From positions 348,045-412,044 of the forward strand of contig JBCDCY010000001.1 in the NCBI GenBank assembly GCA_039180875.1: a stretch of DNA of 64,000 bases, written 5' to 3'. The notes beneath the pieces were generated by a model. It ran no database searches. It saw nothing but the letters and a program-made list of their open reading frames with translations, and had not been told where the DNA came from. The stretch comes from Pseudomonadota bacterium. GTDB taxonomy: Bacteria; Pseudomonadota; Alphaproteobacteria; Rhodobacterales; Rhodobacteraceae. The position numbers and the translations under genes are program-made. This document shows positions 1 to 64,000 of the stretch, piece by piece (position 1 is the first letter of the stretch; the number at the start of each line of letters is the position of its first letter).

Positions 1-36
1 CGGAATCGCAATCCTGCTGGTCCGGGGGGACGTCGA

Positions 37-378
37 TTGGTCGAGCGGCTTCGCCGCTATGGGCGCCTTGCTCGCAGCAAGCTACATGCTTGCCTTCGCC
101 TGGCTGACCGGGCGCTCGGGGTGAGCGATGCGCTGCTGACGGCGTTGCCGGCCGTCCGCCGGGAGGCAGGCCTCACCCAAGCCGAGTTGGCCGCCGCCGT
201 CGGGGTCTCCCGCAAGACCATCAACACGATTGAGAACCGGGTCTTCGTGCCCTCCACCCTGCTCGCGCTCAAACTCGCCCGCTATCTGGAGGTGAGCGTG
301 CACGACCTCTTCGCCCTGGCCGACGAAGCGCCCGCGGCGGCGGGGACTTCCCTCGGGCGGACGAAGCGCGCAGGGTAG
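37..378 (+). CDS. XRE-family helix-turn-helix transcriptional regulator (start uncertain; may be truncated by the window edge)
   Basis: HTH motif [39 protein letters not shown] is typical of XRE/Cro-C1 DNA-binding domains. Confidence 0.55.
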
Positions 379-406
379 CTCCGCCCTTGTCTGGAAGGAC
401 TGGCCC

Positions 407-1432
407 ATGCGCGCCCTCGTCAAGTCCCGTGCCGAGCCCGGCCTCTGGATGGAGGACGTGCCGGTGCCCGAGCCCGGCCCCACCGAGGTGCTGATCCGGG
501 TGCGGAAATCAGCGATCTGCGGCACCGATGTGCATATCTGGAACTGGGACGACTGGGCCGCCGCGACCGTGCCGGTGCCGATGGTCACGGGCCACGAGTT
601 CGTGGGCGAGATCGCCATGGCCGGCCCGGCCGCCACCAAGTACCCGCCCGGCACCCGGGTCGCGGCCGAGGGTCACATCACCTGCGGCGTCTGCCGGAAT
701 TGCCGGGCCGGGCGCGCGCATCTCTGCCGCAACACCCTCGGCGTCGGCGTCAATCGCCCGGGCAGCTTCGCCGAATTTGTTGCGGTGCCCGAGGCCAACG
801 TCGTGCCGATCCCGGAGGACATTCCGGACGAGATCGCGGCCATCCTGGACCCCTTCGGCAACGCCGTCCACACCGCGCTGTCCTTCGATCTGGTGGGGGA
901 GGACGTGCTGATCACTGGCGCCGGCCCGATCGGCATCATGGCCGCCCTGGTGGCGGAGCGGGTGGGCGCCCGCAAGGTCGTCATCACCGACATCACCCCG
1001 GCCCGATTGGCGCTCGCACGCGCCGCCGGCCTCTCCCACGTCGTCGATGCGCGCGCGACCGCGCTTACCGAAGTCATGGCCGAGATCGGCATGACGGAGG
1101 GCTTTGACGTCGGGCTCGAGATGTCGGGCGCCGGCCCCGCCCTCCGCGACATGATCGCGGTGATGAACAACGGCGGGCGCATCGCGATCCTGGGCATCGC
1201 ACCCACCGCCTTCGAGATCGACTGGAACCAGGTGATCTTCAAGATGCTGACGCTGAAGGGCATCTACGGCCGCGAGATGTACGAGACCTGGTATAAGATG
1301 ATCGCGCTGCTGCAGACCGGCCTCGACCTCACCCCCCTGATCACCCACCGCCTCCCCATCGACGCCTTCGAGACAGGCTTCGCCGAGATGCGCGCCGGCA
1401 CCGCCGGCAAGGTGGTGATGGACTGGCCTTGA
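407..1432 (+). CDS. tdh: L-threonine 3-dehydrogenase (zinc-dependent MDR family)
   Basis: N-terminus MRALVKS...[35 protein letters not shown] and GHEFVGEI zinc-ADH motifs; length 341 aa matches Tdh. Confidence 0.9.
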
Positions 1433-1586
1433 GGCGGGAGGCCGATTGCGGGGCGCGGCCACTTTCGCTCCCGCCGAGCCTTTTCGGGGACACCTTTGCC
1501 AGCGCGAAAGGGCCGGGCCGGCATTGGATCACTCCGCGCGCCGAATGCTGCTATCCTTGCAGGCGCAGTCTAGGGAGGAGTGTGCC

Positions 1587-2141
1587 ATGGACGGGTTCGA
1601 ACCCTATGACCCGGAGATCACGAACCCCTATGTCGACGGCTGGCAGCGGGTCGAGAAATTCGACTACGAGACGCACCTCTACCTCGCCCGCGCCAGGACC
1701 GCGATCCGGGGCAGCCGGGGGCGGGAGGCGGAGTACATCGTCGCGGCCGACTACACCTGCTCCGTCACCGTCGACGGGGCGCGCCACCAGATCCAGGTGC
1801 CGAGCGGGATGCTCACCGACCTCGCCTCCGTCCCGCGCCTCGGCCGCCTGTTCATCGGCCGGGTCGGCCCGCATCTGGAGGCGGCGATCGTGCACGACTT
1901 TCTGTTCCTCGCCTGGCAGCGGATCGCCGGGCGGGGCGCGCGGACCCGGGATTTCGACTTCGCCAACGCCGTGATGCAGCAGGCGATGATCGCGGCCGAC
2001 GTCGGCTTTCTCGAGCGCAACGTGATCTTCCTCGCCGTCTCGAGCTTCGTCGCCCGCGGCAGCTACGACGCGCCCAACCCGGGCACCACCTTCGTCCGCG
2101 TGCCGCCCGCCGCGGCGACCCGGGTCCCCCGCGCGGTCTGA
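1587..2141 (+). CDS. DUF1353 domain protein
   Basis: Conserved TDLASVPR motif of DUF1353. ATG at 1587 is preceded by GGGAGGAG RBS; the longer ORF from 1446 has no RBS. Confidence 0.6.
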   Translation: MDGFEPYDPEITNPYVDGWQRVEKFDYETHLYLARARTAIRGSRGREAEYIVAADYTCSVTVDGARHQIQVPSGMLTDLASVPRLGRLFIGRVGPHLEAAIVHDFLFLAWQRIAGRGARTRDFDFANAVMQQAMIAADVGFLERNVIFLAVSSFVARGSYDAPNPGTTFVRVPPAAATRVPRAV

Positions 2142-2186
2142 GCAGCAGACCTTTTCGCCCGGCCCCCGCGCCGCTATCACCCGCGC

Positions 2187-2861
2187 ATGGGCCGGTTCCG
2201 CCACGTCTTCATCGTCACCTACGGGCGCACCGGCTCGACCCTCTTGATGCAGGTGCTGAACGCGATCGAGGGCTACTACATCAAGGGCGAGAGCTCCGGC
2301 ATCGTCTATTCCCTCGCCCAGACGGTGAAGGCGGCGGAGGACATGCTGCGCCGGCTCGAGAAAGGGCGCCGGGTGCGCACCGTCTCGGCACTTTACGGCG
2401 CCCAGCACATCAACTTCGCGCTGATCCAGAAGCAGGCGATGACCGCGCTCAACCAGATCATGTACCGCTCGCCCCGCGGCCGGCGGAAGGGGCGCTACCG
2501 GGTCTACGGCTTCAAGGAGGTGGAGTACGACCTCCCCGATCTCGCCGAGCATCTTGATTTCCTGAGCGAGCGCTTCACCGCCTCCGCCTTCATCTTCCTC
2601 ACCCGCGATCATGAGGAGGTGGCGAAGTCCGGCTTCTGGCAGTTCGTCGCGCCGCGCAACCGCACCCACCGCCTGAACAAGATGGAGGAGCGCTTTCGCC
2701 GCTACGCCTTCAGCAACGCCAGCCGCTGCTTCTCCCTCGACTACGCCGACCTGGAACCGGACGGAGCGCGGCTGGAGCAACTTTTCCAGTTCCTCGGCGA
2801 AGACCCCGACCGAGAAAAGGTCCGCAAGGTCTTCGAGAAGACCTACTCATACGGGGCTTAG
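2187..2861 (+). CDS. sulfotransferase-family protein
   Basis: N-terminal P-loop-like TYGRTGSTLL (PAPS-binding 5'-PSB motif of sulfotransferases); about 224 aa. Confidence 0.55.
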   Translation: MGRFRHVFIVTYGRTGSTLLMQVLNAIEGYYIKGESSGIVYSLAQTVKAAEDMLRRLEKGRRVRTVSALYGAQHINFALIQKQAMTALNQIMYRSPRGRRKGRYRVYGFKEVEYDLPDLAEHLDFLSERFTASAFIFLTRDHEEVAKSGFWQFVAPRNRTHRLNKMEERFRRYAFSNASRCFSLDYADLEPDGARLEQLFQFLGEDPDREKVRKVFEKTYSYGA

Positions 2862-3071
2862 GGGCTGGAGCCTTACCGGCTGCTTGGAGCCCAAAGCGGA
2901 CATCACCGAGCAGTGCGAAACAGGACGTCTGCCAGATCGCGGTCACAACGAGACACACGCCCAGCGAAGCGAGCCCTCACTGTTCTCCGTGAGCGCGCGA
3001 ATGCGAATGCAAACGTGCCGCACACTTCATCGGTTCCGAAAGCAACATGTCCTGCTTTGCAAGCCCTTGGA

Positions 3072-4469
3072 TCACTCCGCCATGATGGACTGGGGCACGA
3101 CCCCGTCGTTGAGCCAGGCTTCGAGGGGCGTGAGCGGATCGAGGGCCGCCGCGCTTATGCCGTCCGGCCCCGGGAGAATCCCGCAATGATCGAGGCCCGG
3201 CACCATGAACAGCGCGACGTTTTCCTCGAGGACATCTTCGCCGCCCGCGGCTTCGGCCGCCTGCGCGTACCAGTCCACGGTCTTGTAGGGCGTCACGATC
3301 GCGTCGGCCCAGCCGTGAAAGACGATCATCTTCCCGCCTGCTTCGCGAAAGGCCGAGATGTCTGGATCGTCCCCGTTATAGGCCGCGGAAGAGGCGCCCA
3401 TGCGAGACGGGTCGGTCTCGAAATCGAAGTCCATGGGCGTCCAGTTCGGACCGGGGTCTTCATCGAAGGCCATGTACTTTCCGAAACCGTCGGCAAAGGC
3501 GGGAACGAGACGTCCACCCCCCTCGCCGTTCCCGGTCAGCCACAACCACCAGAAGGCCTCCGATCCTTCGGGGATACCCCCGGGATAAAGCTGGTCGCCC
3601 GCCGCATTGCGCGGCCCTTCGCGCCACTTGCCGAGCGTGTCCAGTTGCAGGTTCGTCAGCCCGAGCCCATCGTAGCTGACGGTGCACGCACGGGGATCGG
3701 CAATCGCCCCGTCTTCGGCCCCGTCCACGGCATCGCATTGATCCATCACCGCCTGTCCGATGACCGCGGCCTCGTCCGGTCCGAGTATCTGCGATCCGTC
3801 GGGTGCCGTGTTCGCCTGCACGATCCACGACATCTTGGTTGCCACCAGGCCCGGATAATCCATGGCCGGCGCCCCCGAGATGATGCCGTCGAACATCTCC
3901 GGGTAGCGCAGCGAGGCGACATGCGCCATCCGGCCCCCGGTCGAACAGCCCTGGAAGATGGCCTGCTCGGACGCGCTGCCGTAGAACGCCTCGATCAATG
4001 CGTTGGCAACGCGGTTGGTCTCGCCGACGGACCGCCAGCCCCAATCGCGTTCGGCGTGCGGATTGTTGTAGGCCCAGCCCGCGTCCACCACCGACAGTGC
4101 GTGATGGCCGCCGTCGGACGTCGCGGTCGCATAGCGGCGCTCCAGCCCGGGCCGCATCGCATTGATCCAGCTCGACCCGGCATCGGCGCGACCGAGGATG
4201 CCGCAGAACCCGCCGCAGCCCGCCTGATAGAACTTGCCGTTCCATCCCTCCATCGGCAGCCGCACTTCGATCGAGATCGCCGGCAGGGCCGTCGCGCGGA
4301 CCTCACAGTAGGCCGGCAACGTGTCCGACGCCGGAACAACCCGTGACGACGTGACATGGCCGCCGGGCATGACCACCTGATGCAGTGCGGCACAGTCGTC
4401 GGCGCCCTGTTGTGCGGCGGCCGGTATCGCCGCCAACGACAAGGCAAAGCCCGCGAGTATCTTCTTCAT
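3072..4469 (-). CDS. tannase/feruloyl-esterase family alpha/beta hydrolase, secreted
   Basis: Signal peptide MKKILAGFALSLAAIPAAAQ; tannase-family nucleophile motif GCSTGGR; start ATG at 4469 chosen over the upstream extension. Confidence 0.8.
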   Translation of the reverse strand: MKKILAGFALSLAAIPAAAQQGADDCAALHQVVMPGGHVTSSRVVPASDTLPAYCEVRATALPAISIEVRLPMEGWNGKFYQAGCGGFCGILGRADAGSSWINAMRPGLERRYATATSDGGHHALSVVDAGWAYNNPHAERDWGWRSVGETNRVANALIEAFYGSASEQAIFQGCSTGGRMAHVASLRYPEMFDGIISGAPAMDYPGLVATKMSWIVQANTAPDGSQILGPDEAAVIGQAVMDQCDAVDGAEDGAIADPRACTVSYDGLGLTNLQLDTLGKWREGPRNAAGDQLYPGGIPEGSEAFWWLWLTGNGEGGGRLVPAFADGFGKYMAFDEDPGPNWTPMDFDFETDPSRMGASSAAYNGDDPDISAFREAGGKMIVFHGWADAIVTPYKTVDWYAQAAEAAGGEDVLEENVALFMVPGLDHCGILPGPDGISAAALDPLTPLEAWLNDGVVPQSIMAE

Positions 4470-4629
4470 GCTGCAACACCTCCCACCAGATGGCCGATCC
4501 GACCAGTATCGAGCGCGAGAGGGCGCGAAACAAGGCTCTCCGGCGGGCGAAAGCTGCCAAGCGCCGCTCCGGTCAACGGTCGCTCCATCCGCAAAGCGGA
4601 AATCAGGCCTATCGCCGCCAACTACCCCC

Positions 4630-7146
4630 TCACCCATCCACGCGGATCGCGGCGTTCTTGGGGTCGTAGGGGCCGTCCTCCGTCACGACCGCCGGATAGA
4701 GGGTGCGGAGCATACGGACCTCTAGCGCTGTGCCGGGCGCCGCGAGGTCGGGGCGGACGTAGCCGATGCCGATCTGTTTGCCGAAGTGGACGGAGTAGCC
4801 GCCGGAGGTAAGGCGGCCCACCATCTCTCCACCCGCAAACAGGCCCTCGCGGCCCCAGGGGTCGGCATCCTCCGGCCCGTCGATCAGCACGGTGACGCAT
4901 TTGGCGCGGATGCCCGTCTCCTCGATCGCCGCGTGGCCGTGGAACTGCTTGGCGAGGTCGACGAAGCGGTCGAGCCCGGCCTCGAGCGGCGTGGCGTCCC
5001 GCCCGAGGTCGGAGCCGAAGGCGCGGTAGCTCTTCTCCTGCCGCAGCCAGTTCTGGGCCCGGGCGCCGACCAGGCGCAGGCCGTAGGGCTCGCCCGCCTC
5101 CAGCAGCCGGTCGAAGAGGTGGTTCTGCATCTCGATCGGATGGTGGATCTCCCACCCCAGCTCGCCGGTATAGGCGACGCGGATCGCCGTCACCGGCACC
5201 ATGCCGAGCTCGATCTCCTTCGATGAGAGCCAGGGGAAACGGGCGTTGGAGAGCGCCGTCGCGGGCTCCGGGTCGCGGATCAGCGTGCGTAGCACGTCCC
5301 GCGATTTCGGCCCGGCGAGTGCGAAGACGCCCCATTGCGTGGTCACGTCGTGGATGATGATCTCGCCGAAGGTGCCGCGCATGTCCTCGGCCGCCTTCAC
5401 CAGGTAGTCCTGGTCATAGGCGGTCCAGGCCCCGGCGGAGACGAGGTAGTAGCTGTCCTCGCCCCGGCGCAGGATGGTGTATTCCGTCCGCACCGTGCCG
5501 GCGTCCGTGAGCGCATAGGTCAGGTTCACCCGCCCGACCTTGGGCAGGCGGTTGCAGGTGAACCAGTCGAGGAACGCCGTCGCCCCCGGACCCGTCACGG
5601 AGTGCTTGGTGAAGGCCGAGGCGTCGATCAGCCCGACGCCGGAGCGGATGGCCTGCGCCTCCTCCACCGCATATTGCCACCAGGCGCCGCGCCGGAAGGA
5701 GCGGCTGTCGTGGTCGAAGCTCGCCGCCGCATCCAGCGGGCCGAAATAGTTCGGCCGTTCCCACCCGTTCACCTGGCCGAACTGGGCGCCATGGGCCTTC
5801 ATCCGATCGTAGCAGGGCGCGGTGCGGAGCGGGCGGCAGGCGCCCCGCTCCTCATCCGGGTGATGCAGGACGTAGACGTGGGAGTAGCACTCCTCGTTCT
5901 TGCGCATCGCGTATTCGGTGGTGATCCAGTCGCCGTAGCGCTTGGGATCGAGGGAGGCCATGTCGATCTCCGCCTCGCCCTCCACCATCATCTGGGCGAG
6001 GTAGTGGCCGGTGCCGCCCGCCGCGGTGATGCCGAAGGAGAAGCCCTCGGCCAGCCACATGTTGCGGAGCCCCGGCGCCGGGCCGACCAATGGATTGCCG
6101 TCGGGCGTGTAGCAGATCGGGCCGTTATAGTCGTCCTTCAGCCCCACGCTTTCCGAGGACGGGATGCGATGGATCATGGAGAGGTATTCCTGCTCGATCC
6201 GCTCGAGATCGAGGGGGAAGAGATCGGCGCGGAAGCTTTCCGGCACGGCATACTCAAAACGCGCCGGCGCGCCCTCCTCGTAAGGGCCTAGGATCCAGCC
6301 GCCGCGTTCCTCCCGCACGTACCACTTGGCGTCGGCATCGCGGAGGACCGGGTGCTCCGGCTGGCCCTTCCTCCAGTCAACGAGGGCCGGGTCGGGCTCC
6401 GTCACGATGTACTGATGCTCGACCGGGATGGCCGGGATCTTGATGCCGAGAAGCTGGGCGGTGCGCTGGGCATGGTTGCCGGTCGCCGTGACGACATGCT
6501 CGGCCCGGATCTCGAAGGTCTCCTCACCCGGCGTCAGGTTGCCGCCCCGCTCCGCCATGATGGCGCCGCGCAGGATCCAGTCGTGGCCCGTCCACTCATA
6601 GCCGTCGACCTGGGCCTTCCGCACGATCTCCACCCCGTGCTGGCGCGCCCCCTTGGCCATGGCTTGCGTCACATCGGCTGGATTGATGTAGCCGTCGGTC
6701 GGGTGGTAGATCGCGCCCTTAAGGTCCTCGGTACGCACCAACGGCCAGCGGTCCTTGATCTCGGCCGGCGTCAGCCATTCGTGCGGGATGCCCACCGTCT
6801 CCGCCGTCGAGGCGTAGAGGGCGTATTCGTCCATCCGCTCCTGGCTCTGCGCCATGCGGAGGTTGCCGACGACCGAGAAGCCGGGGCTGAGGCCGGTCTC
6901 CGCCTCCAGCTCCTTATAGAATTTCACGGAGTAGTCGTGGATGTGGCTGACGGCGTAGCTCATGTTGAAGAGCGGCAAGAGCCCCGCGGCGTGCCAGGTG
7001 GAGCCGGAGGTGAGCTCATCGCGTTCCAGCAGCACCACCGGCCAGCCGGCCTTGGCCAGGTGATAGGCAATGGCGACGCCCACGGCGCCTCCTCCCACGA
7101 CGACTGCCCGGGCCTCGCTTCGCATCGCATCCTCCTCCGCTCCCAT
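4630..7146 (-). CDS. dimethylglycine/sarcosine dehydrogenase-like FAD oxidoreductase with C-terminal GcvT (aminomethyltransferase) folate-binding domain
   Basis: N-terminal Rossmann VVVGGGAVGVAIAYHLAKAG; 838 aa; C-terminal GcvT-like region; alternative start at 7125 (MRSEARAVVVGGG). Confidence 0.85.
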   Translation of the reverse strand: MGAEEDAMRSEARAVVVGGGAVGVAIAYHLAKAGWPVVLLERDELTSGSTWHAAGLLPLFNMSYAVSHIHDYSVKFYKELEAETGLSPGFSVVGNLRMAQSQERMDEYALYASTAETVGIPHEWLTPAEIKDRWPLVRTEDLKGAIYHPTDGYINPADVTQAMAKGARQHGVEIVRKAQVDGYEWTGHDWILRGAIMAERGGNLTPGEETFEIRAEHVVTATGNHAQRTAQLLGIKIPAIPVEHQYIVTEPDPALVDWRKGQPEHPVLRDADAKWYVREERGGWILGPYEEGAPARFEYAVPESFRADLFPLDLERIEQEYLSMIHRIPSSESVGLKDDYNGPICYTPDGNPLVGPAPGLRNMWLAEGFSFGITAAGGTGHYLAQMMVEGEAEIDMASLDPKRYGDWITTEYAMRKNEECYSHVYVLHHPDEERGACRPLRTAPCYDRMKAHGAQFGQVNGWERPNYFGPLDAAASFDHDSRSFRRGAWWQYAVEEAQAIRSGVGLIDASAFTKHSVTGPGATAFLDWFTCNRLPKVGRVNLTYALTDAGTVRTEYTILRRGEDSYYLVSAGAWTAYDQDYLVKAAEDMRGTFGEIIIHDVTTQWGVFALAGPKSRDVLRTLIRDPEPATALSNARFPWLSSKEIELGMVPVTAIRVAYTGELGWEIHHPIEMQNHLFDRLLEAGEPYGLRLVGARAQNWLRQEKSYRAFGSDLGRDATPLEAGLDRFVDLAKQFHGHAAIEETGIRAKCVTVLIDGPEDADPWGREGLFAGGEMVGRLTSGGYSVHFGKQIGIGYVRPDLAAPGTALEVRMLRTLYPAVVTEDGPYDPKNAAIRVDG

Positions 7147-7268
7147 CCCTTTTGCCGGAGCGGCCTGGCCCCGTCGAGGCGCAGGCGACCGCTCCGCGCC
7201 GGATTGCGACCGCTCTGGCGTTGCCGGCGGAAGGGGCTATAGTCCGCCCGTTCCCAGGGAGCCCCCGC

Positions 7269-9296
7269 ATGACCGCCAATCCGCTGCTTGCGCACTGGAC
7301 GACCCCCTTCGGCCTGCCGCCCTTCGATGCGATCGAAACGGCGCATTTCGCGCCCGCCTTCGAGACCGCGCTGACCGAGGCCCGCGCCACGATCGCCGCC
7401 ATTGCGGAGGATCCGGCGGCGCCGAGCTTTGCCAACACCATCGAGGCGTTGGAGCGCTCGGGCGCGACGCTGGAGAAGGTGGGCGGCGTCTTCTGGAACC
7501 TCACCGGCACCAATGCGACGCCGGAGATCGAGGCGCTGCAGCGCGACCTCGCGCCCAAGATGGCGGCCTTCCATTCCGAGGTGATGATGAACGCGGCCCT
7601 GTTCGCGCGCGTCGACACATTGATGGAGGATCCCGATCCGGCGCTGACGGCGGAGCAGCGCCGGGTGCTGGAGCTCACCCACCGCCGTTTCGTCCGCGCC
7701 GGCGCCAAGCTGGAGGGGGAGGACCGCGACCGCCTCGCCGCCATCATGGCGCGATTGGCGGAGCTCGGCACCGCCTTCATGCAGAACGTGTTGGCGGAGG
7801 AGCGGGACTGGGCCCTGCCGCTCACCGACAGCGACCTCGACGGCCTACCGCAAGATGTCATCGCCGCCGCCAAGGCCGCGGCGGAGGAGCGGGGGATGGA
7901 GGGGCAGATCATCACCCTCTCCCGCTCCCTCATCGTGCCGTTCCTGCAGTATTCGACCCGGCGCGACCTGCGCGAACAGGCGTTCCGCGCCTGGACCTCG
8001 CGGGGAGCGAACGGCGGTGCGCACGACAACGGCGAGATCGTGACGGAGACCCTGGCGCTGCGGGAGGAGCGCGCCCACCTCCTCGGCCACGACCATTTCG
8101 CCGAGTTCAAGCTGGCCACCGAGATGGCGAAGACCCCGGCCGCGGTGCGCGAGCTGCTGATGGCCGTCTGGGCACCCGCCCGCGCCCAGGCGGAGGCCGA
8201 TGCCGAGGCGCTCGGCGAACTGATCACCGAGGGCGGACAGAACCACGTCCTCCGCCCCTGGGACTGGCGCCATTACTCCGAGATCCGGCGCAAGCAGCTG
8301 CATGATCTGGATGAGGCGACGCTGAAGCCGTATCTGCAGCTCGACCGGATCATCGAGGCGGCGTTTCACGTGGCGGGCCGGCTCTTCGGCCTCTCCTTCC
8401 AGCCCGTCGAGGCGGCGCTGCATCACCCGGACGCCCGCGCCTGGGAGGTGCGGAAAGGCGAGCGCCATATGGGCGTCTTCGTCGGCGACTATTTCAACCG
8501 CGGCACCAAGCGGTCGGGCGCCTGGTGCTCCCGCTTCCGGCCGCAATCGGCGCTGGATGGCGAAGTGCGGCCGCTGGTCGTCAATGTCTGCAACTTCGCC
8601 AAGCCGCCCGCGGGCCAGCCGGCGCTGCTCACCTGGGACGATGCGCGCACCCTCTTCCACGAATTCGGCCACGCGCTGCACGTGCTGATGTCGGACGTGA
8701 CCTATTCCTCCGTCTCCGGCACCTCGGTGGCGCGGGACTTCGTGGAATTGCCGAGCCAACTCTACGAGCACTGGCTTGCCACGCCGGAGGTGCTGTCGGA
8801 ATTTGCCACCCATGCCGAGACCGGCGCGCCTATGCCGCGCGACCTGCTCGACCGGCTGCTGGCGGCAGAGAACTACGACCAGGGCTTCTCCACGGTGGAG
8901 TTCGTGGCCTCCGCCCTCGTGGACCTCGACCTGCATGACGGCCCGGCGCCGGCCGATCCCATGGCCGTGCAGGCCGCGACGCTCGAGCGCATCGGCATGC
9001 CCGAGGCCATCGTCATGCGCCACGCCACACCCCACTTCGCCCATGTCTTCGCCGGCGACGGCTATTCCAGCGGCTACTACAGCTACATGTGGTCGGAGAT
9101 GATGGACGCCGACGCCTTCGCCGCCTTCGAGGAGACGGGCGACGTCTTCGATCCCGAGACCGCGGCGAAGCTGGCCGAGCACATCTACTCGGCCGGCGGC
9201 CGGGCGGAGGAGGCGGAGCTCTACACCGCCTTCCGCGGCCGGATGCCTGGGGTCGAGGCACTGCTCAAGGGCCGCGGCCTCGATCAGGCCGCCTGA
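7269..9296 (+). CDS. dcp: M3-family peptidyl-dipeptidase Dcp
   Basis: Zinc motif HEFGHALH followed by a downstream E; M3 architecture; ATG at 7269 (MTANPLLAHW) preferred over the long upstream extension. Confidence 0.9.
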   Translation: MTANPLLAHWTTPFGLPPFDAIETAHFAPAFETALTEARATIAAIAEDPAAPSFANTIEALERSGATLEKVGGVFWNLTGTNATPEIEALQRDLAPKMAAFHSEVMMNAALFARVDTLMEDPDPALTAEQRRVLELTHRRFVRAGAKLEGEDRDRLAAIMARLAELGTAFMQNVLAEERDWALPLTDSDLDGLPQDVIAAAKAAAEERGMEGQIITLSRSLIVPFLQYSTRRDLREQAFRAWTSRGANGGAHDNGEIVTETLALREERAHLLGHDHFAEFKLATEMAKTPAAVRELLMAVWAPARAQAEADAEALGELITEGGQNHVLRPWDWRHYSEIRRKQLHDLDEATLKPYLQLDRIIEAAFHVAGRLFGLSFQPVEAALHHPDARAWEVRKGERHMGVFVGDYFNRGTKRSGAWCSRFRPQSALDGEVRPLVVNVCNFAKPPAGQPALLTWDDARTLFHEFGHALHVLMSDVTYSSVSGTSVARDFVELPSQLYEHWLATPEVLSEFATHAETGAPMPRDLLDRLLAAENYDQGFSTVEFVASALVDLDLHDGPAPADPMAVQAATLERIGMPEAIVMRHATPHFAHVFAGDGYSSGYYSYMWSEMMDADAFAAFEETGDVFDPETAAKLAEHIYSAGGRAEEAELYTAFRGRMPGVEALLKGRGLDQAA

Positions 9297-10678
9297 TGGC
9301 CGGCGGGCGTGAGCGGGACCTGACCGCGGGCTCCATCCCCGGGCATTTCCGGGCACTCGCCGTGCCGTCGGCCGTGGGGATGCTGTTCACGACGCTCTAC
9401 AACGTCGTCGACATGTTCTACGCCGGGTTGATCTCCACCGATGCGCTCGCCGGGCTCTCGATCTCATTCCAGGCGTTCTTCATCCTGATCTCCTTCGGCT
9501 TCGGCCTGGGCATCGGGCTCTCCTCGCTGATCGGCAACGCCCTCGGCGCCCGGGACCGGCCGCGGGCCGCGCGCTATGCCGGGCAGGGCATCACCTTCGC
9601 CGCGATCCTCTCCGGCCTGCTCTTCGTCGCGGGCCTCTTCCTCGCGCCGCTGATGCTGCGGGCGATCGGGGGAGATACGGCCTATGCCGAGGCGGCGGTC
9701 GACTACACCAACCTCCTGCTCTTCGCGACGCCGGGCTTCCTGGTGGCCTTCACCGCCAACGGCATCTGCTCGGCCCAGGGCGATACGGTCAGCCTGCAGC
9801 GGGCACAGATCGCCGCGTTCTTCGCCAATCTCGCGCTCAACCCGCTCTTCATCTACGGCATTCCGGGGCTGGTGCCGGGGATCGGCTTCGACGGCATCGC
9901 GCTCTCTACCGTGGTCAGCCAGACCGGCGTGATGCTCTGGATGCTGCGCCGCGCCTTCGGCTCCGACCTCATGCAGGTCTGCGGCGGGCACGATTTCCGG
10001 CCGCGCCTCGAGCGGATCATGGAGATCGTGGAGCAGGCGTTTCCCGCCAGCTTCTCCATGCTGGTGATGATGATCGGCGGCGTGATCGTGCAATTCTATC
10101 TAAAGCCCTTCGGCGCCGACGCGGTGGCGGCCTACGGTGTAGCGCTGCGGGTCGAGCAGATCCTGATCCTGCCGGGGATCGGCCTCACCTCCGCCCTCCT
10201 GCCCATCGCCGCCCAGAACTACGGGGCCGGAGACTTCGACCGGGTGCGGGGTGCGCTCTTCTTCTGTCTCAAGGCCGGGATGGGCCTGATGTCGATCGCG
10301 GCGATCCTGGTCTGGACGCTTGGCGGCACGATGATGGGCGTCTTCGCCGAGAGCGAGGAGGTCGTGCGCCTCGGCGTGCAGTACCTGACGCTCGACGGCT
10401 TCATGCTGCCGCTCTATTCGGCGATGTTCGCCATGACCTCCTTCCAGCAGGCGCTGAAGCGACCGCTTTGGCCGGTCTATATCGGCCTCTACCGCCAGAT
10501 CGCGGCGATCGCGGCCTTCGGCTGGATCTACGTGGTCTGGCTGGATCTCGGCACCTGGGGCGTCTGGCTCGCGATCTTCACGGCGGTCAGCACGGGGTTC
10601 GTGCTGGCCGGCGTGGTGACGCTCAGGATCGCCGGCAATCGGATCGGCGGGCTCTCACCCGCGGCCCAGCCGGCCTAG
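9296..10678 (+). CDS. MATE-family multidrug efflux transporter
   Basis: 12-TM profile with MATE N-terminus (GHFRALAVPSAVGMLFTTLYNVVDMFYAG); start ATG overlaps the dcp stop (TGATG). Confidence 0.85.
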   Translation: MAGGRERDLTAGSIPGHFRALAVPSAVGMLFTTLYNVVDMFYAGLISTDALAGLSISFQAFFILISFGFGLGIGLSSLIGNALGARDRPRAARYAGQGITFAAILSGLLFVAGLFLAPLMLRAIGGDTAYAEAAVDYTNLLLFATPGFLVAFTANGICSAQGDTVSLQRAQIAAFFANLALNPLFIYGIPGLVPGIGFDGIALSTVVSQTGVMLWMLRRAFGSDLMQVCGGHDFRPRLERIMEIVEQAFPASFSMLVMMIGGVIVQFYLKPFGADAVAAYGVALRVEQILILPGIGLTSALLPIAAQNYGAGDFDRVRGALFFCLKAGMGLMSIAAILVWTLGGTMMGVFAESEEVVRLGVQYLTLDGFMLPLYSAMFAMTSFQQALKRPLWPVYIGLYRQIAAIAAFGWIYVVWLDLGTWGVWLAIFTAVSTGFVLAGVVTLRIAGNRIGGLSPAAQPA

Positions 10679-11538
10679 AACCACTGGCCGGGCTCGATGA
10701 AGCCCCGCTCCATCAACTGTTGCGAGGACCAGTCGAAGCGGGTCGAGAGCGGCCAGAGAAAGCTGTTGATCTCGTAGGTCGAGCCCGGGTTCCGCTTCAG
10801 CGACTTCGCCACCCGGAACGACATCACGGCAACTGTGAGGTTGTGGTGCCAGGGGCAGGCGACGGTGTTCATCTCCGCCTCCGACAACAGAAAGCGCGGG
10901 TCGATCCTGAGACCCGCCTGCGCCTCGAACAAGCTGATCCGGTCGATGCGCCGCCGCTCCCACGGCACATGTTCCTCGAACCGCCAGCCGAGCCCGCCGA
11001 AGATGTCGAACTGCCGGTCCTGGGGCGCGACCCCCTCGAAGCGCTGAAAGCTGTAATAGCCGGCGCCGTCGAAATGCGCCCGCTCCCGCGACACGCCGCT
11101 CGGCGCCAGGCCCAGATCGTCGGCGTAGAGGTCGAGGGCGTAGGCGTAGACCGCCTGGCGCCGCTCTTCGAGCATGAAGGCCACCAGATCGCCGATCCGC
11201 CGGGTCTCGCAATAGGGAAAGAATAGGTACTCGGCATTGAAGCCGTAGTAGAGCCAGCGCCCGGCCAAAGGGTCGATCAGGCGGTTGAGCTGCTCGGCCA
11301 CCCACTCCCGCCCGGTCACCTCTGCCTCGACGATGTGGAGGCCGTCCTCGCCGGCGAGCTCGCCCAAGTCGCCGGCCCGGCCGAAGACCGCGATGTTGGC
11401 GAAGCCGAGGCGGCGGTGATGCGCCACGGTCGAGCCGACCTCCACCTCGTCTTCGGCAAAGATCAGTGCCACCGGGCCCGGCGCCAGCCCGCCGCGCTGA
11501 ATGTCGGCGCGAAACGCCTCGACCCCGGCAAATTCCAT
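10675..11538 (-). CDS. conserved hypothetical protein
   Basis: 287-aa ORF with high GC3; no family recognised by eye; start ATG at 11538 (MEFAGVEAF). Confidence 0.5.
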   Translation of the reverse strand: MEFAGVEAFRADIQRGGLAPGPVALIFAEDEVEVGSTVAHHRRLGFANIAVFGRAGDLGELAGEDGLHIVEAEVTGREWVAEQLNRLIDPLAGRWLYYGFNAEYLFFPYCETRRIGDLVAFMLEERRQAVYAYALDLYADDLGLAPSGVSRERAHFDGAGYYSFQRFEGVAPQDRQFDIFGGLGWRFEEHVPWERRRIDRISLFEAQAGLRIDPRFLLSEAEMNTVACPWHHNLTVAVMSFRVAKSLKRNPGSTYEINSFLWPLSTRFDWSSQQLMERGFIEPGQWF

Positions 11539-11792
11539 GCTCGCCCTCACCTGACGCTACCGGCGCGATAACATCTTGCCGAAGTCGCAGTCCAGCAATC
11601 CTTGCTGCACTTTATTGCTCAGCGAAACAACAAGCCGAAATGTGAAAGTTATCACTATTCGACAGATCAGGTGCGCTCGACTTGCATTGTTAAAGCGCAA
11701 CCATTACCCTCTGCTACGCGCTCAGCCCAACAGCCAGAAGCTCGGCTGTTCGGCGAAAGTACCCCTCGCTTGCTGATCTCGAGAGAGAAAAC

Positions 11793-12218
11793 ATGATGAC
11801 TGAAGACCAGAATATCGACAAGAGTGAGATCTTGTCGCTCACATCGGAAATCGTGTCGTCGCACGTGGCAAATAACGCAGTTGCGGCGACTGAACTTCCC
11901 GACCTTATCCAACAAGTGTTCGTCAAGCTTGCCGATCTCGCAGTTGACGTTCCGCAAGAAGAAGCCAAGCCGGAGCCGAAAGTTCCGATCAAGAAGTCGG
12001 TGACGGACGACTACATCATCTGTCTGGAAGACGGCAAAAAGCTGAAGATGCTGAAGCGGCATCTGATGACGGCCTACGGGATGAGCCCGGAAGAGTACCG
12101 GGCGAAGTGGGGCCTGAAGCCGGATTACCCGATGGTCGCGCCGAGCTATGCCCGAAAGCGGCAAGAACTTGCCAAGAAGATCGGCCTCGGCCGCAAGCCC
12201 CGCGGCAAGAAGTCCTAG
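11793..12218 (+). CDS. mucR: MucR/Ros-family zinc-finger transcriptional regulator
   Basis: Ros/MucR C2H2-type zinc finger block ICLEDGKKLKMLKRHLMTAYGMSPEEYRAKWGL; AT-rich 240-bp upstream region typical of MucR genes. Confidence 0.9.
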   Translation: MMTEDQNIDKSEILSLTSEIVSSHVANNAVAATELPDLIQQVFVKLADLAVDVPQEEAKPEPKVPIKKSVTDDYIICLEDGKKLKMLKRHLMTAYGMSPEEYRAKWGLKPDYPMVAPSYARKRQELAKKIGLGRKPRGKKS

Positions 12219-12263
12219 CCCCTCTGCCGATTGCGCCGGCCCGGCCGGCCGGCTAAGACCCAT

Positions 12264-12294
12264 GGCGCAGCCCCGGAACGGGCTGCGCTTTTTC
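12264..12294 (+). terminator. rho-independent terminator downstream of mucR
   Basis: GC hairpin ggcgcagcc-ccggaac-gggctgcgc followed by TTTTT. Confidence 0.7.
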
Positions 12295-12314
12295 GTGGAT
12301 GACGCCCGGGACCC

Positions 12315-13616
12315 ATGCGCAAGGTCTTCATCAAGAGCTACGGCTGCCAGATGAACGTCTACGACAGCGAGCGCATGCGGGCGGTCCTGGCAGCGGACGG
12401 CTACGCCGCCACCGACGATCCCGCGGCCGCCGACCTGATCCTGCTCAACACCTGCCATATTCGGGAGAAGGCGGCGGAAAAGGTCTATTCCGAGCTCGGC
12501 CGGCTGCGCCCCCTCAAGGCGGAGAAGCCGGATCTGCGCATCGGCGTCGTCGGCTGCGTCGCCCAGGCCGAAGGGGCGGAGATCGTGCGCCGCCAGCCGC
12601 TGGTCGATCTGGTGGTCGGACCCCAGACCTATCACCGCCTGCCGGCGATCGTGGCGAAGGCGCGCCAAGGCGAGGCTGTCGTCGACACCGATTTCCCAGC
12701 CGAGGACAAGTTCGACCATCTGCCGACCCGCCCGGCCACAAGGGGCGCGCCGGCCGCCTTCCTCACCGTCCAGGAAGGCTGCGACAAGTTCTGCGCCTTC
12801 TGCGTCGTGCCCTATACCCGCGGCGCCGAGTATTCCCGCCCCGCCGAGAAGGTGCTGGAGGAGGCCCGCGCCCGGGTCGAGCGCGGCGCCGTCGGGCTCA
12901 CGCTGCTCGGCCAGAACGTCAACGCCTATGACGGCCATCCGGGGGGCCTTGCCGGTCTGCTCAAAGACTTGGGCGGCATCGAGGGGTTGGAGCGGCTGCG
13001 CTACACCACCTCCCACCCCAACGACATGGACGACGCCCTGATCGCCGCCCATGCCGAGAACGAGAAGCTGATGCCCTATCTGCACCTGCCCGTGCAGGCC
13101 GGCAGCGATCGGGTGCTGAAGGCGATGAACCGCCGGCACCGGGCGGAGGACTATCTGCGCGTCATCGAGCGGGTGCGGGCCGCGCGACCCGACATTGCAT
13201 TATCAGGCGACTTCATCGTCGGCTTCCCGGGCGAGACGGAGGCCGATTTCGAGGCGACCCTCGCCCTGGTGCGGGAGGTGCGCTACGCCCAGGCCTACTC
13301 CTTCAAATACTCACCTCGCCCCGGCACCCCCGCCGCCGATCGCGAAGGCGTGGCGCCCGAGGTGGCAGGCGAGCGGCTGCAGCGGCTGCAGGCCCTGCTC
13401 GGCGAGCAGCAGGCCGCCTTCCAGGCCCATCAGGTCGGCCGCACCCTGCCGGTGCTGCTGGAGAAACCGGGGCGGGAGGAGGGCCAGATGATCGGGCGCT
13501 CCCCCTACCTCCAGGCCGTGCACATGCCGGCGCCGGAGAGCGCCCTCGGCACCATTGTTCCGGCAGAGATCCTGGCGGCCCAGCCCAACTCCCTCTCCGC
13601 CCGCCTGGCCGCCTGA
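12315..13616 (+). CDS. miaB: tRNA-2-methylthio-N6-dimethylallyladenosine synthase (radical SAM)
   Basis: [22 protein letters not shown]-terminus, UPF0004 domain, radical SAM CxxxCxxC and TRAM domains. Confidence 0.95.
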
Positions 13617-13743
13617 CACGACGAGTGCCTCCAGCGGGGATATCTGACCCAGCAAGAAAGCCCCTGGGCCCTCGCAGTGGCTCAAATATCCAACGAGACT
13701 GGCCGCCGAGAGACCGCCTGAGACCCGAGGGGGCCGCCGCGCC

Positions 13744-14556
13744 TCACGGCGCCTCGTTCGCATCCTCGGCCGGCGGTGCGGTCTGGCTCCGCCGATAATG
13801 GCGCCAGATCAGCAAGGCGAAGGGGGCCGAGGGCAAGAGGAACCAGGGGGTGGCGATGCCGCTGAACAGCAGGTTGATCGTCGCCAGCCCGGCGATGATG
13901 CCGGCGAAGATCCGGATGCGCCGGGGCTGGGCGCGGAGCCAGCCGAGCAGGCCGTCGGCCTGGGCCGCCAGGCGGGCGGCGGGCGTCGCGGGGGCATAGT
14001 CCAGGCCGCCATCCACCTCCGCCTCTTCCGGCGGCGCGTTGCGATCGGCCATGCGGATGCTGTAACTCGGCACCGGCTCGTCGATGCTTTTCACCGTCTG
14101 CTCGCCGAGGAAGTCGAACTCCACCGAGACCTGCTTGTGCACCAGGCTGTGCACCGTGCCGGAGACGACGATGCCCCCGGGCTCGGCCATCGACTGCAGG
14201 CGGGCTGCGACGTTCACGCCGTCGCCGTAGAGGTCACCGTTCTCCTCCATCACGTCGCCGAGGTTGATGCCGATGCGAAAGCGCATCGGCGGCCCCTCGC
14301 CCCCGTCGAGGTTCTTGGTGCGGAGCGCATCCTGGATGTCGATGGCGCAGCGCACCGCCTCGACCACGGAGGGGAACTCGGCGATCACCGCATCGCCCCA
14401 GGTGTTGACCTGGCGCCCCTCCGAGCGGGCGAAGAGCTCCGCCATCAGGCCTCGGCAGCTGTTGAGGCGGGTGAGCGTGCCGACCTCGTCGCTCTGCATC
14501 AGACTGCCATAGCCGACGGCGTCGGCGCAGAAGATCGTCGTCAATTTGCGTTTCAC
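13744..14556 (-). CDS. class III adenylate/guanylate cyclase with C-terminal membrane anchor
   Basis: CYTH-independent cyclase motifs LTTIFCADAVGYGSL and GDGVNVAARL; GTG start at 14556 preceded by GGAGG; C-terminal hydrophobic stretch. Confidence 0.75.
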   Translation of the reverse strand: MKRKLTTIFCADAVGYGSLMQSDEVGTLTRLNSCRGLMAELFARSEGRQVNTWGDAVIAEFPSVVEAVRCAIDIQDALRTKNLDGGEGPPMRFRIGINLGDVMEENGDLYGDGVNVAARLQSMAEPGGIVVSGTVHSLVHKQVSVEFDFLGEQTVKSIDEPVPSYSIRMADRNAPPEEAEVDGGLDYAPATPAARLAAQADGLLGWLRAQPRRIRIFAGIIAGLATINLLFSGIATPWFLLPSAPFALLIWRHYRRSQTAPPAEDANEAP

Positions 14557-14713
14557 GTCGCGATCCTCCGCTCCGGCCGAGCGCGATCCGGCGTCGCACG
14601 ACACGCCTTCGCAATATGATGCACCGCAGCGTCGGATTGAAGCCGCTGCCGCGCCGGCTGTGGCACGATCCCCGCTCCGCCGCGATATGACGCAGCCGTG
14701 ACACGCTTTCTTC

Positions 14714-15832
14714 TTGCGATGCGCTAACGGCTTTGCCACGGTCCGCGCGACGACGTCCAGCGGGCAGTCTCACATCTCGGCCCGCGCAGCACGCCTGGGA
14801 GAGCCGTTGGCGAAGACCGCAGTCACCCCGACCGAAGACGACACCGGAACGCCGGGCATCTCCCTCGACTTTCCCGACAATCGGCTGCTGATCGAGCTTT
14901 GCGGAGAGTTCGACGCCCATCTGGCGCGCATCGAACAGAGCCTCGGCGTCTTCGTCCTGCGCCGCGGCAACATGCTGACCGTGCATGGCGAGGCCGACGT
15001 GGCACCGCGGGCGGCCGATGCGCTGCAGGCGCTCTATGCCCGGTTGGAGAACGGCCGCTCGGTGGAGCCCGGCGATGTCGACGCCGCGATCCGCCTGTCG
15101 GAGCCATTGCCGAGCGAGGCTGACGAGACGCCTGGCGATCAGTTCGAGATGTTCGCGGCCGGCCGGGCGGAGATCCGCACCCGCAAGAAGACGGTGGAGC
15201 CCCGCACCCAGACCCAGCGCGCCTATGTGGAGGCGCTCTGGTCCCATCCCCTGGTCCTCGGCCTCGGCCCGGCCGGCACCGGCAAGACCTACCTCGCCGT
15301 GGCCGTCGCCACCCACCTGTTCCTCGAGGGCCATGTCGACCGCATCATCCTCACCCGCCCGGCCGTCGAGGCGGGGGAGCGTCTGGGCTTTCTGCCCGGC
15401 GACATGAAGGAGAAGGTCGATCCTTACATGCAGCCGCTCTACGACGCCCTGAACGACTTTCTGCCGGCCAAGCAGGTGACCAAGCTGATCGAAGAGAAGC
15501 GGATCGAGATCGCGCCGCTCGCCTTCATGCGGGGCCGCACGCTCAGCTCCGCCTTCGTGGTGCTGGATGAGGCGCAGAACGCCACCACCATGCAGATGAA
15601 GATGGTGCTGACCCGGCTCGGCGAGGGGTCGCGCATGGCGATCACCGGCGATCCGACCCAGATCGACCTGCCCCGCGGCGTGACCTCCGGCCTGATCGAG
15701 GCGGAGGAGATCCTGGCCGGCGTGGAGGGCATCGCCTTCACCCGCTTCTCCAGCAGCGACGTCGTGCGCCATCCCCTGGTCCAGCGGATTATCGAGGCCT
15801 ATGCGGCCCGGGCGGCCAAAGCGGCCGGCTGA
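14714..15832 (+). CDS. phoH: PhoH-family ATPase (YbeZ)
   Basis: Walker A GPAGTGKTYLAVAVA, PhoH signature, followed by ybeY-corC-lnt as in the conserved ybeZYX-lnt operon; start may be further downstream. Confidence 0.85.
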   Translation: MRCANGFATVRATTSSGQSHISARAARLGEPLAKTAVTPTEDDTGTPGISLDFPDNRLLIELCGEFDAHLARIEQSLGVFVLRRGNMLTVHGEADVAPRAADALQALYARLENGRSVEPGDVDAAIRLSEPLPSEADETPGDQFEMFAAGRAEIRTRKKTVEPRTQTQRAYVEALWSHPLVLGLGPAGTGKTYLAVAVATHLFLEGHVDRIILTRPAVEAGERLGFLPGDMKEKVDPYMQPLYDALNDFLPAKQVTKLIEEKRIEIAPLAFMRGRTLSSAFVVLDEAQNATTMQMKMVLTRLGEGSRMAITGDPTQIDLPRGVTSGLIEAEEILAGVEGIAFTRFSSSDVVRHPLVQRIIEAYAARAAKAAG

Positions 15833-15833
15833 G

Positions 15834-16331
15834 ATGGCGGCCCCGGTCGTCGAGGTGGTGGTCGAGGCGGGCGCCTGGGACGCGGCGATGCTCACACCCT
15901 TGGCCGAGCGCGCCTGTGCCGCCGCCCTCCGCGCCGCGGGCGCGCCGTCGGCGGTATGGGAGGTGGCGCTGCTCGCCACCGACGATGCGGCGATGGCCCG
16001 CCTCAACGCCGGCTTCCGTGGGCGCGATCGGGCGACGAACGTGCTGAGCTGGCCGGCCGCCGACCTCCGCCCGGAGACCCCCGGCTCAACGCCTCGGCCG
16101 CCCGAGACGGATGCCGACCTCCACCTCGGCGACATTGCGCTCGGGTGGGAGACCTGCCGCGCCGAGGCCATCGAAGCCGACCGCCCGCTCGCGCAGCATC
16201 TCGCCCACCTGATCGTTCACGCCCTCTTACATCTTCTCGGCTACGACCACGGGACCGACGCCGACGCGACCCTGATGGAGGGGCTGGAGAGAATTGCGCT
16301 TGCCGAACTGGGGGTTCCGGACCCATATTGA
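15834..16331 (+). CDS. ybeY: endoribonuclease YbeY (rRNA maturation factor)
   Basis: HxxxHxxGxxH zinc motif HALLHLLGYDH; start immediately after phoH stop. Confidence 0.9.
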   Translation: MAAPVVEVVVEAGAWDAAMLTPLAERACAAALRAAGAPSAVWEVALLATDDAAMARLNAGFRGRDRATNVLSWPAADLRPETPGSTPRPPETDADLHLGDIALGWETCRAEAIEADRPLAQHLAHLIVHALLHLLGYDHGTDADATLMEGLERIALAELGVPDPY

Positions 16332-16372
16332 CAGCGGGGCGTGCGCGACGCGCCCGGACTTGGACAGGAGCC

Positions 16373-17320
16373 ATGGGCGAAACGTCTGACGGGTCCCCGA
16401 ATGCAGCGCGGGGCGCGCGTGCGGCGGCGGATGCGGAGAAGCCGGCGGGGGAGACATCCTCTTTGCTGGCGCGATTGTTCGGCTGGGCCGACGCCGATCT
16501 TAGCGACAAGAAAGCGACCGAGACGGAGGCGAGCGCCGAGGCGACGCTGCGCGCGGCCAGTGGTGCTGCGGGGGAGCGGGCGCGCGAGATGCTGCTCAAC
16601 CTCCGCCGCCTGCAGAACCTGCGGGTGGAGGATGTGGCCGTGCCCCGAGCCGATATCATGGCCCTGGCCCTCGAGACCCCGCTGGACGAAGTGGTGCAGG
16701 TGTTCCGGGAGACCGCGCTCACCCGCCTGCCGGTCTTCGGCGACACCCTGGACGAGCCGCTCGGCTTCCTGAACCTCAAGGATCTGGCGCTCCGCCACGG
16801 CTTCGGCGGCGCGGCCGAGGTCGACATGCGCGCGATGCTGCGCCCGATGCTCTACGTGCCGCCGTCGATGCCGATCGGCACCCTGCTGCAGCGCATGCAG
16901 ACCAGCCGCACCCACATCGCCCTGGTGATCGACGAGTACGGCGGCGTCGACGGCCTGGTGACCATCGAGGATCTGCTGGAGCAGATCGTCGGTGAGATCG
17001 AGGACGAGCACGACGAGATTGAGGTGCGTCCTTGGCGGGAGGAGGCGCCGAACTGCTTCATCGCCCAGGCCCGGACCGAGCTCGACGATTTCAGCGCCGC
17101 CACCGGCGTCGATCTGCGGCTCGAGGAGCAGGATGAGGAAATCGACACCCTTGGCGGCCTGGTCTTCCGGCTGTCCGGCCGGATACCGGAGCGGGGGGAG
17201 ATCATTCCCCATCCCCATGGCCACGAGTTCGAGGTGATCGAGGCCGACCCGCGCCGGATCAAGCGCCTGCGCCTGCGCCTCAACCAAGGCACCGCCGTCC
17301 TGGACAAGGCCGCCGAATAG
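16373..17320 (+). CDS. corC: CorC/HlyC-family protein (CBS pair + transporter-associated domain)
   Basis: Two CBS domains and C-terminal CorC_HlyC domain; RBS GGAGCC before ATG at 16373. Confidence 0.85.
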
Positions 17321-17340
17321 CGGGCGGGGACCGAACCGCC

Positions 17341-18888
17341 ATGAGCCATGCCGCCACGGCCGACCGGTCGAGCGCCGCCGCCCTGACCGGGCGCTGGCGC
17401 GCTGCGCTCATGGCCCTCGGCGCCGGGGCGGTGATGACGCTCGCCCACGCCCCGGTCGGCTTCGCGCCGGCGCTGCTTGTCGGCCTCGCGCTGATGTTCT
17501 GGCTGATCGCCGGATCGGGCACCGGGCGCCGGGCGGCCTGGCTCGGCTGGTGCGCCGGGGTCGGCTACTTCGCCAGCGGGCTGTTCTGGATCGTCGAGCC
17601 GTTCCTGGTCGACGTGGCGCGCCACGGCTGGATGGCGCCCTTCGCCCTGGTCTTCATGGCCGGCGGCCTGGCGCTTTTCTGGATCGTGCCCGCCTGGCTC
17701 ACCCGCCGCGTCGGGGGGCGGGGCTGGGCGGCGGTGCTGCTCTTCGCCGGGTTGCTGACGATCGCGGAATATGCCCGCACCCATGTGCTCACCGGCTTTC
17801 CCTGGGCGCTCTTCGCCTATGGCTGGCTGGAGACGCCGGTGGCGCAGGGCCTCGCGCTTTTTGGGCCCCACACGCTCGGCTTCCTGAGCGCGTTAGCCGG
17901 CGCCCTGCTGCTCGCCCGCATCGCCGGGCGACGCTGGCCGGGGCCGCTGCTGGCCGGTCTGCTGCTTGCCGCCGGTTGGGGCTACGGCGCGCAGCGCGTC
18001 CCGGCCCCCGCTCCGCCCGCGGCCGATGCGACCCTCGTGCGCCTGGTGCAGCCCAACGCGGCCCAGCATCTGAAATGGCACCCGGACTACGCCGCGACGT
18101 TCTTCGAGCGCCAGCTCGCCGCCAGTGCCGCCCCGGCGGAGCGGCGGCCGGACGTCATCGTCTGGCCCGAGGCCGCCGTGCCCTGGCTCGTCCATCGGGA
18201 GGCAGCGGTCCGCGACCGCATCGCCGCTGCAGGCCAGGGCGCGCCGGTGATCCTCGGCACCCGGCGGGCTGTCGAACGCGGCGAGCGGGCGGATTGGTTC
18301 AACAGCCTCGCCGTCGTTGCCCCCTCGGGCGCCGTCGCGGCCCGGTACGACAAGCATCATCTGGTGCCGTTCGGGGAGTATCTGCCACTCCGCGACCTGG
18401 CCGGTCGCCTCGGCCTTTCCGGCCTCGCCGCCGGGGCTGCGGGCGGCTTCCGCGCCGGCCCCGGACCGCAGCGCATCGCCGTGCCCGGTCTGCCGGCCTT
18501 CCTGCCGCTCATCTGCTACGAGGCGATCTTTCCCCACGCCATGCAGGCCCCGGGGCCGCGGCCGGCCTGGCTGTTGCAGGTCACAAACGACGCCTGGTTC
18601 GGGACGCTCACCGGCCCCTATCAGCACCTGGCCCAGGCCCGGGCCCGAGCGATCGAACAGGGCCTGCCGCTGGCCCGAGCAGCCAATACCGGCGTCTCTG
18701 CCATGGTCGATCCCTATGGGCGGATTCGTGCCGAGTTGCGACTAGGCGTTGCAGGCCATCTCGATGCCGCCCTGCCCCCGGCGCTGCCCCCGACGCTCTA
18801 TGCGAAGAGCGGCGACCTGCCCTGGATGCTGGCGATCCTGGCCGCTGTCGGCGCTGTAACAGTGTTTCGCCTGTTCACCAAAACTTAA
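17341..18888 (+). CDS. lnt: apolipoprotein N-acyltransferase
   Basis: N-terminal multi-TM region plus C-terminal CN-hydrolase domain; conserved position after ybeX. Confidence 0.9.
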
Positions 18889-19049
18889 ATTTTTTTGGCT
18901 TTTGGTCTGATTTTTGCCCAAATTAGCTGGGATGTCTGATATCGACCTAGCCCATCGTTTACCTCCCAGAGGGAAATTCCGGGCAAAGCGGTTGGGTCTG
19001 ACGAGGTTTGATCGCCAAAGATCGCTGCCCATGTCTTGCAGGTTGTAGA

Positions 19050-19475
19050 ATGAGCAAAGCACCAAGCGTAGTTGATAAGCATGTGGGTCAGCGCCTGCGT
19101 AATCGCAGGATTGAACTCGGGATGAGCCAGGATCGTCTGGCAACCGAGCTTGGCCTGACCTTCCAGCAGATCCAGAAGTACGAAAAAGGGACGAACCGAA
19201 TCGGTGCCGGCCGCCTGCATGAGGTGGCGCGCATCCTCGACACGTCCATCGAGTACTTCTTCGATAATCTGGAAACGGTGGAAGAGGCGGAGAGCACTCC
19301 GGCCATCGACGCCAACGATCCGGTCTTCGCGGCCCAGGATGTACGTGCCCTGGCCGGCGCCTTCGCCGAGATCCGCGATGCGGAGACGCGGCGTCGTCTG
19401 CTCGACCTGGTGCGCGCGCTCCGCGATGCCCAGGCCCCGGCCGACGCCCCGCAGCGCGCCTGGCGAGTCGCCTGA
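19050..19475 (+). CDS. XRE-family HTH transcriptional regulator
   Basis: RLRNRRIELGMSQDRLATELGLTFQQIQKYEKGTNRI XRE HTH; gene sits between lnt and metK. Confidence 0.75.
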   Translation: MSKAPSVVDKHVGQRLRNRRIELGMSQDRLATELGLTFQQIQKYEKGTNRIGAGRLHEVARILDTSIEYFFDNLETVEEAESTPAIDANDPVFAAQDVRALAGAFAEIRDAETRRRLLDLVRALRDAQAPADAPQRAWRVA

Positions 19476-19574
19476 GAGGGCAATCGTCGCAGCCGACGGA
19501 TGAGCATTGACGCGTCCCGGGCGCGCCTCTAAGCAGGCGCGCCTCGGAAGGTCCGCGTTGGAGGGAGGCGCGTC
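19476..19574 (+). promoter_or_regulatory. metK leader with alternative RNA pairings around the RBS
   Basis: Self-complementary GGCGCGCC arms flanking the loop tctaagca; the 3' arm ggcgcgcctc can alternatively pair with gaggcgcgtc, which overlaps the GGAGG RBS just before the ATG. Confidence 0.3.
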
Positions 19575-20741
19575 ATGCTCCGCGATAGCTACCATTTCAC
19601 TTCGGAATCCGTCTCGGAAGGCCACCCAGACAAGGTCTGCGACCGGATTTCCGACGCCGTCCTCGACGCCTTCCTGGCCGAAGACGTGCAGTCCCGCGTC
19701 GCCTGCGAGACCTTCGCGACCACCGACCGCGTGGTGATCGGCGGAGAGGTGCGCGGCCCCGCCGCCGTGCTCCGCCGCATCGAAGAGATCGCCCGGGACT
19801 GCGTGAAGGACATAGGCTACGAGCAAGAGGGCTTTCACTGGGCCAACATGAAGGTCGACAGCTACCTCCACGCCCAGTCGGCCGACATTGCCCAGGGGGT
19901 CGACGCCGCCGACAACAAGGACGAGGGCGCCGGCGACCAGGGCATCATGTTCGGCTACGCCGTGAAGGAGACCCCGGCGCTCATGCCGGCGCCGATCTAC
20001 TACGCCCACGCCATCCTGCGCCGTCTCGCGGAGGTCCGGAAATCGGGGGAGGAGCCGGCCCTCGGCCCGGACGCGAAATCCCAGATCTCGCTCCGCTATG
20101 CCGACGGCAAGCCGGTGATGGCGAGCTCCATCGTGCTCTCGACCCAGCATCTCGACGAGAGCCTGACCTCGGACGACGTGCGCGCCATCGTGGAGCCCCA
20201 TATCCGCGCCGTGCTGCCGGAGGCCTGGATCACCGACGACACTGCCTGGCACGTGAACCCCACCGGCAAGTTCGTGATCGGCGGGCCGGACGGCGATGCG
20301 GGGCTGACCGGCCGCAAGATCATCGTCGACACCTACGGCGGTGCCGCGCCCCATGGCGGCGGCGCCTTCTCCGGCAAGGACCCGACCAAGGTCGACCGCT
20401 CCGCCGCCTATGCCGCGCGCTATCTGGCGAAGAACGTGGTGGCCGCGGGCCTGGCCGAGCGCTGCGTCATCCAGCTCTCCTACGCCATCGGCATCTCCCG
20501 CCCGCTGTCGATCTACGCCGAGACCTACGGCACCGGCACGGTGCCCGAGGACAAGATCGAGCAGGCGATCTCCCAGGTGATGGACCTCTCCCCTCGCGGT
20601 ATCCGTGAGCACCTGGAGATGAACCGCGCGATCTACCAGCGCACCTCGGCCTACGGCCATTTCGGCCGCGAGCCGGAGGAGGATGGCGGCTTTAGCTGGG
20701 AAAAGACCGATCTGGTCGACGCCTTGAAAGCGGCGGTCTGA
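19575..20741 (+). CDS. metK: S-adenosylmethionine synthetase
   Basis: GHPDK motif and full-length MetK signature blocks ([23 protein letters not shown]). Confidence 0.95.
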
Positions 20742-20756
20742 GGCCCAGACCGCGCC

Positions 20757-21263
20757 TCAGTCGTCGCACGCCCAGTCCGTTCCCGGGAACCGCGCGCAGG
20801 TCTTGCCCCCGGTCGACTGAAAGTCGAGGCGACACATCCCGTCCACCACGCGCAGCCGCCACCGGCTGCCGGCCAGTGCCGGCGGCGACGGCACCGGTTC
20901 GCCAAGCGCTGCCAGGTCGCCCGGGCACCGGCCCTGCGCCTCGGTATAGCTCTCGATCCGGGCAACAATCGCATCGCCCCGCAATTGCGTCTCCGCCTCC
21001 CGCGCGACGTCGAGGCGCACGCCGAAGAAGATTCCGCCGATCAGCAGCGCCGTCCCGGCCGTCAGCAGCATCAGGCGCCGCATCCCGAAGCGCCCGAGCC
21101 GCGTCAGCCGAAAGGCCAGATGGCCAACGGCGATCGGCACGAACACCAGGGCGACGAGCTTGGTGAAGACCAGACGCAGCTCGGAAAACGCCTCCGCCCG
21201 GCCACTTTCGACGAAAAAGGCCAGCCCGAGCAGCCCGTAGACGATCGCCAGAACCCGCTCCAC
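20757..21263 (-). CDS. hypothetical membrane protein
   Basis: 168-aa ORF with 3-4 predicted TM helices, convergent with metK. Confidence 0.45.
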   Translation of the reverse strand: MERVLAIVYGLLGLAFFVESGRAEAFSELRLVFTKLVALVFVPIAVGHLAFRLTRLGRFGMRRLMLLTAGTALLIGGIFFGVRLDVAREAETQLRGDAIVARIESYTEAQGRCPGDLAALGEPVPSPPALAGSRWRLRVVDGMCRLDFQSTGGKTCARFPGTDWACDD

Positions 21264-21324
21264 CCCTCACCTCCATTGCCATCGCACCCGGCCCAGCCTA
21301 TGCGCCTGGGCTGCAATCGAGAAG

Positions 21325-22044
21325 GTGGTGATGGTGGAGCGGCGCACGCCCGACCGGCCCTGGCGCAATTTCTACGGCCGGCGACATGGCAAAAGGCTGC
21401 GGCCCGGACAGGAGCGGCTGCTGGCCGAGATGCTGCCGCGCCTTGCCCTGCAAGGCGTGAGTTGGGAGGAGAACCCGGCGCGCCGGCCCCTCGACCTGCC
21501 GACGCTCTTCGGCGGCCGGGCGATCTGGCTCGAGATCGGCTTCGGCGGCGGCGAGCATCTGGTGCACCAGGCCCGGGCCAATCCAGAGGTCGCCTTCATC
21601 GGCTGCGAGCCCTTCGTGAACGGCATCGCCATGTGCCTCTCGGCCCTGACCAAGAGCGCGGTGCGCAATGTCCGTCTCCATCCCGGCGACGCCCGCGATC
21701 TGCTGGATGTGCTGCCGGAGGGCGCGGTCAGCCGTCTCTTCCTGCTCTACCCCGATCCCTGGCCAAAGGCGCGCCACCATCGCCGGCGCTTTGTGAATGC
21801 CGAGAACGCCGATCCGCTGGCCCGCATCCTCGCCCCCGGCGCACGCTTCCACGTGGCGACCGACATTCCGGACTATGCCCGCCAGACGCTTGAGGTTCTC
21901 ACCCGTCACCCCGCCTTCGCCTGGACCGCCGAGCGTCCGGCGGACTGGCGGACCCCCTGGGCCAACTGGACCCGCACCCGCTACGAGGCCAAGGCGGTGC
22001 GGGAGGGTCGGACGCCGATCTACCTGACCTTTGCGCGGCGGTGA
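21325..22044 (+). CDS. trmB: tRNA (guanine46-N7)-methyltransferase
   Basis: SAM-binding block WLEIGFGGGEHLV and TrmB C-terminal region; 239 aa. Confidence 0.9.
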   Translation: MVMVERRTPDRPWRNFYGRRHGKRLRPGQERLLAEMLPRLALQGVSWEENPARRPLDLPTLFGGRAIWLEIGFGGGEHLVHQARANPEVAFIGCEPFVNGIAMCLSALTKSAVRNVRLHPGDARDLLDVLPEGAVSRLFLLYPDPWPKARHHRRRFVNAENADPLARILAPGARFHVATDIPDYARQTLEVLTRHPAFAWTAERPADWRTPWANWTRTRYEAKAVREGRTPIYLTFARR

Positions 22045-22149
22045 CGGCAGGCGCGATCTGAAAGGTTTCCTTTCGCGCCAACTGATGCTCTCCTACCGGA
22101 TCGGAACAGCCCGGCGTGGAGAAGCACCCTGCCCAGCCGCGATGCCCCG

Positions 22150-22818
22150 ATGCAGCCCCGCCGCGCTGGCGCGCGCGCCGTCGCCGGTATCGCCGTCTTC
22201 GGCCTGGTGGTCCTGGCCGGCGTCACCCTGGCCTTCTCTTTGGACATCCTGCCCCGCTCCACCGCCGAGTTGGAGGAGCGCTTGGCCCGCCTCGGCCCTT
22301 GGGGTCCGGCCGCGATCATCGGCCTGATGATCGGCCACAGCTTCGTGCCCTTCCCGGCAGAGCTCGTGGCGATTGCCGCCGGCGTGCTCTACGGTCCGCT
22401 CTGGGGCACGGTCTATGTCTGGATCGGCGCGATGCTGGGGGCGGCGCTGGCCTTCGGCCTTGCCAAATGGCTCGGGCGGCCGTTTGCCGAGCGGATCCTG
22501 TCGGCCCGACAGGCGCAAATGCTCGACCGCTGGACCGACGACCAGGGGGCCGTCACGCTCCTGGTGAGCCGCTTCATCCCGGTGATCGCCTTCAACCTGA
22601 TCAACTATGCCGCCGGCCTCACCCGGATCGGCTGGGGCACCTTTCTCTGGACCACCGCCATCGGCATCCTGCCGCTCACGGCGATGATGGTCTGGATGGG
22701 CTCCCGGATGCGCGACCTCTCCTGGCCCTGGCTGATCGTGGTGGCCGCGGTCGGCATCGTGGCGATCGCGATGCTGCACGCGGTGGCGCGCCGGCGCGGC
22801 TGGCTGCCGCCGCGCTAG
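22150..22818 (+). CDS. TVP38/TMEM64 (DedA/SNARE-associated) family membrane protein
   Basis: Multi-TM; DedA-like motif GHSFVPFPAELVAIAAGVLYG. Confidence 0.75.
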   Translation: MQPRRAGARAVAGIAVFGLVVLAGVTLAFSLDILPRSTAELEERLARLGPWGPAAIIGLMIGHSFVPFPAELVAIAAGVLYGPLWGTVYVWIGAMLGAALAFGLAKWLGRPFAERILSARQAQMLDRWTDDQGAVTLLVSRFIPVIAFNLINYAAGLTRIGWGTFLWTTAIGILPLTAMMVWMGSRMRDLSWPWLIVVAAVGIVAIAMLHAVARRRGWLPPR

Positions 22819-22860
22819 ATGTCGGCCGCAGACGCGCCGACGGCGGCGCGTGACCGACGC

Positions 22861-22957
22861 AAAGGATCTCGCATCGGAAATCGCGTTCACGATCAGCATC
22901 TTGCTGAGCGTGAGGAAGCGATTTGCGATTCCGCTTGCCAACGCTTTGCTCTAAGGA
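22861..22957 (+). repeat. structured dispersed repeat, copy A (upstream of aroA)
   Basis: About 80% identical, as reverse complement, to 44183-44279; contains complementary arms cggaaatcgc/gcgatttgcg and cgatcagc/gctga(g)cg. Confidence 0.7.
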
Positions 22958-22983
22958 CGCGGGGCGGTCGGTCGGGACACCGG

Positions 22984-24330
22984 ATGATGGATCAGGCGCG
23001 GCGACAAAGCCTCAGCACGCGGCGGGCGACGGCGCTGCGCGGTGTGGCGCATGTGCCGGGGGACAAGTCGATCTCCCACCGGGCGCTCATCCTCGGGGCC
23101 TTGAGCGTCGGACAGACGCGGATCGAGGGCTTGCTGGAGGGCGAAGACGTCCTCGCCACCGCCGCCGCGATGCGGGCCTTCGGCGCCGACGTGGTGCGCG
23201 CGGGCGACGGCCGCTGGAGCGTCCATGGGGTTGGCGTCGGCGGTTTTGCCGAGCCCGAGGACGTGATCGACTTCGGCAACGCCGGCACCGGGGTGCGCCT
23301 TGCCATGGGCGCCATGGCCACCACCCCGATCAGCGCGACCTTCACCGGCGATGCGAGCCTGCGCGCCCGGCCGATGGGGCGGGTGACGGCCCCGCTCGCG
23401 GAGTTCGGCGCCACCGCCCACGGCCGCGCCGGGGGGCGCCTGCCGCTCACGCTCTTCGGCGCGCGGGATCCGGTGCCGATCCGCTACACCCTGCCCGTCG
23501 CCTCGGCGCAGGTGAAATCCGCCGTCCTGCTCGCCGGTCTCGGCGCCCCGGGGGAGACCGTGGTGATCGAGCCCACCGCCACCCGCGACCATACGGAGCG
23601 GATGCTGCGCGGCTTCGGCGCCGATCTCGAGGTGACGGAGGCGGACGGCAGCCGCACCATCACCCTCATCGGCCAGCCGGAGTTGCAGCCCCAGACGATC
23701 GCCGTGCCGGGCGACCCGTCCTCCGCTGGCTTTCCCGTCGTCGCAGCGCTTCTGGTCGAAGGGTCGGAGATCACGGTCCCGGGCATCTGCCTCAACCCGA
23801 CCCGCACCGGCCTGCTCACCACATTGCGGGAGATGGGGGCGGAGATCGAGGAACACGACCGGCGGCAGGAGGGCGGCGAGGAGGTCGCCGACCTCGTGAT
23901 CCGCCACCGTCCGCTCCGCGGCGTCGAGGTGCCGCCCGCCCGCGCACCCTCGATGATCGACGAGTACCCGATCCTCGCCGCCCTCGCGGCCACGGCGGAG
24001 GGCTGCACCGTGATGCGCGGCATCGGTGAGATGCGGGTGAAGGAATGCGACCGCATCGACGCCATGGCCCGGGGGCTCGAAGCCCTCGGCGTCACGGTGG
24101 AAGAGACGGAGGACAGCCTCACCGTCCACGGCCGCCCCGGCGAGGTGCCGGGCGGCGCCACGGTCGAAAGCCGCCTCGACCACCGGATCGCCATGAGCTT
24201 CCTCTGCCTCGGCCTCGCCACCAAGGCCGCCGTCACCGTCGACGACATCAGCCCCATCGCCACGAGCTTTCCCGACTTCCTGCCGATGCTGGAGGGTCTG
24301 GGCGCGGCGTTCGAGGAGCCGGCTCGATGA
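22984..24330 (+). CDS. aroA: 3-phosphoshikimate 1-carboxyvinyltransferase (EPSP synthase)
   Basis: [23 protein letters not shown] signature; ATG at 22984 preferred over the long N-terminal extension that would read through the repeat. Confidence 0.95.
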
Positions 24331-24734
24331 GCGCGCTAAGCGGAAGCTGTCTCTGCGGCGCCGTGCGCTACCGGGTCGACGGCCCGCTCCGCGACGTCAT
24401 CGCCTGCCATTGCCAGCAGTGCCGCAAGACCTCCGGCCACCACGTCGCCGCAACCTCCGCCCTCCGCACCGACATCACGGTCGAGGGGCAGATCACCTGG
24501 TACCGCTCAAGCGCGGATGCGAAGCGCGGCTTCTGCGGCGTATGCGGCTCTAACCTCTTCTGGCACCACGCGGAGAGTGAGCGGCTGTCGATCTTCGCCG
24601 GCACCTTCGACGACGATCCGGGGGTGCGGCTGGCGGGCCATATCTTCACGGCCGACAAGGGCGCCTATTACCAGATCGCCGACGATCTGCCGTCGGCCCC
24701 CGGCGCCGATCCGGCGCTGACGACCCAGCGTTAG
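24327..24734 (+). CDS. GFA-family (glutathione-dependent formaldehyde-activating / CENP-V-like) zinc protein
   Basis: Cys motifs CLCGAVRY...CHCQQCRK...CGVCGSNL characteristic of GFA domain; start overlaps aroA stop (ATGA). Confidence 0.8.
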
Positions 24735-24738
24735 GCGC

Positions 24739-25377
24739 GTGGCGGGGCGGTCCTTCACCGTGGCCATCGACGGCCCTGCCGCCTCGGGCAAGGGCACGAT
24801 CGCCCGGGCGCTGGCCGCGCGCTTCGACCTCGCCCATCTCGACACCGGGCTGCTCTACCGCGCGGTCGGGCAGCAGATGCTCGCCCAGGGCGGGCCCATC
24901 GCGCCCGAAGCGGCGGCAGAGGTCGCGGCCACCCTCGACGCCGCGCGCCTCGACCGGGCGGAGCTGCGGGGGGCCGAGGTGGCCGAGGCCGCCTCCGTCG
25001 TCGCGGCCATGCCGGCGGTCCGCGAGGCTCTCCTCACCCTGCAGCGCCGCTTCGCCCGACGAGCCGGGGGCGCGGTGTTGGACGGCCGCGACATCGGCAC
25101 GGTCATCTGCCCGGAGGCGGAGGTGAAGATCTTCGTCACCGCCAGCCTGCCGGTCCGCGCCGCCCGCCGCCATGCCGAGCTGCAGGCCACCGGCCGCGCC
25201 ATGGCGCTCGACGCCGTCAGCCGGGACCTTGCCGCCCGCGATGCGCGCGATAGCGCCCGCGCGGATGCGCCGCTTCGCCAGGCAGGCGATGCGCTCTTGC
25301 TCGACACAACCGAATTGTCTATAGACGCCGCGGTCGAAGAAGCGGCAGCAGCCGTCAGCGACAAGATACCAGGGTGA
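24739..25377 (+). CDS. cmk: cytidylate kinase
   Basis: P-loop [12 protein letters not shown]; conserved aroA-cmk-rpsA synteny; GTG start. Confidence 0.9.
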
Positions 25378-25485
25378 GCGAGCAGGGCCGGGTAGCGATG
25401 CCGGCCCTTTTGCGTTCGCCCCCCTGCCCAGCACAGACCGGCGGAGACAACCGCGCGGCCCGAAACACATAGGAGACGGACCTGA

Positions 25486-27171
25486 ATGCCCGCGACGGCA
25501 AGTATCGACGAATTTGAAGCGCTCCTGAACGAAAGCCTGGAGCTGAAAACCCCCGAAGAAGGCACGGTCGTCAAAGGCGACGTGCTGGCCGTCGAAGGCG
25601 GCCATGCGGTGATCGACATCGGCTACAAGATGGAAGGCCGCGTCGATCTGAAGGAATTCCAGAAATACGGCGAGGACCAGGAGCTGGCGCCCGGTGACTC
25701 GGTCGAGGTCTACCTCGAGCGGGTGGAAAACGCCCGGGGCGAGGCGGTCATCAGCCGCGACAAGGCCCGCCGGGAAGAGGCGTGGGATCGCCTCGAGAAG
25801 GCCTATGAGGGCGACGGCCGGGTCGAAGGCCACATCTTCAACCGGGTGAAGGGCGGCTTCACCGTCGATCTCGGCGGCGCCGTGGCGTTCCTGCCGGGCT
25901 CCCAGGTCGATGTGCGCCCGGTGCGCGACGCGACGCCGCTGATGCACATCCCCCAGCCCTTCCAGATCCTCAAGATGGACCGGCGCCGGGGCAACATCGT
26001 CGTCTCCCGCCGCGCGGTGCTTGAGGAGAGCCGGGCCGAGCAGCGCGCCGAGATCGTCGCCAAGCTCAAGGAAGGCGACACCGTCGACGGCGTGGTCAAG
26101 AACATCACCGAATACGGCGCCTTCGTCGATCTGGGCGGTGTGGACGGCCTGCTGCACGTCACCGACATGGCCTGGCGCCGGGTCAATCATCCGTCGGAGA
26201 TCCTGTCGATCGGCGAGACCGTGAAGGTCCAGGTCGTCAAGATCAACAAGGAGACGCAGCGCATCAGCCTCGGCATGAAGCAGCTGCAGGCCGATCCGTG
26301 GGATGGGGTCGAGGGCAAGTACCCGATCGGCGCCGTCTTCACCGGGCGCGTCACCAACATCACCGACTACGGTGCCTTCGTCGAGCTCGAGGCCGGGGTC
26401 GAGGGCCTGGTCCACGTCTCCGAGATGAGCTGGACCAAGAAGAACGTACATCCGGGCAAGATCGTCTCCACCTCCCAGGAGGTCGAGGTGATGGTGCTGG
26501 AGATCGACACGGTGAAGCGTCGCGTCTCGCTTGGCCTCAAGCAGACCATGCGCAATCCGTGGGAGCTCTTCGCCGAGGCCTTCCCGGTCGGCTCCGAGGT
26601 CGAAGGCGAGGTGAAGAACATCACCGAGTTCGGCCTGTTCGTCGGGCTGGAGCACGACATCGACGGCATGGTCCACCTCTCCGATCTCGACTGGGATCGG
26701 TCGGGCGAGGATGCGATCCGCGACTACAAGAAGGGCGATCTGGTCCAGGCGGTAGTCACCGACGTGGACGTGGACAAGGAGCGGATCTCGCTCTCGATCA
26801 AGGCGCTCGGCGGCGATCCGTTCGTCGACAGCGTCTCCGACCTCAAGCGCGGTGCGATCGTCACGGTGGCGGTCACGGCGGTCGAGGACGGCGGGATCGA
26901 GGTGGAGTACAACGGCATGAAGTCGTTCATCCGCCGCTCCGACCTCAGCCGCGACCGCTCCGAGCAGCGGCCGGAGCGTTTTTCGGTCGGGGACAAGGTC
27001 GACGCCCGCGTCACCAACATCGACAAGGCGACGCGCCGGCTCGGCCTCTCGATCAAGGCTCGCGAGATCGCTGAGGAGAAGGAGGCCGTGGCGCAATACG
27101 GCTCCTCCGACAGCGGCGCCTCGCTCGGCGACATCCTTGGGGCAGCGCTGAAGAACCAAGAAAAATCGTGA
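25486..27171 (+). CDS. rpsA: 30S ribosomal protein S1
   Basis: Six S1 repeats; 561 aa. Confidence 0.95.
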   Translation: MPATASIDEFEALLNESLELKTPEEGTVVKGDVLAVEGGHAVIDIGYKMEGRVDLKEFQKYGEDQELAPGDSVEVYLERVENARGEAVISRDKARREEAWDRLEKAYEGDGRVEGHIFNRVKGGFTVDLGGAVAFLPGSQVDVRPVRDATPLMHIPQPFQILKMDRRRGNIVVSRRAVLEESRAEQRAEIVAKLKEGDTVDGVVKNITEYGAFVDLGGVDGLLHVTDMAWRRVNHPSEILSIGETVKVQVVKINKETQRISLGMKQLQADPWDGVEGKYPIGAVFTGRVTNITDYGAFVELEAGVEGLVHVSEMSWTKKNVHPGKIVSTSQEVEVMVLEIDTVKRRVSLGLKQTMRNPWELFAEAFPVGSEVEGEVKNITEFGLFVGLEHDIDGMVHLSDLDWDRSGEDAIRDYKKGDLVQAVVTDVDVDKERISLSIKALGGDPFVDSVSDLKRGAIVTVAVTAVEDGGIEVEYNGMKSFIRRSDLSRDRSEQRPERFSVGDKVDARVTNIDKATRRLGLSIKAREIAEEKEAVAQYGSSDSGASLGDILGAALKNQEKS

Positions 27172-28073
27172 GCCTTGAGCGCGATTTCTACGAGGAGCGG
27201 CGCCGACGCTGGCGCCGCTCCGCCTTTTGGCGTGGGGTGCTCGTCACCCTCGCCGTTCTGATCGGCCTCGGCGTGCTGGGTGCCGTCTTGGGCCGCGATG
27301 CCCAGCGCGGGCCGCACATCGCGCGGATCACCGTCACCGGCACGATCACCGACAATCCGGCCCGGGCGAAGCTGTTGGCCGAGGTGGCGCGCGACGCCAA
27401 CGCGCGGGCCGTGATCGTGCGCATCAACAGCCCCGGCGGCACCGTCGCGGGGTCGGAGGCGCTCTACACCAACCTCCGCGCCATCGCCGAGCAAAAGCCG
27501 CTGGTCGCCACGATGGGAGAGGTCGCGGCCTCCGGCGGCTATATCGCGGCGCTCGCGGCCGATCATGTGGTGGCGCGGGGCGGCACCATGACCGGCTCGA
27601 TCGGCGTGATCGTCGAATACCCCCAGGTGGCGGAGCTGCTGGATGATGTCGGCGTCGAGATCGTCACCATCCGCTCCTCCGACATCAAGGGCGGGCCGTC
27701 GCCCTTCCGCGACCTCGACCCGGCCCAACGGGCCGAGATCGAGCGGCTGATCGCCGACAGCAACGGCTGGTTCCGCGACCTGGTGGCCGACCGCCGCGGC
27801 CTGAGCGGCGCGGCGCTGGAGCAGGTGGCGACCGGCGGCGTCTTCACCGGCCGCATGGCCATCGACAGCGACCTGATCGACGCCATCGGCGGAGAGCAGG
27901 AGGCCCGCGCCTGGCTGACCGAACAGGATGCCGGGCTGGCCGACCTCCGGGTCCGCGACCGTAAAGTACCGCGCGAGGATCGCGGGCTGCTCCGCGAACT
28001 CTTGGGCTCGGAGACGCTGGACGCCGTGCTCGACCCGCAATGGACGCGCCGGCTGCTCGCCGTCTATCGCTAG
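27168..28073 (+). CDS. sppA: signal peptide peptidase SppA (S49 family, 36K type)
   Basis: N-terminal TM plus S49 catalytic region INSPGGTVAGSEALY...ASGGYIAALAADHV. Confidence 0.85.
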   Translation: MSLERDFYEERRRRWRRSAFWRGVLVTLAVLIGLGVLGAVLGRDAQRGPHIARITVTGTITDNPARAKLLAEVARDANARAVIVRINSPGGTVAGSEALYTNLRAIAEQKPLVATMGEVAASGGYIAALAADHVVARGGTMTGSIGVIVEYPQVAELLDDVGVEIVTIRSSDIKGGPSPFRDLDPAQRAEIERLIADSNGWFRDLVADRRGLSGAALEQVATGGVFTGRMAIDSDLIDAIGGEQEARAWLTEQDAGLADLRVRDRKVPREDRGLLRELLGSETLDAVLDPQWTRRLLAVYR

Positions 28074-28164
28074 GGCCCGCATTGACGCATCCAACGCCCC
28101 ATGCAACAGTTTCCTCGGGCTCGGTTTTGCCGGGCAAGTGGGTGTCGGGTAAGCGGATTTTCGG

Positions 28165-28449
28165 ATGATAAAATCGGAATTGATCCAAAAGATCGCCGAG
28201 GAAAATCCTCACCTCTACCAGCGTGATGTGGAACGCATCGTCTCCACGATCTTCGAAGAAATCACCCAGGCCCTGGCGAGCGGCAACCGGGTGGAGCTGC
28301 GCGGCTTCGGTGCGTTCTCCGTGAAAACCCGGGGGGAGCGGATGGGCCGCAACCCGCGGACCGGCGCACCCGTCCACGTCGACAAGAAGCACGTGCCGTT
28401 CTTCAAGACCGGCAAGCTGCTGCGCGACCGCCTGAACACCGACCCGTAA
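28165..28449 (+). CDS. ihfB: integration host factor beta subunit
   Basis: [12 protein letters not shown]...RGFGAFSV...GRNPRTG HU/IHF fold; follows rpsA as in most Proteobacteria. Confidence 0.9.
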
Positions 28450-28485
28450 GCGACCTGCCCGAGATCCAGTCCGGACGTCTGATCC

Positions 28486-28821
28486 ATGCGCTATCTCCGC
28501 TACGCCCTGCTTGCCATCTTGCTGATCGTCATCGTCTCGCTGTCGCTGGCCAACAGCGCGAGCGTCACGCTGAAGCTGATGCCGCCGGGCTTCGACTTCA
28601 TCTACCAGGCGGAGGTCACCCTGCCGCTCTTCTTCGTGATCATCGGCGCGGTGGTCATCGGCTTCATCTGCGGGGAGCTTCTGGAATACGTGCGGGAGCG
28701 CAAGATCCGCCGCGTCTCCTCCCAACGCCGGCGCGAGGTGATGCGCCTGGAGCGGGAAAACCAGGAATTGAAGAAGAAGACGGGCGAGGGGGAGGACGAC
28801 GTCCTGGCCCTGCTGAACTGA
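28486..28821 (+). CDS. lapA: lipopolysaccharide assembly protein LapA (DUF1049)
   Basis: Two N-terminal TM helices and a basic coiled C-terminus; conserved position after ihfB. Confidence 0.7.
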   Translation: MRYLRYALLAILLIVIVSLSLANSASVTLKLMPPGFDFIYQAEVTLPLFFVIIGAVVIGFICGELLEYVRERKIRRVSSQRRREVMRLERENQELKKKTGEGEDDVLALLN

Positions 28822-28854
28822 GGCGCTGCCCTGGCCCAGGTCAAAATCTGCGGA

Positions 28855-29469
28855 GTGACGACGCCGGAGGCCATCGAGAGCGCGGTGTCGGCCGGCGCGG
28901 CCTGGCTCGGCTTCGTCTTCTTCGCGAAATCACCCCGGCATCTGACGATGGAGGCGGCGCGCACGCTCGCCGCCCAGGTGCCCGACGGCGTCGGCCGGGT
29001 GGCGCTCACGGTGGATGCGGAGGACACATTGCTCGACGCAGTCGAGGCGGCGATCGCGCCGACCCTCTGGCAACTGCATGGGCATGAGACCCCGGCGCGC
29101 GTCGCCGCGGTCCGGGAGGCGCGCGGCACGCCTGTGATGAAGTCGATCGGCATCGGCGCGGAGGCGGATCTGGCCCGCATCGCCGACTATGCCACCGTCG
29201 CCGACCGCCTGCTGATCGACGCTAAGCCCGCACCGGGGGCCGACCTGCCCGGCGGCAACGGCCTCACCTTCGACTGGCGGCTGATCGCCGGGCGTGACTG
29301 GCCCCGCCCCTGGATGCTGGCCGGCGGTCTGACGGCGGAGACGGTGGCGACCGCGGTCGAGCTCACCGGGGCGGCGAGCGTCGACGTCTCCTCCGGCGTC
29401 GAGGCGGCGCCCGGGCGAAAGGATCCAGCCAGGATCCGGGCCTTCATCGCCGCCGCCCACGCGGCCTGA
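28855..29469 (+). CDS. trpF: phosphoribosylanthranilate isomerase
   Basis: [12 protein letters not shown]...[10 protein letters not shown] TrpF N-terminus; the true start is probably upstream of the GTG at 28855 (in-frame LAQVKICG), start codon uncertain. Confidence 0.8.
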
Positions 29470-29524
29470 GGTCCCCTCGACCCCTCCGCCCGCCCTCGCT
29501 ACAAGACGCGGGACACAGGGGGCT

Positions 29525-30748
29525 ATGATGGACGATCTTCCGCGCAACTCCTTCCGCGCCGGGCCGGATGCGAACGGCCGCTTCGGCGATTTCGGCGGCC
29601 GCTTCGTCTCTGAGACATTGATGCCGCTGATCCTGGAGCTCGAGGCCCAGTACCGCCACGCCAAGGACGATCCGACCTTCTGGGACGAGATGAACGACCT
29701 CTGGGCGTACTATGTCGGCCGCCCCTCGCCGCTCTACTTCGCGGAGCGGCTGACGCAGCATTTTGGCGGCGCCAAGATCTACCTGAAGCGCGACGAGCTG
29801 AACCACACCGGCGCCCACAAGATCAACAACGTGATGGGCCAGATCCTGCTTGCCCGGCGCATGGGCAAGACCCGGATCATCGCCGAGACGGGCGCCGGCC
29901 AGCACGGGGTGGCCACCGCCACGGTCTGCGCCCGCTTCGGGCTGAAGTGCATCGTCTTCATGGGCGCGACGGACGTGGAGCGGCAGAAGCCCAACGTCTT
30001 CCGCATGATGCTCCTAGGGGCAGAGGTCGTGCCCGTCACCTCCGGCCGCGCCACGCTGAAGGACGCGATGAACGAGGCGCTGCGCGACTGGGTGACCAAC
30101 GTCGCCGACACGTTCTACTGCATTGGCACGGTGGCAGGGCCGCATCCCTACCCAGCGATGGTGCGCGATTTCCAGTCGATCATCGGGCGCGAAACGCGCG
30201 AGCAGATGGAGGCAGCGGAGGGGCGGCTGCCCGACACGCTCGTCGCCTGCATCGGCGGCGGCTCGAACGCCATGGGCCTCTTCCATCCCTTCCTCGACGA
30301 TGAGGAGGTGCGGATCGTCGGCGTGGAGGCCGGCGGCCACGGCGTCGACGACAAGATGGAGCATGCGGCCTCGCTCACCGGCGGCCGGCCGGGGGTGCTG
30401 CACGGCAACCGCACCTATCTGCTGCAGGACGCAGACGGCCAGATCATCGAGGGCCACTCGATCTCCGCCGGCCTCGACTATCCCGGCATCGGGCCGGAGC
30501 ATGCCTGGCTGCACGAGGCGGGGCGGGTCGAATATGTCAGCGTGACGGATCAGGAGGCGCTCGAGGCTTTCCAGCTCTCCTGCCGGACGGAGGGGATCAT
30601 CCCCGCGCTGGAACCGGCTCACGCCCTCGCCCATGTGGCCAAGATCGCGCCGGACCTGCCGGCCGACCACCTGTTGGTGATGAACATGTGCGGCCGGGGC
30701 GACAAGGACATCTTCACCGTGGCCGAGGCGCTCGGCACCGAGATGTGA
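29525..30748 (+). CDS. trpB: tryptophan synthase beta chain
   Basis: PLP-lysine block HTGAHKINN and full TrpB signature; 407 aa. Confidence 0.95.
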
Positions 30749-30948
30749 CACCCCCTGTGGCCGCCAAGCCACACCCCCTCCAAGTTGCGACATTCTGTCA
30801 GAAACCGCTTGGTCCGAATCGTAGGCCCGACCTAGAAGGCGCGTCCCGTTCGCAAGCGGACGCATCCTAGCGGTCGGAGCTTCGGTCTCCGCCGGTGCGG
30901 TGGGCTGTGCCTTCCCGCATGCCAGGGGCAAACGCGACCGGACGGGAT

Positions 30949-31024
30949 GGGTATGTAGCTCAGTTTGGGAGAGCGCCGGGCATGGACCCGGAGGTCATCG
31001 GTTCGACTCCGGTCATATCCACCA
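30949..31024 (+). tRNA. tRNA-like sequence with full cloverleaf and CCA but only a 6-nt anticodon loop (CATGGA); isotype undetermined
   Basis: Acceptor GGGTATG/CATATCC, D-arm GCTCAGTTTGGGAGAGC, T-arm ATCGG-TTCGACT-CCGGT, encoded ACCA end; anticodon stem CCGGG/CCCGG encloses 6 nt, not 7. Confidence 0.45.
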
Positions 31025-31025
31025 C

Positions 31026-31100
31026 GACGTAGCTCAGGCTGGGTAGAGCAGCGGACATTGGATCCGTCGGTCGAGGGTTCGATTCCCTCCGTCCTACAAG
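31026..31100 (+). pseudogene. second tRNA-like sequence, degenerate (mismatched acceptor stem, no CCA)
   Basis: D-arm GCTCAGGCTGGGTAGAGC, anticodon arm GCGGA-CATTGGA-TCCGT, T-arm GAGGG-TTCGATT-CCCTC; 5' acceptor CACGACG pairs only 5/7 with CGTCCTA; overlaps the CCA end of the preceding tRNA-like sequence. Confidence 0.3.
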
Positions 31101-31432
31101 ACGCCACGTTTGTGTCGTGGAGACGAGAATGGGGTCCCGGGATCGGCTTGCGCGGCCGGTTCGGAGCGGGCGGTCGGGCTTCGGCCCGGCTGCGCCGTGA
31201 GGGATCGGTCGCGCCCGGGCCGTCGGCCGCTCGCGCGGATGATGGGCTAAGCCCCGTCGGGTCAGGCGACGGCACCCTGGTGTCCGAGCCCCGCCCGCCG
31301 GGCCGTAGCTCCGCTCGCCGCCGATCCGCCGCGCGGTCCGGCCCGCCGGTCCCGGGGCTCATCCCTGCGCCTTCGGGCGCGATGCTAGCGAAGGAGCGTT
31401 TCGGGCAGCAGCCCAAGGCGAGAGGAGGGTAG

Positions 31433-32569
31433 ATGATGCGTATTCTTGATCGACTCATCGGCATTCAGCGCGTGACCGTGCCGGAGAATCAGCGGGCCCT
31501 GGTGCTGGAGAAGGGGCGGTTCCGCACGATCCTGACCCCGGGTCGGCACATCCTGCCGGCGCGCCATGTTGAGATCGAGTGGCACGACCTCGCCGCCGTG
31601 GGCTTCACCTCGACCTATGCCACCGCGCTCCTCAGCGAGCGGCCGGATCTGGTGGCCGCGCACTTGACCGAAGTGCGCACCGAGGCGGGCGAGGTGGCGC
31701 TGATCCTGCGCGACGGCCAGCCGATCTCGCTGCTGCAGCCGCTCAACGTGGCGAGGCTCTGGACGGCCGTCGGACCGTGGGAGGTGCAGCGCGTCTCGAT
31801 CGCCGACAGCCTGGCGCTTGAGCCGGTGATGGCAGCGCGCCTGGCGCGGTTCGGCCCGCACCGCTGGTTCACCCAGCACGAGGTGGCCGAGGGTGCGGTG
31901 GGTCTGCTGACCGTCGACGGCGTCGCCTCGGGCACGCTCGGGCCGGGAACGCACCGGTTCTGGAACGTCAGCCGCAAGGTCGAGGTGCGCCAGATCGACA
32001 CCCGCTGGCGGGCCTACGACGTCTCGGGTCAGGAGATCCTGACCAAGGACCGGGTGACGCTGCGCGTCAACCTCGGCGCCGAGTACCGCGTGACCGATCC
32101 CGAACGGGCGGCCCGCGCGGTGCGCGATTTCGAGGAGGCGCTGCACCGGGCGCTGCAGTTCGCCTTCCGGCGGACCCTCGGCGCGCTCACCCTCGACCAG
32201 CTGCTGGCCGAGAAGGTGGCGGTCGATGCCGAGGCGGCGGAACGAGTCCGGACCGAGATGGCGGAGATCGGGCTCGAGGTCGGGGCGATCGCGCTCAAGG
32301 ACGTGATCCTGCCGGGCGAGATGCGCGAGATCCTGAACCGCGTCGTGGCGGCCGAGAAGGAGGCGGAGGCGAGTGTCATCCGCCGGCGTGAGGAAACGAA
32401 CGCCACGCGGGCGCTCCTCAACACCGCCAAGGTGATGGCCGAGAACCCGGTCATGCTGCGGCTGAAGGAGCTCGAGGCGCTCGAGACCATCTCGGCCCGG
32501 GTCGGCATGCTGACGGTGCATAACGGTGCCGATGGCCTGATGACCGACCTGGTCAAGCTCCGCGACTGA
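31433..32569 (+). CDS. SPFH/band-7 (slipin-like) domain protein without N-terminal TM and with an inserted domain of about 140 aa
   Basis: SPFH core blocks VTVPENQRALVLEKGRFRTILTPGRHIL ... QEILTKDRVTLRVNLGAEYRVTDPERA ... coiled C-terminus (VVAAEKEAEASVIRRREE); RBS GAGGAGGG before the ATG. Confidence 0.7.
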   Translation: MMRILDRLIGIQRVTVPENQRALVLEKGRFRTILTPGRHILPARHVEIEWHDLAAVGFTSTYATALLSERPDLVAAHLTEVRTEAGEVALILRDGQPISLLQPLNVARLWTAVGPWEVQRVSIADSLALEPVMAARLARFGPHRWFTQHEVAEGAVGLLTVDGVASGTLGPGTHRFWNVSRKVEVRQIDTRWRAYDVSGQEILTKDRVTLRVNLGAEYRVTDPERAARAVRDFEEALHRALQFAFRRTLGALTLDQLLAEKVAVDAEAAERVRTEMAEIGLEVGAIALKDVILPGEMREILNRVVAAEKEAEASVIRRREETNATRALLNTAKVMAENPVMLRLKELEALETISARVGMLTVHNGADGLMTDLVKLRD

Positions 32570-32693
32570 ACCCTGCCCGCGCCTTCCGGGGCGCGGGCAT
32601 CCCGCCATCCCGCCCGGCGCGAATCCGCTGGACCTCACCCCGAGGGAGGGCTAAGCGAGCGGCGCGCATAAGCGCGTCAGCGGAGATAGGTGG

Positions 32694-33026
32694 ATGGCGG
32701 ACTTTCAGGTGGGCGACCTCGTCGTTCTCACATGCGGCTCGATGCGCATGGCGGTCGAGGGCGTGGACGAGGCGGGCGTCGCCTGCCTCTGGTGCCACGA
32801 AGGCGTCATCGGCCGCGACCGGTTCGACGCGAGGCTGCTGCGCAAGTGGGAGCATCGCGAGCCCGACGGCGACGACCGCCGGCCCAAGGGCGGCAAATCC
32901 TTCGGCGGCGACCGCGCCGGCGGCGGCCGCAAATACGCCGGCAACACCGACAAGCCCAAACCCAAACCGAAGACCGGCTGGGACGGCAAGCCGCGCGAAA
33001 AGACCTACTTCCGCAAGGACGGCTGA
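32694..33026 (+). CDS. DUF2158 (YodC-like) small protein with basic Gly/Lys/Pro-rich C-terminal tail
   Basis: FQVGDLVVLTCGSMRMAV...ACLWCHEGVIGRDRFDARLL matches the DUF2158 pattern; tail KPKPKPKTGWDGKPREK. Confidence 0.6.
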   Translation: MADFQVGDLVVLTCGSMRMAVEGVDEAGVACLWCHEGVIGRDRFDARLLRKWEHREPDGDDRRPKGGKSFGGDRAGGGRKYAGNTDKPKPKPKTGWDGKPREKTYFRKDG

Positions 33027-33499
33027 TGCCGCTGGGGCTGCTTCAGCCGGGCGCCACGGGGTTCTGGTCGCACAAGAAGGCACCCTTGCTCGAACACGAC
33101 CCGAAGGACTGCCGCCGCGTGGCCGAGGCCGTCGCACACGCCGCTGGCGCTGCCCATTGGTCGGTCGCGCCGATGCCTGAGGACGAACCGCACGAGACCT
33201 TCCGCCGGTTCACGGTCCCCGTGGCCGACGGCATGCTGCAATGCCTTACCCATCGCTACCTCCGCATCACGGCCCTGGTGCCCGAGGATTGGAACGTCTG
33301 GGACCCGGTGTTTCCCGAGATCATCTGCGATGCCGATCAGGTGCAGCGCGAGGTCGGCTGGACCCTAGCGACCTCGTATGAGCTGAACGCGCCGCTAGAC
33401 AGCGACACCGCCGCTGCGCTCTCGAAAGCAGAGCTTGAGATGGCGAAGGGCTGGCAGGCAGGCTCGGCTGGCGCGATCCTCTTCAATGCGTGGGATTGA
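33026..33499 (+). CDS. hypothetical protein, translationally coupled to the DUF2158 gene (ATGA overlap) and ending 3 nt before the trpA start codon
   Basis: 157-aa ORF with high GC3; start overlaps the upstream stop; no recognisable domain. Confidence 0.45.
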   Translation: MPLGLLQPGATGFWSHKKAPLLEHDPKDCRRVAEAVAHAAGAAHWSVAPMPEDEPHETFRRFTVPVADGMLQCLTHRYLRITALVPEDWNVWDPVFPEIICDADQVQREVGWTLATSYELNAPLDSDTAAALSKAELEMAKGWQAGSAGAILFNAWD

Positions 33500-33502
33500 G
33501 GG

Positions 33503-34294
33503 ATGGGACGGATCGAGGAGACATTCGCGGGATTGAAGGCAAAGGGACAAAAAGCCTTCGTCGCGTTCGTCATGGCCGGCGATCCGGACTACGACCGGGC
33601 ATTGGAGATCGTCCGGGGCTTGCCCGGGGCCGGGGTCGATATCATCGAGCTCGGCATGCCGTTCACCGATCCGATGGCCGATGGTCCGGCGATCCAGCGG
33701 GCTGGGCAGCGGGCGCTAGCGGCGGGCATGACGCTCACCCGAACCCTCGACCTGGTCAGGGCCTTTCGCACCGGGGACGACACGACGCCCATCGTGCTGA
33801 TGGGCTACTACAACCCGATCTACGCCCGGGGCGTCACCGCCTTTCTGGCGGAGGCGGCGGAGGCCGGGGTGGACGGTCTGATCGTGGTCGACCTGCCGCC
33901 GGAGGAGGACAGCGAGCTTTGCCTTCCGGCCCAGGAAGCGGGCCTCGACTTCATTCGCCTGGCGACGCCTACCACGGACGACGCGCGGTTGCCGGCGGTG
34001 CTGCGCAACACTTCGGGCTTCGTCTACTACGTCTCGATCACCGGCATCACCGGCGCGGCAGAGGCCTCGGCCGGCGCTGTCGGGCCGGAGGTGGCGCGCC
34101 TGAAAGCCGCCACCGGTCTGCCGGTCTGCGTCGGCTTCGGTATCAAGACACCGGAGGCGGCCCAGGCCATCGCCGGCATCGCCGACGGTGCGGTCGTGGG
34201 CTCGGCCATCGTCGATCGCATCGGGGCCGGCGAAAAGACAGCAGAGGTGCTTCGCTTCGTCGCCAGCCTGGCCGAGGCGACGCACAGCGCTTAG
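33503..34294 (+). CDS. trpA: tryptophan synthase alpha chain
   Basis: [49 protein letters not shown] TrpA signature. Confidence 0.95.
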
Positions 34295-34339
34295 GCCGCC
34301 CCGGGACGCATCTGCTCCCCAGGACGGCCGATGCAAGCC

Positions 34340-34603
34340 TTACTGCTCGGCTTGCTCAAGGTTGTTGGTCTCGATGTCCTGCTCCAGCTCGCGATATTCG
34401 TCGCGGTCGAGCTGGTTGTTGCCGTCGCCGTCATAGGTGTTGAAGACGATCTCGGAGACCAGCGCGTAGGCCGACGTCACCTCTTCCGGCGAAAGCGCGC
34501 CGTCCCGATTGTCGTCGATGGTCTGGAACGAAAAGGTCGGGGCCGCGATCGCGGCGCCGGCAAAGGCGATGGTTGCAACGGTGGCATAGGCGAGCCGTTT
34601 CAT
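34340..34603 (-). CDS. secreted EF-hand calcium-binding protein
   Basis: Signal peptide MKRLAYATVATIAFAGAAIA; two EF-hand loops DDNRDGALSPEE and DGDGNNQLDRDE; GGAGG RBS before the ATG at 34603. Confidence 0.6.
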   Translation of the reverse strand: MKRLAYATVATIAFAGAAIAAPTFSFQTIDDNRDGALSPEEVTSAYALVSEIVFNTYDGDGNNQLDRDEYRELEQDIETNNLEQAEQ

Positions 34604-34890
34604 CTGAGATGTCCTCCAGTGGTCAGTCTTGGCGTGTGGCGCGACCGGGCATCTGCCGAGGTCGGCGGCGGTGGTCAGTGAACGCGACCGGACCGAAGCG
34701 GTTCCCATCGGAGCCGAAGAGTCTTCGGCCTCGACCGGGCAGACCCCCAATGAGCGGACGGTCACTGGCGAGCGAAGACTATCTTGGAGGAGCGGCGATA
34801 CGGGAGCGACGGACGCGCCGGTCTGTCCGCCGCTGCGCACTGAAAGGGGTGGGCGCGCACCGGCGCCCACCCCAGTAGGTCACCCGTAGG

Positions 34891-35883
34891 TCAGTTCAGC
34901 GCCGCGTCGGTGACGACGTGGGTCCAGGCGGCCTCGCCCGGATCCGCGGTGATCACCGGGTCGGAGCCGCCGGCCAGCAGTGTCGACACCGTGCGCTCGA
35001 AGTCCGCCGGGTCAAGCGCCCCGTTGGAGCCTGCGGTGAGCTTGGCGATCTCGCCCATCATGCGCTTCTGGTGGGTCTCCGTCTGGGCCCCCGTCGCGTC
35101 GTTGTCGAGCACGATGAGCGCGGCGTCGTCTGGGTTCTCCTCCGCCCATTTCCAGCCGCGCATGGAGGCGCGGACGAAGCGGGCCATGGCATCGACGAAC
35201 TCCGGATCCTCGAGCCGCTCCTCCAGCACGTAGATCCCGTCCTCGAGCGTCGCCACACCCTGATCCTCATACTTGAAGGTGATCAGCTCGTCGGGCGATA
35301 CGCCGGCGTCGATCACCTGCCAGTACTCGTTGTAGGTCATTGTGGAGATGCAGTCGGCCTGGCGCTGCAGCAGCGGATCGACGTTGAAGCCCTGCTTCAA
35401 CACCGTCACGCCCTCTTCCCCACCATCGGTCGGGATGCCGAGCTGGCTCATCCAGCTCAGGAACGGATACTCGTTGCCGAAGAACCAGACGCCGATGGTC
35501 CGGCCACGGAAGTCCTCCGGGCTGGTGATGCCGGTGTCCTTCCAGCAGGTGAGCATCAGGCCCGAGGACTTGAAGGGCTGGGCGATGTTGACCACCGGCA
35601 AGCCCTTTTCCCGGGCGGCGAGCGCCGAGGGCATCCAGTTCAGCATCACGTCGGCTCCGCCGCCGGCCAGCACCTGGGGCGGCGCGATGTCAGGCCCACC
35701 GGGGAGGATGGTGACGTCGAGCCCCTCCTCCTCGTAATAGCCATTGTCGAGCGCCACGTAGTAGCCGGCGAACTGGGCCTGGGTGACCCACTGAAGCTGC
35801 AGGCGTACCTCGTCCTGCGCCATGGCAGGGGCCGCGGTGAGGGAGAGCGCGCCCACCACCGCCGCTGTAAGAGACTGTTTCAT
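34891..35883 (-). CDS. ABC transporter substrate-binding protein (NitT/TauT, NMT1/THI5-like)
   Basis: Signal peptide; NMT1-like periplasmic binding fold; adjacent to two permeases and an ATPase. Confidence 0.85.
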   Translation of the reverse strand: MKQSLTAAVVGALSLTAAPAMAQDEVRLQLQWVTQAQFAGYYVALDNGYYEEEGLDVTILPGGPDIAPPQVLAGGGADVMLNWMPSALAAREKGLPVVNIAQPFKSSGLMLTCWKDTGITSPEDFRGRTIGVWFFGNEYPFLSWMSQLGIPTDGGEEGVTVLKQGFNVDPLLQRQADCISTMTYNEYWQVIDAGVSPDELITFKYEDQGVATLEDGIYVLEERLEDPEFVDAMARFVRASMRGWKWAEENPDDAALIVLDNDATGAQTETHQKRMMGEIAKLTAGSNGALDPADFERTVSTLLAGGSDPVITADPGEAAWTHVVTDAALN

Positions 35884-35916
35884 CCTGATCCTTCCTGTCG
35901 AACACGCATCCGCGGT

Positions 35917-36756
35917 CTAGCTGCGCTGCCCCGGATGCCAGAACGTGGCCGCCCTCTCCAGGAGCGTGACCACACCGTAAAACGCGGATCCGGCCAGGGC
36001 CGCGACCGCGATCTCCGCCCACACCATGTCGAGCGCCAAACGCCCGATCTCGGTCGAGATGCGAAAGCCCATCCCCACGATGGGTGTGCCGAAAAACTCT
36101 GCGACGATTGCCCCGATCAGCGCAAGCGTGGTGCAGATCTTCAGGCCGTTGAAGATCAGGGGCGCCGCGGCCGGCAGGCGCAGCTTCCACAGCGTCTGCC
36201 AGTAGCTTGCCGCATAGGTGCGCATCAGGTCGCGCTGCATCGCCTCCGCCGCCCGCAGGCCCTGCACCGTGTTCACCAGCACCGGGAAGAACACCATGAC
36301 GATCACCACGGCCGCCTTCGACTGCCAGTCGAAGCCGAACCACATCACCATGATCGGCGCGATGCCGACGATCGGCAGGGCCGCGGCCAGATTGCCGATG
36401 GGCAGCAGCCCCCGCTGCAGAAACGGCGAGCGGTCGATGGCGATCGCCGTCAGGATCGCGGCGCCGCAGCCCATGGCGTAGCCCGGCAGCACGGCCCGGA
36501 TGAAGGTCTGCTGGAAGTCCGCCCAGAGCGTCGGCACCTCACCAACCAGCCGGGCCCAGATGTCGGTCGGGGCCGGCAGAATGACGAGCGGCACGTCGAA
36601 GCCGCGCACCGTACCCTCCCACAACGCCAGGATCGCCGCCCCGAAGAGCGCTGCCACCAGCACCCTTGTCCAGCGCCCGTCTCCCCGGCGGGTCAGCCAG
36701 ACATTGGTGGCCCAGGCAGCGAGCCAGAAGACCAGCGCCAGCAGAAACGGCGTCAC
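35917..36756 (-). CDS. ABC transporter permease (NitT/TauT family)
   Basis: 6-TM BPD_transp_1 type with EAA-like loop. Confidence 0.85.
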   Translation of the reverse strand: MTPFLLALVFWLAAWATNVWLTRRGDGRWTRVLVAALFGAAILALWEGTVRGFDVPLVILPAPTDIWARLVGEVPTLWADFQQTFIRAVLPGYAMGCGAAILTAIAIDRSPFLQRGLLPIGNLAAALPIVGIAPIMVMWFGFDWQSKAAVVIVMVFFPVLVNTVQGLRAAEAMQRDLMRTYAASYWQTLWKLRLPAAAPLIFNGLKICTTLALIGAIVAEFFGTPIVGMGFRISTEIGRLALDMVWAEIAVAALAGSAFYGVVTLLERAATFWHPGQRS

Positions 36757-37616
36757 TGCGCGAGGCCGATGCGGCGCAGCGTCAGCCGCTGCAAGAGGCC
36801 GATCGCCCCCACCATCAGCCCGGCGCAGACCGCCGCGCCGATCAGGGCCGACCAGATCACCATCATCTGCCCGTAGTAGCTGCCATTGAGCAGTCGCGCC
36901 CCGAAGCCGCCCTGGGCGCCGGTCGGCAACTCTCCGATGATCGCGCCCACCAGGGCAATGGCGATCGCCACCTTGAGCGAGGGGAAGAGGAACGGCAGGG
37001 AGGCCGGCAATCGCAGCTTCCAGAGGATCTGCCAGCGGCTGGCGTTGTAGGTGCGCATCAGGTCGAGCTGCGCCACCTCGGGGCTGCGCAGACCCGCCAC
37101 CATGCCTACCACCACCGGGAAGAAGGAGAGATAGGCCGAGATCACCGATTTCGCGATCAGGCCGGAGACCCCGACGGAGTAGAGCACCACGATGATCATC
37201 GGCGCGACGGCGAGGATCGGGATGGTCTGGCTGGCGATCACCCAGGGCATCACGCTCATGTCCATGGCCCGGTTGTGCACGATGCCGACGGCGAGCAGGA
37301 TGCCGAGGCCGGTGCCGAGGAGGAAGCCGACCAACGTCGCCTCCAGGGTGATCCAGCCGTGGTAGATCAGGCTGCGCTTGGAGGTCGGGCGGGTCTCCAC
37401 CGTGGTCTTCCAGAGCTCAGCCGCCACTTGGTGCGGCGCGGGCAAGACCGGACGCTCCTGGCTCCAGGTGTCGGCGACGAAGGCGCTGGGGGTGAGCGTG
37501 ACGCCGGCATTCTCCGCCTGGCGCCGGGTCCAGTCGGCGTTGAGCGACACCGCCCCGGCGTACCAGACGCAGATCAATGCCGCGACGACGGTGAGGACGG
37601 GGAGGACGGATCTCAT
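36753..37616 (-). CDS. ABC transporter permease (NitT/TauT family)
   Basis: Second permease; 4-nt overlap with the downstream permease. Confidence 0.85.
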   Translation of the reverse strand: MRSVLPVLTVVAALICVWYAGAVSLNADWTRRQAENAGVTLTPSAFVADTWSQERPVLPAPHQVAAELWKTTVETRPTSKRSLIYHGWITLEATLVGFLLGTGLGILLAVGIVHNRAMDMSVMPWVIASQTIPILAVAPMIIVVLYSVGVSGLIAKSVISAYLSFFPVVVGMVAGLRSPEVAQLDLMRTYNASRWQILWKLRLPASLPFLFPSLKVAIAIALVGAIIGELPTGAQGGFGARLLNGSYYGQMMVIWSALIGAAVCAGLMVGAIGLLQRLTLRRIGLAQ

Positions 37617-37653
37617 GCCCGGGGCTCCGGCGGCGGGGTGGCGCGGCGATGGG

Positions 37654-38445
37654 TCAAAGCGTCTCCCCCTCCTGGTCGGAATGGCCGGCCCGCAAGCCGT
37701 CCCGCACCCGATGGGCGACGGCCAGAAATTCCGGGCTTTCGCGGATGTCGAGCGGCCGGTCCGTGGGCAATGGGCTGTCGATGACGTCGACGATGCGGCC
37801 GGGTCGTGGGCTCATCACCACAATGCGGGTGGAGAGAAACACCGCCTCCGGGATCGAGTGGGTGACGAAGCAGATCGTCTTGCCGGTCTCGCGCCAGAGC
37901 CGCAGCAGCTCCTCGTTCAGGCGGTCCCGCACGATCTCGTCAAGCGCGCCGAAGGGCTCGTCCATCAGCAGCAGGTCCGCGTCGAAGGCCAGCGCCCGGG
38001 CGATGGAGGCGCGCTGCTGCATGCCCCCCGAAAGCTGCCAGGGATACTTGCCGTCGAAGCCCTCGAGCTCCACCAGCTTCAGCACCCGCGCCACCCGGGC
38101 CTGCCGCTCCGCCCGATCGTAGCCCATGATCTCGAGCGGCAGGGCGATGTTCCGGGCAATGGTGCGCCAGGGATAAAGGCCCGCCGCCTGAAAGACATAG
38201 CCGTAAGCACGGGCCAGTCGCGCCGCCTCCGCCGTGCCGCCGTTGACGCAGACGGTCCCGCCCGTCGGCTGTTCGAGATCGGCGACAACGCGCAGAAAGG
38301 TGGTCTTGCCGCAGCCCGACGGGCCGATGAAGGAGACGAAATCGCCTGCGCCGACCGACAGATTGACGTCGGAGAGCGCGTGGACCGGGCCGTCCCGCGT
38401 CTCGAACGTCAACTCCAACCCTTCGGCCTCGATCACCGCCGCCAC
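37654..38445 (-). CDS. ABC transporter ATP-binding protein
   Basis: Walker A GPSGCGKTT, ABC signature LSGGMQQRASIA, Walker B LLLMDEPFGALD. Confidence 0.9.
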   Translation of the reverse strand: MAAVIEAEGLELTFETRDGPVHALSDVNLSVGAGDFVSFIGPSGCGKTTFLRVVADLEQPTGGTVCVNGGTAEAARLARAYGYVFQAAGLYPWRTIARNIALPLEIMGYDRAERQARVARVLKLVELEGFDGKYPWQLSGGMQQRASIARALAFDADLLLMDEPFGALDEIVRDRLNEELLRLWRETGKTICFVTHSIPEAVFLSTRIVVMSPRPGRIVDVIDSPLPTDRPLDIRESPEFLAVAHRVRDGLRAGHSDQEGETL

Positions 38446-38536
38446 GGCCCCTCCACACGCTGCACCGCAGCAGAAGGGCCGATTGGACGGGGGAGGTCAA
38501 GGCATCCATAGAGAATGCGATAACACGCAAAGTGCC

Positions 38537-38567
38537 AAAAAAAAGCTCCGCTTTTGCGGAGCTTTTC
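38537..38567 (-). terminator. rho-independent (bidirectional-looking) terminator downstream of the MazF-like gene
   Basis: A8 - gctccgc tttt gcggagc - T4; on the minus strand the hairpin is followed by T8. Confidence 0.75.
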
Positions 38568-38671
38568 TGCGCCGTTCCAGGAATTGTAATCTTCCGGCGG
38601 AACGACGGCCCTTGGTAGGGTCTTAGGCGCGGATCACAAGGAGAGCCGCTCACGATTTCTAATGTGATAGA

Positions 38672-39094
38672 TCAAAGGTGTTTCGTCAAGGTTGACAGTC
38701 CAATTCCGTGCAGAACGCAACGCCGTACTTTCCTAAAAACGTCCGGTGGAAGCGGCTTCTCCTGATAGCGCCGTCTTCCAGTTCGATCCTTGCCGAGGCG
38801 GATCAGATCTACCCGTTGGAAGCCGACCGCATTGACCATATCGCCCTTAACCCAGCAGCGGCTGGCCAAGTTCCTCGGAAGCTGAAGGGGCACATCGATC
38901 TCTGTGTGATATGGCTGCACAGGGTTTGGAGCCGTCGTGCTAAGCGCCACCACAGTGACCAGCTGGGCGCGCGCTTTAATATTTGGAGACAGCACAACAG
39001 CCGGCCGTTTTTTGACCATTTCGGGCTCGACGAACCCGCTCGAGAAATCGACGAACACAATGGCGCCCTGCGCCGGGTGATATTTAATCGTCAT
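38672..39094 (-). CDS. MazF/PemK-family type II toxin (endoribonuclease) homolog, no adjacent antitoxin recognised
   Basis: AIVFVDFSSGFVEPEMVKKRPAVVLSPN...LVTVVALSTT parallels E. coli MazF GDLIWVDFDPTKGSEQAGHRPAVVLSPF...CVPCTT; locus is visibly lower in GC than its flanks; start is 13 nt after the hydantoinase stop. Confidence 0.7.
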   Translation of the reverse strand: MTIKYHPAQGAIVFVDFSSGFVEPEMVKKRPAVVLSPNIKARAQLVTVVALSTTAPNPVQPYHTEIDVPLQLPRNLASRCWVKGDMVNAVGFQRVDLIRLGKDRTGRRRYQEKPLPPDVFRKVRRCVLHGIGLSTLTKHL

Positions 39095-39107
39095 CCTGCG
39101 CGCAGTA

Positions 39108-40571
39108 TCACACCCCCGCCGGCATTTTCGCCGGGTCGCGCACCACCTTGCGCGGGGCCGTGAGTTCCTTCCAGGTCGAGAGTGCCTTGGCGACGGAGGG
39201 GTAGGCGGTGCGCTCGATGAACTTGCCGCGGCCGGGCGCCGGCTCGACGTTCTGGCCGGCGGAGTAGACCACCTCTCCCCGCGACAGGGTGTAGCGCGGC
39301 AGGGCGGAGACCTTCACGCCCTCGAAGACGTTATAGTCGATGGCGGAGGTCTGGGCGGCGGCGTTGATCGTCTTCTCCCGCTTGGGGTCCCAGACCACGA
39401 TGTCGGCATCAGCGCCGGGCACGATCGCGCCCTTCCGCGGATAGGTGTTGAGGATCCGCGCGATGTTGGTCGACGTCGCCGCCACGAACTCCTCCGGCGT
39501 CAGCCGCCCGGTCTCCACCCCGTAGGTCCAGAGCACGGGCATCCGATCCTCGAGCCCGCCTGTGCCGTTCGGGATCTTGGTGAAGTCGCCGATGCCGAAG
39601 CGCTTCTGCTCGGTGGTGAAGGCACAGTGGTCGGTCGCCACCACCTGCAGCGAGCCCGCCTGCAGGCCGGCCCACAGGCTCGCCTGATGATCCTTGGAGC
39701 GGAAGGGCGGCGACATCACCCGGCGCGCCGCATGGTCCCAGTTGGGGTTCCGATACTCGCTCTCGTCCAGCACCAGATGCTGGATCAGCGGCTCGCCGTA
39801 GACCCGCTGGCCCTTCTGCCTGGCCCGCCGGATCGCCTCATGCGCCTGCTCGCAGGAGACATGCACGATGTAGAGCGGCACGCCCGCGGCATCGGCGATC
39901 ATGATGGCGCGATTGGCGGCCTCGCCCTCCACCTCCGGCGGGCGGGAGAAGGCGTGGGCCTCCGGCCCGTCATTGCCCTCGGCCATCAATTTGGCCTGCA
40001 TCGCGGCCACGACGTCGCCGTTCTCGGCATGGACGAGGGGCATGGCGCCGATCTCGGCGCAGCGCTGGAAGGAGGCGAACATCTCGTCATCGTCCACCAT
40101 CAGCGCGCCCTTGTAGGCCATGAAGTGCTTGAAGGTGTTGACGCCGCGGGCCACGACCTCCGGCATCTCGTTGAACACCTGCTCGCCCCACCAGGTGATG
40201 GCCATGTGCCAAGCATAGTCGGCGACGGCCTTCTTATGCGACTTGGCGTGCCAGGCCTCCCACGCTTCCAGGAGCGATTGGCCGGGCGCCGGCAGGCAGA
40301 AATCGACGACCGTGGTGGTGCCGCCGGAGATCGCGGCGCGGGTCCCGCTCTCGAAATCGTCGGTGGAGTGGGTGCCCATGAACGGCATCTCGAGATGCAC
40401 ATGCGGGTCGATGCCGCCGGGCATCACATAGGCGCCGTCCGCCTCGATGGTCTCATCGCCCGAGAGGTTCTCGCCCACCGCCGCGATGGTCTCGCCCTCG
40501 ATCAACACATCCGCCGCGAACTGCCGGTCCGCCGTGACGACCGTGCCGCCCTTGATGACTTTGCTCATGGT
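39108..40571 (-). CDS. hydA: D-hydantoinase / dihydropyrimidinase
   Basis: Cyclic amidohydrolase motifs GGIDPHVHL, carboxylated-Lys region; 487 aa; start MSKVIKGGTVV. Confidence 0.9.
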   Translation of the reverse strand, partial: TMSKVIKGGTVVTADRQFAADVLIEGETIAAVGENLSGDETIEADGAYVMPGGIDPHVHLEMPFMGTHSTDDFESGTRAAISGGTTTVVDFCLPAPGQSLLEAWEAWHAKSHKKAVADYAWHMAITWWGEQVFNEMPEVVARGVNTFKHFMAYKGALMVDDDEMFASFQRCAEIGAMPLVHAENGDVVAAMQAKLMAEGNDGPEAHAFSRPPEVEGEAANRAIMIADAAGVPLYIVHVSCEQAHEAIRRARQKGQRVYGEPLIQHLVLDESEYRNPNWDHAARRVMSPPFRSKDHQASLWAGLQAGSLQVVATDHCAFTTEQKRFGIGDFTKIPNGTGGLEDRMPVLWTYGVETGRLTPEEFVAATSTNIARILNTYPRKGAIVPGADADIVVWDPKREKTINAAAQTSAIDYNVFEGVKVSALPRYTLSRGEVVYSAGQNVEPAPGRGKFIERTAYPSVAKALSTWKELTAPRKVVRDPAKMPAGV

Positions 40572-40588
40572 TTCGCATCCCTGCACCG

Positions 40589-40776
40589 TCCCGGAAATCC
40601 GCCCAAGGCGGATTGTCCGGGACCTCGACCTCTCCGTCAGAGCGGGATCTCCCCGCTCACGTCCCGTCAGTGCGGATTGTGCGCCATGATGAGGCGATCT
40701 TTCCAGAGCCTTCGCCAGCGCTTGTCTGGTTTTGCGCGTTTCAGGGGGGTGTCGGGCAGAGCGCTCCGCACGGCAC
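40589..40776 (-). repeat. partial tandem copy of the GIY-YIG element (hairpin plus a truncated, stop-interrupted gene 3' end)
   Basis: About 80% identical to 40777-40960; hairpin gtcccggaaatccgcc-caa-ggcggattgtccgggac at 40589-40624; residual KRWRRLWKDRLIMAHNPH coding fragment with an in-frame stop. Confidence 0.7.
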
Positions 40777-41170
40777 CGTCCCGGAAATCCGCCGGGCGGA
40801 TTGTCCGGGACCTCCCCGCGTCCCTCAGAACGGAATATCGCCGCTCACGTCCTGCCAGTGCGGATTGTGCTCTGCGATGAGGCGATCCTTCCAAGGCCGC
40901 CGCCAGCGCTTGATCTGTTTTTCACGCTTGAGCGCGGCGTCCAGCGTCTCATGCCGCTCGAACCACACGAGAGTGCGGATGTTGTAGCGCGCGGTGTGGC
41001 CGGGGATCGCGCCTGCCCGGTGTTGCTCGACGCGCTGCCTGAGGTCTCGGGTCGCGCCGATGTAGATCGCGCCGAACGGGCGGGAGGCGAGGATGTAGAC
41101 GAAGTGGGCCATGGGCGGGTGGCTTGAGGGAGAGGTCCCGGACAAGCCGCCTTGGGCGGCTTTCCGGGAC
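40777..41170 (-). mobile_element. miniature element: GIY-YIG nuclease gene bounded by inverted, about 34-bp palindromic hairpin repeats
   Basis: Left hairpin 40777-40810 (gtcccggaaatccgccgggcggattgtccgggac) and right hairpin 41135-41170 (gtcccggacaagccgccttgggcggctttccgggac) are inverted copies, each extended by gcaccgt/acggtgc. Confidence 0.6.
40828..41112 (-). CDS. GIY-YIG nuclease family protein (minimal URI-domain protein)
   Basis: MAHFVYILASRPFGAIYIGATRDLRQRVEQH...KREKQIKRWRRPWKDRLI matches the GIY-YIG (GIY...YIG...R...E) fold; 94 aa. Confidence 0.8.
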
Positions 41171-41206
41171 GGTGCGGGTTGGGCTGCCGCAGCATCAAGT
41201 GGATCG

Positions 41207-41389
41207 TCAACGTCGACGATTGAGTAGAAGACCGGCGAGTAGACCAATCACGGCACCGATAATGCCGAAAATCAATGCTCCAGAGTATCCTTCACCACCA
41301 CCTGCAATGCCGTACCCACGACCAACGAAAACACCGAAGGCACCTCCGGCGAGAAACCCAACACCACCGAATTTGAGCTTCCGCCTCAC
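41207..41389 (-). CDS. possible small glycine-zipper membrane protein (60 aa), GTG start overlapping the carbamoylase stop
   Basis: GxxxG-rich TM segments GGVGFLAGGAFGVFVGRGYGIAGG...ALIFGIIGAVIGLLAGLLL; locally lower GC; no clear RBS. Confidence 0.3.
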   Translation of the reverse strand: MRRKLKFGGVGFLAGGAFGVFVGRGYGIAGGGEGYSGALIFGIIGAVIGLLAGLLLNRRR

Positions 41390-42636
41390 CCCACGATTTC
41401 CGCCGTCTCGACCACCGCGTGGAACAGCACGTCGGTGCCGGCCCTTGCCCAGTCCTTGCTGATCTCCTCGGCCTCGTTGTGGGAGAGGCCGTCGACGCAG
41501 GGGCACATCACCATGGCGGTCGGCGCGACGCGGTTGATCCAGCAGGCGTCGTGGCCCGCGCCGCTGACGATGTCGCGGTGGGAGTAGCCGAGGCGTTCGG
41601 CCGCGTCCCGCACCGCCGCCACGCAGCCTTCGTCGAAGGCGGGGGGGTCGAACTGGCCGACGATCTGGCTCTCGAAGCTCACACCCAACGCCTCGCAAAT
41701 CCCCGGCGCCTCGGCCTCGAGCCGTGCGACCATGGCGTTCAGGACCTCGAGATCCGGCGAGCGGAAGTCGACCGTAAAGACCACCCGGCCGGGGATGATG
41801 TTGCGGCTGTTGGGGTAGACGTCGACATGGCCGATGGCGCCGACCGCTGCAGGCTGGTGCGCCATGGCGATCTCGTGCACCAGCTCGGTGATCTGGGCGA
41901 GACCGCGGCCCGCGTTCCTGCGCATCTTCATCGGCGTGGAGCCGGTGTGGCTCTCCTTGCCCGTCACGGTGCACTCGATCCAGCGCAGGCCCTGGCCGTG
42001 GGTGACGACGCCGATGTCGACGCCCTCCACCTCCAGGATCGGGCCCTGCTCGATGTGCAGCTCGAAGAAGGCGTGCATCTTGCGCGCGCCCACCTCCTCA
42101 TCACCAACCCAGCCGATGCGCTTCAGCTCGTCGCCGAAGCGTTTGCCCTCGCCGTCCTCACGGGCATAGGCCCAGTCGAGGTCGTGCACGCCGGCGAAGA
42201 CGCCGGAGGCGAGCATGGCGGGGGCAAAGCGGGTCCCCTCCTCGTTCGTCCAGTTGGTGACGACGATCGGATGCTTGGTCTTGATGCCGAGATCGTTGAG
42301 CGTGCGGATGATCTCGAGCCCGCCGAGCACACCGAGCACGCCGTCATACTTCCCCCCCGTCGGTTGGGTGTCGAGGTGGGAGCCGACATAGACCGGCAGC
42401 GCCGCGGGATCGGCCCCTTCGCGCCGGGCGAACATGGTGCCCATGGCGTCGACGCCGGTGGTGAGCCCCGCCTCGTCGCACCAGCGTTGGAAGAGCGCGC
42501 GACCCTCGGCATCCGCATCCGTCAGGGTCTGGCGATTGTTGCCGCCGGCGATGCCGGGGCCGATCTTTGCCATCTCCATCAAGGCGTCCCAGAGGCGGTC
42601 GCCGTTGATCCTCAGGTTCTCGCCGGGGGCTGGCAT
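41386..42636 (-). CDS. N-carbamoyl-amino-acid amidohydrolase / beta-ureidopropionase-type Zn hydrolase (M20, allantoate amidohydrolase family)
   Basis: M20 metal-binding blocks GSHLDTQPTGGKYDG, HTGSTPM and ELHIEQGPILE; 416 aa; same strand as hydA. Confidence 0.85.
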   Translation of the reverse strand: MPAPGENLRINGDRLWDALMEMAKIGPGIAGGNNRQTLTDADAEGRALFQRWCDEAGLTTGVDAMGTMFARREGADPAALPVYVGSHLDTQPTGGKYDGVLGVLGGLEIIRTLNDLGIKTKHPIVVTNWTNEEGTRFAPAMLASGVFAGVHDLDWAYAREDGEGKRFGDELKRIGWVGDEEVGARKMHAFFELHIEQGPILEVEGVDIGVVTHGQGLRWIECTVTGKESHTGSTPMKMRRNAGRGLAQITELVHEIAMAHQPAAVGAIGHVDVYPNSRNIIPGRVVFTVDFRSPDLEVLNAMVARLEAEAPGICEALGVSFESQIVGQFDPPAFDEGCVAAVRDAAERLGYSHRDIVSGAGHDACWINRVAPTAMVMCPCVDGLSHNEAEEISKDWARAGTDVLFHAVVETAEIVG

Positions 42637-42738
42637 GGAAGGGTCCTTTGTCCGGATGCGGTGGGAGCGCGCCGCCCCGGACGAGGTCCGGGGCCTCTCA
42701 GGGCGAGGTCCCGGGCCGGGCCCGGGACGGCGCGGTGC

Positions 42739-44067
42739 CTAGTGCAGGCCCCGCAGCACATCGCCGAGGGTCTCGACGAGTTGGTCGATCTGCGGCTTCT
42801 CGATGATCAGCGGCGGCGAGAGGGCGATGATGTCGCCGGTGGTGCGGATCAGCACGCCCTTCTCGTAGGCGGCGAGGAAGGCGGCGAAGGCACGCTGGGT
42901 AGGCGCGCCGGCGATCGGCTCGAGCTCCACTGCGCCGATCAGGCCGAGATTGCGGATGTCGATCACGTGGGGCAGGCCGCGGAGCGAATGCAGCGCCTCC
43001 TGCCAATAGTCGGCAAGCTCGGTGGCGCGGGTGAGCAAGCCCTCGTCGGCATAGGTCTCGAGCGTGCCGAGGCCCGCGGCGGCAGCCATCGGATTGCCGG
43101 AATAAGTATAGCCGTGGAAGAGCTCGATCATGTGCTCCGGCCCGGTCATGAAGGCGTCGTGGATCTCCGCCGTGGTCAGCACCGCGCCCATCGGGATGAT
43201 GCCGTTGGTCAGGCCCTTGGCGCAGACGATCATGTCCGGCATCACGTCGAAGAACTCGGCGGCGAAGGGCGCGCCGAGGCGGCCGAAGCCAGTGATCACC
43301 TCGTCGAAGATCAGCAGGATGCCGTGCTTCCTGGTGATCTCTCGCAGCCGCTGCAGGTAGCCCTTGGGCGGTAGCAGCACGCCGGTGGAGCCCGCCATCG
43401 GCTCCACGATCACGGCGGCAACGGTGGAGGGGTCGTGCAGAGTGACGATCCGCTCCAGATCGTCGGCGAGCTCCGCCCCATGCTCCGGCTGGCCCTTGGT
43501 GAAGGCGTTGCGGGCGAGGTCGTGGGTGTGGGGCAGGTGGTCGACGCCGGTGAGCAGGGTGCCGAAATGCTTGCGGTTGGCGACGATGCCGCCGACCGAG
43601 ATGCCGCCGAAGTTCACGCCGTGATAGCCGCGCTCGCGGCCGATCAGGCGGGTGCGGGTGCCCTCGCCCTTAGCGCGCTGATAGGCGATGGCGATTTTGA
43701 GGGCACTCTCCACCGCCTCGGAGCCCGAGTTGGTGAAGAAGGCGTGCTCGAACGGCTCGGGCGCGATGCCGGTCAGGCGATTGGCGAGCTCGAAGACCTT
43801 GGGATGGCCCATCTGGAAGGCGGGGGCGTAGTCGAGCTCCTCCACCTGGTCCTTGATCGCCTGGACGATCTTCGGGCGCTTATGCCCGGCATTGCAGCAC
43901 CAGAGGCCGGCGGTGCCGTCCAGCACCTGCCGGCCGTCGGCGGTGGTGTAGTGCATCCCCTCGGCCGCGACGAACATCCGCGGGTTGGCCTTGAACTGGC
44001 GGTTCGCGGTGAACGGCATCCAGAAGGCGCGGAGGTCGTTCGGGCTCGCGCTGCGTCGATCGGCCAT
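42739..44067 (-). CDS. class III (omega) aminotransferase, beta-alanine--pyruvate transaminase-like
   Basis: PLP fold type I class III blocks (GSEAVESALKIA..., IFDEVITGFGRLG, PLP-lysine CAKGLTNG). Confidence 0.85.
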   Translation of the reverse strand: MADRRSASPNDLRAFWMPFTANRQFKANPRMFVAAEGMHYTTADGRQVLDGTAGLWCCNAGHKRPKIVQAIKDQVEELDYAPAFQMGHPKVFELANRLTGIAPEPFEHAFFTNSGSEAVESALKIAIAYQRAKGEGTRTRLIGRERGYHGVNFGGISVGGIVANRKHFGTLLTGVDHLPHTHDLARNAFTKGQPEHGAELADDLERIVTLHDPSTVAAVIVEPMAGSTGVLLPPKGYLQRLREITRKHGILLIFDEVITGFGRLGAPFAAEFFDVMPDMIVCAKGLTNGIIPMGAVLTTAEIHDAFMTGPEHMIELFHGYTYSGNPMAAAAGLGTLETYADEGLLTRATELADYWQEALHSLRGLPHVIDIRNLGLIGAVELEPIAGAPTQRAFAAFLAAYEKGVLIRTTGDIIALSPPLIIEKPQIDQLVETLGDVLRGLH

Positions 44068-44182
44068 GGTTCTCTCCCTGCCAGGCGCACGGTGTCAGGG
44101 GCGTGGGGCCGGCCCGGACGCGGTCCGGGCTCATTCGTCGACATCTTCGCCGAAATGCGCAGATCGGCCTGGCTGCCCGGGC

Positions 44183-44279
44183 GAGACGCTAGAGCAAAAG
44201 CCGATCGAACGGAATCGGAAATCGCTTCCTCCCGATCAGCCCAGGGCTGATCGTGAACGCAATTCCCGATACGAGATAC
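44183..44279 (-). repeat. structured dispersed repeat, copy B (upstream of the transaminase gene; reverse complement of copy A)
   Basis: ggaatcggaaatcgcttcctcccgatcagcccagggctgatcgtgaacgcaattcccgat aligns with the reverse complement of 22861-22957. Confidence 0.7.
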
Positions 44280-44389
44280 GTTGGTTGGGACGGGCCTCGC
44301 GCCAGGGGAGAATCCTGCTCGGCGGGTACGATTCCAGAGGCTGCGGCGCGTCTCGCATCGCGCGATCGCGCCCCGGCAGCGCGAACCCT

Positions 44390-45448
44390 TCAGGCGCTGA
44401 CGCAGACCTGGTTGCGCCCGGCCTTCTTGGCGGCATAGAGCAGTTCGTCGGCCCGGGCGATCAGGCTTTCGGCGGTGTCGTCGTCGCGCAATTGGGTGGC
44501 GCCGATCGAGACGGTGATCCGGCCGATCTTCTCACCCGAGCGCTGGGTCACCCAGTCGATGTCGCCGAAGGCGCGGCGGATGGTGTTACAGACGAACTCC
44601 GCCCCCCGCGCCGCCGTCTTGGGCAGCAGCAGGGCGAACTCCTCCCCGCCGAAGCGGGCGGCGGTGTCCTGGCCCTTGACGTTGCGCATCATCACCCGGG
44701 CGAAACCGCGCAGGATGTTGTCGCCGACCGCGTGGCCCCAGACGTCGTTCACCGTCTTGAAGCGGTCGACATCGGCCAGGGCGAAGGCGAGCGGCTGTTG
44801 GGTGTGGCGCGCCCGCTCGATCGCGTCCTGCATCACCTCCTCCAGCCGCCGCCGGTTGGCGAGGCCGGTCAGGTGATCGGTGAAGGCGGACATGCGCAGG
44901 TCCGCCAGCTCCTTCTCCATCCCGCGAACCTGGTCCTGGGCCCGCTTCAGATCGGCCTGTAGGGCGTTGGAAGAGCTGAGCTGCGCCTGGTTGGCCTTGA
45001 AGAGCGTTCCGGCGACGGAGCGCAGGTCCTCCCGGCTCGGGGCGGCGGAGAGCGCGCGGATCGACACCTTCAAAGTCTCGGCAAAGGCGCCGGAGGTGGT
45101 GACACCCCCCTGCACCAGATCGACGACGTTGCTGAGTTCCTGCCCGAGGTTGTCCGAAATGTCGGCCAGGTCGTCGTGCATGGCACGGGGCGACAGCAGC
45201 TCATCGTAGATCTCCTTGAGCGAGAGGTCGCTGAGGCCGCCATCGCTGCGGAGGGCGGCGTCGATGCAGGAGGTCAGCATCTCGTTGCTTTGCTCGGCGT
45301 AGGTGTACCAGACCTCGAACGTCTGGGGATCGGGGGCGGTCTGGTGGGCGATGGCGAGCTCCAACGCCTCCTCCGCAGTGCGCCGTGTGGCGTCGAACGT
45401 GCCGGTTTCCGGTCCCTGCTCGTCGGCGGATCGCATGGCCTGCCCCAA
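44390..45448 (-). CDS. GGDEF-domain diguanylate cyclase with N-terminal sensory/coiled region
   Basis: GGEEF active site (RFGGEEFALLLP), RxxD-like I-site region, DHLTGLANRR. Confidence 0.85.
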   Translation of the reverse strand: MGQAMRSADEQGPETGTFDATRRTAEEALELAIAHQTAPDPQTFEVWYTYAEQSNEMLTSCIDAALRSDGGLSDLSLKEIYDELLSPRAMHDDLADISDNLGQELSNVVDLVQGGVTTSGAFAETLKVSIRALSAAPSREDLRSVAGTLFKANQAQLSSSNALQADLKRAQDQVRGMEKELADLRMSAFTDHLTGLANRRRLEEVMQDAIERARHTQQPLAFALADVDRFKTVNDVWGHAVGDNILRGFARVMMRNVKGQDTAARFGGEEFALLLPKTAARGAEFVCNTIRRAFGDIDWVTQRSGEKIGRITVSIGATQLRDDDTAESLIARADELLYAAKKAGRNQVCVSA

Positions 45449-45535
45449 CCTCTCGATGTTGAAGAGGAGCTTTGATCGATCTTCGTTACGACAGGGTTTA
45501 TGCGGCGGAGATCATAGCGCGCGCGGGCCCCAGCC

Positions 45536-45572
45536 CATGAAAAAACCGCCGGGCCGGGACCCGGCGGTTTTC
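45536..45572 (-). terminator. rho-independent terminator downstream of the RTX-protein gene
   Basis: A6-ccgccgggccgggacccggcgg-T4; on the minus strand the hairpin is followed by T6. Confidence 0.75.
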
Positions 45573-45589
45573 GATGCAGCGCGCGAGTC

Positions 45590-48500
45590 TCAGATGAAGT
45601 CGATGTCGCCCGCGTTCACCTCCGTCCCGGCGCCGAAGCGCGCGATCAGGGACGGGCCGCCGACGCCAGTGCCGTTGGCGTCGTAGAACAGCTTGCCGGT
45701 AGCGCTGTCGTAGATCAGTCGGTCGTCGGCATCCCGGGCCCGGGTGCCCTCGACGAAGGCCGCGCCAACACTGCCGCTCACGTCGAAGACGCTGCTGTCG
45801 AGCACGATCTTGTCCACGCCGCTGGTGAAGTTCTCCACCGTGTCGGTGTCGGGATAGCCGTGGATGTCGAAGGTGTAGGCGTCGGCGCCCCAGCCTCCGT
45901 CCAGCACGTCCATGCCGTCGCCGCCCTTCAGCGTGTCGGCCCCCTGGCCGCCGATCAACTGATCGTTGCCGTAGCTGCCCTCCATCAGGTCGTCATGCTG
46001 GCCGCCGTCCAGGGTGTCGTCGCCGGTGCCGCCCACCAGGGTGTCGTCGTGCCAGTCGCCCCGGATGAAGTCGTTGCCGGCGCCACCTTTCAGGACGTCG
46101 CGACCGTCGCCGCCCAGGACCACGTCGTTGCCGTCGCCGGCGCCGACCCGGTCGGCACCGCTACGGGCCTCGATCTTCTCGCTCGCCTCGGTACCGCCCA
46201 GCACATCGTTGCGGTTGCTGCCGATCACGGCGCTGCCCGTCAGCTCCGGCCAGTCGGTGCCGATCGCGGGCTCGAGCCCCAGCCAGGCGCTGCCGCCGTC
46301 GGCGAGCAGGATGGCCTCCACCGGCTCGATGGAGCGGTCGAGCACCAGGATGTCCTCGATCGTGCCGTCGAAGAACCAGTCGAGGCGGTCGTCATCCTCC
46401 CAGCGCTGCCGGGTGGAGGCGCCGATCACGGCCTTCTCGCTATTGCCCCGCATGCCGGAGGCGAAGCCGGCCTCGCTGTCGGACAGCTCCCCGTTGACGA
46501 ACAGGTTGATCTGACCGCGATCGAAGGAGAGGGCGACGTCGTAGGTCTCGCCCGCCTCGATCTTGTCGCCGGAATGCTTGAGCTCGACGCTGTGGTTCTC
46601 GCTCTGCAGCCGGGCGCGGAGATTGCCCCAGGCGTCGATGTAGATCGTCAGATGGCCCCCGTCCTTGTAGCCGGAATGGTCCTTCGAGATCAGCGCCTGG
46701 TAGCCCTCACCAGGGCTGTTGGCGGTGAAGGAGAAGGCCCACGTGCCCTCCGCCTGGGCCTGGCCCTGGGTGTGGCGGATCACGCCGTAGCTGCCGTCGG
46801 CGAAGGTGCCGCCGCCGTGCTGCAGCACCACGCCGGGCTTCTGGGCCGGGGCCGAGCCGCCGTCGGCGAAGTTGATCTTGCCCCATTCCAGGAACTTGTT
46901 GCTGGAATAGGCCTGAGGGTCGGAGCCGACGGGATCGCCTTCCACATCCCGCGTGTCGTAACCGTAGAGCTCCTCTCCGTCCGGGGTCTCGAGCGGCGCG
47001 CGCTCCCCGCTCGGCGCGACGGCCTCCTGGATCTCGTCGATCGTATTGACGATGCCGAAATGGACGCCGGGATCGGTGATGATGTCCTCTTCACGGACCA
47101 GATCGCCGTGCACGACGATAAAGCCGATTAGATCCTCGTCATGCGCCCCGCCATTGCCCTGTTGGGAATAGGCGCGGATGATCGAGACGGCGCTGTCGTT
47201 CACCCCGTCCTTGTCGGTGTCGATCGCCTGATAGCTGACCTCCACCTGGGCGGTGTGGCCGACGACGGAGATCTTGTCCTTGTCCGCCTCGAAATCGGCG
47301 ATCACCTCGATGCCGAGGGCATCCACCCAATGGTCGTGCAGGCGCCGGTTCTCCCCCGCCACGCCGTGCCAATGGATCATCCGGTCGGGCATGGTGTGCT
47401 TCACCAGGATGTCGAGTTTGGCGTTGATCAGGGCCTCGAAGTAGAAGTGGTCGCGGCCCTCGCCGCCCACCAGCACGTCATCGGCCGCGAGCGGCTGGTC
47501 GATCCAGTCGACGAGCTTCAGATACTCATCATCGACCGACGGATCCGGATAGGTGCGGGACGGATCGTCGATCACCAACTGGCCGATCCGCTGTTCACCG
47601 GCGTCGGAGCGGGAGATCAGCAGGTCGTCGCCCGCCCCGCCGATCAGCCAGTCGCCGCCGCGACCGCCGTCCAGCGTGTCGTTGCCGGCATCGCCCATCA
47701 GCTTGTCGTTGCCGTAGCCGCCTTCGATGAAATCGTTGCCGCCGTCACCCTTCAGGCGGTCGTCGCCTGCCTCGCCGCTGATCGTGTCATTGCCGCCGCC
47801 GCCGCGGAAGAAGTCGTTGCCCGCCTCCAGCTTTTGCGGGCCTGAGGCCTTCTGCAGCGACCCGCCGGGCCCTTCGTCCACCAGGCGGTTGATCTGGCGA
47901 TAGGTCAGCACGTCGTCGAGCGTGAAGCCGCCCCAGATGCCGAAGTCGGCGATCGCCCCCTCATAGGCGTTGGAGAGCTTGTCGTCGTCGGCGGCAAAGG
48001 TCGCGGCCGAGCCGTTCACCTGGGTGCGCGAGGTGTCCGCACCGAGCACCCAGGGCTCCGAGTTGCGGAGCATATAGGCCTCGGTCTGCTGACCCGGCGT
48101 CCCAACGCCGCCCTCGACCGCCGTCCAGGACCGGTCAGAGATCGCGCGGCCGTCTTTGAAGACCGTGATGCCGTCCTCGGTGAAGTTCACCGCAAGATGG
48201 CTCCACTGCCCCTCCCGCAGCACGTTGGGGCCGGTCTCCCACGTGGTGTTGGAGCCGCCGTCGCCCGGCGCCATGCGCAGGATCAGGCCGCCGTCGTCGG
48301 TGTGGCCCAGATGGAAATGCCCGCCGTCGTCGGTGCCGCTTTGATCGCGGGAGACGAAGATGCTCTCGTCCGACAGATCCTCCGGCCGCACCCAGAGGGC
48401 GATGGTGCCCTGGGTGATCTGGTACTTGGTCGAGGTCTCGATGAACGCGAACTCGTCCTCGCCGTTGAAGTGCAGCGCCTCGCCCCAGCCGCCGTCCGGC

Positions 48501-50467
48501 CCCCGGGTGCCGCCATCGGTGCGCAGCAGCGCCTGGTTTTCGTAGAGGCGATAGGCCTTGGCCGAGGGCCCGCCGCTCGCGTCGTCGTAGACACCGGGCT
48601 GGACCTTCTTGAAGCTCCAGAAGCCGAGCGCACCGGGCATGCTCTCGACATCCTCCTGGGGCCCGATCTTGTTGTTGTAGCCGTTGCCGGCCCGGGTCTC
48701 TCCCGCCACCTCGCGAAAGCCCAGGGGCTCAAAATGGTCGCGGGTCAGCTCCGGCCCGCGCGGGGTCGGGTTCTCGAACGTCACCTGGTCGAGATAGGGG
48801 TTGTCGATGTGGTTCTCGGGATCGCCGGTGATCTCGCCGATATAGCCGTTGAGCCCGCGGGTGTCGTAGCCGTAGACCAGCTCCCCGTTCACCTCGGTGA
48901 CCTTGGTCTCGCCGATCGGCACCAGGGCCTCCGCCACTTCGGCGTAGGTCTGGACGATGCCGTAGGTGACGCCGGCGTCGAGGATGATGTCGTCCTCGTA
49001 GACCAGGTCGCCGTGCACGATGATCTGACCGATCAGGTCCTGGTCGTGGGCGCCGCCGCCACGTGCTGCGGCATTCATGCAGCCGCAGACCGGCGCCCCG
49101 GTGCGCACGCACGGGCCGCCCTGGTCGGAATCGACCGTGATGATGGTCTCGAGATAGCCGTCCCCGTCGATATCGCGGTAGCTGATATCGCAGATATTGG
49201 CGGTGTGGCCGATGATGGCGATCTGGTCTTCGTCGCGGTTGTAGTCGGCGATCACGTCGATGCCGAAGCTGTCGACCCAGTGGTCGTGCAGCTCATCGTT
49301 CTCGCCCGCCACGCCGGCCCAGTTGATGGTGCCGTCGGCCCGCACGTGCTTCTGGATGATGTCGAGCTTGGCATTGATCTGGGGTGAGATCAGGAAGGTG
49401 TCGCGCCCCGCACCGCCGACCATGATGTCGTCGCCGATCAGCGGCTGGTTCTCGTAGCCCTTGAGCTTCTGGCGCTCCCAGTTCACCTCGTCGTCGGGAT
49501 CGCCGCGGGTCTGGGCGCCGATGGCCACCTGGCCGATGCGCTGCTCACCGGCATCGGAGCGGGAGATCAGCAGATCGTTGCCGTCGCCGCCGATCAACAG
49601 GTCGGACCCGCGGCCGCCGTCGAGCACGTCGTCGCCCGCGCCGCCCATCAGCTTGTCGTCGCCGTAGCCGCCCTTGATCTCGTCCTCGCCACCGGCCCCG
49701 CCGATGGTGTCGTCACCGCCCTGGCCGTCGATCACGTCGCGCTTCTGCCGGCCCATCTGGAAGCCGGGATCGTCGATCACCTCTTCGCCGAGGAAGAAGG
49801 ACGGGTGGTAGTCCGCGACCGGCACCGTCTCGACACCGGCCGGCGGGTTCATGAAGTCGTCGACGCTGCGGTAGAAGGCGCTCTGGTCGATCGGCATGCC
49901 GTCGAGCTCGACCATCAGCTCCATTTGACCGTAGGCGTCGAAGTAGAGCAGCTCGACCTCGTAGAGCCCGCCCTCGAACTCCGCCACCCGCGCCGTCTCA
50001 TCCGCCGCCCGGAGGTTCTGGAAGGAGGAGAAATCAAGCCCGCCGATCTTCAGATCGAAGCCGTCGTCCGACGTCACCTTGATCTCGTGCACACCCTCGG
50101 GGACGAAGATGAAGCCCTTCATCACCAGGCCCGACGGCCCCATCTCGAACGCATCGCCGTTGCCGCTGAGCGAGCCCGCGTCGTGGTCGAGGAACTCCGC
50201 CACCGTGGTGTCGCTGTCGCGGGCACCGTAGGCGAGCTCCGTCGCGGTGAAGCGCAGGTCGGGGGTGGCCTCGTCGATCAGCTCCCGCAGGTCGTCGATC
50301 GAGCGGATGTTGCTGCCCGGGGCATAGACCTGGCCGGCCAGGCCGGTGCCGCGCACGGGCACACCTGAAATCGCGTCCAACGCCACGCGGGGCGCAAGGC
50401 CCGGGACCGAGTCCACGTCTGAGGCGTCAAAGTAGCGAGGATAAACAGTCACAGCATCCCTCCTCAT
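45590..50467 (-). CDS. giant secreted RTX-family protein: N-terminal PA14-like domain, two tandem units of about 650 aa (RTX nonapeptides + conserved module + ConA/LamG-like lectin domain), C-terminal RTX block and T1SS-type C-terminus
   Basis: Many GGxGxDxUx nonapeptides (GGAGDDVLDGGRGSDLLIGGDGNDLL...); PA14-like GLVMKGFIFVPEGVHEIKVTSDDGFDL; LamG-like WSHLAVNFTEDGITVFKDGRA and TYDVALSFDRGQINLFVNGE; acidic C-terminus ending DIDFI. Confidence 0.85.
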   Translation of the reverse strand: MRRDAVTVYPRYFDASDVDSVPGLAPRVALDAISGVPVRGTGLAGQVYAPGSNIRSIDDLRELIDEATPDLRFTATELAYGARDSDTTVAEFLDHDAGSLSGNGDAFEMGPSGLVMKGFIFVPEGVHEIKVTSDDGFDLKIGGLDFSSFQNLRAADETARVAEFEGGLYEVELLYFDAYGQMELMVELDGMPIDQSAFYRSVDDFMNPPAGVETVPVADYHPSFFLGEEVIDDPGFQMGRQKRDVIDGQGGDDTIGGAGGEDEIKGGYGDDKLMGGAGDDVLDGGRGSDLLIGGDGNDLLISRSDAGEQRIGQVAIGAQTRGDPDDEVNWERQKLKGYENQPLIGDDIMVGGAGRDTFLISPQINAKLDIIQKHVRADGTINWAGVAGENDELHDHWVDSFGIDVIADYNRDEDQIAIIGHTANICDISYRDIDGDGYLETIITVDSDQGGPCVRTGAPVCGCMNAAARGGGAHDQDLIGQIIVHGDLVYEDDIILDAGVTYGIVQTYAEVAEALVPIGETKVTEVNGELVYGYDTRGLNGYIGEITGDPENHIDNPYLDQVTFENPTPRGPELTRDHFEPLGFREVAGETRAGNGYNNKIGPQEDVESMPGALGFWSFKKVQPGVYDDASGGPSAKAYRLYENQALLRTDGGTRGPDGGWGEALHFNGEDEFAFIETSTKYQITQGTIALWVRPEDLSDESIFVSRDQSGTDDGGHFHLGHTDDGGLILRMAPGDGGSNTTWETGPNVLREGQWSHLAVNFTEDGITVFKDGRAISDRSWTAVEGGVGTPGQQTEAYMLRNSEPWVLGADTSRTQVNGSAATFAADDDKLSNAYEGAIADFGIWGGFTLDDVLTYRQINRLVDEGPGGSLQKASGPQKLEAGNDFFRGGGGNDTISGEAGDDRLKGDGGNDFIEGGYGNDKLMGDAGNDTLDGGRGGDWLIGGAGDDLLISRSDAGEQRIGQLVIDDPSRTYPDPSVDDEYLKLVDWIDQPLAADDVLVGGEGRDHFYFEALINAKLDILVKHTMPDRMIHWHGVAGENRRLHDHWVDALGIEVIADFEADKDKISVVGHTAQVEVSYQAIDTDKDGVNDSAVSIIRAYSQQGNGGAHDEDLIGFIVVHGDLVREEDIITDPGVHFGIVNTIDEIQEAVAPSGERAPLETPDGEELYGYDTRDVEGDPVGSDPQAYSSNKFLEWGKINFADGGSAPAQKPGVVLQHGGGTFADGSYGVIRHTQGQAQAEGTWAFSFTANSPGEGYQALISKDHSGYKDGGHLTIYIDAWGNLRARLQSENHSVELKHSGDKIEAGETYDVALSFDRGQINLFVNGELSDSEAGFASGMRGNSEKAVIGASTRQRWEDDDRLDWFFDGTIEDILVLDRSIEPVEAILLADGGSAWLGLEPAIGTDWPELTGSAVIGSNRNDVLGGTEASEKIEARSGADRVGAGDGNDVVLGGDGRDVLKGGAGNDFIRGDWHDDTLVGGTGDDTLDGGQHDDLMEGSYGNDQLIGGQGADTLKGGDGMDVLDGGWGADAYTFDIHGYPDTDTVENFTSGVDKIVLDSSVFDVSGSVGAAFVEGTRARDADDRLIYDSATGKLFYDANGTGVGGPSLIARFGAGTEVNAGDIDFI

Positions 50468-51009
50468 CGAGCTGACGCTTACTGCGACAACTCCTGTCCC
50501 GTTCGTTCGTCCAGAGGGGATGCGCGCCCATTATCGACGGCACCGTCCCCCCCGAGCAGCGACCATCGTCAGGCAATTCACATTGTGTTCAACTTGATGC
50601 CCGATTGGGGCGACTTGATGGCATTAGTGTTAACAGCCGGGCCCTCACCGCGCAAAGCCAAGCCGGCAGAAACCCGCCGGAACGCACCTCTCCGCGCGGC
50701 GAAGAATGCCGCCGTGGCAGGGGGTTAGGGCGCAAACGCCTGACAGCATGCCATTTGCGCCGCAGCCCGGCATCGGCGAAACTTCGCCAAGGGTGCAGCG
50801 CCCCACACGGTTGTGCTTCGACAATCGCCGGTTGCGATCGGACGGCTGTTCGGCGGCCGAGTCGCTGGGTCGGAGACACGCCGACTCACACGCAAAAGAC
50901 CGCGCCGCCATCGCACCCGCCCCGCGCGTCACTCACCTTGCCTCAATCTGAACGATCGTTCACTTTGCCGGCAAGGAATCGGGCCCACTGAGAGATGGGG
51001 AGATCGGTC

Positions 51010-52173
51010 ATGTTCATGGCGTCGATGAACTTTGCCCTTGGCGACGATGTCGAGGCGCTGCGGGACGTGGTGCACCGCTGGTCGCAGGAGCGGGTGGCGC
51101 CGATGGCGGCAGAGATCGACGCCTCCAACACCTTCCCCATGGCACTCTGGCCCGAGATGGGGGAGCTCGGCCTGCTCGGCATCACGGTGGAGGAAGACTA
51201 CGGCGGCAGCGGCCTCGGCTACCTCGCCCATACCGTCGCGGTGGAGGAGATGGCGCGGGCCTCGGCCTCCGTCTCGCTCTCCTACGGCGCGCATTCCAAT
51301 CTCTGCGTCAACCAGATCCGCCTGAACGGGACGGAGGAGCAGAAGCAGAAATACCTGCCCAAGCTGATCTCCGGCGAGCATGTCGGCGCGCTGGCGATGT
51401 CGGAGGCCGGCGCCGGCTCCGACGTGGTCGGCATGAAGCTCAAGGCGGAGAAGCGCAACGACCGCTATGTGCTGAACGGCACCAAGTACTGGATCACCAA
51501 CGGACCGGACGCCGACACCCTCGTCGTCTATGCCAAGACCGATCCGGGGGGCGGGCCGCGGGGCATAACCGCCTTCCTGATCGAGAAGTCGATGACGGGT
51601 TTCTCCACCTCGCCGCATTTCGACAAGCTCGGCATGCGCGGCTCCAACACCGGCGAGCTGATCTTCGAGGATTGCGAAGTGCCGTTCGAGAACGTGCTGG
51701 GGGAGGAGGGCAAGGGCGTCAACGTGCTCATGTCGGGCCTCGACTATGAGCGTGTGGTGCTCTCCGGCATCGGCGTAGGCATCATGCACGCCTGCCTCGA
51801 CCATGTGATGCCTTACATGCACGAGCGAAAGCAGTTCGGCGAGCCGATCGGTAATTTCCAACTGATGCAGGGCAAGATCGCCGACATGTACACGGCGATG
51901 AACTCGGCCCGGGCCTATGTCTACGCCGTGGCGGCAAGCTGCGACCGGGGCGAGGTGACCCGCCAGGACGCAGCCGCCTGCGTGCTCTACGCCTCCGAGG
52001 CGGCGATGCAGCAGGCGGTGCAGGCGGTCCAGGCCATGGGCGGCGCCGGCTTCCTCAACGACAGCCCGGTCGCGCGCATCTTCCGCGACGCCAAGCTGAT
52101 GGAGATCGGCGCCGGCACCTCAGAGATCCGCCGCATGCTCTGCGGCCGGGAGCTGATGCGGGTGACCGGCTGA
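51010..52173 (+). CDS. liuA: isovaleryl-CoA dehydrogenase
   Basis: Acyl-CoA dehydrogenase fold with IVD-like blocks ([24 protein letters not shown], catalytic Glu region); start could be 50995, 51010 or 51016. Confidence 0.9.
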
Positions 52174-52535
52174 TGGGGGACAGGTCGCATCTGCTGAACG
52201 CGCGTTTGGCGAAGCGAAAGCGCATGGGGCCGCGGGAGAAGAAGCGCGCGAGCCTCAGCCGCGACGGCCGGAACGATTATGGGCAGAGCGACAAGGCCGC
52301 GCGGAAGGCGATCCCGCGCAACAAGGCGAAGGCCAACCGCCGCATTCGGCGCGCGGCAGACAGCGCCGCCGTTGTTGGAGAGACGCCGCCGCCGCGGCTC
52401 GCAAAATCCCGCTGGCAGAAGGCGCCCGACCGGCGCCTCGGCGCGTACATCGCGACGCAGGTGAGGGCGCGCGAGAACCGCGTCGGCGGCAAGGCGCGCC
52501 GCCACAGCGCCGCGACATCCGGGGGCATGTCGTGA
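52173..52535 (+). CDS. possible small highly basic protein filling the liuA-liuB gap (ATGA and GTGA overlaps)
   Basis: 120 codons, strong GC3 bias, Arg/Lys-rich; start overlaps liuA stop and stop overlaps liuB start; no known domain. Confidence 0.3.
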
Positions 52536-54139
52536 GTGCCATCGTCTCCCAAGCCATCCCGTCCTCCGACGGCTTTCGCGCCAACCTCGCGGCCCACGCC
52601 AAGGCGCTCACTGAGATCCGGCTGGCGGCGGACGCAGCTGCGGCCGGCGGGGGGGAGCGGGCGCGGCAGCGGCATCTCTCCCGTGGCAAGATGCTGCCGC
52701 GGGACCGGGTGGCGGGCCTCCTCGACCCCGGCGCGCCGTTCCTGGAGATCGGTGCCACTGCGGCCCACGCCATGTATGACGGCGACGCCCCCGCGGCCGG
52801 CGTGATCGCCGGCATCGGGCGGGTGCATGGGCGCGAGGTCATGGTCGTCTCGAACGACGCCACCGTGAAGGGCGGCACCTACTACCCGATGACGGTGAAG
52901 AAGCATCTCCGTGCGCAGGAGATCGCGGCGGAGAACCATCTGCCCTGCATCTACCTGGTCGACAGCGGGGGCGCCAACCTGCCGAACCAGGACGAGGTCT
53001 TTCCCGACCGCGATCATTTCGGGCGGATCTTCTACAACCAGGCCAATATGTCGGCCCGCGGCATCGCCCAGATCGCGGTCGTCATGGGGAGCTGCACCGC
53101 CGGCGGCGCCTACGTGCCCGCCATGTCCGACGTCGCGATCATCGTGAAGGAGCAGGGGACGATCTTCCTCGCCGGCCCGCCGCTCGTGAAGGCTGCGACC
53201 GGAGAGGTCGTGTCGGCCGAGGAGCTTGGCGGCGGCGACGTGCACACCCGTCTCTCCGGCGTCGCCGACTATCTGGCGGAGGACGATGCGCACGCGCTCG
53301 CCCTCGCCCGCCAGGCCATCGCCGGGCTAAACCGGCCGGCGGGCGCCAAGATCGAGCGCCAGGCGCCGGAGGACCCGGCCTATGACCCTGCGGAGATCCC
53401 GGGGATCGTGCCGGCGGACCTGCGGACCCCCTATGACATCCGCGAGGTGATCGCCCGGATCGTCGACGGCTCCCGCTTCGATGCGTTCAAGGCGCGGTTC
53501 GGGGAGACGCTGGTCTGCGGCTTCGCCCATCTCCACGGCATCCCGGTGGGCATCATCGCCAACAACGGCGTGCTCTTCGCCGACAGCGCGCAGAAGGGCG
53601 CCCATTTCGTCGAGCTTTGCTCGCAGCGGCGCGTGCCGCTCATCTTCCTGCAGAACATCACCGGCTTCATGGTCGGCCGGAAGGCGGAGAACGAGGGGAT
53701 CGCCCGCCACGGTGCGAAGCTGGTGACAGCGGTGGCGACGACGGCGGTGCCGAAGGTGACGGTGCTGGTCGGCGGCAGCTTCGGGGCGGGGAACTACGGC
53801 ATGGCCGGGCGGGCCTACCAGCCGCGGTTCCTTTGGACCTGGCCGAACTCGCGCATCTCCGTCATGGGCGGCGAGCAGGCCGCCGGCGTCCTCGCCACCG
53901 TTCGCCGCGAGGGGATCGAACGCCAGGGTGAGAGCTGGTCGGCGGAGGACGAGGCCGCCTTCAAGCAGCCCATCCTCGACATGTTCGCCGAGCAGGCCCA
54001 CCCGCTCTACGCCTCCGCCCGCCTCTGGGACGACGGCATCATCGACCCGGCCCGCACCCGCGACGTGCTGGCCCTCTCCCTGATGGCCACGCTGAACGCC
54101 CCGATCGAGGAGACACGCTTCGGCGTGTTTCGGATGTGA
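52532..54139 (+). CDS. liuB: methylcrotonoyl-CoA carboxylase beta subunit (carboxyltransferase)
   Basis: 535 aa carboxyltransferase with the two crotonase-like CT subdomains; GTG start. Confidence 0.95.
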
Positions 54140-54144
54140 GATCC

Positions 54145-54528
54145 ATGGACCGCACCAACATCAACGCCACCGATGCCCCGCAACCAGTGGGCGGGTATTG
54201 CCAAGCAATAAAGCTCACCGACGCAAAAGAACTCCTGCTCATCAGTGGCCAGATCCCGGTGCGGCCCGACGGGACGCTGCCGGAGACCTTCGCCGAGCAG
54301 GCTGCGCAGACCTGGGCCAATTTGGACGCGCAGCTGCGCGCCGCCGGGACGTCCCGGGAAGACTTGGTCAAAGTCACGATCTTTCTCGGCAGCCGGGAGC
54401 ATATCCCTGAATATCGCGCCGCGCGGCAGGCCTATCTCGGAGACCATACCGTCGGGCTCACCTGCATCGTCACCGGCATATTCGACGAGGCCTGGCTGCT
54501 GGAGATCGAAGCAGTGGCCGCGCGCTGA
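54145..54528 (+). CDS. ridA: RidA/YjgF-family reactive-intermediate deaminase
   Basis: YjgF/chorismate-mutase-like fold, PVGGYCQAIKL...LLISGQIP...; embedded in the liu operon. Confidence 0.8.
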   Translation: MDRTNINATDAPQPVGGYCQAIKLTDAKELLLISGQIPVRPDGTLPETFAEQAAQTWANLDAQLRAAGTSREDLVKVTIFLGSREHIPEYRAARQAYLGDHTVGLTCIVTGIFDEAWLLEIEAVAAR

Positions 54529-56483
54529 TGTTCTCCAAGATCCTCATTGCCAACCGTGGAGAAATCGCCTGCCGCGTCATCCGCACTTGCCGGCGGCTGG
54601 GGGTCGCGACCGTGGCCGTCTACTCGGAGGCCGATGCCGGCGCGCTGCATGTGGAGATGGCGGATGAGGCCGTGCCGATCGGGCCGCCGCCGGTGGCTGA
54701 GAGCTACCTGAAAGGCGACGTGATCATCGCCGCGGCGAAGGCGACCGGGGCGGAGGCGATCCACCCCGGCTACGGCTTTCTGTCAGAGAACCCGGACTTC
54801 GTGGAGGCGGTGGAGGCGGCCGGCCTCACCTTCATCGGCCCCTCGGCCAGCGCCATCCGGGCCATGGGTCTGAAGGACGCCGCCAAGGCGCTGATGGAGA
54901 AGGCGGGCGTGCCCGTCGTCCCCGGCTATCACGGCGCCGAGCAGGACCCGACGTTCCTGGCCGGGGAGGCCGACCAGATCGGCTATCCCGTCCTCATCAA
55001 GGCCCGGGCCGGCGGCGGCGGCAAGGGCATGCGCCTCGTCGAGAAGGCGGAGGCGTTCGCCGACGCCCTCGCCTCGGCCCAGCGGGAGGCGACGGCAGCC
55101 TTCGGCGACCCCGCGGTGCTTATCGAGAAATTCGTAACGAGCCCGCGCCATATCGAGCTGCAGGTCTTCGGCGACGGCACCCGCGCCATCCACCTCTACG
55201 AACGCGACTGCTCCCTCCAGCGCCGCCATCAGAAGGTGATCGAGGAAGCCCCCGCCCCCGGCATGACCGCCGATGTGCGGGCCGCCATGGGCGCCGCGGC
55301 CGTCCGGGCGGCGGAGGCCATCGGCTATGCCGGGGCCGGCACCGTGGAGTTCATCGTCGACGGCTCCGGCGCCCTCCGCCCCGACGGCTTCTGGTTCATG
55401 GAGATGAATACCCGCCTGCAGGTCGAGCATCCGGTGACGGAGGCGATCACCGGCCTCGATCTCGTCGAATGGCAGCTCCGCGTCGCCTCGGGCGAGCCCC
55501 TCCCACTGGCGCAGGAAGACGTTCCGCTCCGCGGCCACGCCATGGAGGCGCGGCTCTATGCCGAGGACGTACCGCGCGGCTTTCTGCCTGCCACCGGCAC
55601 CCTCAGCCATCTGAGCTTTCCTGAAGATGCCCGGATCGACAGCGGCGTGCGGGCTGGTGACACGATCAGCCCGCACTATGACCCGATGATTGCCAAGGTG
55701 ATCACTCACGGCCCGACCCGGGGCGCGGCGCGGCTGGCGCTCTCCCAGGCGCTGGCCGAGACCCGGGTGGCGGGCACGGTCACGAACCTGGAGTTCCTTG
55801 GCGCCCTCACCCGCAACCCAAGCTTCGCCACCGGTGACGTCGACACGGGCCTGATCGCGCGGGATCTGGCCGCCCTGGTCCCCGAGGATCTGCCGACGGA
55901 GGCCGTGGCGCTCGCTGCCCTCGGCGTGCTCGACCTGCTCGGCGCGCCCGGGCCACTCGACGGTTTCACGCTTTGGGCCCCGCTCACCCATCGCGTCCGC
56001 CTGACCGCGGGGGAGGAGCGCCACGAGGTCGCCGTGACCCCCGAGGGGCGTGGCGCCTTCCACGTCTCCGGCGCCTTTGAGCACCGGATCACCCGGCTCG
56101 GCGGTGGGCCGGAGGCGCTGCGCCTCCGCATCGACGACCGACAGGTGACGGCCGGCGTGCTGACCGCGCCCGGTCGCGTCACCGTCTTCCTCGACGGCCG
56201 CAGCCACGTGCTCCACCCCGTCGATCCCTTCGCCGCGGCGGAGGCAGCAGCGGGTGGAGGCGACACGATCGCCGCGCCGATGCCGGGCCTGGTGAAGGCC
56301 GTTCGCGCCGCGGCGGGGGCGGAAGTGGCGGCGGGCGCGCCCCTCCTCATCCTCGAAGCGATGAAGATGGAGCACACGCTGACCGCCCCCCGCGACGCCA
56401 CCATCGCGGCGGTGCACGTAGCGGAGGGGGCGCAGGTCTCCGACGGCGACGTGCTGATCGCGCTGGAGCCGGAGGATGGCTGA
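54528..56483 (+). CDS. liuD: methylcrotonoyl-CoA carboxylase alpha subunit (biotin carboxylase + BCCP)
   Basis: ATP-grasp biotin carboxylase domain and C-terminal biotinyl-lysine motif EAMKME. Confidence 0.95.
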   Translation: MFSKILIANRGEIACRVIRTCRRLGVATVAVYSEADAGALHVEMADEAVPIGPPPVAESYLKGDVIIAAAKATGAEAIHPGYGFLSENPDFVEAVEAAGLTFIGPSASAIRAMGLKDAAKALMEKAGVPVVPGYHGAEQDPTFLAGEADQIGYPVLIKARAGGGGKGMRLVEKAEAFADALASAQREATAAFGDPAVLIEKFVTSPRHIELQVFGDGTRAIHLYERDCSLQRRHQKVIEEAPAPGMTADVRAAMGAAAVRAAEAIGYAGAGTVEFIVDGSGALRPDGFWFMEMNTRLQVEHPVTEAITGLDLVEWQLRVASGEPLPLAQEDVPLRGHAMEARLYAEDVPRGFLPATGTLSHLSFPEDARIDSGVRAGDTISPHYDPMIAKVITHGPTRGAARLALSQALAETRVAGTVTNLEFLGALTRNPSFATGDVDTGLIARDLAALVPEDLPTEAVALAALGVLDLLGAPGPLDGFTLWAPLTHRVRLTAGEERHEVAVTPEGRGAFHVSGAFEHRITRLGGGPEALRLRIDDRQVTAGVLTAPGRVTVFLDGRSHVLHPVDPFAAAEAAAGGGDTIAAPMPGLVKAVRAAAGAEVAAGAPLLILEAMKMEHTLTAPRDATIAAVHVAEGAQVSDGDVLIALEPEDG

Positions 56484-57333
56484 GCGCGTCACGCTCTTCG
56501 AGGTCGGCCCCCGCGACGGCCTGCAGAACGAGGCGCGCCAGGTGCCCACGGCGGAGAAGATCGCCCTGGTCGACCGGCTCTCCGCCGCCGGTTTCGCCAA
56601 GATCGAGGTGACGTCCTTCGTCTCGCCAAAATGGGTGCCGCAGATGGCCGACGCCGCCGCGGTGATGGCCGGCATCACCCGCGCCCCCGGCGTGACCTAC
56701 GCCGCCCTCACCCCCAACCTCCGCGGTTACGAGGCGGCAAAGGCGGCCGGCGCGGACGAAGTCGCGGTCTTCGGCGCGGCCTCCGAGGGCTTTTCCAAGG
56801 CCAACATCAACGCCACGATCGCCGAGAGCCTGGAGCGCTTCGCCCCCGTCCTCGCGGCGGCGAAGGCCGACGGCATCCCGGTCCGCGGCTACATCTCCTG
56901 CGTCGTGGAGTGCCCCTATGACGGGCCGACGCCGCCCGCGAAGGTGGCGGAGGTGGCGGCCCATATGGCGGCGGCCGGATGCTACGAGATCAGCCTCGGC
57001 GACACGATCGGCCGCGGCACGCCGGAGGCCGTCGCGGCAATGCTCGACGCTGTCCTCGGCGCTGTTCCGGCAGAGCATCTCGCCGGCCATTTCCACGACA
57101 CCTCCGGCCGGGCCCTTGAGAACATCCAGGTGGCGCTGGAGAAGGGCCTCCGCACCTTCGACGCGGCCGTCGGCGGGCTCGGTGGCTGCCCTTGCGCACC
57201 TGGCGCCGCGGGCAACGTGGCGACGGAGGCGGTGCTAGGGATGCTGGCGGCGGAAGGCTTCGAGACCGGCATCGACCTCGCCCAAGTCCGCGAAGCGGCC
57301 GCCTTCGCGAAGGACCTGAGGGAGGCGGCATGA
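56476..57333 (+). CDS. liuE: hydroxymethylglutaryl-CoA lyase
   Basis: TIM-barrel HMGL-like, MAERVTLFEVGPRDGLQNE N-terminus. Confidence 0.9.
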   Translation: MAERVTLFEVGPRDGLQNEARQVPTAEKIALVDRLSAAGFAKIEVTSFVSPKWVPQMADAAAVMAGITRAPGVTYAALTPNLRGYEAAKAAGADEVAVFGAASEGFSKANINATIAESLERFAPVLAAAKADGIPVRGYISCVVECPYDGPTPPAKVAEVAAHMAAAGCYEISLGDTIGRGTPEAVAAMLDAVLGAVPAEHLAGHFHDTSGRALENIQVALEKGLRTFDAAVGGLGGCPCAPGAAGNVATEAVLGMLAAEGFETGIDLAQVREAAAFAKDLREAA

Positions 57334-58121
57334 GCTTCGAGACCATCCGGATCGAGACCGACGCGAGGGGCGTCGCGACGCTCACGCTCGACCGCCCCGA
57401 GCGGCACAACGCCATGTCCGCCCCGATGATCGCCGAGCTGACGGAGGCGGCCGAAACCCTCGCCGCCGACCCCGCCGTCCGGGCCGTGGTCCTGACCGGC
57501 GCCGGCGAGAGTTTTTGCGCCGGCGGCGATCTCACCTGGATGCGGGCCCAGGCCGAGACCGACCGCGCGGGCCGGCTGGCCGAGGCGCGCAAGCTCGCCA
57601 TGATGCTCTACGCCCTCAATACCCTGCCGAAACCCCTGATCGGGCGGGTGAACGGCCAGGCCTATGGCGGCGGCATCGGCATGATGGCGGTCTGCGACGT
57701 GGCGGTGGGGGCCGACGGCGCACGCTTCGGCCTGACCGAAACCCGCCTCGGCCTCATCCCCGCGACGATCTCGCCCTACGTCATAGCCCGTATGGGCGAG
57801 GGCCGGGCAAGGCGCGTCTTCATGTCCGCCCGCCGCTTCGACGCGGCGGAGGCCGTGGCCCTCGGCCTCCTGGCCCGCGCCGTCCCCGAGGCCGAGCTCG
57901 ACGCAGCGACGGAGGCCGAAGTCACCCCCTACCTCGCCACCGCCCCGGGCGCCGTCGCCGCGGCCAAGGCGCTCGCCCGCAGCCTCGGCCCGGTGATCGA
58001 CAGTGCGGTGATCGAGGAGACCGCCCGCCGCCTCGCCGACACCTGGGAGGGCGACGAGGCGGCCGAGGGCATCGACGCCTTCCTCGGCAAACGAAAGCCC
58101 CGCTGGGCCGTCGACGGCTAG
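57330..58121 (+). CDS. liuC: methylglutaconyl-CoA hydratase (crotonase family)
   Basis: Enoyl-CoA hydratase motifs VVLTGAGESFCAGGDL and GGGIGMMAVCD; start overlaps liuE stop. Confidence 0.85.
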   Translation: MSFETIRIETDARGVATLTLDRPERHNAMSAPMIAELTEAAETLAADPAVRAVVLTGAGESFCAGGDLTWMRAQAETDRAGRLAEARKLAMMLYALNTLPKPLIGRVNGQAYGGGIGMMAVCDVAVGADGARFGLTETRLGLIPATISPYVIARMGEGRARRVFMSARRFDAAEAVALGLLARAVPEAELDAATEAEVTPYLATAPGAVAAAKALARSLGPVIDSAVIEETARRLADTWEGDEAAEGIDAFLGKRKPRWAVDG

Positions 58122-58305
58122 AGCCTCATGCCTCCGGCGGGGATATTTGGGCCAGCAAGAACGCCCATTTCGCATTGGTCGAAATATCCCAGGGGTGAAT
58201 TCGCGAAGCGAAGAGGGGGCTGCGCCCCCTGCCGATCCCCCCGCCGATCCCCCACGTCCTCCTCGCTTGACGGAGCCCGGCAGAGTGCTAAACCAGCGCC
58301 CGCGT

Positions 58306-58382
58306 GGCGGAGTAGCTCAGTTGGTTAGAGCAGCGGAATCATAATCCGCGTGTCGGGGGTTCAAGTCCCTCCTCCGCTACCA
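58306..58382 (+). tRNA. tRNA-Met (anticodon CAT; could alternatively be the lysidine-modified tRNA-Ile2)
   Basis: 77-nt cloverleaf: acceptor GGCGGAG/CTCCGCT, D-arm GCTCAGTTGGTTAGAGC, anticodon arm GCGGA-ATCATAA-TCCGC, T-arm GGGGG-TTCAAGT-CCCTC, encoded CCA. Confidence 0.85.
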
Positions 58383-58540
58383 GCCTTGTCACGCACAGAC
58401 CGAAGATGGGCGCTCCACCCGTCGTCTGGGGTGCCCGGCGCTGTGAGATCCGGGCGTGCTGCACCGTCACGGATCGACCGCGCCGCTGCGATCTGTGTGC
58501 CCGCGATCAGGGCCGCCAGCGACGGCCGCGCCCAGGGACG

Positions 58541-60625
58541 TCAGCTCTGTTCCGTCTCCAGGAAGGGGGCCAGGCCCTCGCTCACCTTGAGATGAAGGTC
58601 TTTGTCGTTGCCGAAGTCGGGGTCCCGATCTTCCGCCGCGAAACTCGCCGAGACGGCCTGGCTGGCCCGCTCGATCAGGTCGGCGTCCTGCACCAGCTCG
58701 CCCACGCAGTGCCGGATCGCCTCGATCGGCGGGTCGCCGTCGCGGCCGCTGTTGAGCCAGACCATGCGGACGTAGAGAGCGCAGTGGTGGACGAGCATCG
58801 CCTGCTCGCGCGTGACGCATTTCGCGGCGATATCGGCCAGCCCCCATTCCTCGAGCCGTCGGACCTGGTGCTCGGCAACGCTGCCCGGCCGGCCGACCAG
58901 CGGCAGGTCGACGATCGGACCGTCCTCCTCCTCGAGCGCGAGTTCGGCGAGGACGTGGTGCACCGACTGAACGGCAACCGACCCCTCGCCAACGGCCGAG
59001 GCGACACGCTTGATCGAGCCGGATCGAACGTCGCCGACGGCGAAGACCCCGGGCTGGCTGGTCTCCAGGAAGAACGGCCGGCGTTCAAGCGGCCAGGTAT
59101 CGGACGCGTCCATCCCCGTCAGGACGAAGCCGTTTCCATCCAGCGCGACGCAGCCGTTCAGCCACCCGGCGTTGGGCACCGCGCCGATCATCAGGAAGAG
59201 ATTGGCGATCTTGCGCTCCTCCTCCTCCCCCGTCTCGATATTGCGCCACCGCACCGTGTCGAGCGCGCGTTGCCCGTCGAGTGCTACGACCTCGGTCCGG
59301 CGGTGCAGCGTGATGTCGGGCGAGGCCTCGATCCGGCTCACCAGATAGTCGGACATCGTGCTCGACAGCGTGTCCTTGCGGATCAGGAGATGGACATGGC
59401 GCGCGTGGCGCGACAGGAAGACGGCGGCCTGGCCCGCAGAGTTCCCGCCGCCCACGATGGCGATCTCGCGGCCCTCGCAATACTCGGCCTCGATGGCGGT
59501 GGCGGCATAGTGGACGCCCGCGCCCTCGAAGCTCTCGAGGTTGGGCAGGTCGAGGCGCCGATACGCCGCCCCCGACGCGATCACCACGCTTCTTGCCCGA
59601 AACGACGTGCCATCGGCCGTCGTCAGGATGTACGGTCGGACGGAGCAATCGAGCGAGACAACCCGCCGCGCCACCGCGATGACGGCCCCGAACTTCTGGG
59701 CTTGGACCTGGGCACGGCCGGCCAGCGCCTGGCCCGATATACCCGTCGGGAAGCCGAGATAATTCTCGATCTTGGAGCTGGTGCTGGCCTGTCCGCCGGG
59801 CGCGTCCTCCTCGATCACCAGGGTCGCGAGCCCTTCGGACGCCGCGTAGACCGCTGCCGCGAGGCCCGAGGGTCCGCCGCCGACGACCACGACGTCACAG
59901 GCCGAGGGGCCGATCGGCTGCTCGATCAGGCCGAGCGCCTCGGCGATCTCGAAGTTGCTCGGGCGGCCGATGGGAAGGCTGCCGGGCTTGAGCAGGGCGG
60001 GCAGAGCCAGGTCGTTGCCGGCAAGCTGGCGAACGATGCCGAGCGCCGTCGGGTTTGTGTCGGCATGGATCAGGCGGACCGGATAGCCGTTGCGCCGCAG
60101 GAAGCGCTCGATCCGCAGCGTCTCTCCGTCGTCCCGGTCGCCGAGGACGGTGACGCCGCCCTGGGTCTCTTCGATCAGGCCCATGCGCCGCAGGATGAGG
60201 GCGCGCGTCACCACCTCTCCGATATCCGGCTCGGCGGTCAGGAGGCGACGCAGGGTCAGTCGGTCGAGGCGCACGATCTCGCCGTCCTCGCCCATCCGGC
60301 CGCTGACCAGGATCTCGCGGTCGTTAAAGAGATCGAGCTCGCCGGTGAAATTGCGCGGGCCGTGGGTGGTGATCACCCGATCGCCTTCGAGCGCATGGTC
60401 GATGATCTCAATCGAGCCCGACAGGATCACGAAGCAATCAACGCTGCGATCGCCCCGGGTAAAGGTCGCCGTCCCTTTCGTCAGACGCTCGCGTTTTCCG
60501 AAGCGGGAGATGCGCTCTAACTGGTCCCTGGTGAGGCGCGGAAAGATCTGCGCCTCGCGCTCGTAGGCGCTCGCGCGGCGTTCCTCGTCGTCGTCACCGT
60601 CTACAGTTCCGGTCTCGTCGGTCAT
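58541..60625 (-). CDS. cyclic-nucleotide-binding-domain protein fused to a thioredoxin-reductase-like FAD/NAD(P) oxidoreductase
   Basis: Two N-terminal cNMP-binding-like regions, then VVVVGGGPSGLAAAVYAASEG...GGGNSAGQAAVFL dinucleotide-binding motifs of TrxR-type flavoproteins; start MTDETGTV at 60625. Confidence 0.75.
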   Translation of the reverse strand: MTDETGTVDGDDDEERRASAYEREAQIFPRLTRDQLERISRFGKRERLTKGTATFTRGDRSVDCFVILSGSIEIIDHALEGDRVITTHGPRNFTGELDLFNDREILVSGRMGEDGEIVRLDRLTLRRLLTAEPDIGEVVTRALILRRMGLIEETQGGVTVLGDRDDGETLRIERFLRRNGYPVRLIHADTNPTALGIVRQLAGNDLALPALLKPGSLPIGRPSNFEIAEALGLIEQPIGPSACDVVVVGGGPSGLAAAVYAASEGLATLVIEEDAPGGQASTSSKIENYLGFPTGISGQALAGRAQVQAQKFGAVIAVARRVVSLDCSVRPYILTTADGTSFRARSVVIASGAAYRRLDLPNLESFEGAGVHYAATAIEAEYCEGREIAIVGGGNSAGQAAVFLSRHARHVHLLIRKDTLSSTMSDYLVSRIEASPDITLHRRTEVVALDGQRALDTVRWRNIETGEEEERKIANLFLMIGAVPNAGWLNGCVALDGNGFVLTGMDASDTWPLERRPFFLETSQPGVFAVGDVRSGSIKRVASAVGEGSVAVQSVHHVLAELALEEEDGPIVDLPLVGRPGSVAEHQVRRLEEWGLADIAAKCVTREQAMLVHHCALYVRMVWLNSGRDGDPPIEAIRHCVGELVQDADLIERASQAVSASFAAEDRDPDFGNDKDLHLKVSEGLAPFLETEQS

Positions 60626-60791
60626 CCGCGCCTTCCCGTGCCGATTTTGCTGGCGATGTCCGCGGCGGGCCACAGGTCCGACGCTTTTCGGCCCGGCAGG
60701 ACCGCTCAGGGTTCGCATACACCAAGATAGGGCCGAAGCCAAAAGGGGCCGCCACCGATCCCGCCGGGGAGCTGCGATCGGGGCGCGTCCC

Positions 60792-62108
60792 TCAGGCCTC
60801 GTGGCGGTTGGACCAAAGCTCCCAGGCGAAGCGGGCGCGGACGCCGATGTCGAGGAAGGGTCGCGGCGGCAGGGGAGTGGGCTCGCCGAGGCTCAGCATA
60901 TCCTCGATCAGCGGGTTGTCCCGGCCGGTGGCCAGATCGGCCGCCAACAAGCCGCCGATCGTGCCCTTGGTCACGCCGACCGCGTTCTGACAGACCGCGC
61001 TCCAGACGTTCGAGGCGAGGGGGCCGAAGCCCGGGGCGCTGTTGCGGGAGAGGCAGACGAAGCCCGACCAGGTGCGCTCGATCTCAACATCGCGGAGCGC
61101 GGGAAAACGGGCGTCGAACAGGCGCTTGTGACGCCGCCCGATGGCCGCCCGCTCCGCCTCGCTCACCCGCTGCGAGGGGCAGTAGTTCAAGCCCTGCCGG
61201 AGCAGGATCCGCCGGTCGTTGGTGTAGCGCATGGTGATGCCGGCGAAGGCGTTGGCCGGCGTCAGACCCCACGGCGCCTCGACCCCGAAGGCCGCTTGCT
61301 GCGCCTCGCTCAGCGGATGGGTGAGGCTGGCATGGGCGGCCAGGTGCATGAAGCGGCCGGGGTAGAAGCCGAATTGCTCGGCAAAGCCGTTCGCGGCCAG
61401 GATCATGCGCGGCGCCCGGACGGAGCCCTGGGGCGTCGTCAGCTGCACCCCGTTGCGAAAATCCGCGGCGATGACGGGCGAGCCTTCGTAAAGCGTCACG
61501 CTGTCCGGCAGGCTGTCGGCCAGTCCCCGCACCAGCGCCGCCGGGTTCATCAGCACGGTGCCCGGTGTATAGACCGCGGCGGTGAAGTGCCGGGTGCCGA
61601 GGCGCTCGGCCAGGGCCTCGCCTTCGATCCAGTCCCAGGGCTCGCCGAGCGCCTCGAGCTCGCGCGAGAAGGGGGTGAGCACCTCGTCGACCCCGCGGGG
61701 GGAGACGGCGGCGTGGTACTTGCCATCTTCCGACCAGTCGCAGTCGATATCGTGTATCTCCACCGCGCTGCCGAGGGCCTCGATCGCGGCCCGGGCGAGG
61801 CGCATGAAGCGGATCGAGCCGTCGAGCTCCTCCAGCGAGGAGCCCACATTGTGCGGCAGGTCGATCGCGAAGCCGGAATTGCGGCCCGAGGCGTTTTCGC
61901 CCACCGCGCCGGCCTCGATCAGCGCGACGCTCTCCTCCGGGCGGTTCTCGGCCAGCCGGCGGGCGGCCGCCAACCCGGCATAGCCGGCGCCTAGGACGAT
62001 CCAATCGACCGTCCGATCGCCCTGCAGCGGCGCCTGCCCTTCGCGTGGCGGGAGCATGGTCGACCAGCCGTTGGTCCGATCGTCCTTCGGCAAACGCTGG
62101 ATCTGCAT
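60792..62108 (-). CDS. FAD-dependent oxidoreductase (DAO family)
   Basis: DWIVLGAGYAGLAAARRLAE dinucleotide-binding motif near the N-terminus; the ORF upstream of MQIQRLPK looks like a GC-driven extension. Confidence 0.7.
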   Translation of the reverse strand: MQIQRLPKDDRTNGWSTMLPPREGQAPLQGDRTVDWIVLGAGYAGLAAARRLAENRPEESVALIEAGAVGENASGRNSGFAIDLPHNVGSSLEELDGSIRFMRLARAAIEALGSAVEIHDIDCDWSEDGKYHAAVSPRGVDEVLTPFSRELEALGEPWDWIEGEALAERLGTRHFTAAVYTPGTVLMNPAALVRGLADSLPDSVTLYEGSPVIAADFRNGVQLTTPQGSVRAPRMILAANGFAEQFGFYPGRFMHLAAHASLTHPLSEAQQAAFGVEAPWGLTPANAFAGITMRYTNDRRILLRQGLNYCPSQRVSEAERAAIGRRHKRLFDARFPALRDVEIERTWSGFVCLSRNSAPGFGPLASNVWSAVCQNAVGVTKGTIGGLLAADLATGRDNPLIEDMLSLGEPTPLPPRPFLDIGVRARFAWELWSNRHEA

Positions 62109-62168
62109 GCGGCGGGGCCCTGAATACCTTGACAAGCCACACCATGCAGGAGTGTATGCAAAAAGACA

Positions 62169-62828
62169 ATGCTGTCTGGAACGCCCACGATGAGCCTTCT
62201 CTCCACCCGCGACCAGCCGGCGCGCGAGCCGCGGCTCGGGCCCGACGACTGGATCCTCGCGGCCCTCACAGCCCTGGTGGAGCAGGGCGTGGACACGGTG
62301 CAGATCGCCGCCCTGGCGCGGGACCTCGGCGTCACCCGCGGCAGCTTCTATTGGCATTTCGAGAACCGCGAGGCGCTGCTTGAGGCCTGTCTCGGCGAAT
62401 GGCGGGCCCGCAATACCGGGGTGATGATCGAGGCCCTGCGTGAGGCCGCGACGCTGGAGGACGGCATCCTCGCGCTCTTCGCCATCTGGGTCGATCACAG
62501 CCGCTTCGACCCGCGGCTCGACCAGGCCGTGCGCGACTGGGCCCGCCGCTCCGATCAGGTACATCGGACGGTGGCGGCCGAGGATGACGACCGCGTGCGT
62601 GCCATCGCGGCCTTCTTCGAGCGCATGGACTACGCCCCGACGGATGCCTTCATCCGGGCCCGCGTTCTCTACTTCACCCAGGTGAGCTACTACGCCCTGG
62701 CGCTGGCCGAACCGATGGCCACCCGGCTCGGCTATCTCGAGGCCTATTTCCGCGCCTTCACCGGCCGTGAGATCGACCCCTCGGCCGCCGATGCCTTCGC
62801 CGCCATGCACCGGGACGCGGGGACATGA
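62169..62828 (+). CDS. TetR/AcrR-family transcriptional regulator
   Basis: TetR HTH LTALVEQGVDTVQIAALARDLGVTRGSFYWHFENREALLEA; divergent from the oxidoreductase, stop overlaps the downstream mttB-like start. Confidence 0.8.
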   Translation: MLSGTPTMSLLSTRDQPAREPRLGPDDWILAALTALVEQGVDTVQIAALARDLGVTRGSFYWHFENREALLEACLGEWRARNTGVMIEALREAATLEDGILALFAIWVDHSRFDPRLDQAVRDWARRSDQVHRTVAAEDDDRVRAIAAFFERMDYAPTDAFIRARVLYFTQVSYYALALAEPMATRLGYLEAYFRAFTGREIDPSAADAFAAMHRDAGT

Positions 62829-64000
62829 GCGGCGCCCGGGCCGGAGGTCGGGCCGCGCGGCGGGCATTGCGCCAGCGCGGCCGATTGTTCGATCGCGCCT
62901 GGCGGGAGTGGGTGAACCCCTTCCCCCCGGTGGAGCTGCTGAGCGCCGACCAGGTCGAGGCGATCCACGAGGGCTCGCTCAAGGTCCTGAGCGACACCGG
63001 CATCCGGGTGTTGAGCGAGGAGGCCCGCAGGCTCTACGCCGGGGCGGGCATGCATGTGGCGGACGAGATGGTCCGCTTCGATCCCGACGCAGTGCTCGCC
63101 CTGGTGGCCCAGGCGCCATCCCAGGTCCATCTGAGGGCGCGCGGCACCGACCGCGATGTCCGGATCGGCGGCCGCCAGGTGGGCGTCTGCACCACCGGCG
63201 GCACCCCCAACTTCTCCGACCTCGAAGGCGGGCGCCGGCCGGGAACTCTGGCGCTGCTCGGCGATTTCTGCCGCCTGGCCCAAAGCTTCGACGTCATTCA
63301 CATCATCGGCCCGTTCGTCGAGCCCCAGGACGTGGCGCTCAACGTGCGCCATCTCGAGATGACGCGGACGGTGGTGACGCAGACCGACAAGGTGCCCTTC
63401 GTCTTCTTCCGCGGGCGCGAGGCGGTGGCCGACGCCTACGAGATCATCCGCATCGCCAACGGCCTGACGCCGGAGGAGTTCACCGCGACCCCCGTCAGCT
63501 ATTCGGTGGCCAACTCCAACTCTCCGCTGCAGCTCGACCGGCTGATGTGCGCGGGGATCGTCGACGCGGCCCGGGCCGGGCAGCTGATGGTGCTGACTCC
63601 CTTCACGCTCGCAGGCGCGATGGCGCCGATCACCCTGGCCGGTGCGCTCACCCTGCAGAATGCCGAGGCGCTGGCCGGCATCGCGCTCGCCCAGATCGCC
63701 CGGCCGGGCGCGCCTGTGTGCTACGGCAGCTTCACCAGCAACGTCGACATGCGCACCGGCGCCCCCGCCTTCGGCACGCCGGAATACGTGAAGGCAGCCT
63801 TCGCCTCGGGCCAGCTCGCCCGGCGCTACGGGCTGCCGCTGCGCAGCTCCGCCGTCACCGCCTCCAACGCCCCGGACGCCCAGGCCGCTTACGAGACGCA
63901 GATGTCGCTTTGGGGCGCGATGATGGGCGGCACCAACCTGCTGCTGCATGGGGCCGGCTGGCTGGAGGGCGGGCTGACGGCCTCCGCCGAGAAGTTCATC
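62825..64000 (+). CDS. MttB-superfamily (trimethylamine/glycine-betaine methyltransferase-like) protein, 3'-truncated by the window end
   Basis: Manual translation gives ...LSADQVEAIHEGSLKVLSDTGIRVLSEEARRLYAGAGMHVADEMVRFDPD..., the conserved MttB N-terminal region; no stop before position 64000. Confidence 0.75.
   Translation, partial: MSGARAGGRAARRALRQRGRLFDRAWREWVNPFPPVELLSADQVEAIHEGSLKVLSDTGIRVLSEEARRLYAGAGMHVADEMVRFDPDAVLALVAQAPSQVHLRARGTDRDVRIGGRQVGVCTTGGTPNFSDLEGGRRPGTLALLGDFCRLAQSFDVIHIIGPFVEPQDVALNVRHLEMTRTVVTQTDKVPFVFFRGREAVADAYEIIRIANGLTPEEFTATPVSYSVANSNSPLQLDRLMCAGIVDAARAGQLMVLTPFTLAGAMAPITLAGALTLQNAEALAGIALAQIARPGAPVCYGSFTSNVDMRTGAPAFGTPEYVKAAFASGQLARRYGLPLRSSAVTASNAPDAQAAYETQMSLWGAMMGGTNLLLHGAGWLEGGLTASAEKFI

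Follow-up and report, generated by a model that had tools for sequence, protein, structure and literature searches.

A tRNA-like leader RNA with its slipin gene and a coupled pair of small genes between trpB and trpA of a Rhodobacteraceae bacterium: probably two independent units

We examined the genes that lie between trpB and trpA in a 64-kb stretch of DNA from a member of the Rhodobacteraceae (the window). In the window this interval runs from the end of trpB at 30748 to the start of trpA at 33503 and holds a tandem of tRNA-like sequences and three genes on the forward strand (Table 1). An earlier note on this DNA had described trpB and trpA as separated by genes foreign to tryptophan synthesis, and Pfam searches and the ORF list bear this out. 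The three open reading frames are the only ones in the trpB-trpA stretch, and neither the ORF list nor Pfam revealed an integrase, transposase or recombinase there. Likewise, a repeat search of this stretch returned no att-like or flanking direct repeats, a scan of positions 30600-34500 returned no terminator-like site, and none of the three proteins matched the PADLOC defence-system models at E<=1. The GC3 of the interval genes is 0.90-0.91, against 0.91 for trpB.

Table 1. Features of the trpB-trpA interval and its flanks (positions are those of the window).
Feature	Position	Strand	Remarks
trpF	28855-29469		Pfam-confirmed
trpB	29525-30748	+	PALP, E 8e-44; upstream boundary
Unit 1 (promoter, leader RNA, slipin)	about 30809-32569	+	
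Predicted sigma-70-type promoter of unit 1	30809-30837	+	-35 TTGGTC 30809-30814; 17-nt spacer; -10 CTAGAA 30832-30837
Structured leader/ncRNA, b7a-tRNA-type, ~590 nt	30843-31432	+	5' domain, two tRNA-like domains, 3' domain, SD region
5' domain, three-way junction	30862-30929	+	Covariation
P1 of 5' domain	30862-30868/30924-30929	+	
P2 of 5' domain	30872-30879/30887-30893	+	
P3 of 5' domain	30895-30900/30915-30920	+	Tip helix 30903-04/30910-11
tRNA-like domain 1	30949-31021, plus CCA to 31024	+	Rfam tRNA 54.2 bits; ARAGORN 'tRNA-???'
tRNA-like domain 2	31023-31097	+	Rfam tRNA 44.3 bits; two acceptor mismatches
3' domain	31132-31360	+	Long-range closing helix, core 31139-31142/31350-31353
Nested helices of 3' domain	31221-31246/31309-31334	+	Conserved GAUGAnGG and CCGCUC strands
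Possible 16-codon uORF	31382-31432	+	TAG abuts slipin ATG; read from sequence
Soluble slipin (SPFH/Band-7), 378 aa	31433-32569	+	Band_7, E 2e-32
YodC/DUF2158-like protein, 110 aa	32694-33026	+	Acidic N-domain; basic Gly/Arg/Lys-rich tail
157-aa protein, undescribed family	33026-33499	+	Stop 33497-33499
trpA	33503-34294	+	Trp_syntA, E 9e-95; downstream boundary

The two tRNA-like sequences that the note had reported, which lie head to tail, are detected by both ARAGORN and Rfam, with scores well above chance and above the Rfam tRNA gathering score of 29. Domain 1 has a 7-bp acceptor stem, canonical D- and T-arms, an anticodon loop of 6 nt and, on its 3' side, a discriminator A followed by an encoded CCA (31022-31024). 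Domain 2 has a shortened acceptor stem and the loop CAUUGGA, and contains neither a U33 nor a CCA. Among orthologs, the anticodon loop of domain 1 is 2-9 nt long, domain 2 varies freely at anticodon positions 34 and 35 and mostly retains U36-A37-A38, and a CCA is found in the linker of 40 of 63 loci, where composition predicts 23%. A functional tRNA would combine a 7-nt anticodon loop containing U33, an anticodon that orthologs share and an undamaged acceptor stem, and the pair does not show this combination. An alanine identity element, G3:U70 of domain 1, is present in the window, yet it recurs in only ~7 of 76 orthologs and is thus not conserved. The alignment of the tandem has 97.5% of its cells paired, with covariation at 34 of the 36 pairs. 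A model of the tandem (R1), trained on alphaproteobacterial sequences only, gives 141.5 bits for the window; for gammaproteobacterial loci it gives 88-140 bits. Because the stems covary while the anticodon differs from one ortholog to the next, it is the shape of the RNA, and not a decoding identity, that is under selection.

The tRNA-like pair is part of a longer conserved element. Conservation of the upstream sequence covers about 30753-31360 in an alignment of 81 upstream regions, and the leader element is 496-616 nt long in the 46 loci in which its length was determined. Across 45 aligned loci the putative promoter keeps its TTG and CTA(T) columns, with an invariant A, at fixed spacing; a generic scan with the E. 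coli consensus does not call it. From its position, transcription is predicted to start at ~30843. Covariation backs the 5' domain, the tRNA-like pair and the 3' domain alike. For the 5' domain, RNAalifold counts compensatory changes at 16 of 21 pairs, and 95.4% of cells are paired, a value reached by 0 of 500 shuffles (slid controls, 42-54%); over alpha- and gammaproteobacterial sequences together the figure is 93.4%. The corresponding model (R2) gives 94.5 bits for the window and 42-65 bits for gammaproteobacterial loci. In the 3' domain, 19 of 25 pairs are compensatory across 34 alphaproteobacterial loci (RNAalifold), and a consensus fold of the trimmed 3' core by the same program yields 0 pairs. 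Gammaproteobacterial loci have an analogous closed 3' domain that differs in sequence, and a regex and MAFFT comparison did not establish alpha-gamma sequence homology for it. Searched against Rfam 15 at gathering thresholds and at E<=1, the leader matches only tRNA, weakly YrlA, and noise.

The predicted uORF directly before the slipin gene is a possible counterpart of a conserved mini-uORF of relatives. There, an SD is followed by TTG-CGA-CGA-CGA-TAG or ATG-ACN-stop (MRRR or MT and then the stop) at -47 to -16, an arrangement that a strict test recognises in 67 of 83 loci; gammaproteobacterial loci have no such mini-uORF. Continuous conservation up to the SD, together with the mini-uORF, fits a purely cis-regulatory leader equally well. 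We rejected a riboswitch-type platform that sequesters the SD, as the pairing probability of the SD is the same as in shuffles.

The gene that follows the leader encodes an SPFH protein, as the note had proposed, although what it had read as an inserted domain is a conserved N-terminal extension, with no insert. The slipin consists of a beta-rich N-terminal region (~residues 10-190), the SPFH core (190-295) and a long C-terminal helix, and no transmembrane or membrane-anchor segment is predicted in it. It thus differs from the membrane SPFH cages of stomatin, HflK/C and QmcA, to which it adds a conserved beta-rich region of about 180-185 aa. No NfeD or FtsH partner gene is conserved beside the slipin across loci, nor is one found in the window unit. 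Foldseek aligns the slipin with MVP over 430-480 columns at an E of about 1e-10. As in the vault (major vault protein and vault RNA), its N-terminal modules are beta-rich, a long helix and an SPFH-like shoulder are present, and the protein is associated with a small structured RNA, an association known here from gene adjacency.

The pairing of this RNA with a slipin recurs in about 80 genomes of Rhodobacterales and Hyphomicrobiales, and also in Lysobacterales. In ~77 of the 80 slipin loci from the first two orders, one or two same-strand tRNA-like matches lie 300-650 nt upstream of the gene; the window domains lie 336-484 nt upstream. In a reverse test, metagenome loci were picked by the 5'-domain motif and then searched for slipin by tblastn, and 43 of the 50 loci with enough DNA encoded a slipin 440-860 nt downstream. 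Six of the seven exceptions were inspected: in four the start of the slipin is truncated or at a contig end, and two are chance matches in coding DNA. Among ~48 genuine motif-picked loci, then, slipin was found by tblastn in 43 and on inspection in four more. Models R1 and R2 give no match in slipin-less trpB/yodC loci, and a search of 2.9 million viral contigs for the RNA motif returned no match. Whether one starts from the RNA or from the slipin, the association is essentially obligate. The module is widespread, occurring in cultivable Rhodobacterales (Ruegeria, Roseovarius), in Mesorhizobium and Rhizobium, and in Lysobacterales (Dyella). Many Rhodobacterales share the order rpsA-ihfB-lapA-trpF-trpB-RNA-slipin, and the trpB of the window shares 80-88% identity with the trpB genes found ahead of the unit in Rhodobacterales loci. 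Because the unit sits just after trpB in this order, the position appears to be ancestral; in Hyphomicrobiales and Lysobacterales the unit is found in unrelated contexts.

We refer to the two small genes before trpA as unit 2. The 110-aa protein had been described as a DUF2158 protein with a basic tail. Its C-terminal half is indeed basic (pI 10), and the protein has a conserved C-terminal motif, KTGWDGKPRxKxYFRKD. The family name follows JGI usage: many of its 401 homologs are named YodC (DUF2158 family), a COG-based naming that applies to dozens of homologs at 60-70% identity. The Pfam model itself (PF09926) does not match the protein even at E<=10, and BLASTP against an approximate E. coli YodC sequence gave no alignment. 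The 157-aa protein does belong to an undescribed family, but it is no orphan: an exhaustive HMMER scan found about 20 full-length relatives, and the family shares G-x-T-G-F close to the N-terminus and, at the C-terminus, an invariant F-N-x-W-D. These relatives and a confident AF2 model exclude an orphan or non-gene. Its fold has no convincing PDB neighbour, and the protein shows no similarity to unknown ORFs beside slipin or yodC elsewhere. The stop of the 110-aa gene overlaps the start of the 157-aa gene by one base (TGATG), and three bases separate the stop of the latter from the trpA ATG, which agrees with the tight coupling to trpA that had been noted. Judging by this arrangement, the yodC-like gene and orf157 are a translationally coupled pair, and unit 2 is probably co-expressed with trpA.

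The pair is missing from nearly all RNA-slipin loci. It precedes trpA in three other, slipin-less contig sets, in two of which it also directly follows trpB; these contigs, some of them marine, encode close homologs. A yodC-like gene 35-55% identical to the 110-aa gene lies just upstream of an orf157 homolog in L208, L209 and L214. The order trpB-yodC-like-orf157-like-trpA is found in L209 and L214-L216; in L208 and L210 the part of it that is confirmed is the pair before trpA. Elsewhere, a yodC-like gene lies downstream of trpB in the locus of the Amaricoccus macauensis homolog (L086) and in L085 and L087, and follows the slipin in L013 and L027.

A module resembling unit 1 has been predicted. 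As reported by Wang et al. (bioRxiv 10.1101/312249), Burroughs and Aravind (2016) predicted a Band-7 protein and a 'b7a-tRNA' beside RtcB; Wang et al. describe b7a-tRNA as lacking experimental validation. Among the motif-picked loci, ORF clustering places RtcB (PF01139, E 3e-50) after the slipin on the same strand in 23, and tblastn places it directly after the slipin in 40, which are of the Lysobacterales type. The window slipin aligns over its full length, at ~40% identity, with slipins of RtcB-linked loci; two of these slipins could be named, as proteins of Dyella and Arenimonas. Going by covariance-model scores, the shared 5'-domain motif and the slipin alignment, the RNA and slipin of the window are homologous to those of the RtcB-linked loci, and unit 1 matches the predicted Band-7/b7a-tRNA module of RtcB RNA-repair systems. 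The slipin with its tRNA-like RNA is in this respect not as uncharacterised as had been supposed. As in the module, a Band-7/SPFH gene adjoins a tRNA-like non-coding RNA. The window and the other alphaproteobacterial members differ in having no adjacent RtcB: tblastn found none in the 64-kb window or in alphaproteobacterial loci L002-L084, and RtcA and Rsr were likewise not detected, either in the window or at the alphaproteobacterial loci. Since these loci have no RtcB, it is only through homology with the Lysobacterales loci that they are linked to repair. The window also differs in that its RNA is a tandem of tRNA look-alikes inside a ~590-nt multi-domain leader, with a predicted promoter of its own and, in Alphaproteobacteria, a mini-uORF. 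The tandem multi-domain shape, the RtcB-less alphaproteobacterial members and the conserved mini-uORF are possibly new; a full-text literature search returned nothing relevant on tRNA-like RNA with SPFH, stomatin or slipin.

Two other systems invite comparison. In the rsr-yrlBA-rtcBA operons of Rsr (Ro60) with Y RNA/YrlA, an ncRNA with a tRNA-mimicking domain is likewise encoded beside a putative scaffold protein, and in both systems RtcB is adjacent in some taxa. The YrlA covariance model matches weakly across the junction of the tRNA-like domains (20.4 bits for the window and no more than 32 bits for relatives, where the gathering score is 69), and none of the three ORFs matches the TROVE/Ro60 family in Pfam or NCBIfam. 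YrlA is a permuted mimic on a Ro-binding stem, whereas the tRNA-like units of the window are complete cloverleaves in normal order. Transcripts in which tRNAs accompany mRNAs or serve as processing signals (the tufB operon; MALAT1-mascRNA) also embed tRNA shapes whose ends RNase P or RNase Z could define; unlike these, the window elements are non-decoding and conserved within a larger fold, and their processing is only presumed.

How did trpB and trpA come to be separated? The earlier note read the interval as a mobile cassette that had integrated at tRNA-like att sites into a once-contiguous trpB-trpA, its three genes forming one module, possibly for defence. It is true that tRNA genes are well known as targets of integration, that nothing evident ties the three genes to tryptophan synthesis, and that the unrelated contexts in Hyphomicrobiales and Lysobacterales indicate movement of the RNA-slipin unit during evolution. 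Nevertheless, the cassette reading is already contradicted by the evidence and we hold it to be very improbable. Neither an integrase or transposase nor a direct repeat derived from the 3' end of a tRNA is present, the interval matches the flanking genes in GC and GC3, and the tRNA-like pair is a structurally selected part of the slipin leader. Nor do the three genes travel together, the RNA and slipin occurring mostly without the small genes and the small genes occurring before trpA without RNA or slipin. A recent insertion is at odds with the conserved position after trpB across Rhodobacterales and with the small-gene pair between trpB and trpA in other contigs, and a defence role with the lack of PADLOC and viral-contig matches. 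A conserved or ancestral arrangement is also what the note itself had named as grounds against its reading. We give similarly little credence to the idea that what lies between trpB and the slipin gene is a pair of ordinary tRNA genes or of tRNA pseudogenes in decay. Both surpass the tRNA gathering score, and domain 1 has its full acceptor stem and encoded CCA; but ARAGORN cannot assign domain 1, whose loop varies in length among orthologs, domain 2 has acceptor mismatches and no U33, the 'anticodon' changes in almost every ortholog while the stems covary, and pseudogenes would not be expected to persist across two proteobacterial classes. We consider it likely that the trpB-trpA interval is instead a juxtaposition of two old, independent units, and this degree of confidence extends to the full explanation, in which the two units are taken together with a functional proposal for the RNA and slipin.

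Under this proposal, unit 1 would be a self-contained transcription unit, in which the promoter after trpB drives a ~590-nt RNA that continues, without a terminator, into the slipin gene. The tRNA-like domains would retain only the features of tRNA shape (the stacked acceptor and T-arm, the elbow of the D- and T-loops and, in many cases, NCCA), and because that shape is retained, tRNA-processing enzymes could presumably handle them. If RNase P cut at domain 2, domain 1 would be left with a CCA end close to that of a mature tRNA. The processed RNA, or the whole leader, may associate with the oligomeric slipin, and the complex may serve the surveillance and repair of tRNA or RNA damage as a tRNA mimic, decoy or tether, working with the adjacent RtcB in Lysobacterales and without a linked ligase in Alphaproteobacteria. 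In its most specific form, which we put forward as a speculation that is rather unlikely to hold in full, b7a-tRNA would be a ~560-600-nt multi-domain RNA that forms, with a soluble, cage-forming SPFH protein bearing vault-like beta modules, an RNP comparable to Ro-Y RNA or the vault, RtcB-free in Alphaproteobacteria and acting perhaps as a sensor of, or decoy for, nucleases that attack tRNA. Alternatively, the leader could be a purely cis-acting regulatory 5' UTR, whose domains and mini-uORF set slipin translation or mRNA stability, with no RNP and no role in repair. This is what one might expect of an RNA that is always directly upstream of the slipin, on the same strand and without a terminator, conserved without a break to the SD, and with the SD and mini-uORF of Alphaproteobacteria kept 16-47 nt before the start codon. 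Still, we find no systematic sequestration of the SD (mean pairing probability 0.456, against 0.460 in shuffles), 590 nt with two full tRNA shapes far exceeds what known leaders need, the gammaproteobacterial loci have no uORF, and the RtcB linkage in Lysobacterales and the Rsr/Y-RNA analogy favour an RNA partner that acts in trans. We therefore regard a purely cis-acting leader as a minority possibility; the signal it would read might, for instance, be how factors of tRNA processing or translation that bind the tRNA-like elbow are faring in the cell.

The Band-7/b7a-tRNA module is among the few bacterial RNA-protein systems that are known from prediction only. The module is absent from Rfam, and because it has no family there, annotation reports it in pieces, as stray 'pseudo-tRNAs' and a 'slipin family protein'. 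Our analysis indicates that the RNA is far larger and more elaborate than a single tRNA mimic, and the covariance models and coordinates can now be used for direct experiments. It also corrects a tempting misreading, in which a tRNA-like sequence is taken for an integration site. Unit 2 poses a second puzzle: at least two other contig sets also encode the two coupled, conserved small proteins between the tryptophan synthase genes, and a third encodes them before trpA.

As the earlier note had proposed, trpB and trpA are separated by two tandem tRNA-like sequences and three plus-strand genes, an arrangement confirmed by the ORF list, Pfam, ARAGORN and Rfam. That the last gene ends three bases before the trpA ATG was likewise borne out, and the stop of the 110-aa ORF overlaps the start of the 157-aa ORF by one base. 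The interpretation offered in that note holds only in part. We treat this interval as two units: Unit 1 comprises a promoter, a leader RNA of ~590 nt and a 378-aa slipin, while Unit 2 comprises a 110-aa YodC-like gene and a 157-aa ORF (orf157). Elsewhere, the sole canonical tRNA of the window is an ordinary tRNA-Met (CAT) gene at 58306-58382 (66.6 bits). In the window, rpsA and ihfB are separated by a Peptidase_S49 (sppA-like) gene (27168-28073), which has the same placement in the locus of an Amaricoccus macauensis homolog (L086) and is missing from roseobacter-type loci, which hints at the place of this MAG among its relatives.

Features between and around trpB and trpA, in window coordinates
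Feature	Position	Strand	Evidence or remark
trpF	28855-29469	+	ORF list and Pfam
trpB	29525-30748	+	ORF list and Pfam
Predicted promoter boxes	TTGGTC 30809-30814; CTAGAA 30832-30837	+	Conservation in 45 loci
5' domain, three-way junction	30862-30929	+	Compensatory changes
tRNA-like domain 1	30949-31021, then CCA to 31024	+	ARAGORN and Rfam, 54.2 bits (tRNA gathering score 29)
tRNA-like domain 2	31023-31097	+	ARAGORN and Rfam, 44.3 bits (tRNA gathering score 29)
3' domain	~31132-31360, closing helix 31139-31142/31350-31353	+	19/25 pairs compensatory
Candidate 16-codon uORF	31382-31432		TAG abuts slipin ATG
Slipin ORF, 378 aa	31433-32569	+	Band_7, E 2e-32
YodC-like ORF, 110 aa	32694-33026	+	
orf157, 157 aa	33026-33499	+	
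trpA	33503-34294	+	ORF list and Pfam

Homologs of the slipin number in the thousands, the best being 60-67% identical, of equal length and from Rhodobacterales. In the first three contexts (Roseovarius, a Rhodobacteraceae strain and Nitratireductor), a gene-free gap of 650-900 bp with tRNA-like hits precedes the slipin. A scan of 80 loci from Rhodobacterales and Hyphomicrobiales, taken at one genome per species and including Mesorhizobium, Rhizobium, Devosia, Labrys and Breoghania, found one or two same-strand tRNA-like sequences 300-650 nt upstream of the slipin start in ~77. For the reverse test, a 22-base motif from the 5' domain of the leader was scanned against public collections, which returned more than 120 metagenome stretches and zero matches in viral contigs. 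Fifty loci extend for 900 nt or more past the motif, and 43 of these encode a same-strand slipin homolog 440-860 nt downstream of it. Six of the seven exceptions were inspected: four have a slipin start that is truncated or lost at the contig edge, and the other two hits fell by chance in coding DNA, at which neither of our covariance models, R1 (tandem tRNA-like pair) and R2 (5' domain), found a match. The same two models found no match at slipin-less loci that carry trpB and a YodC-like gene (L085-L087, L209 and L214). Most motif-picked slipins are only ~40% identical to that of the window, and exact look-ups matched two of these to proteins of Dyella and Arenimonas (Lysobacterales, Gammaproteobacteria) annotated as “slipin family protein”. 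These Lysobacterales-type loci score 88-140 bits with R1, which was trained on alphaproteobacterial sequences only, and 42-65 bits with R2 over the structured core. We conclude that the linkage of the RNA to the slipin is essentially obligate. The tRNA-like sequences, which had been taken for a sign of integration, are instead part of the slipin unit. A recent insertion between trpB and trpA is unlikely, in agreement with GC3 values that are native and a repeat search that showed nothing att-like. Two motif-picked contigs are peculiar: the slipin ORF of L092 ends after ~120 aa, so that the gene is a pseudogene or the contig is chimeric, and the 1.1-kb contig L090 has two copies of the motif at a distance of 490 nt.

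An alignment of the 800 nt 5' of the slipin revealed a conserved sequence corresponding to ~30753-31360, and the length of this element is 496-616 nt across 46 non-redundant loci. Its TTG and CTA(T) promoter boxes, kept in 45 loci, are 17 nt apart and accompanied by an invariant A, and their positions in the window place the predicted RNA start near 30843. Within the 5' domain, 16 of 21 pairs show compensatory changes and 95.4% of cells are paired, as against 42-54% with slid partners; none of 500 shuffles reached the observed values. Compensatory changes affect 23 of the 36 pairs of the tRNA-like pair in the seed alignment, and in the 91 rows aligned with R1, pairing holds in 97.5% of cells and covariation is seen for 34 of 36 pairs. 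Rfam 15 holds no family for the leader RNA, giving only tRNA and weak YrlA matches (20-32 bits vs a gathering score of 69), and there is no terminator-like site anywhere in 30600-34500. Judged by covariation and conservation, the structure of the leader RNA is real and comes with a predicted promoter. In the Lysobacterales-type loci (L088-L206), the 3' domain is closed by GGAAACGCCCC...GGGGCGTTTCC and is unlike the alphaproteobacterial one in sequence; these leaders end with a conserved hairpin, then ACCACCAGAGCCAAC and AAGGAG.

Of the two tRNA-like domains, domain 1 retains its 7-bp acceptor stem, but its anticodon loop runs from 2 to 9 nt across loci. Among 63 full-length tandem pairs (alignment A6), 57 have a 7-nt anticodon loop in domain 2. 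The consensus of this loop is C-U-N-N-U-A-A: C32, U33, U36, A37 and A38 are mostly kept and positions 34 and 35 are free, a pattern resembling that of tRNAs reading ANN codons. Across the 80 loci, the “anticodons” vary almost everywhere. The stems and overall shape are conserved, but loop 1 is variable and positions 34 and 35 are free; selection therefore acts on tRNA shape and not on decoding identity.

In the AF2 model of the slipin (pLDDT 81.6), a confidently modelled beta-rich N-terminal part (~residues 10-190) is followed by an SPFH core and a long helix. No hydrophobic segment was found in the protein, which, unlike classical SPFH proteins, is predicted to be soluble. When neighbour ORFs were clustered over 127 loci, no partner gene was common to the alpha- and gammaproteobacterial loci. 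In Lysobacterales-type loci (among L088-L206), RtcB (PF01139, E 3e-50) directly follows the slipin on the same strand, in 23 cases by ORF clustering and 40 by tblastn; by tblastn it is absent from the window and every alphaproteobacterial locus searched. In an abstract, Burroughs and Aravind reportedly name as potential scaffolding cofactors “SPFH/Band-7 modules” together with “a novel tRNA-like molecule”. Wang, Chen, Wolin and Xiong (bioRxiv 10.1101/312249), summarising work of Burroughs and Aravind (Nucleic Acids Res 2016, 44:8525), state that some bacteria encode RtcB beside a predicted ncRNA and a protein with a Band-7 domain; according to their preprint, this ncRNA is proposed to be functionally redundant with Rsr/YrlA and has yet to be validated by experiment. 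Since homologs of our RNA-slipin pair are followed by RtcB, and given this published prediction, we regard the Unit 1 core as a new RtcB-less, trp-embedded member of the previously predicted RNA-protein module. The tandem arrangement of the tRNA-like domains, the flanking structured domains, the dedicated promoter and the mini-uORF described below may be new.

The earlier note suggested that the three genes could be a single accessory module, a suggestion contradicted by L208-L210 and L214-L216, loci in which Unit 2 genes stand before trpA with overlapping or abutting stops and starts, and in which the RNA and slipin are absent. The order trpB, YodC-like, orf157-like, trpA is found in L209 and L214-L216; directly before trpA, L208 carries the pair and L210 an orf157-like gene. 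Counted by contig sets, the translationally coupled pair stands directly before trpA in three others, and in two of these also directly after trpB. The pair is therefore a conserved fixture immediately before trpA, and at least two contig sets have it flanked by trpB and trpA. The 110-aa protein has no Pfam match but has 401 homologs, many named YodC/DUF2158 by JGI, and a YodC-like gene lies downstream of trpB without a slipin in L086 and two further contigs. YodC-like proteins (110-166 aa in total) have an acidic N-domain, a Gly/Arg/Asp-rich linker of very variable length and, without variation at the C-terminus, the motif KTGWDGKPRxKxFYRKD. Their tail is basic and RGG-like, a hint that they may bind nucleic acids. 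In a word-indexed search orf157 appeared to be an orphan, which an exhaustive HMMER scan overturned by finding 28 relatives; these have in common a G-x-T-G-F motif close to the N-terminus and a C-terminal F-N-x-W-D that does not vary. Its AF2 model is very confident (pLDDT 92.8), and no convincing PDB neighbour of the fold was found. Remote members of the family lie outside trp operons; one of them, in L211, sits amid unannotated genes beside a DDE transposase, so the family has other contexts. Three partial syntenies overlap in the window, namely trpB-RNA-slipin (many Rhodobacterales), slipin-yodC (L013 and L027) and trpB-yodC-orf157-trpA. An old neighbourhood may therefore survive there in its most complete form.

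What the leader does can be read in two ways. It may be purely cis-regulatory, as alphaproteobacterial leaders have a conserved Shine-Dalgarno sequence and mini-uORF ~16-47 nt before the slipin start. By a strict test, 67 of the 83 alphaproteobacterial slipin loci (L002-L084) have a mini-uORF with its own Shine-Dalgarno, which reads TTG-CGA-CGA-CGA-TAG (MRRR*) in Rhodobacterales and ATG-ACN-TGA/TAG (MT*) in Hyphomicrobiales; the window has the candidate 16-codon uORF in its place, and no mini-uORF was found in gammaproteobacterial loci. However, a test for Shine-Dalgarno sequestration was negative. The other reading, an RNA that works together with the slipin, is the one we propose. Domain 1 is followed by an encoded CCA at 40 of the 63 loci, vs 23% expected by composition. 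The tRNA-like domains would be excised by tRNA-processing enzymes, and because the linker between them is 4-6 nt long and often NCCA(C), the 3' end of domain 1 would be nearly mature once RNase P had cut at domain 2. We propose that the RNA associates with the oligomeric slipin. It has been suggested that tRNA-like domains may compete with anticodon nucleases (bioRxiv 10.1101/312249). In line with this suggestion and with the Rsr/Y-RNA model, the slipin-associated RNA would mimic tRNA, serve as a decoy or provide a tether in the surveillance and repair of RNA damage.
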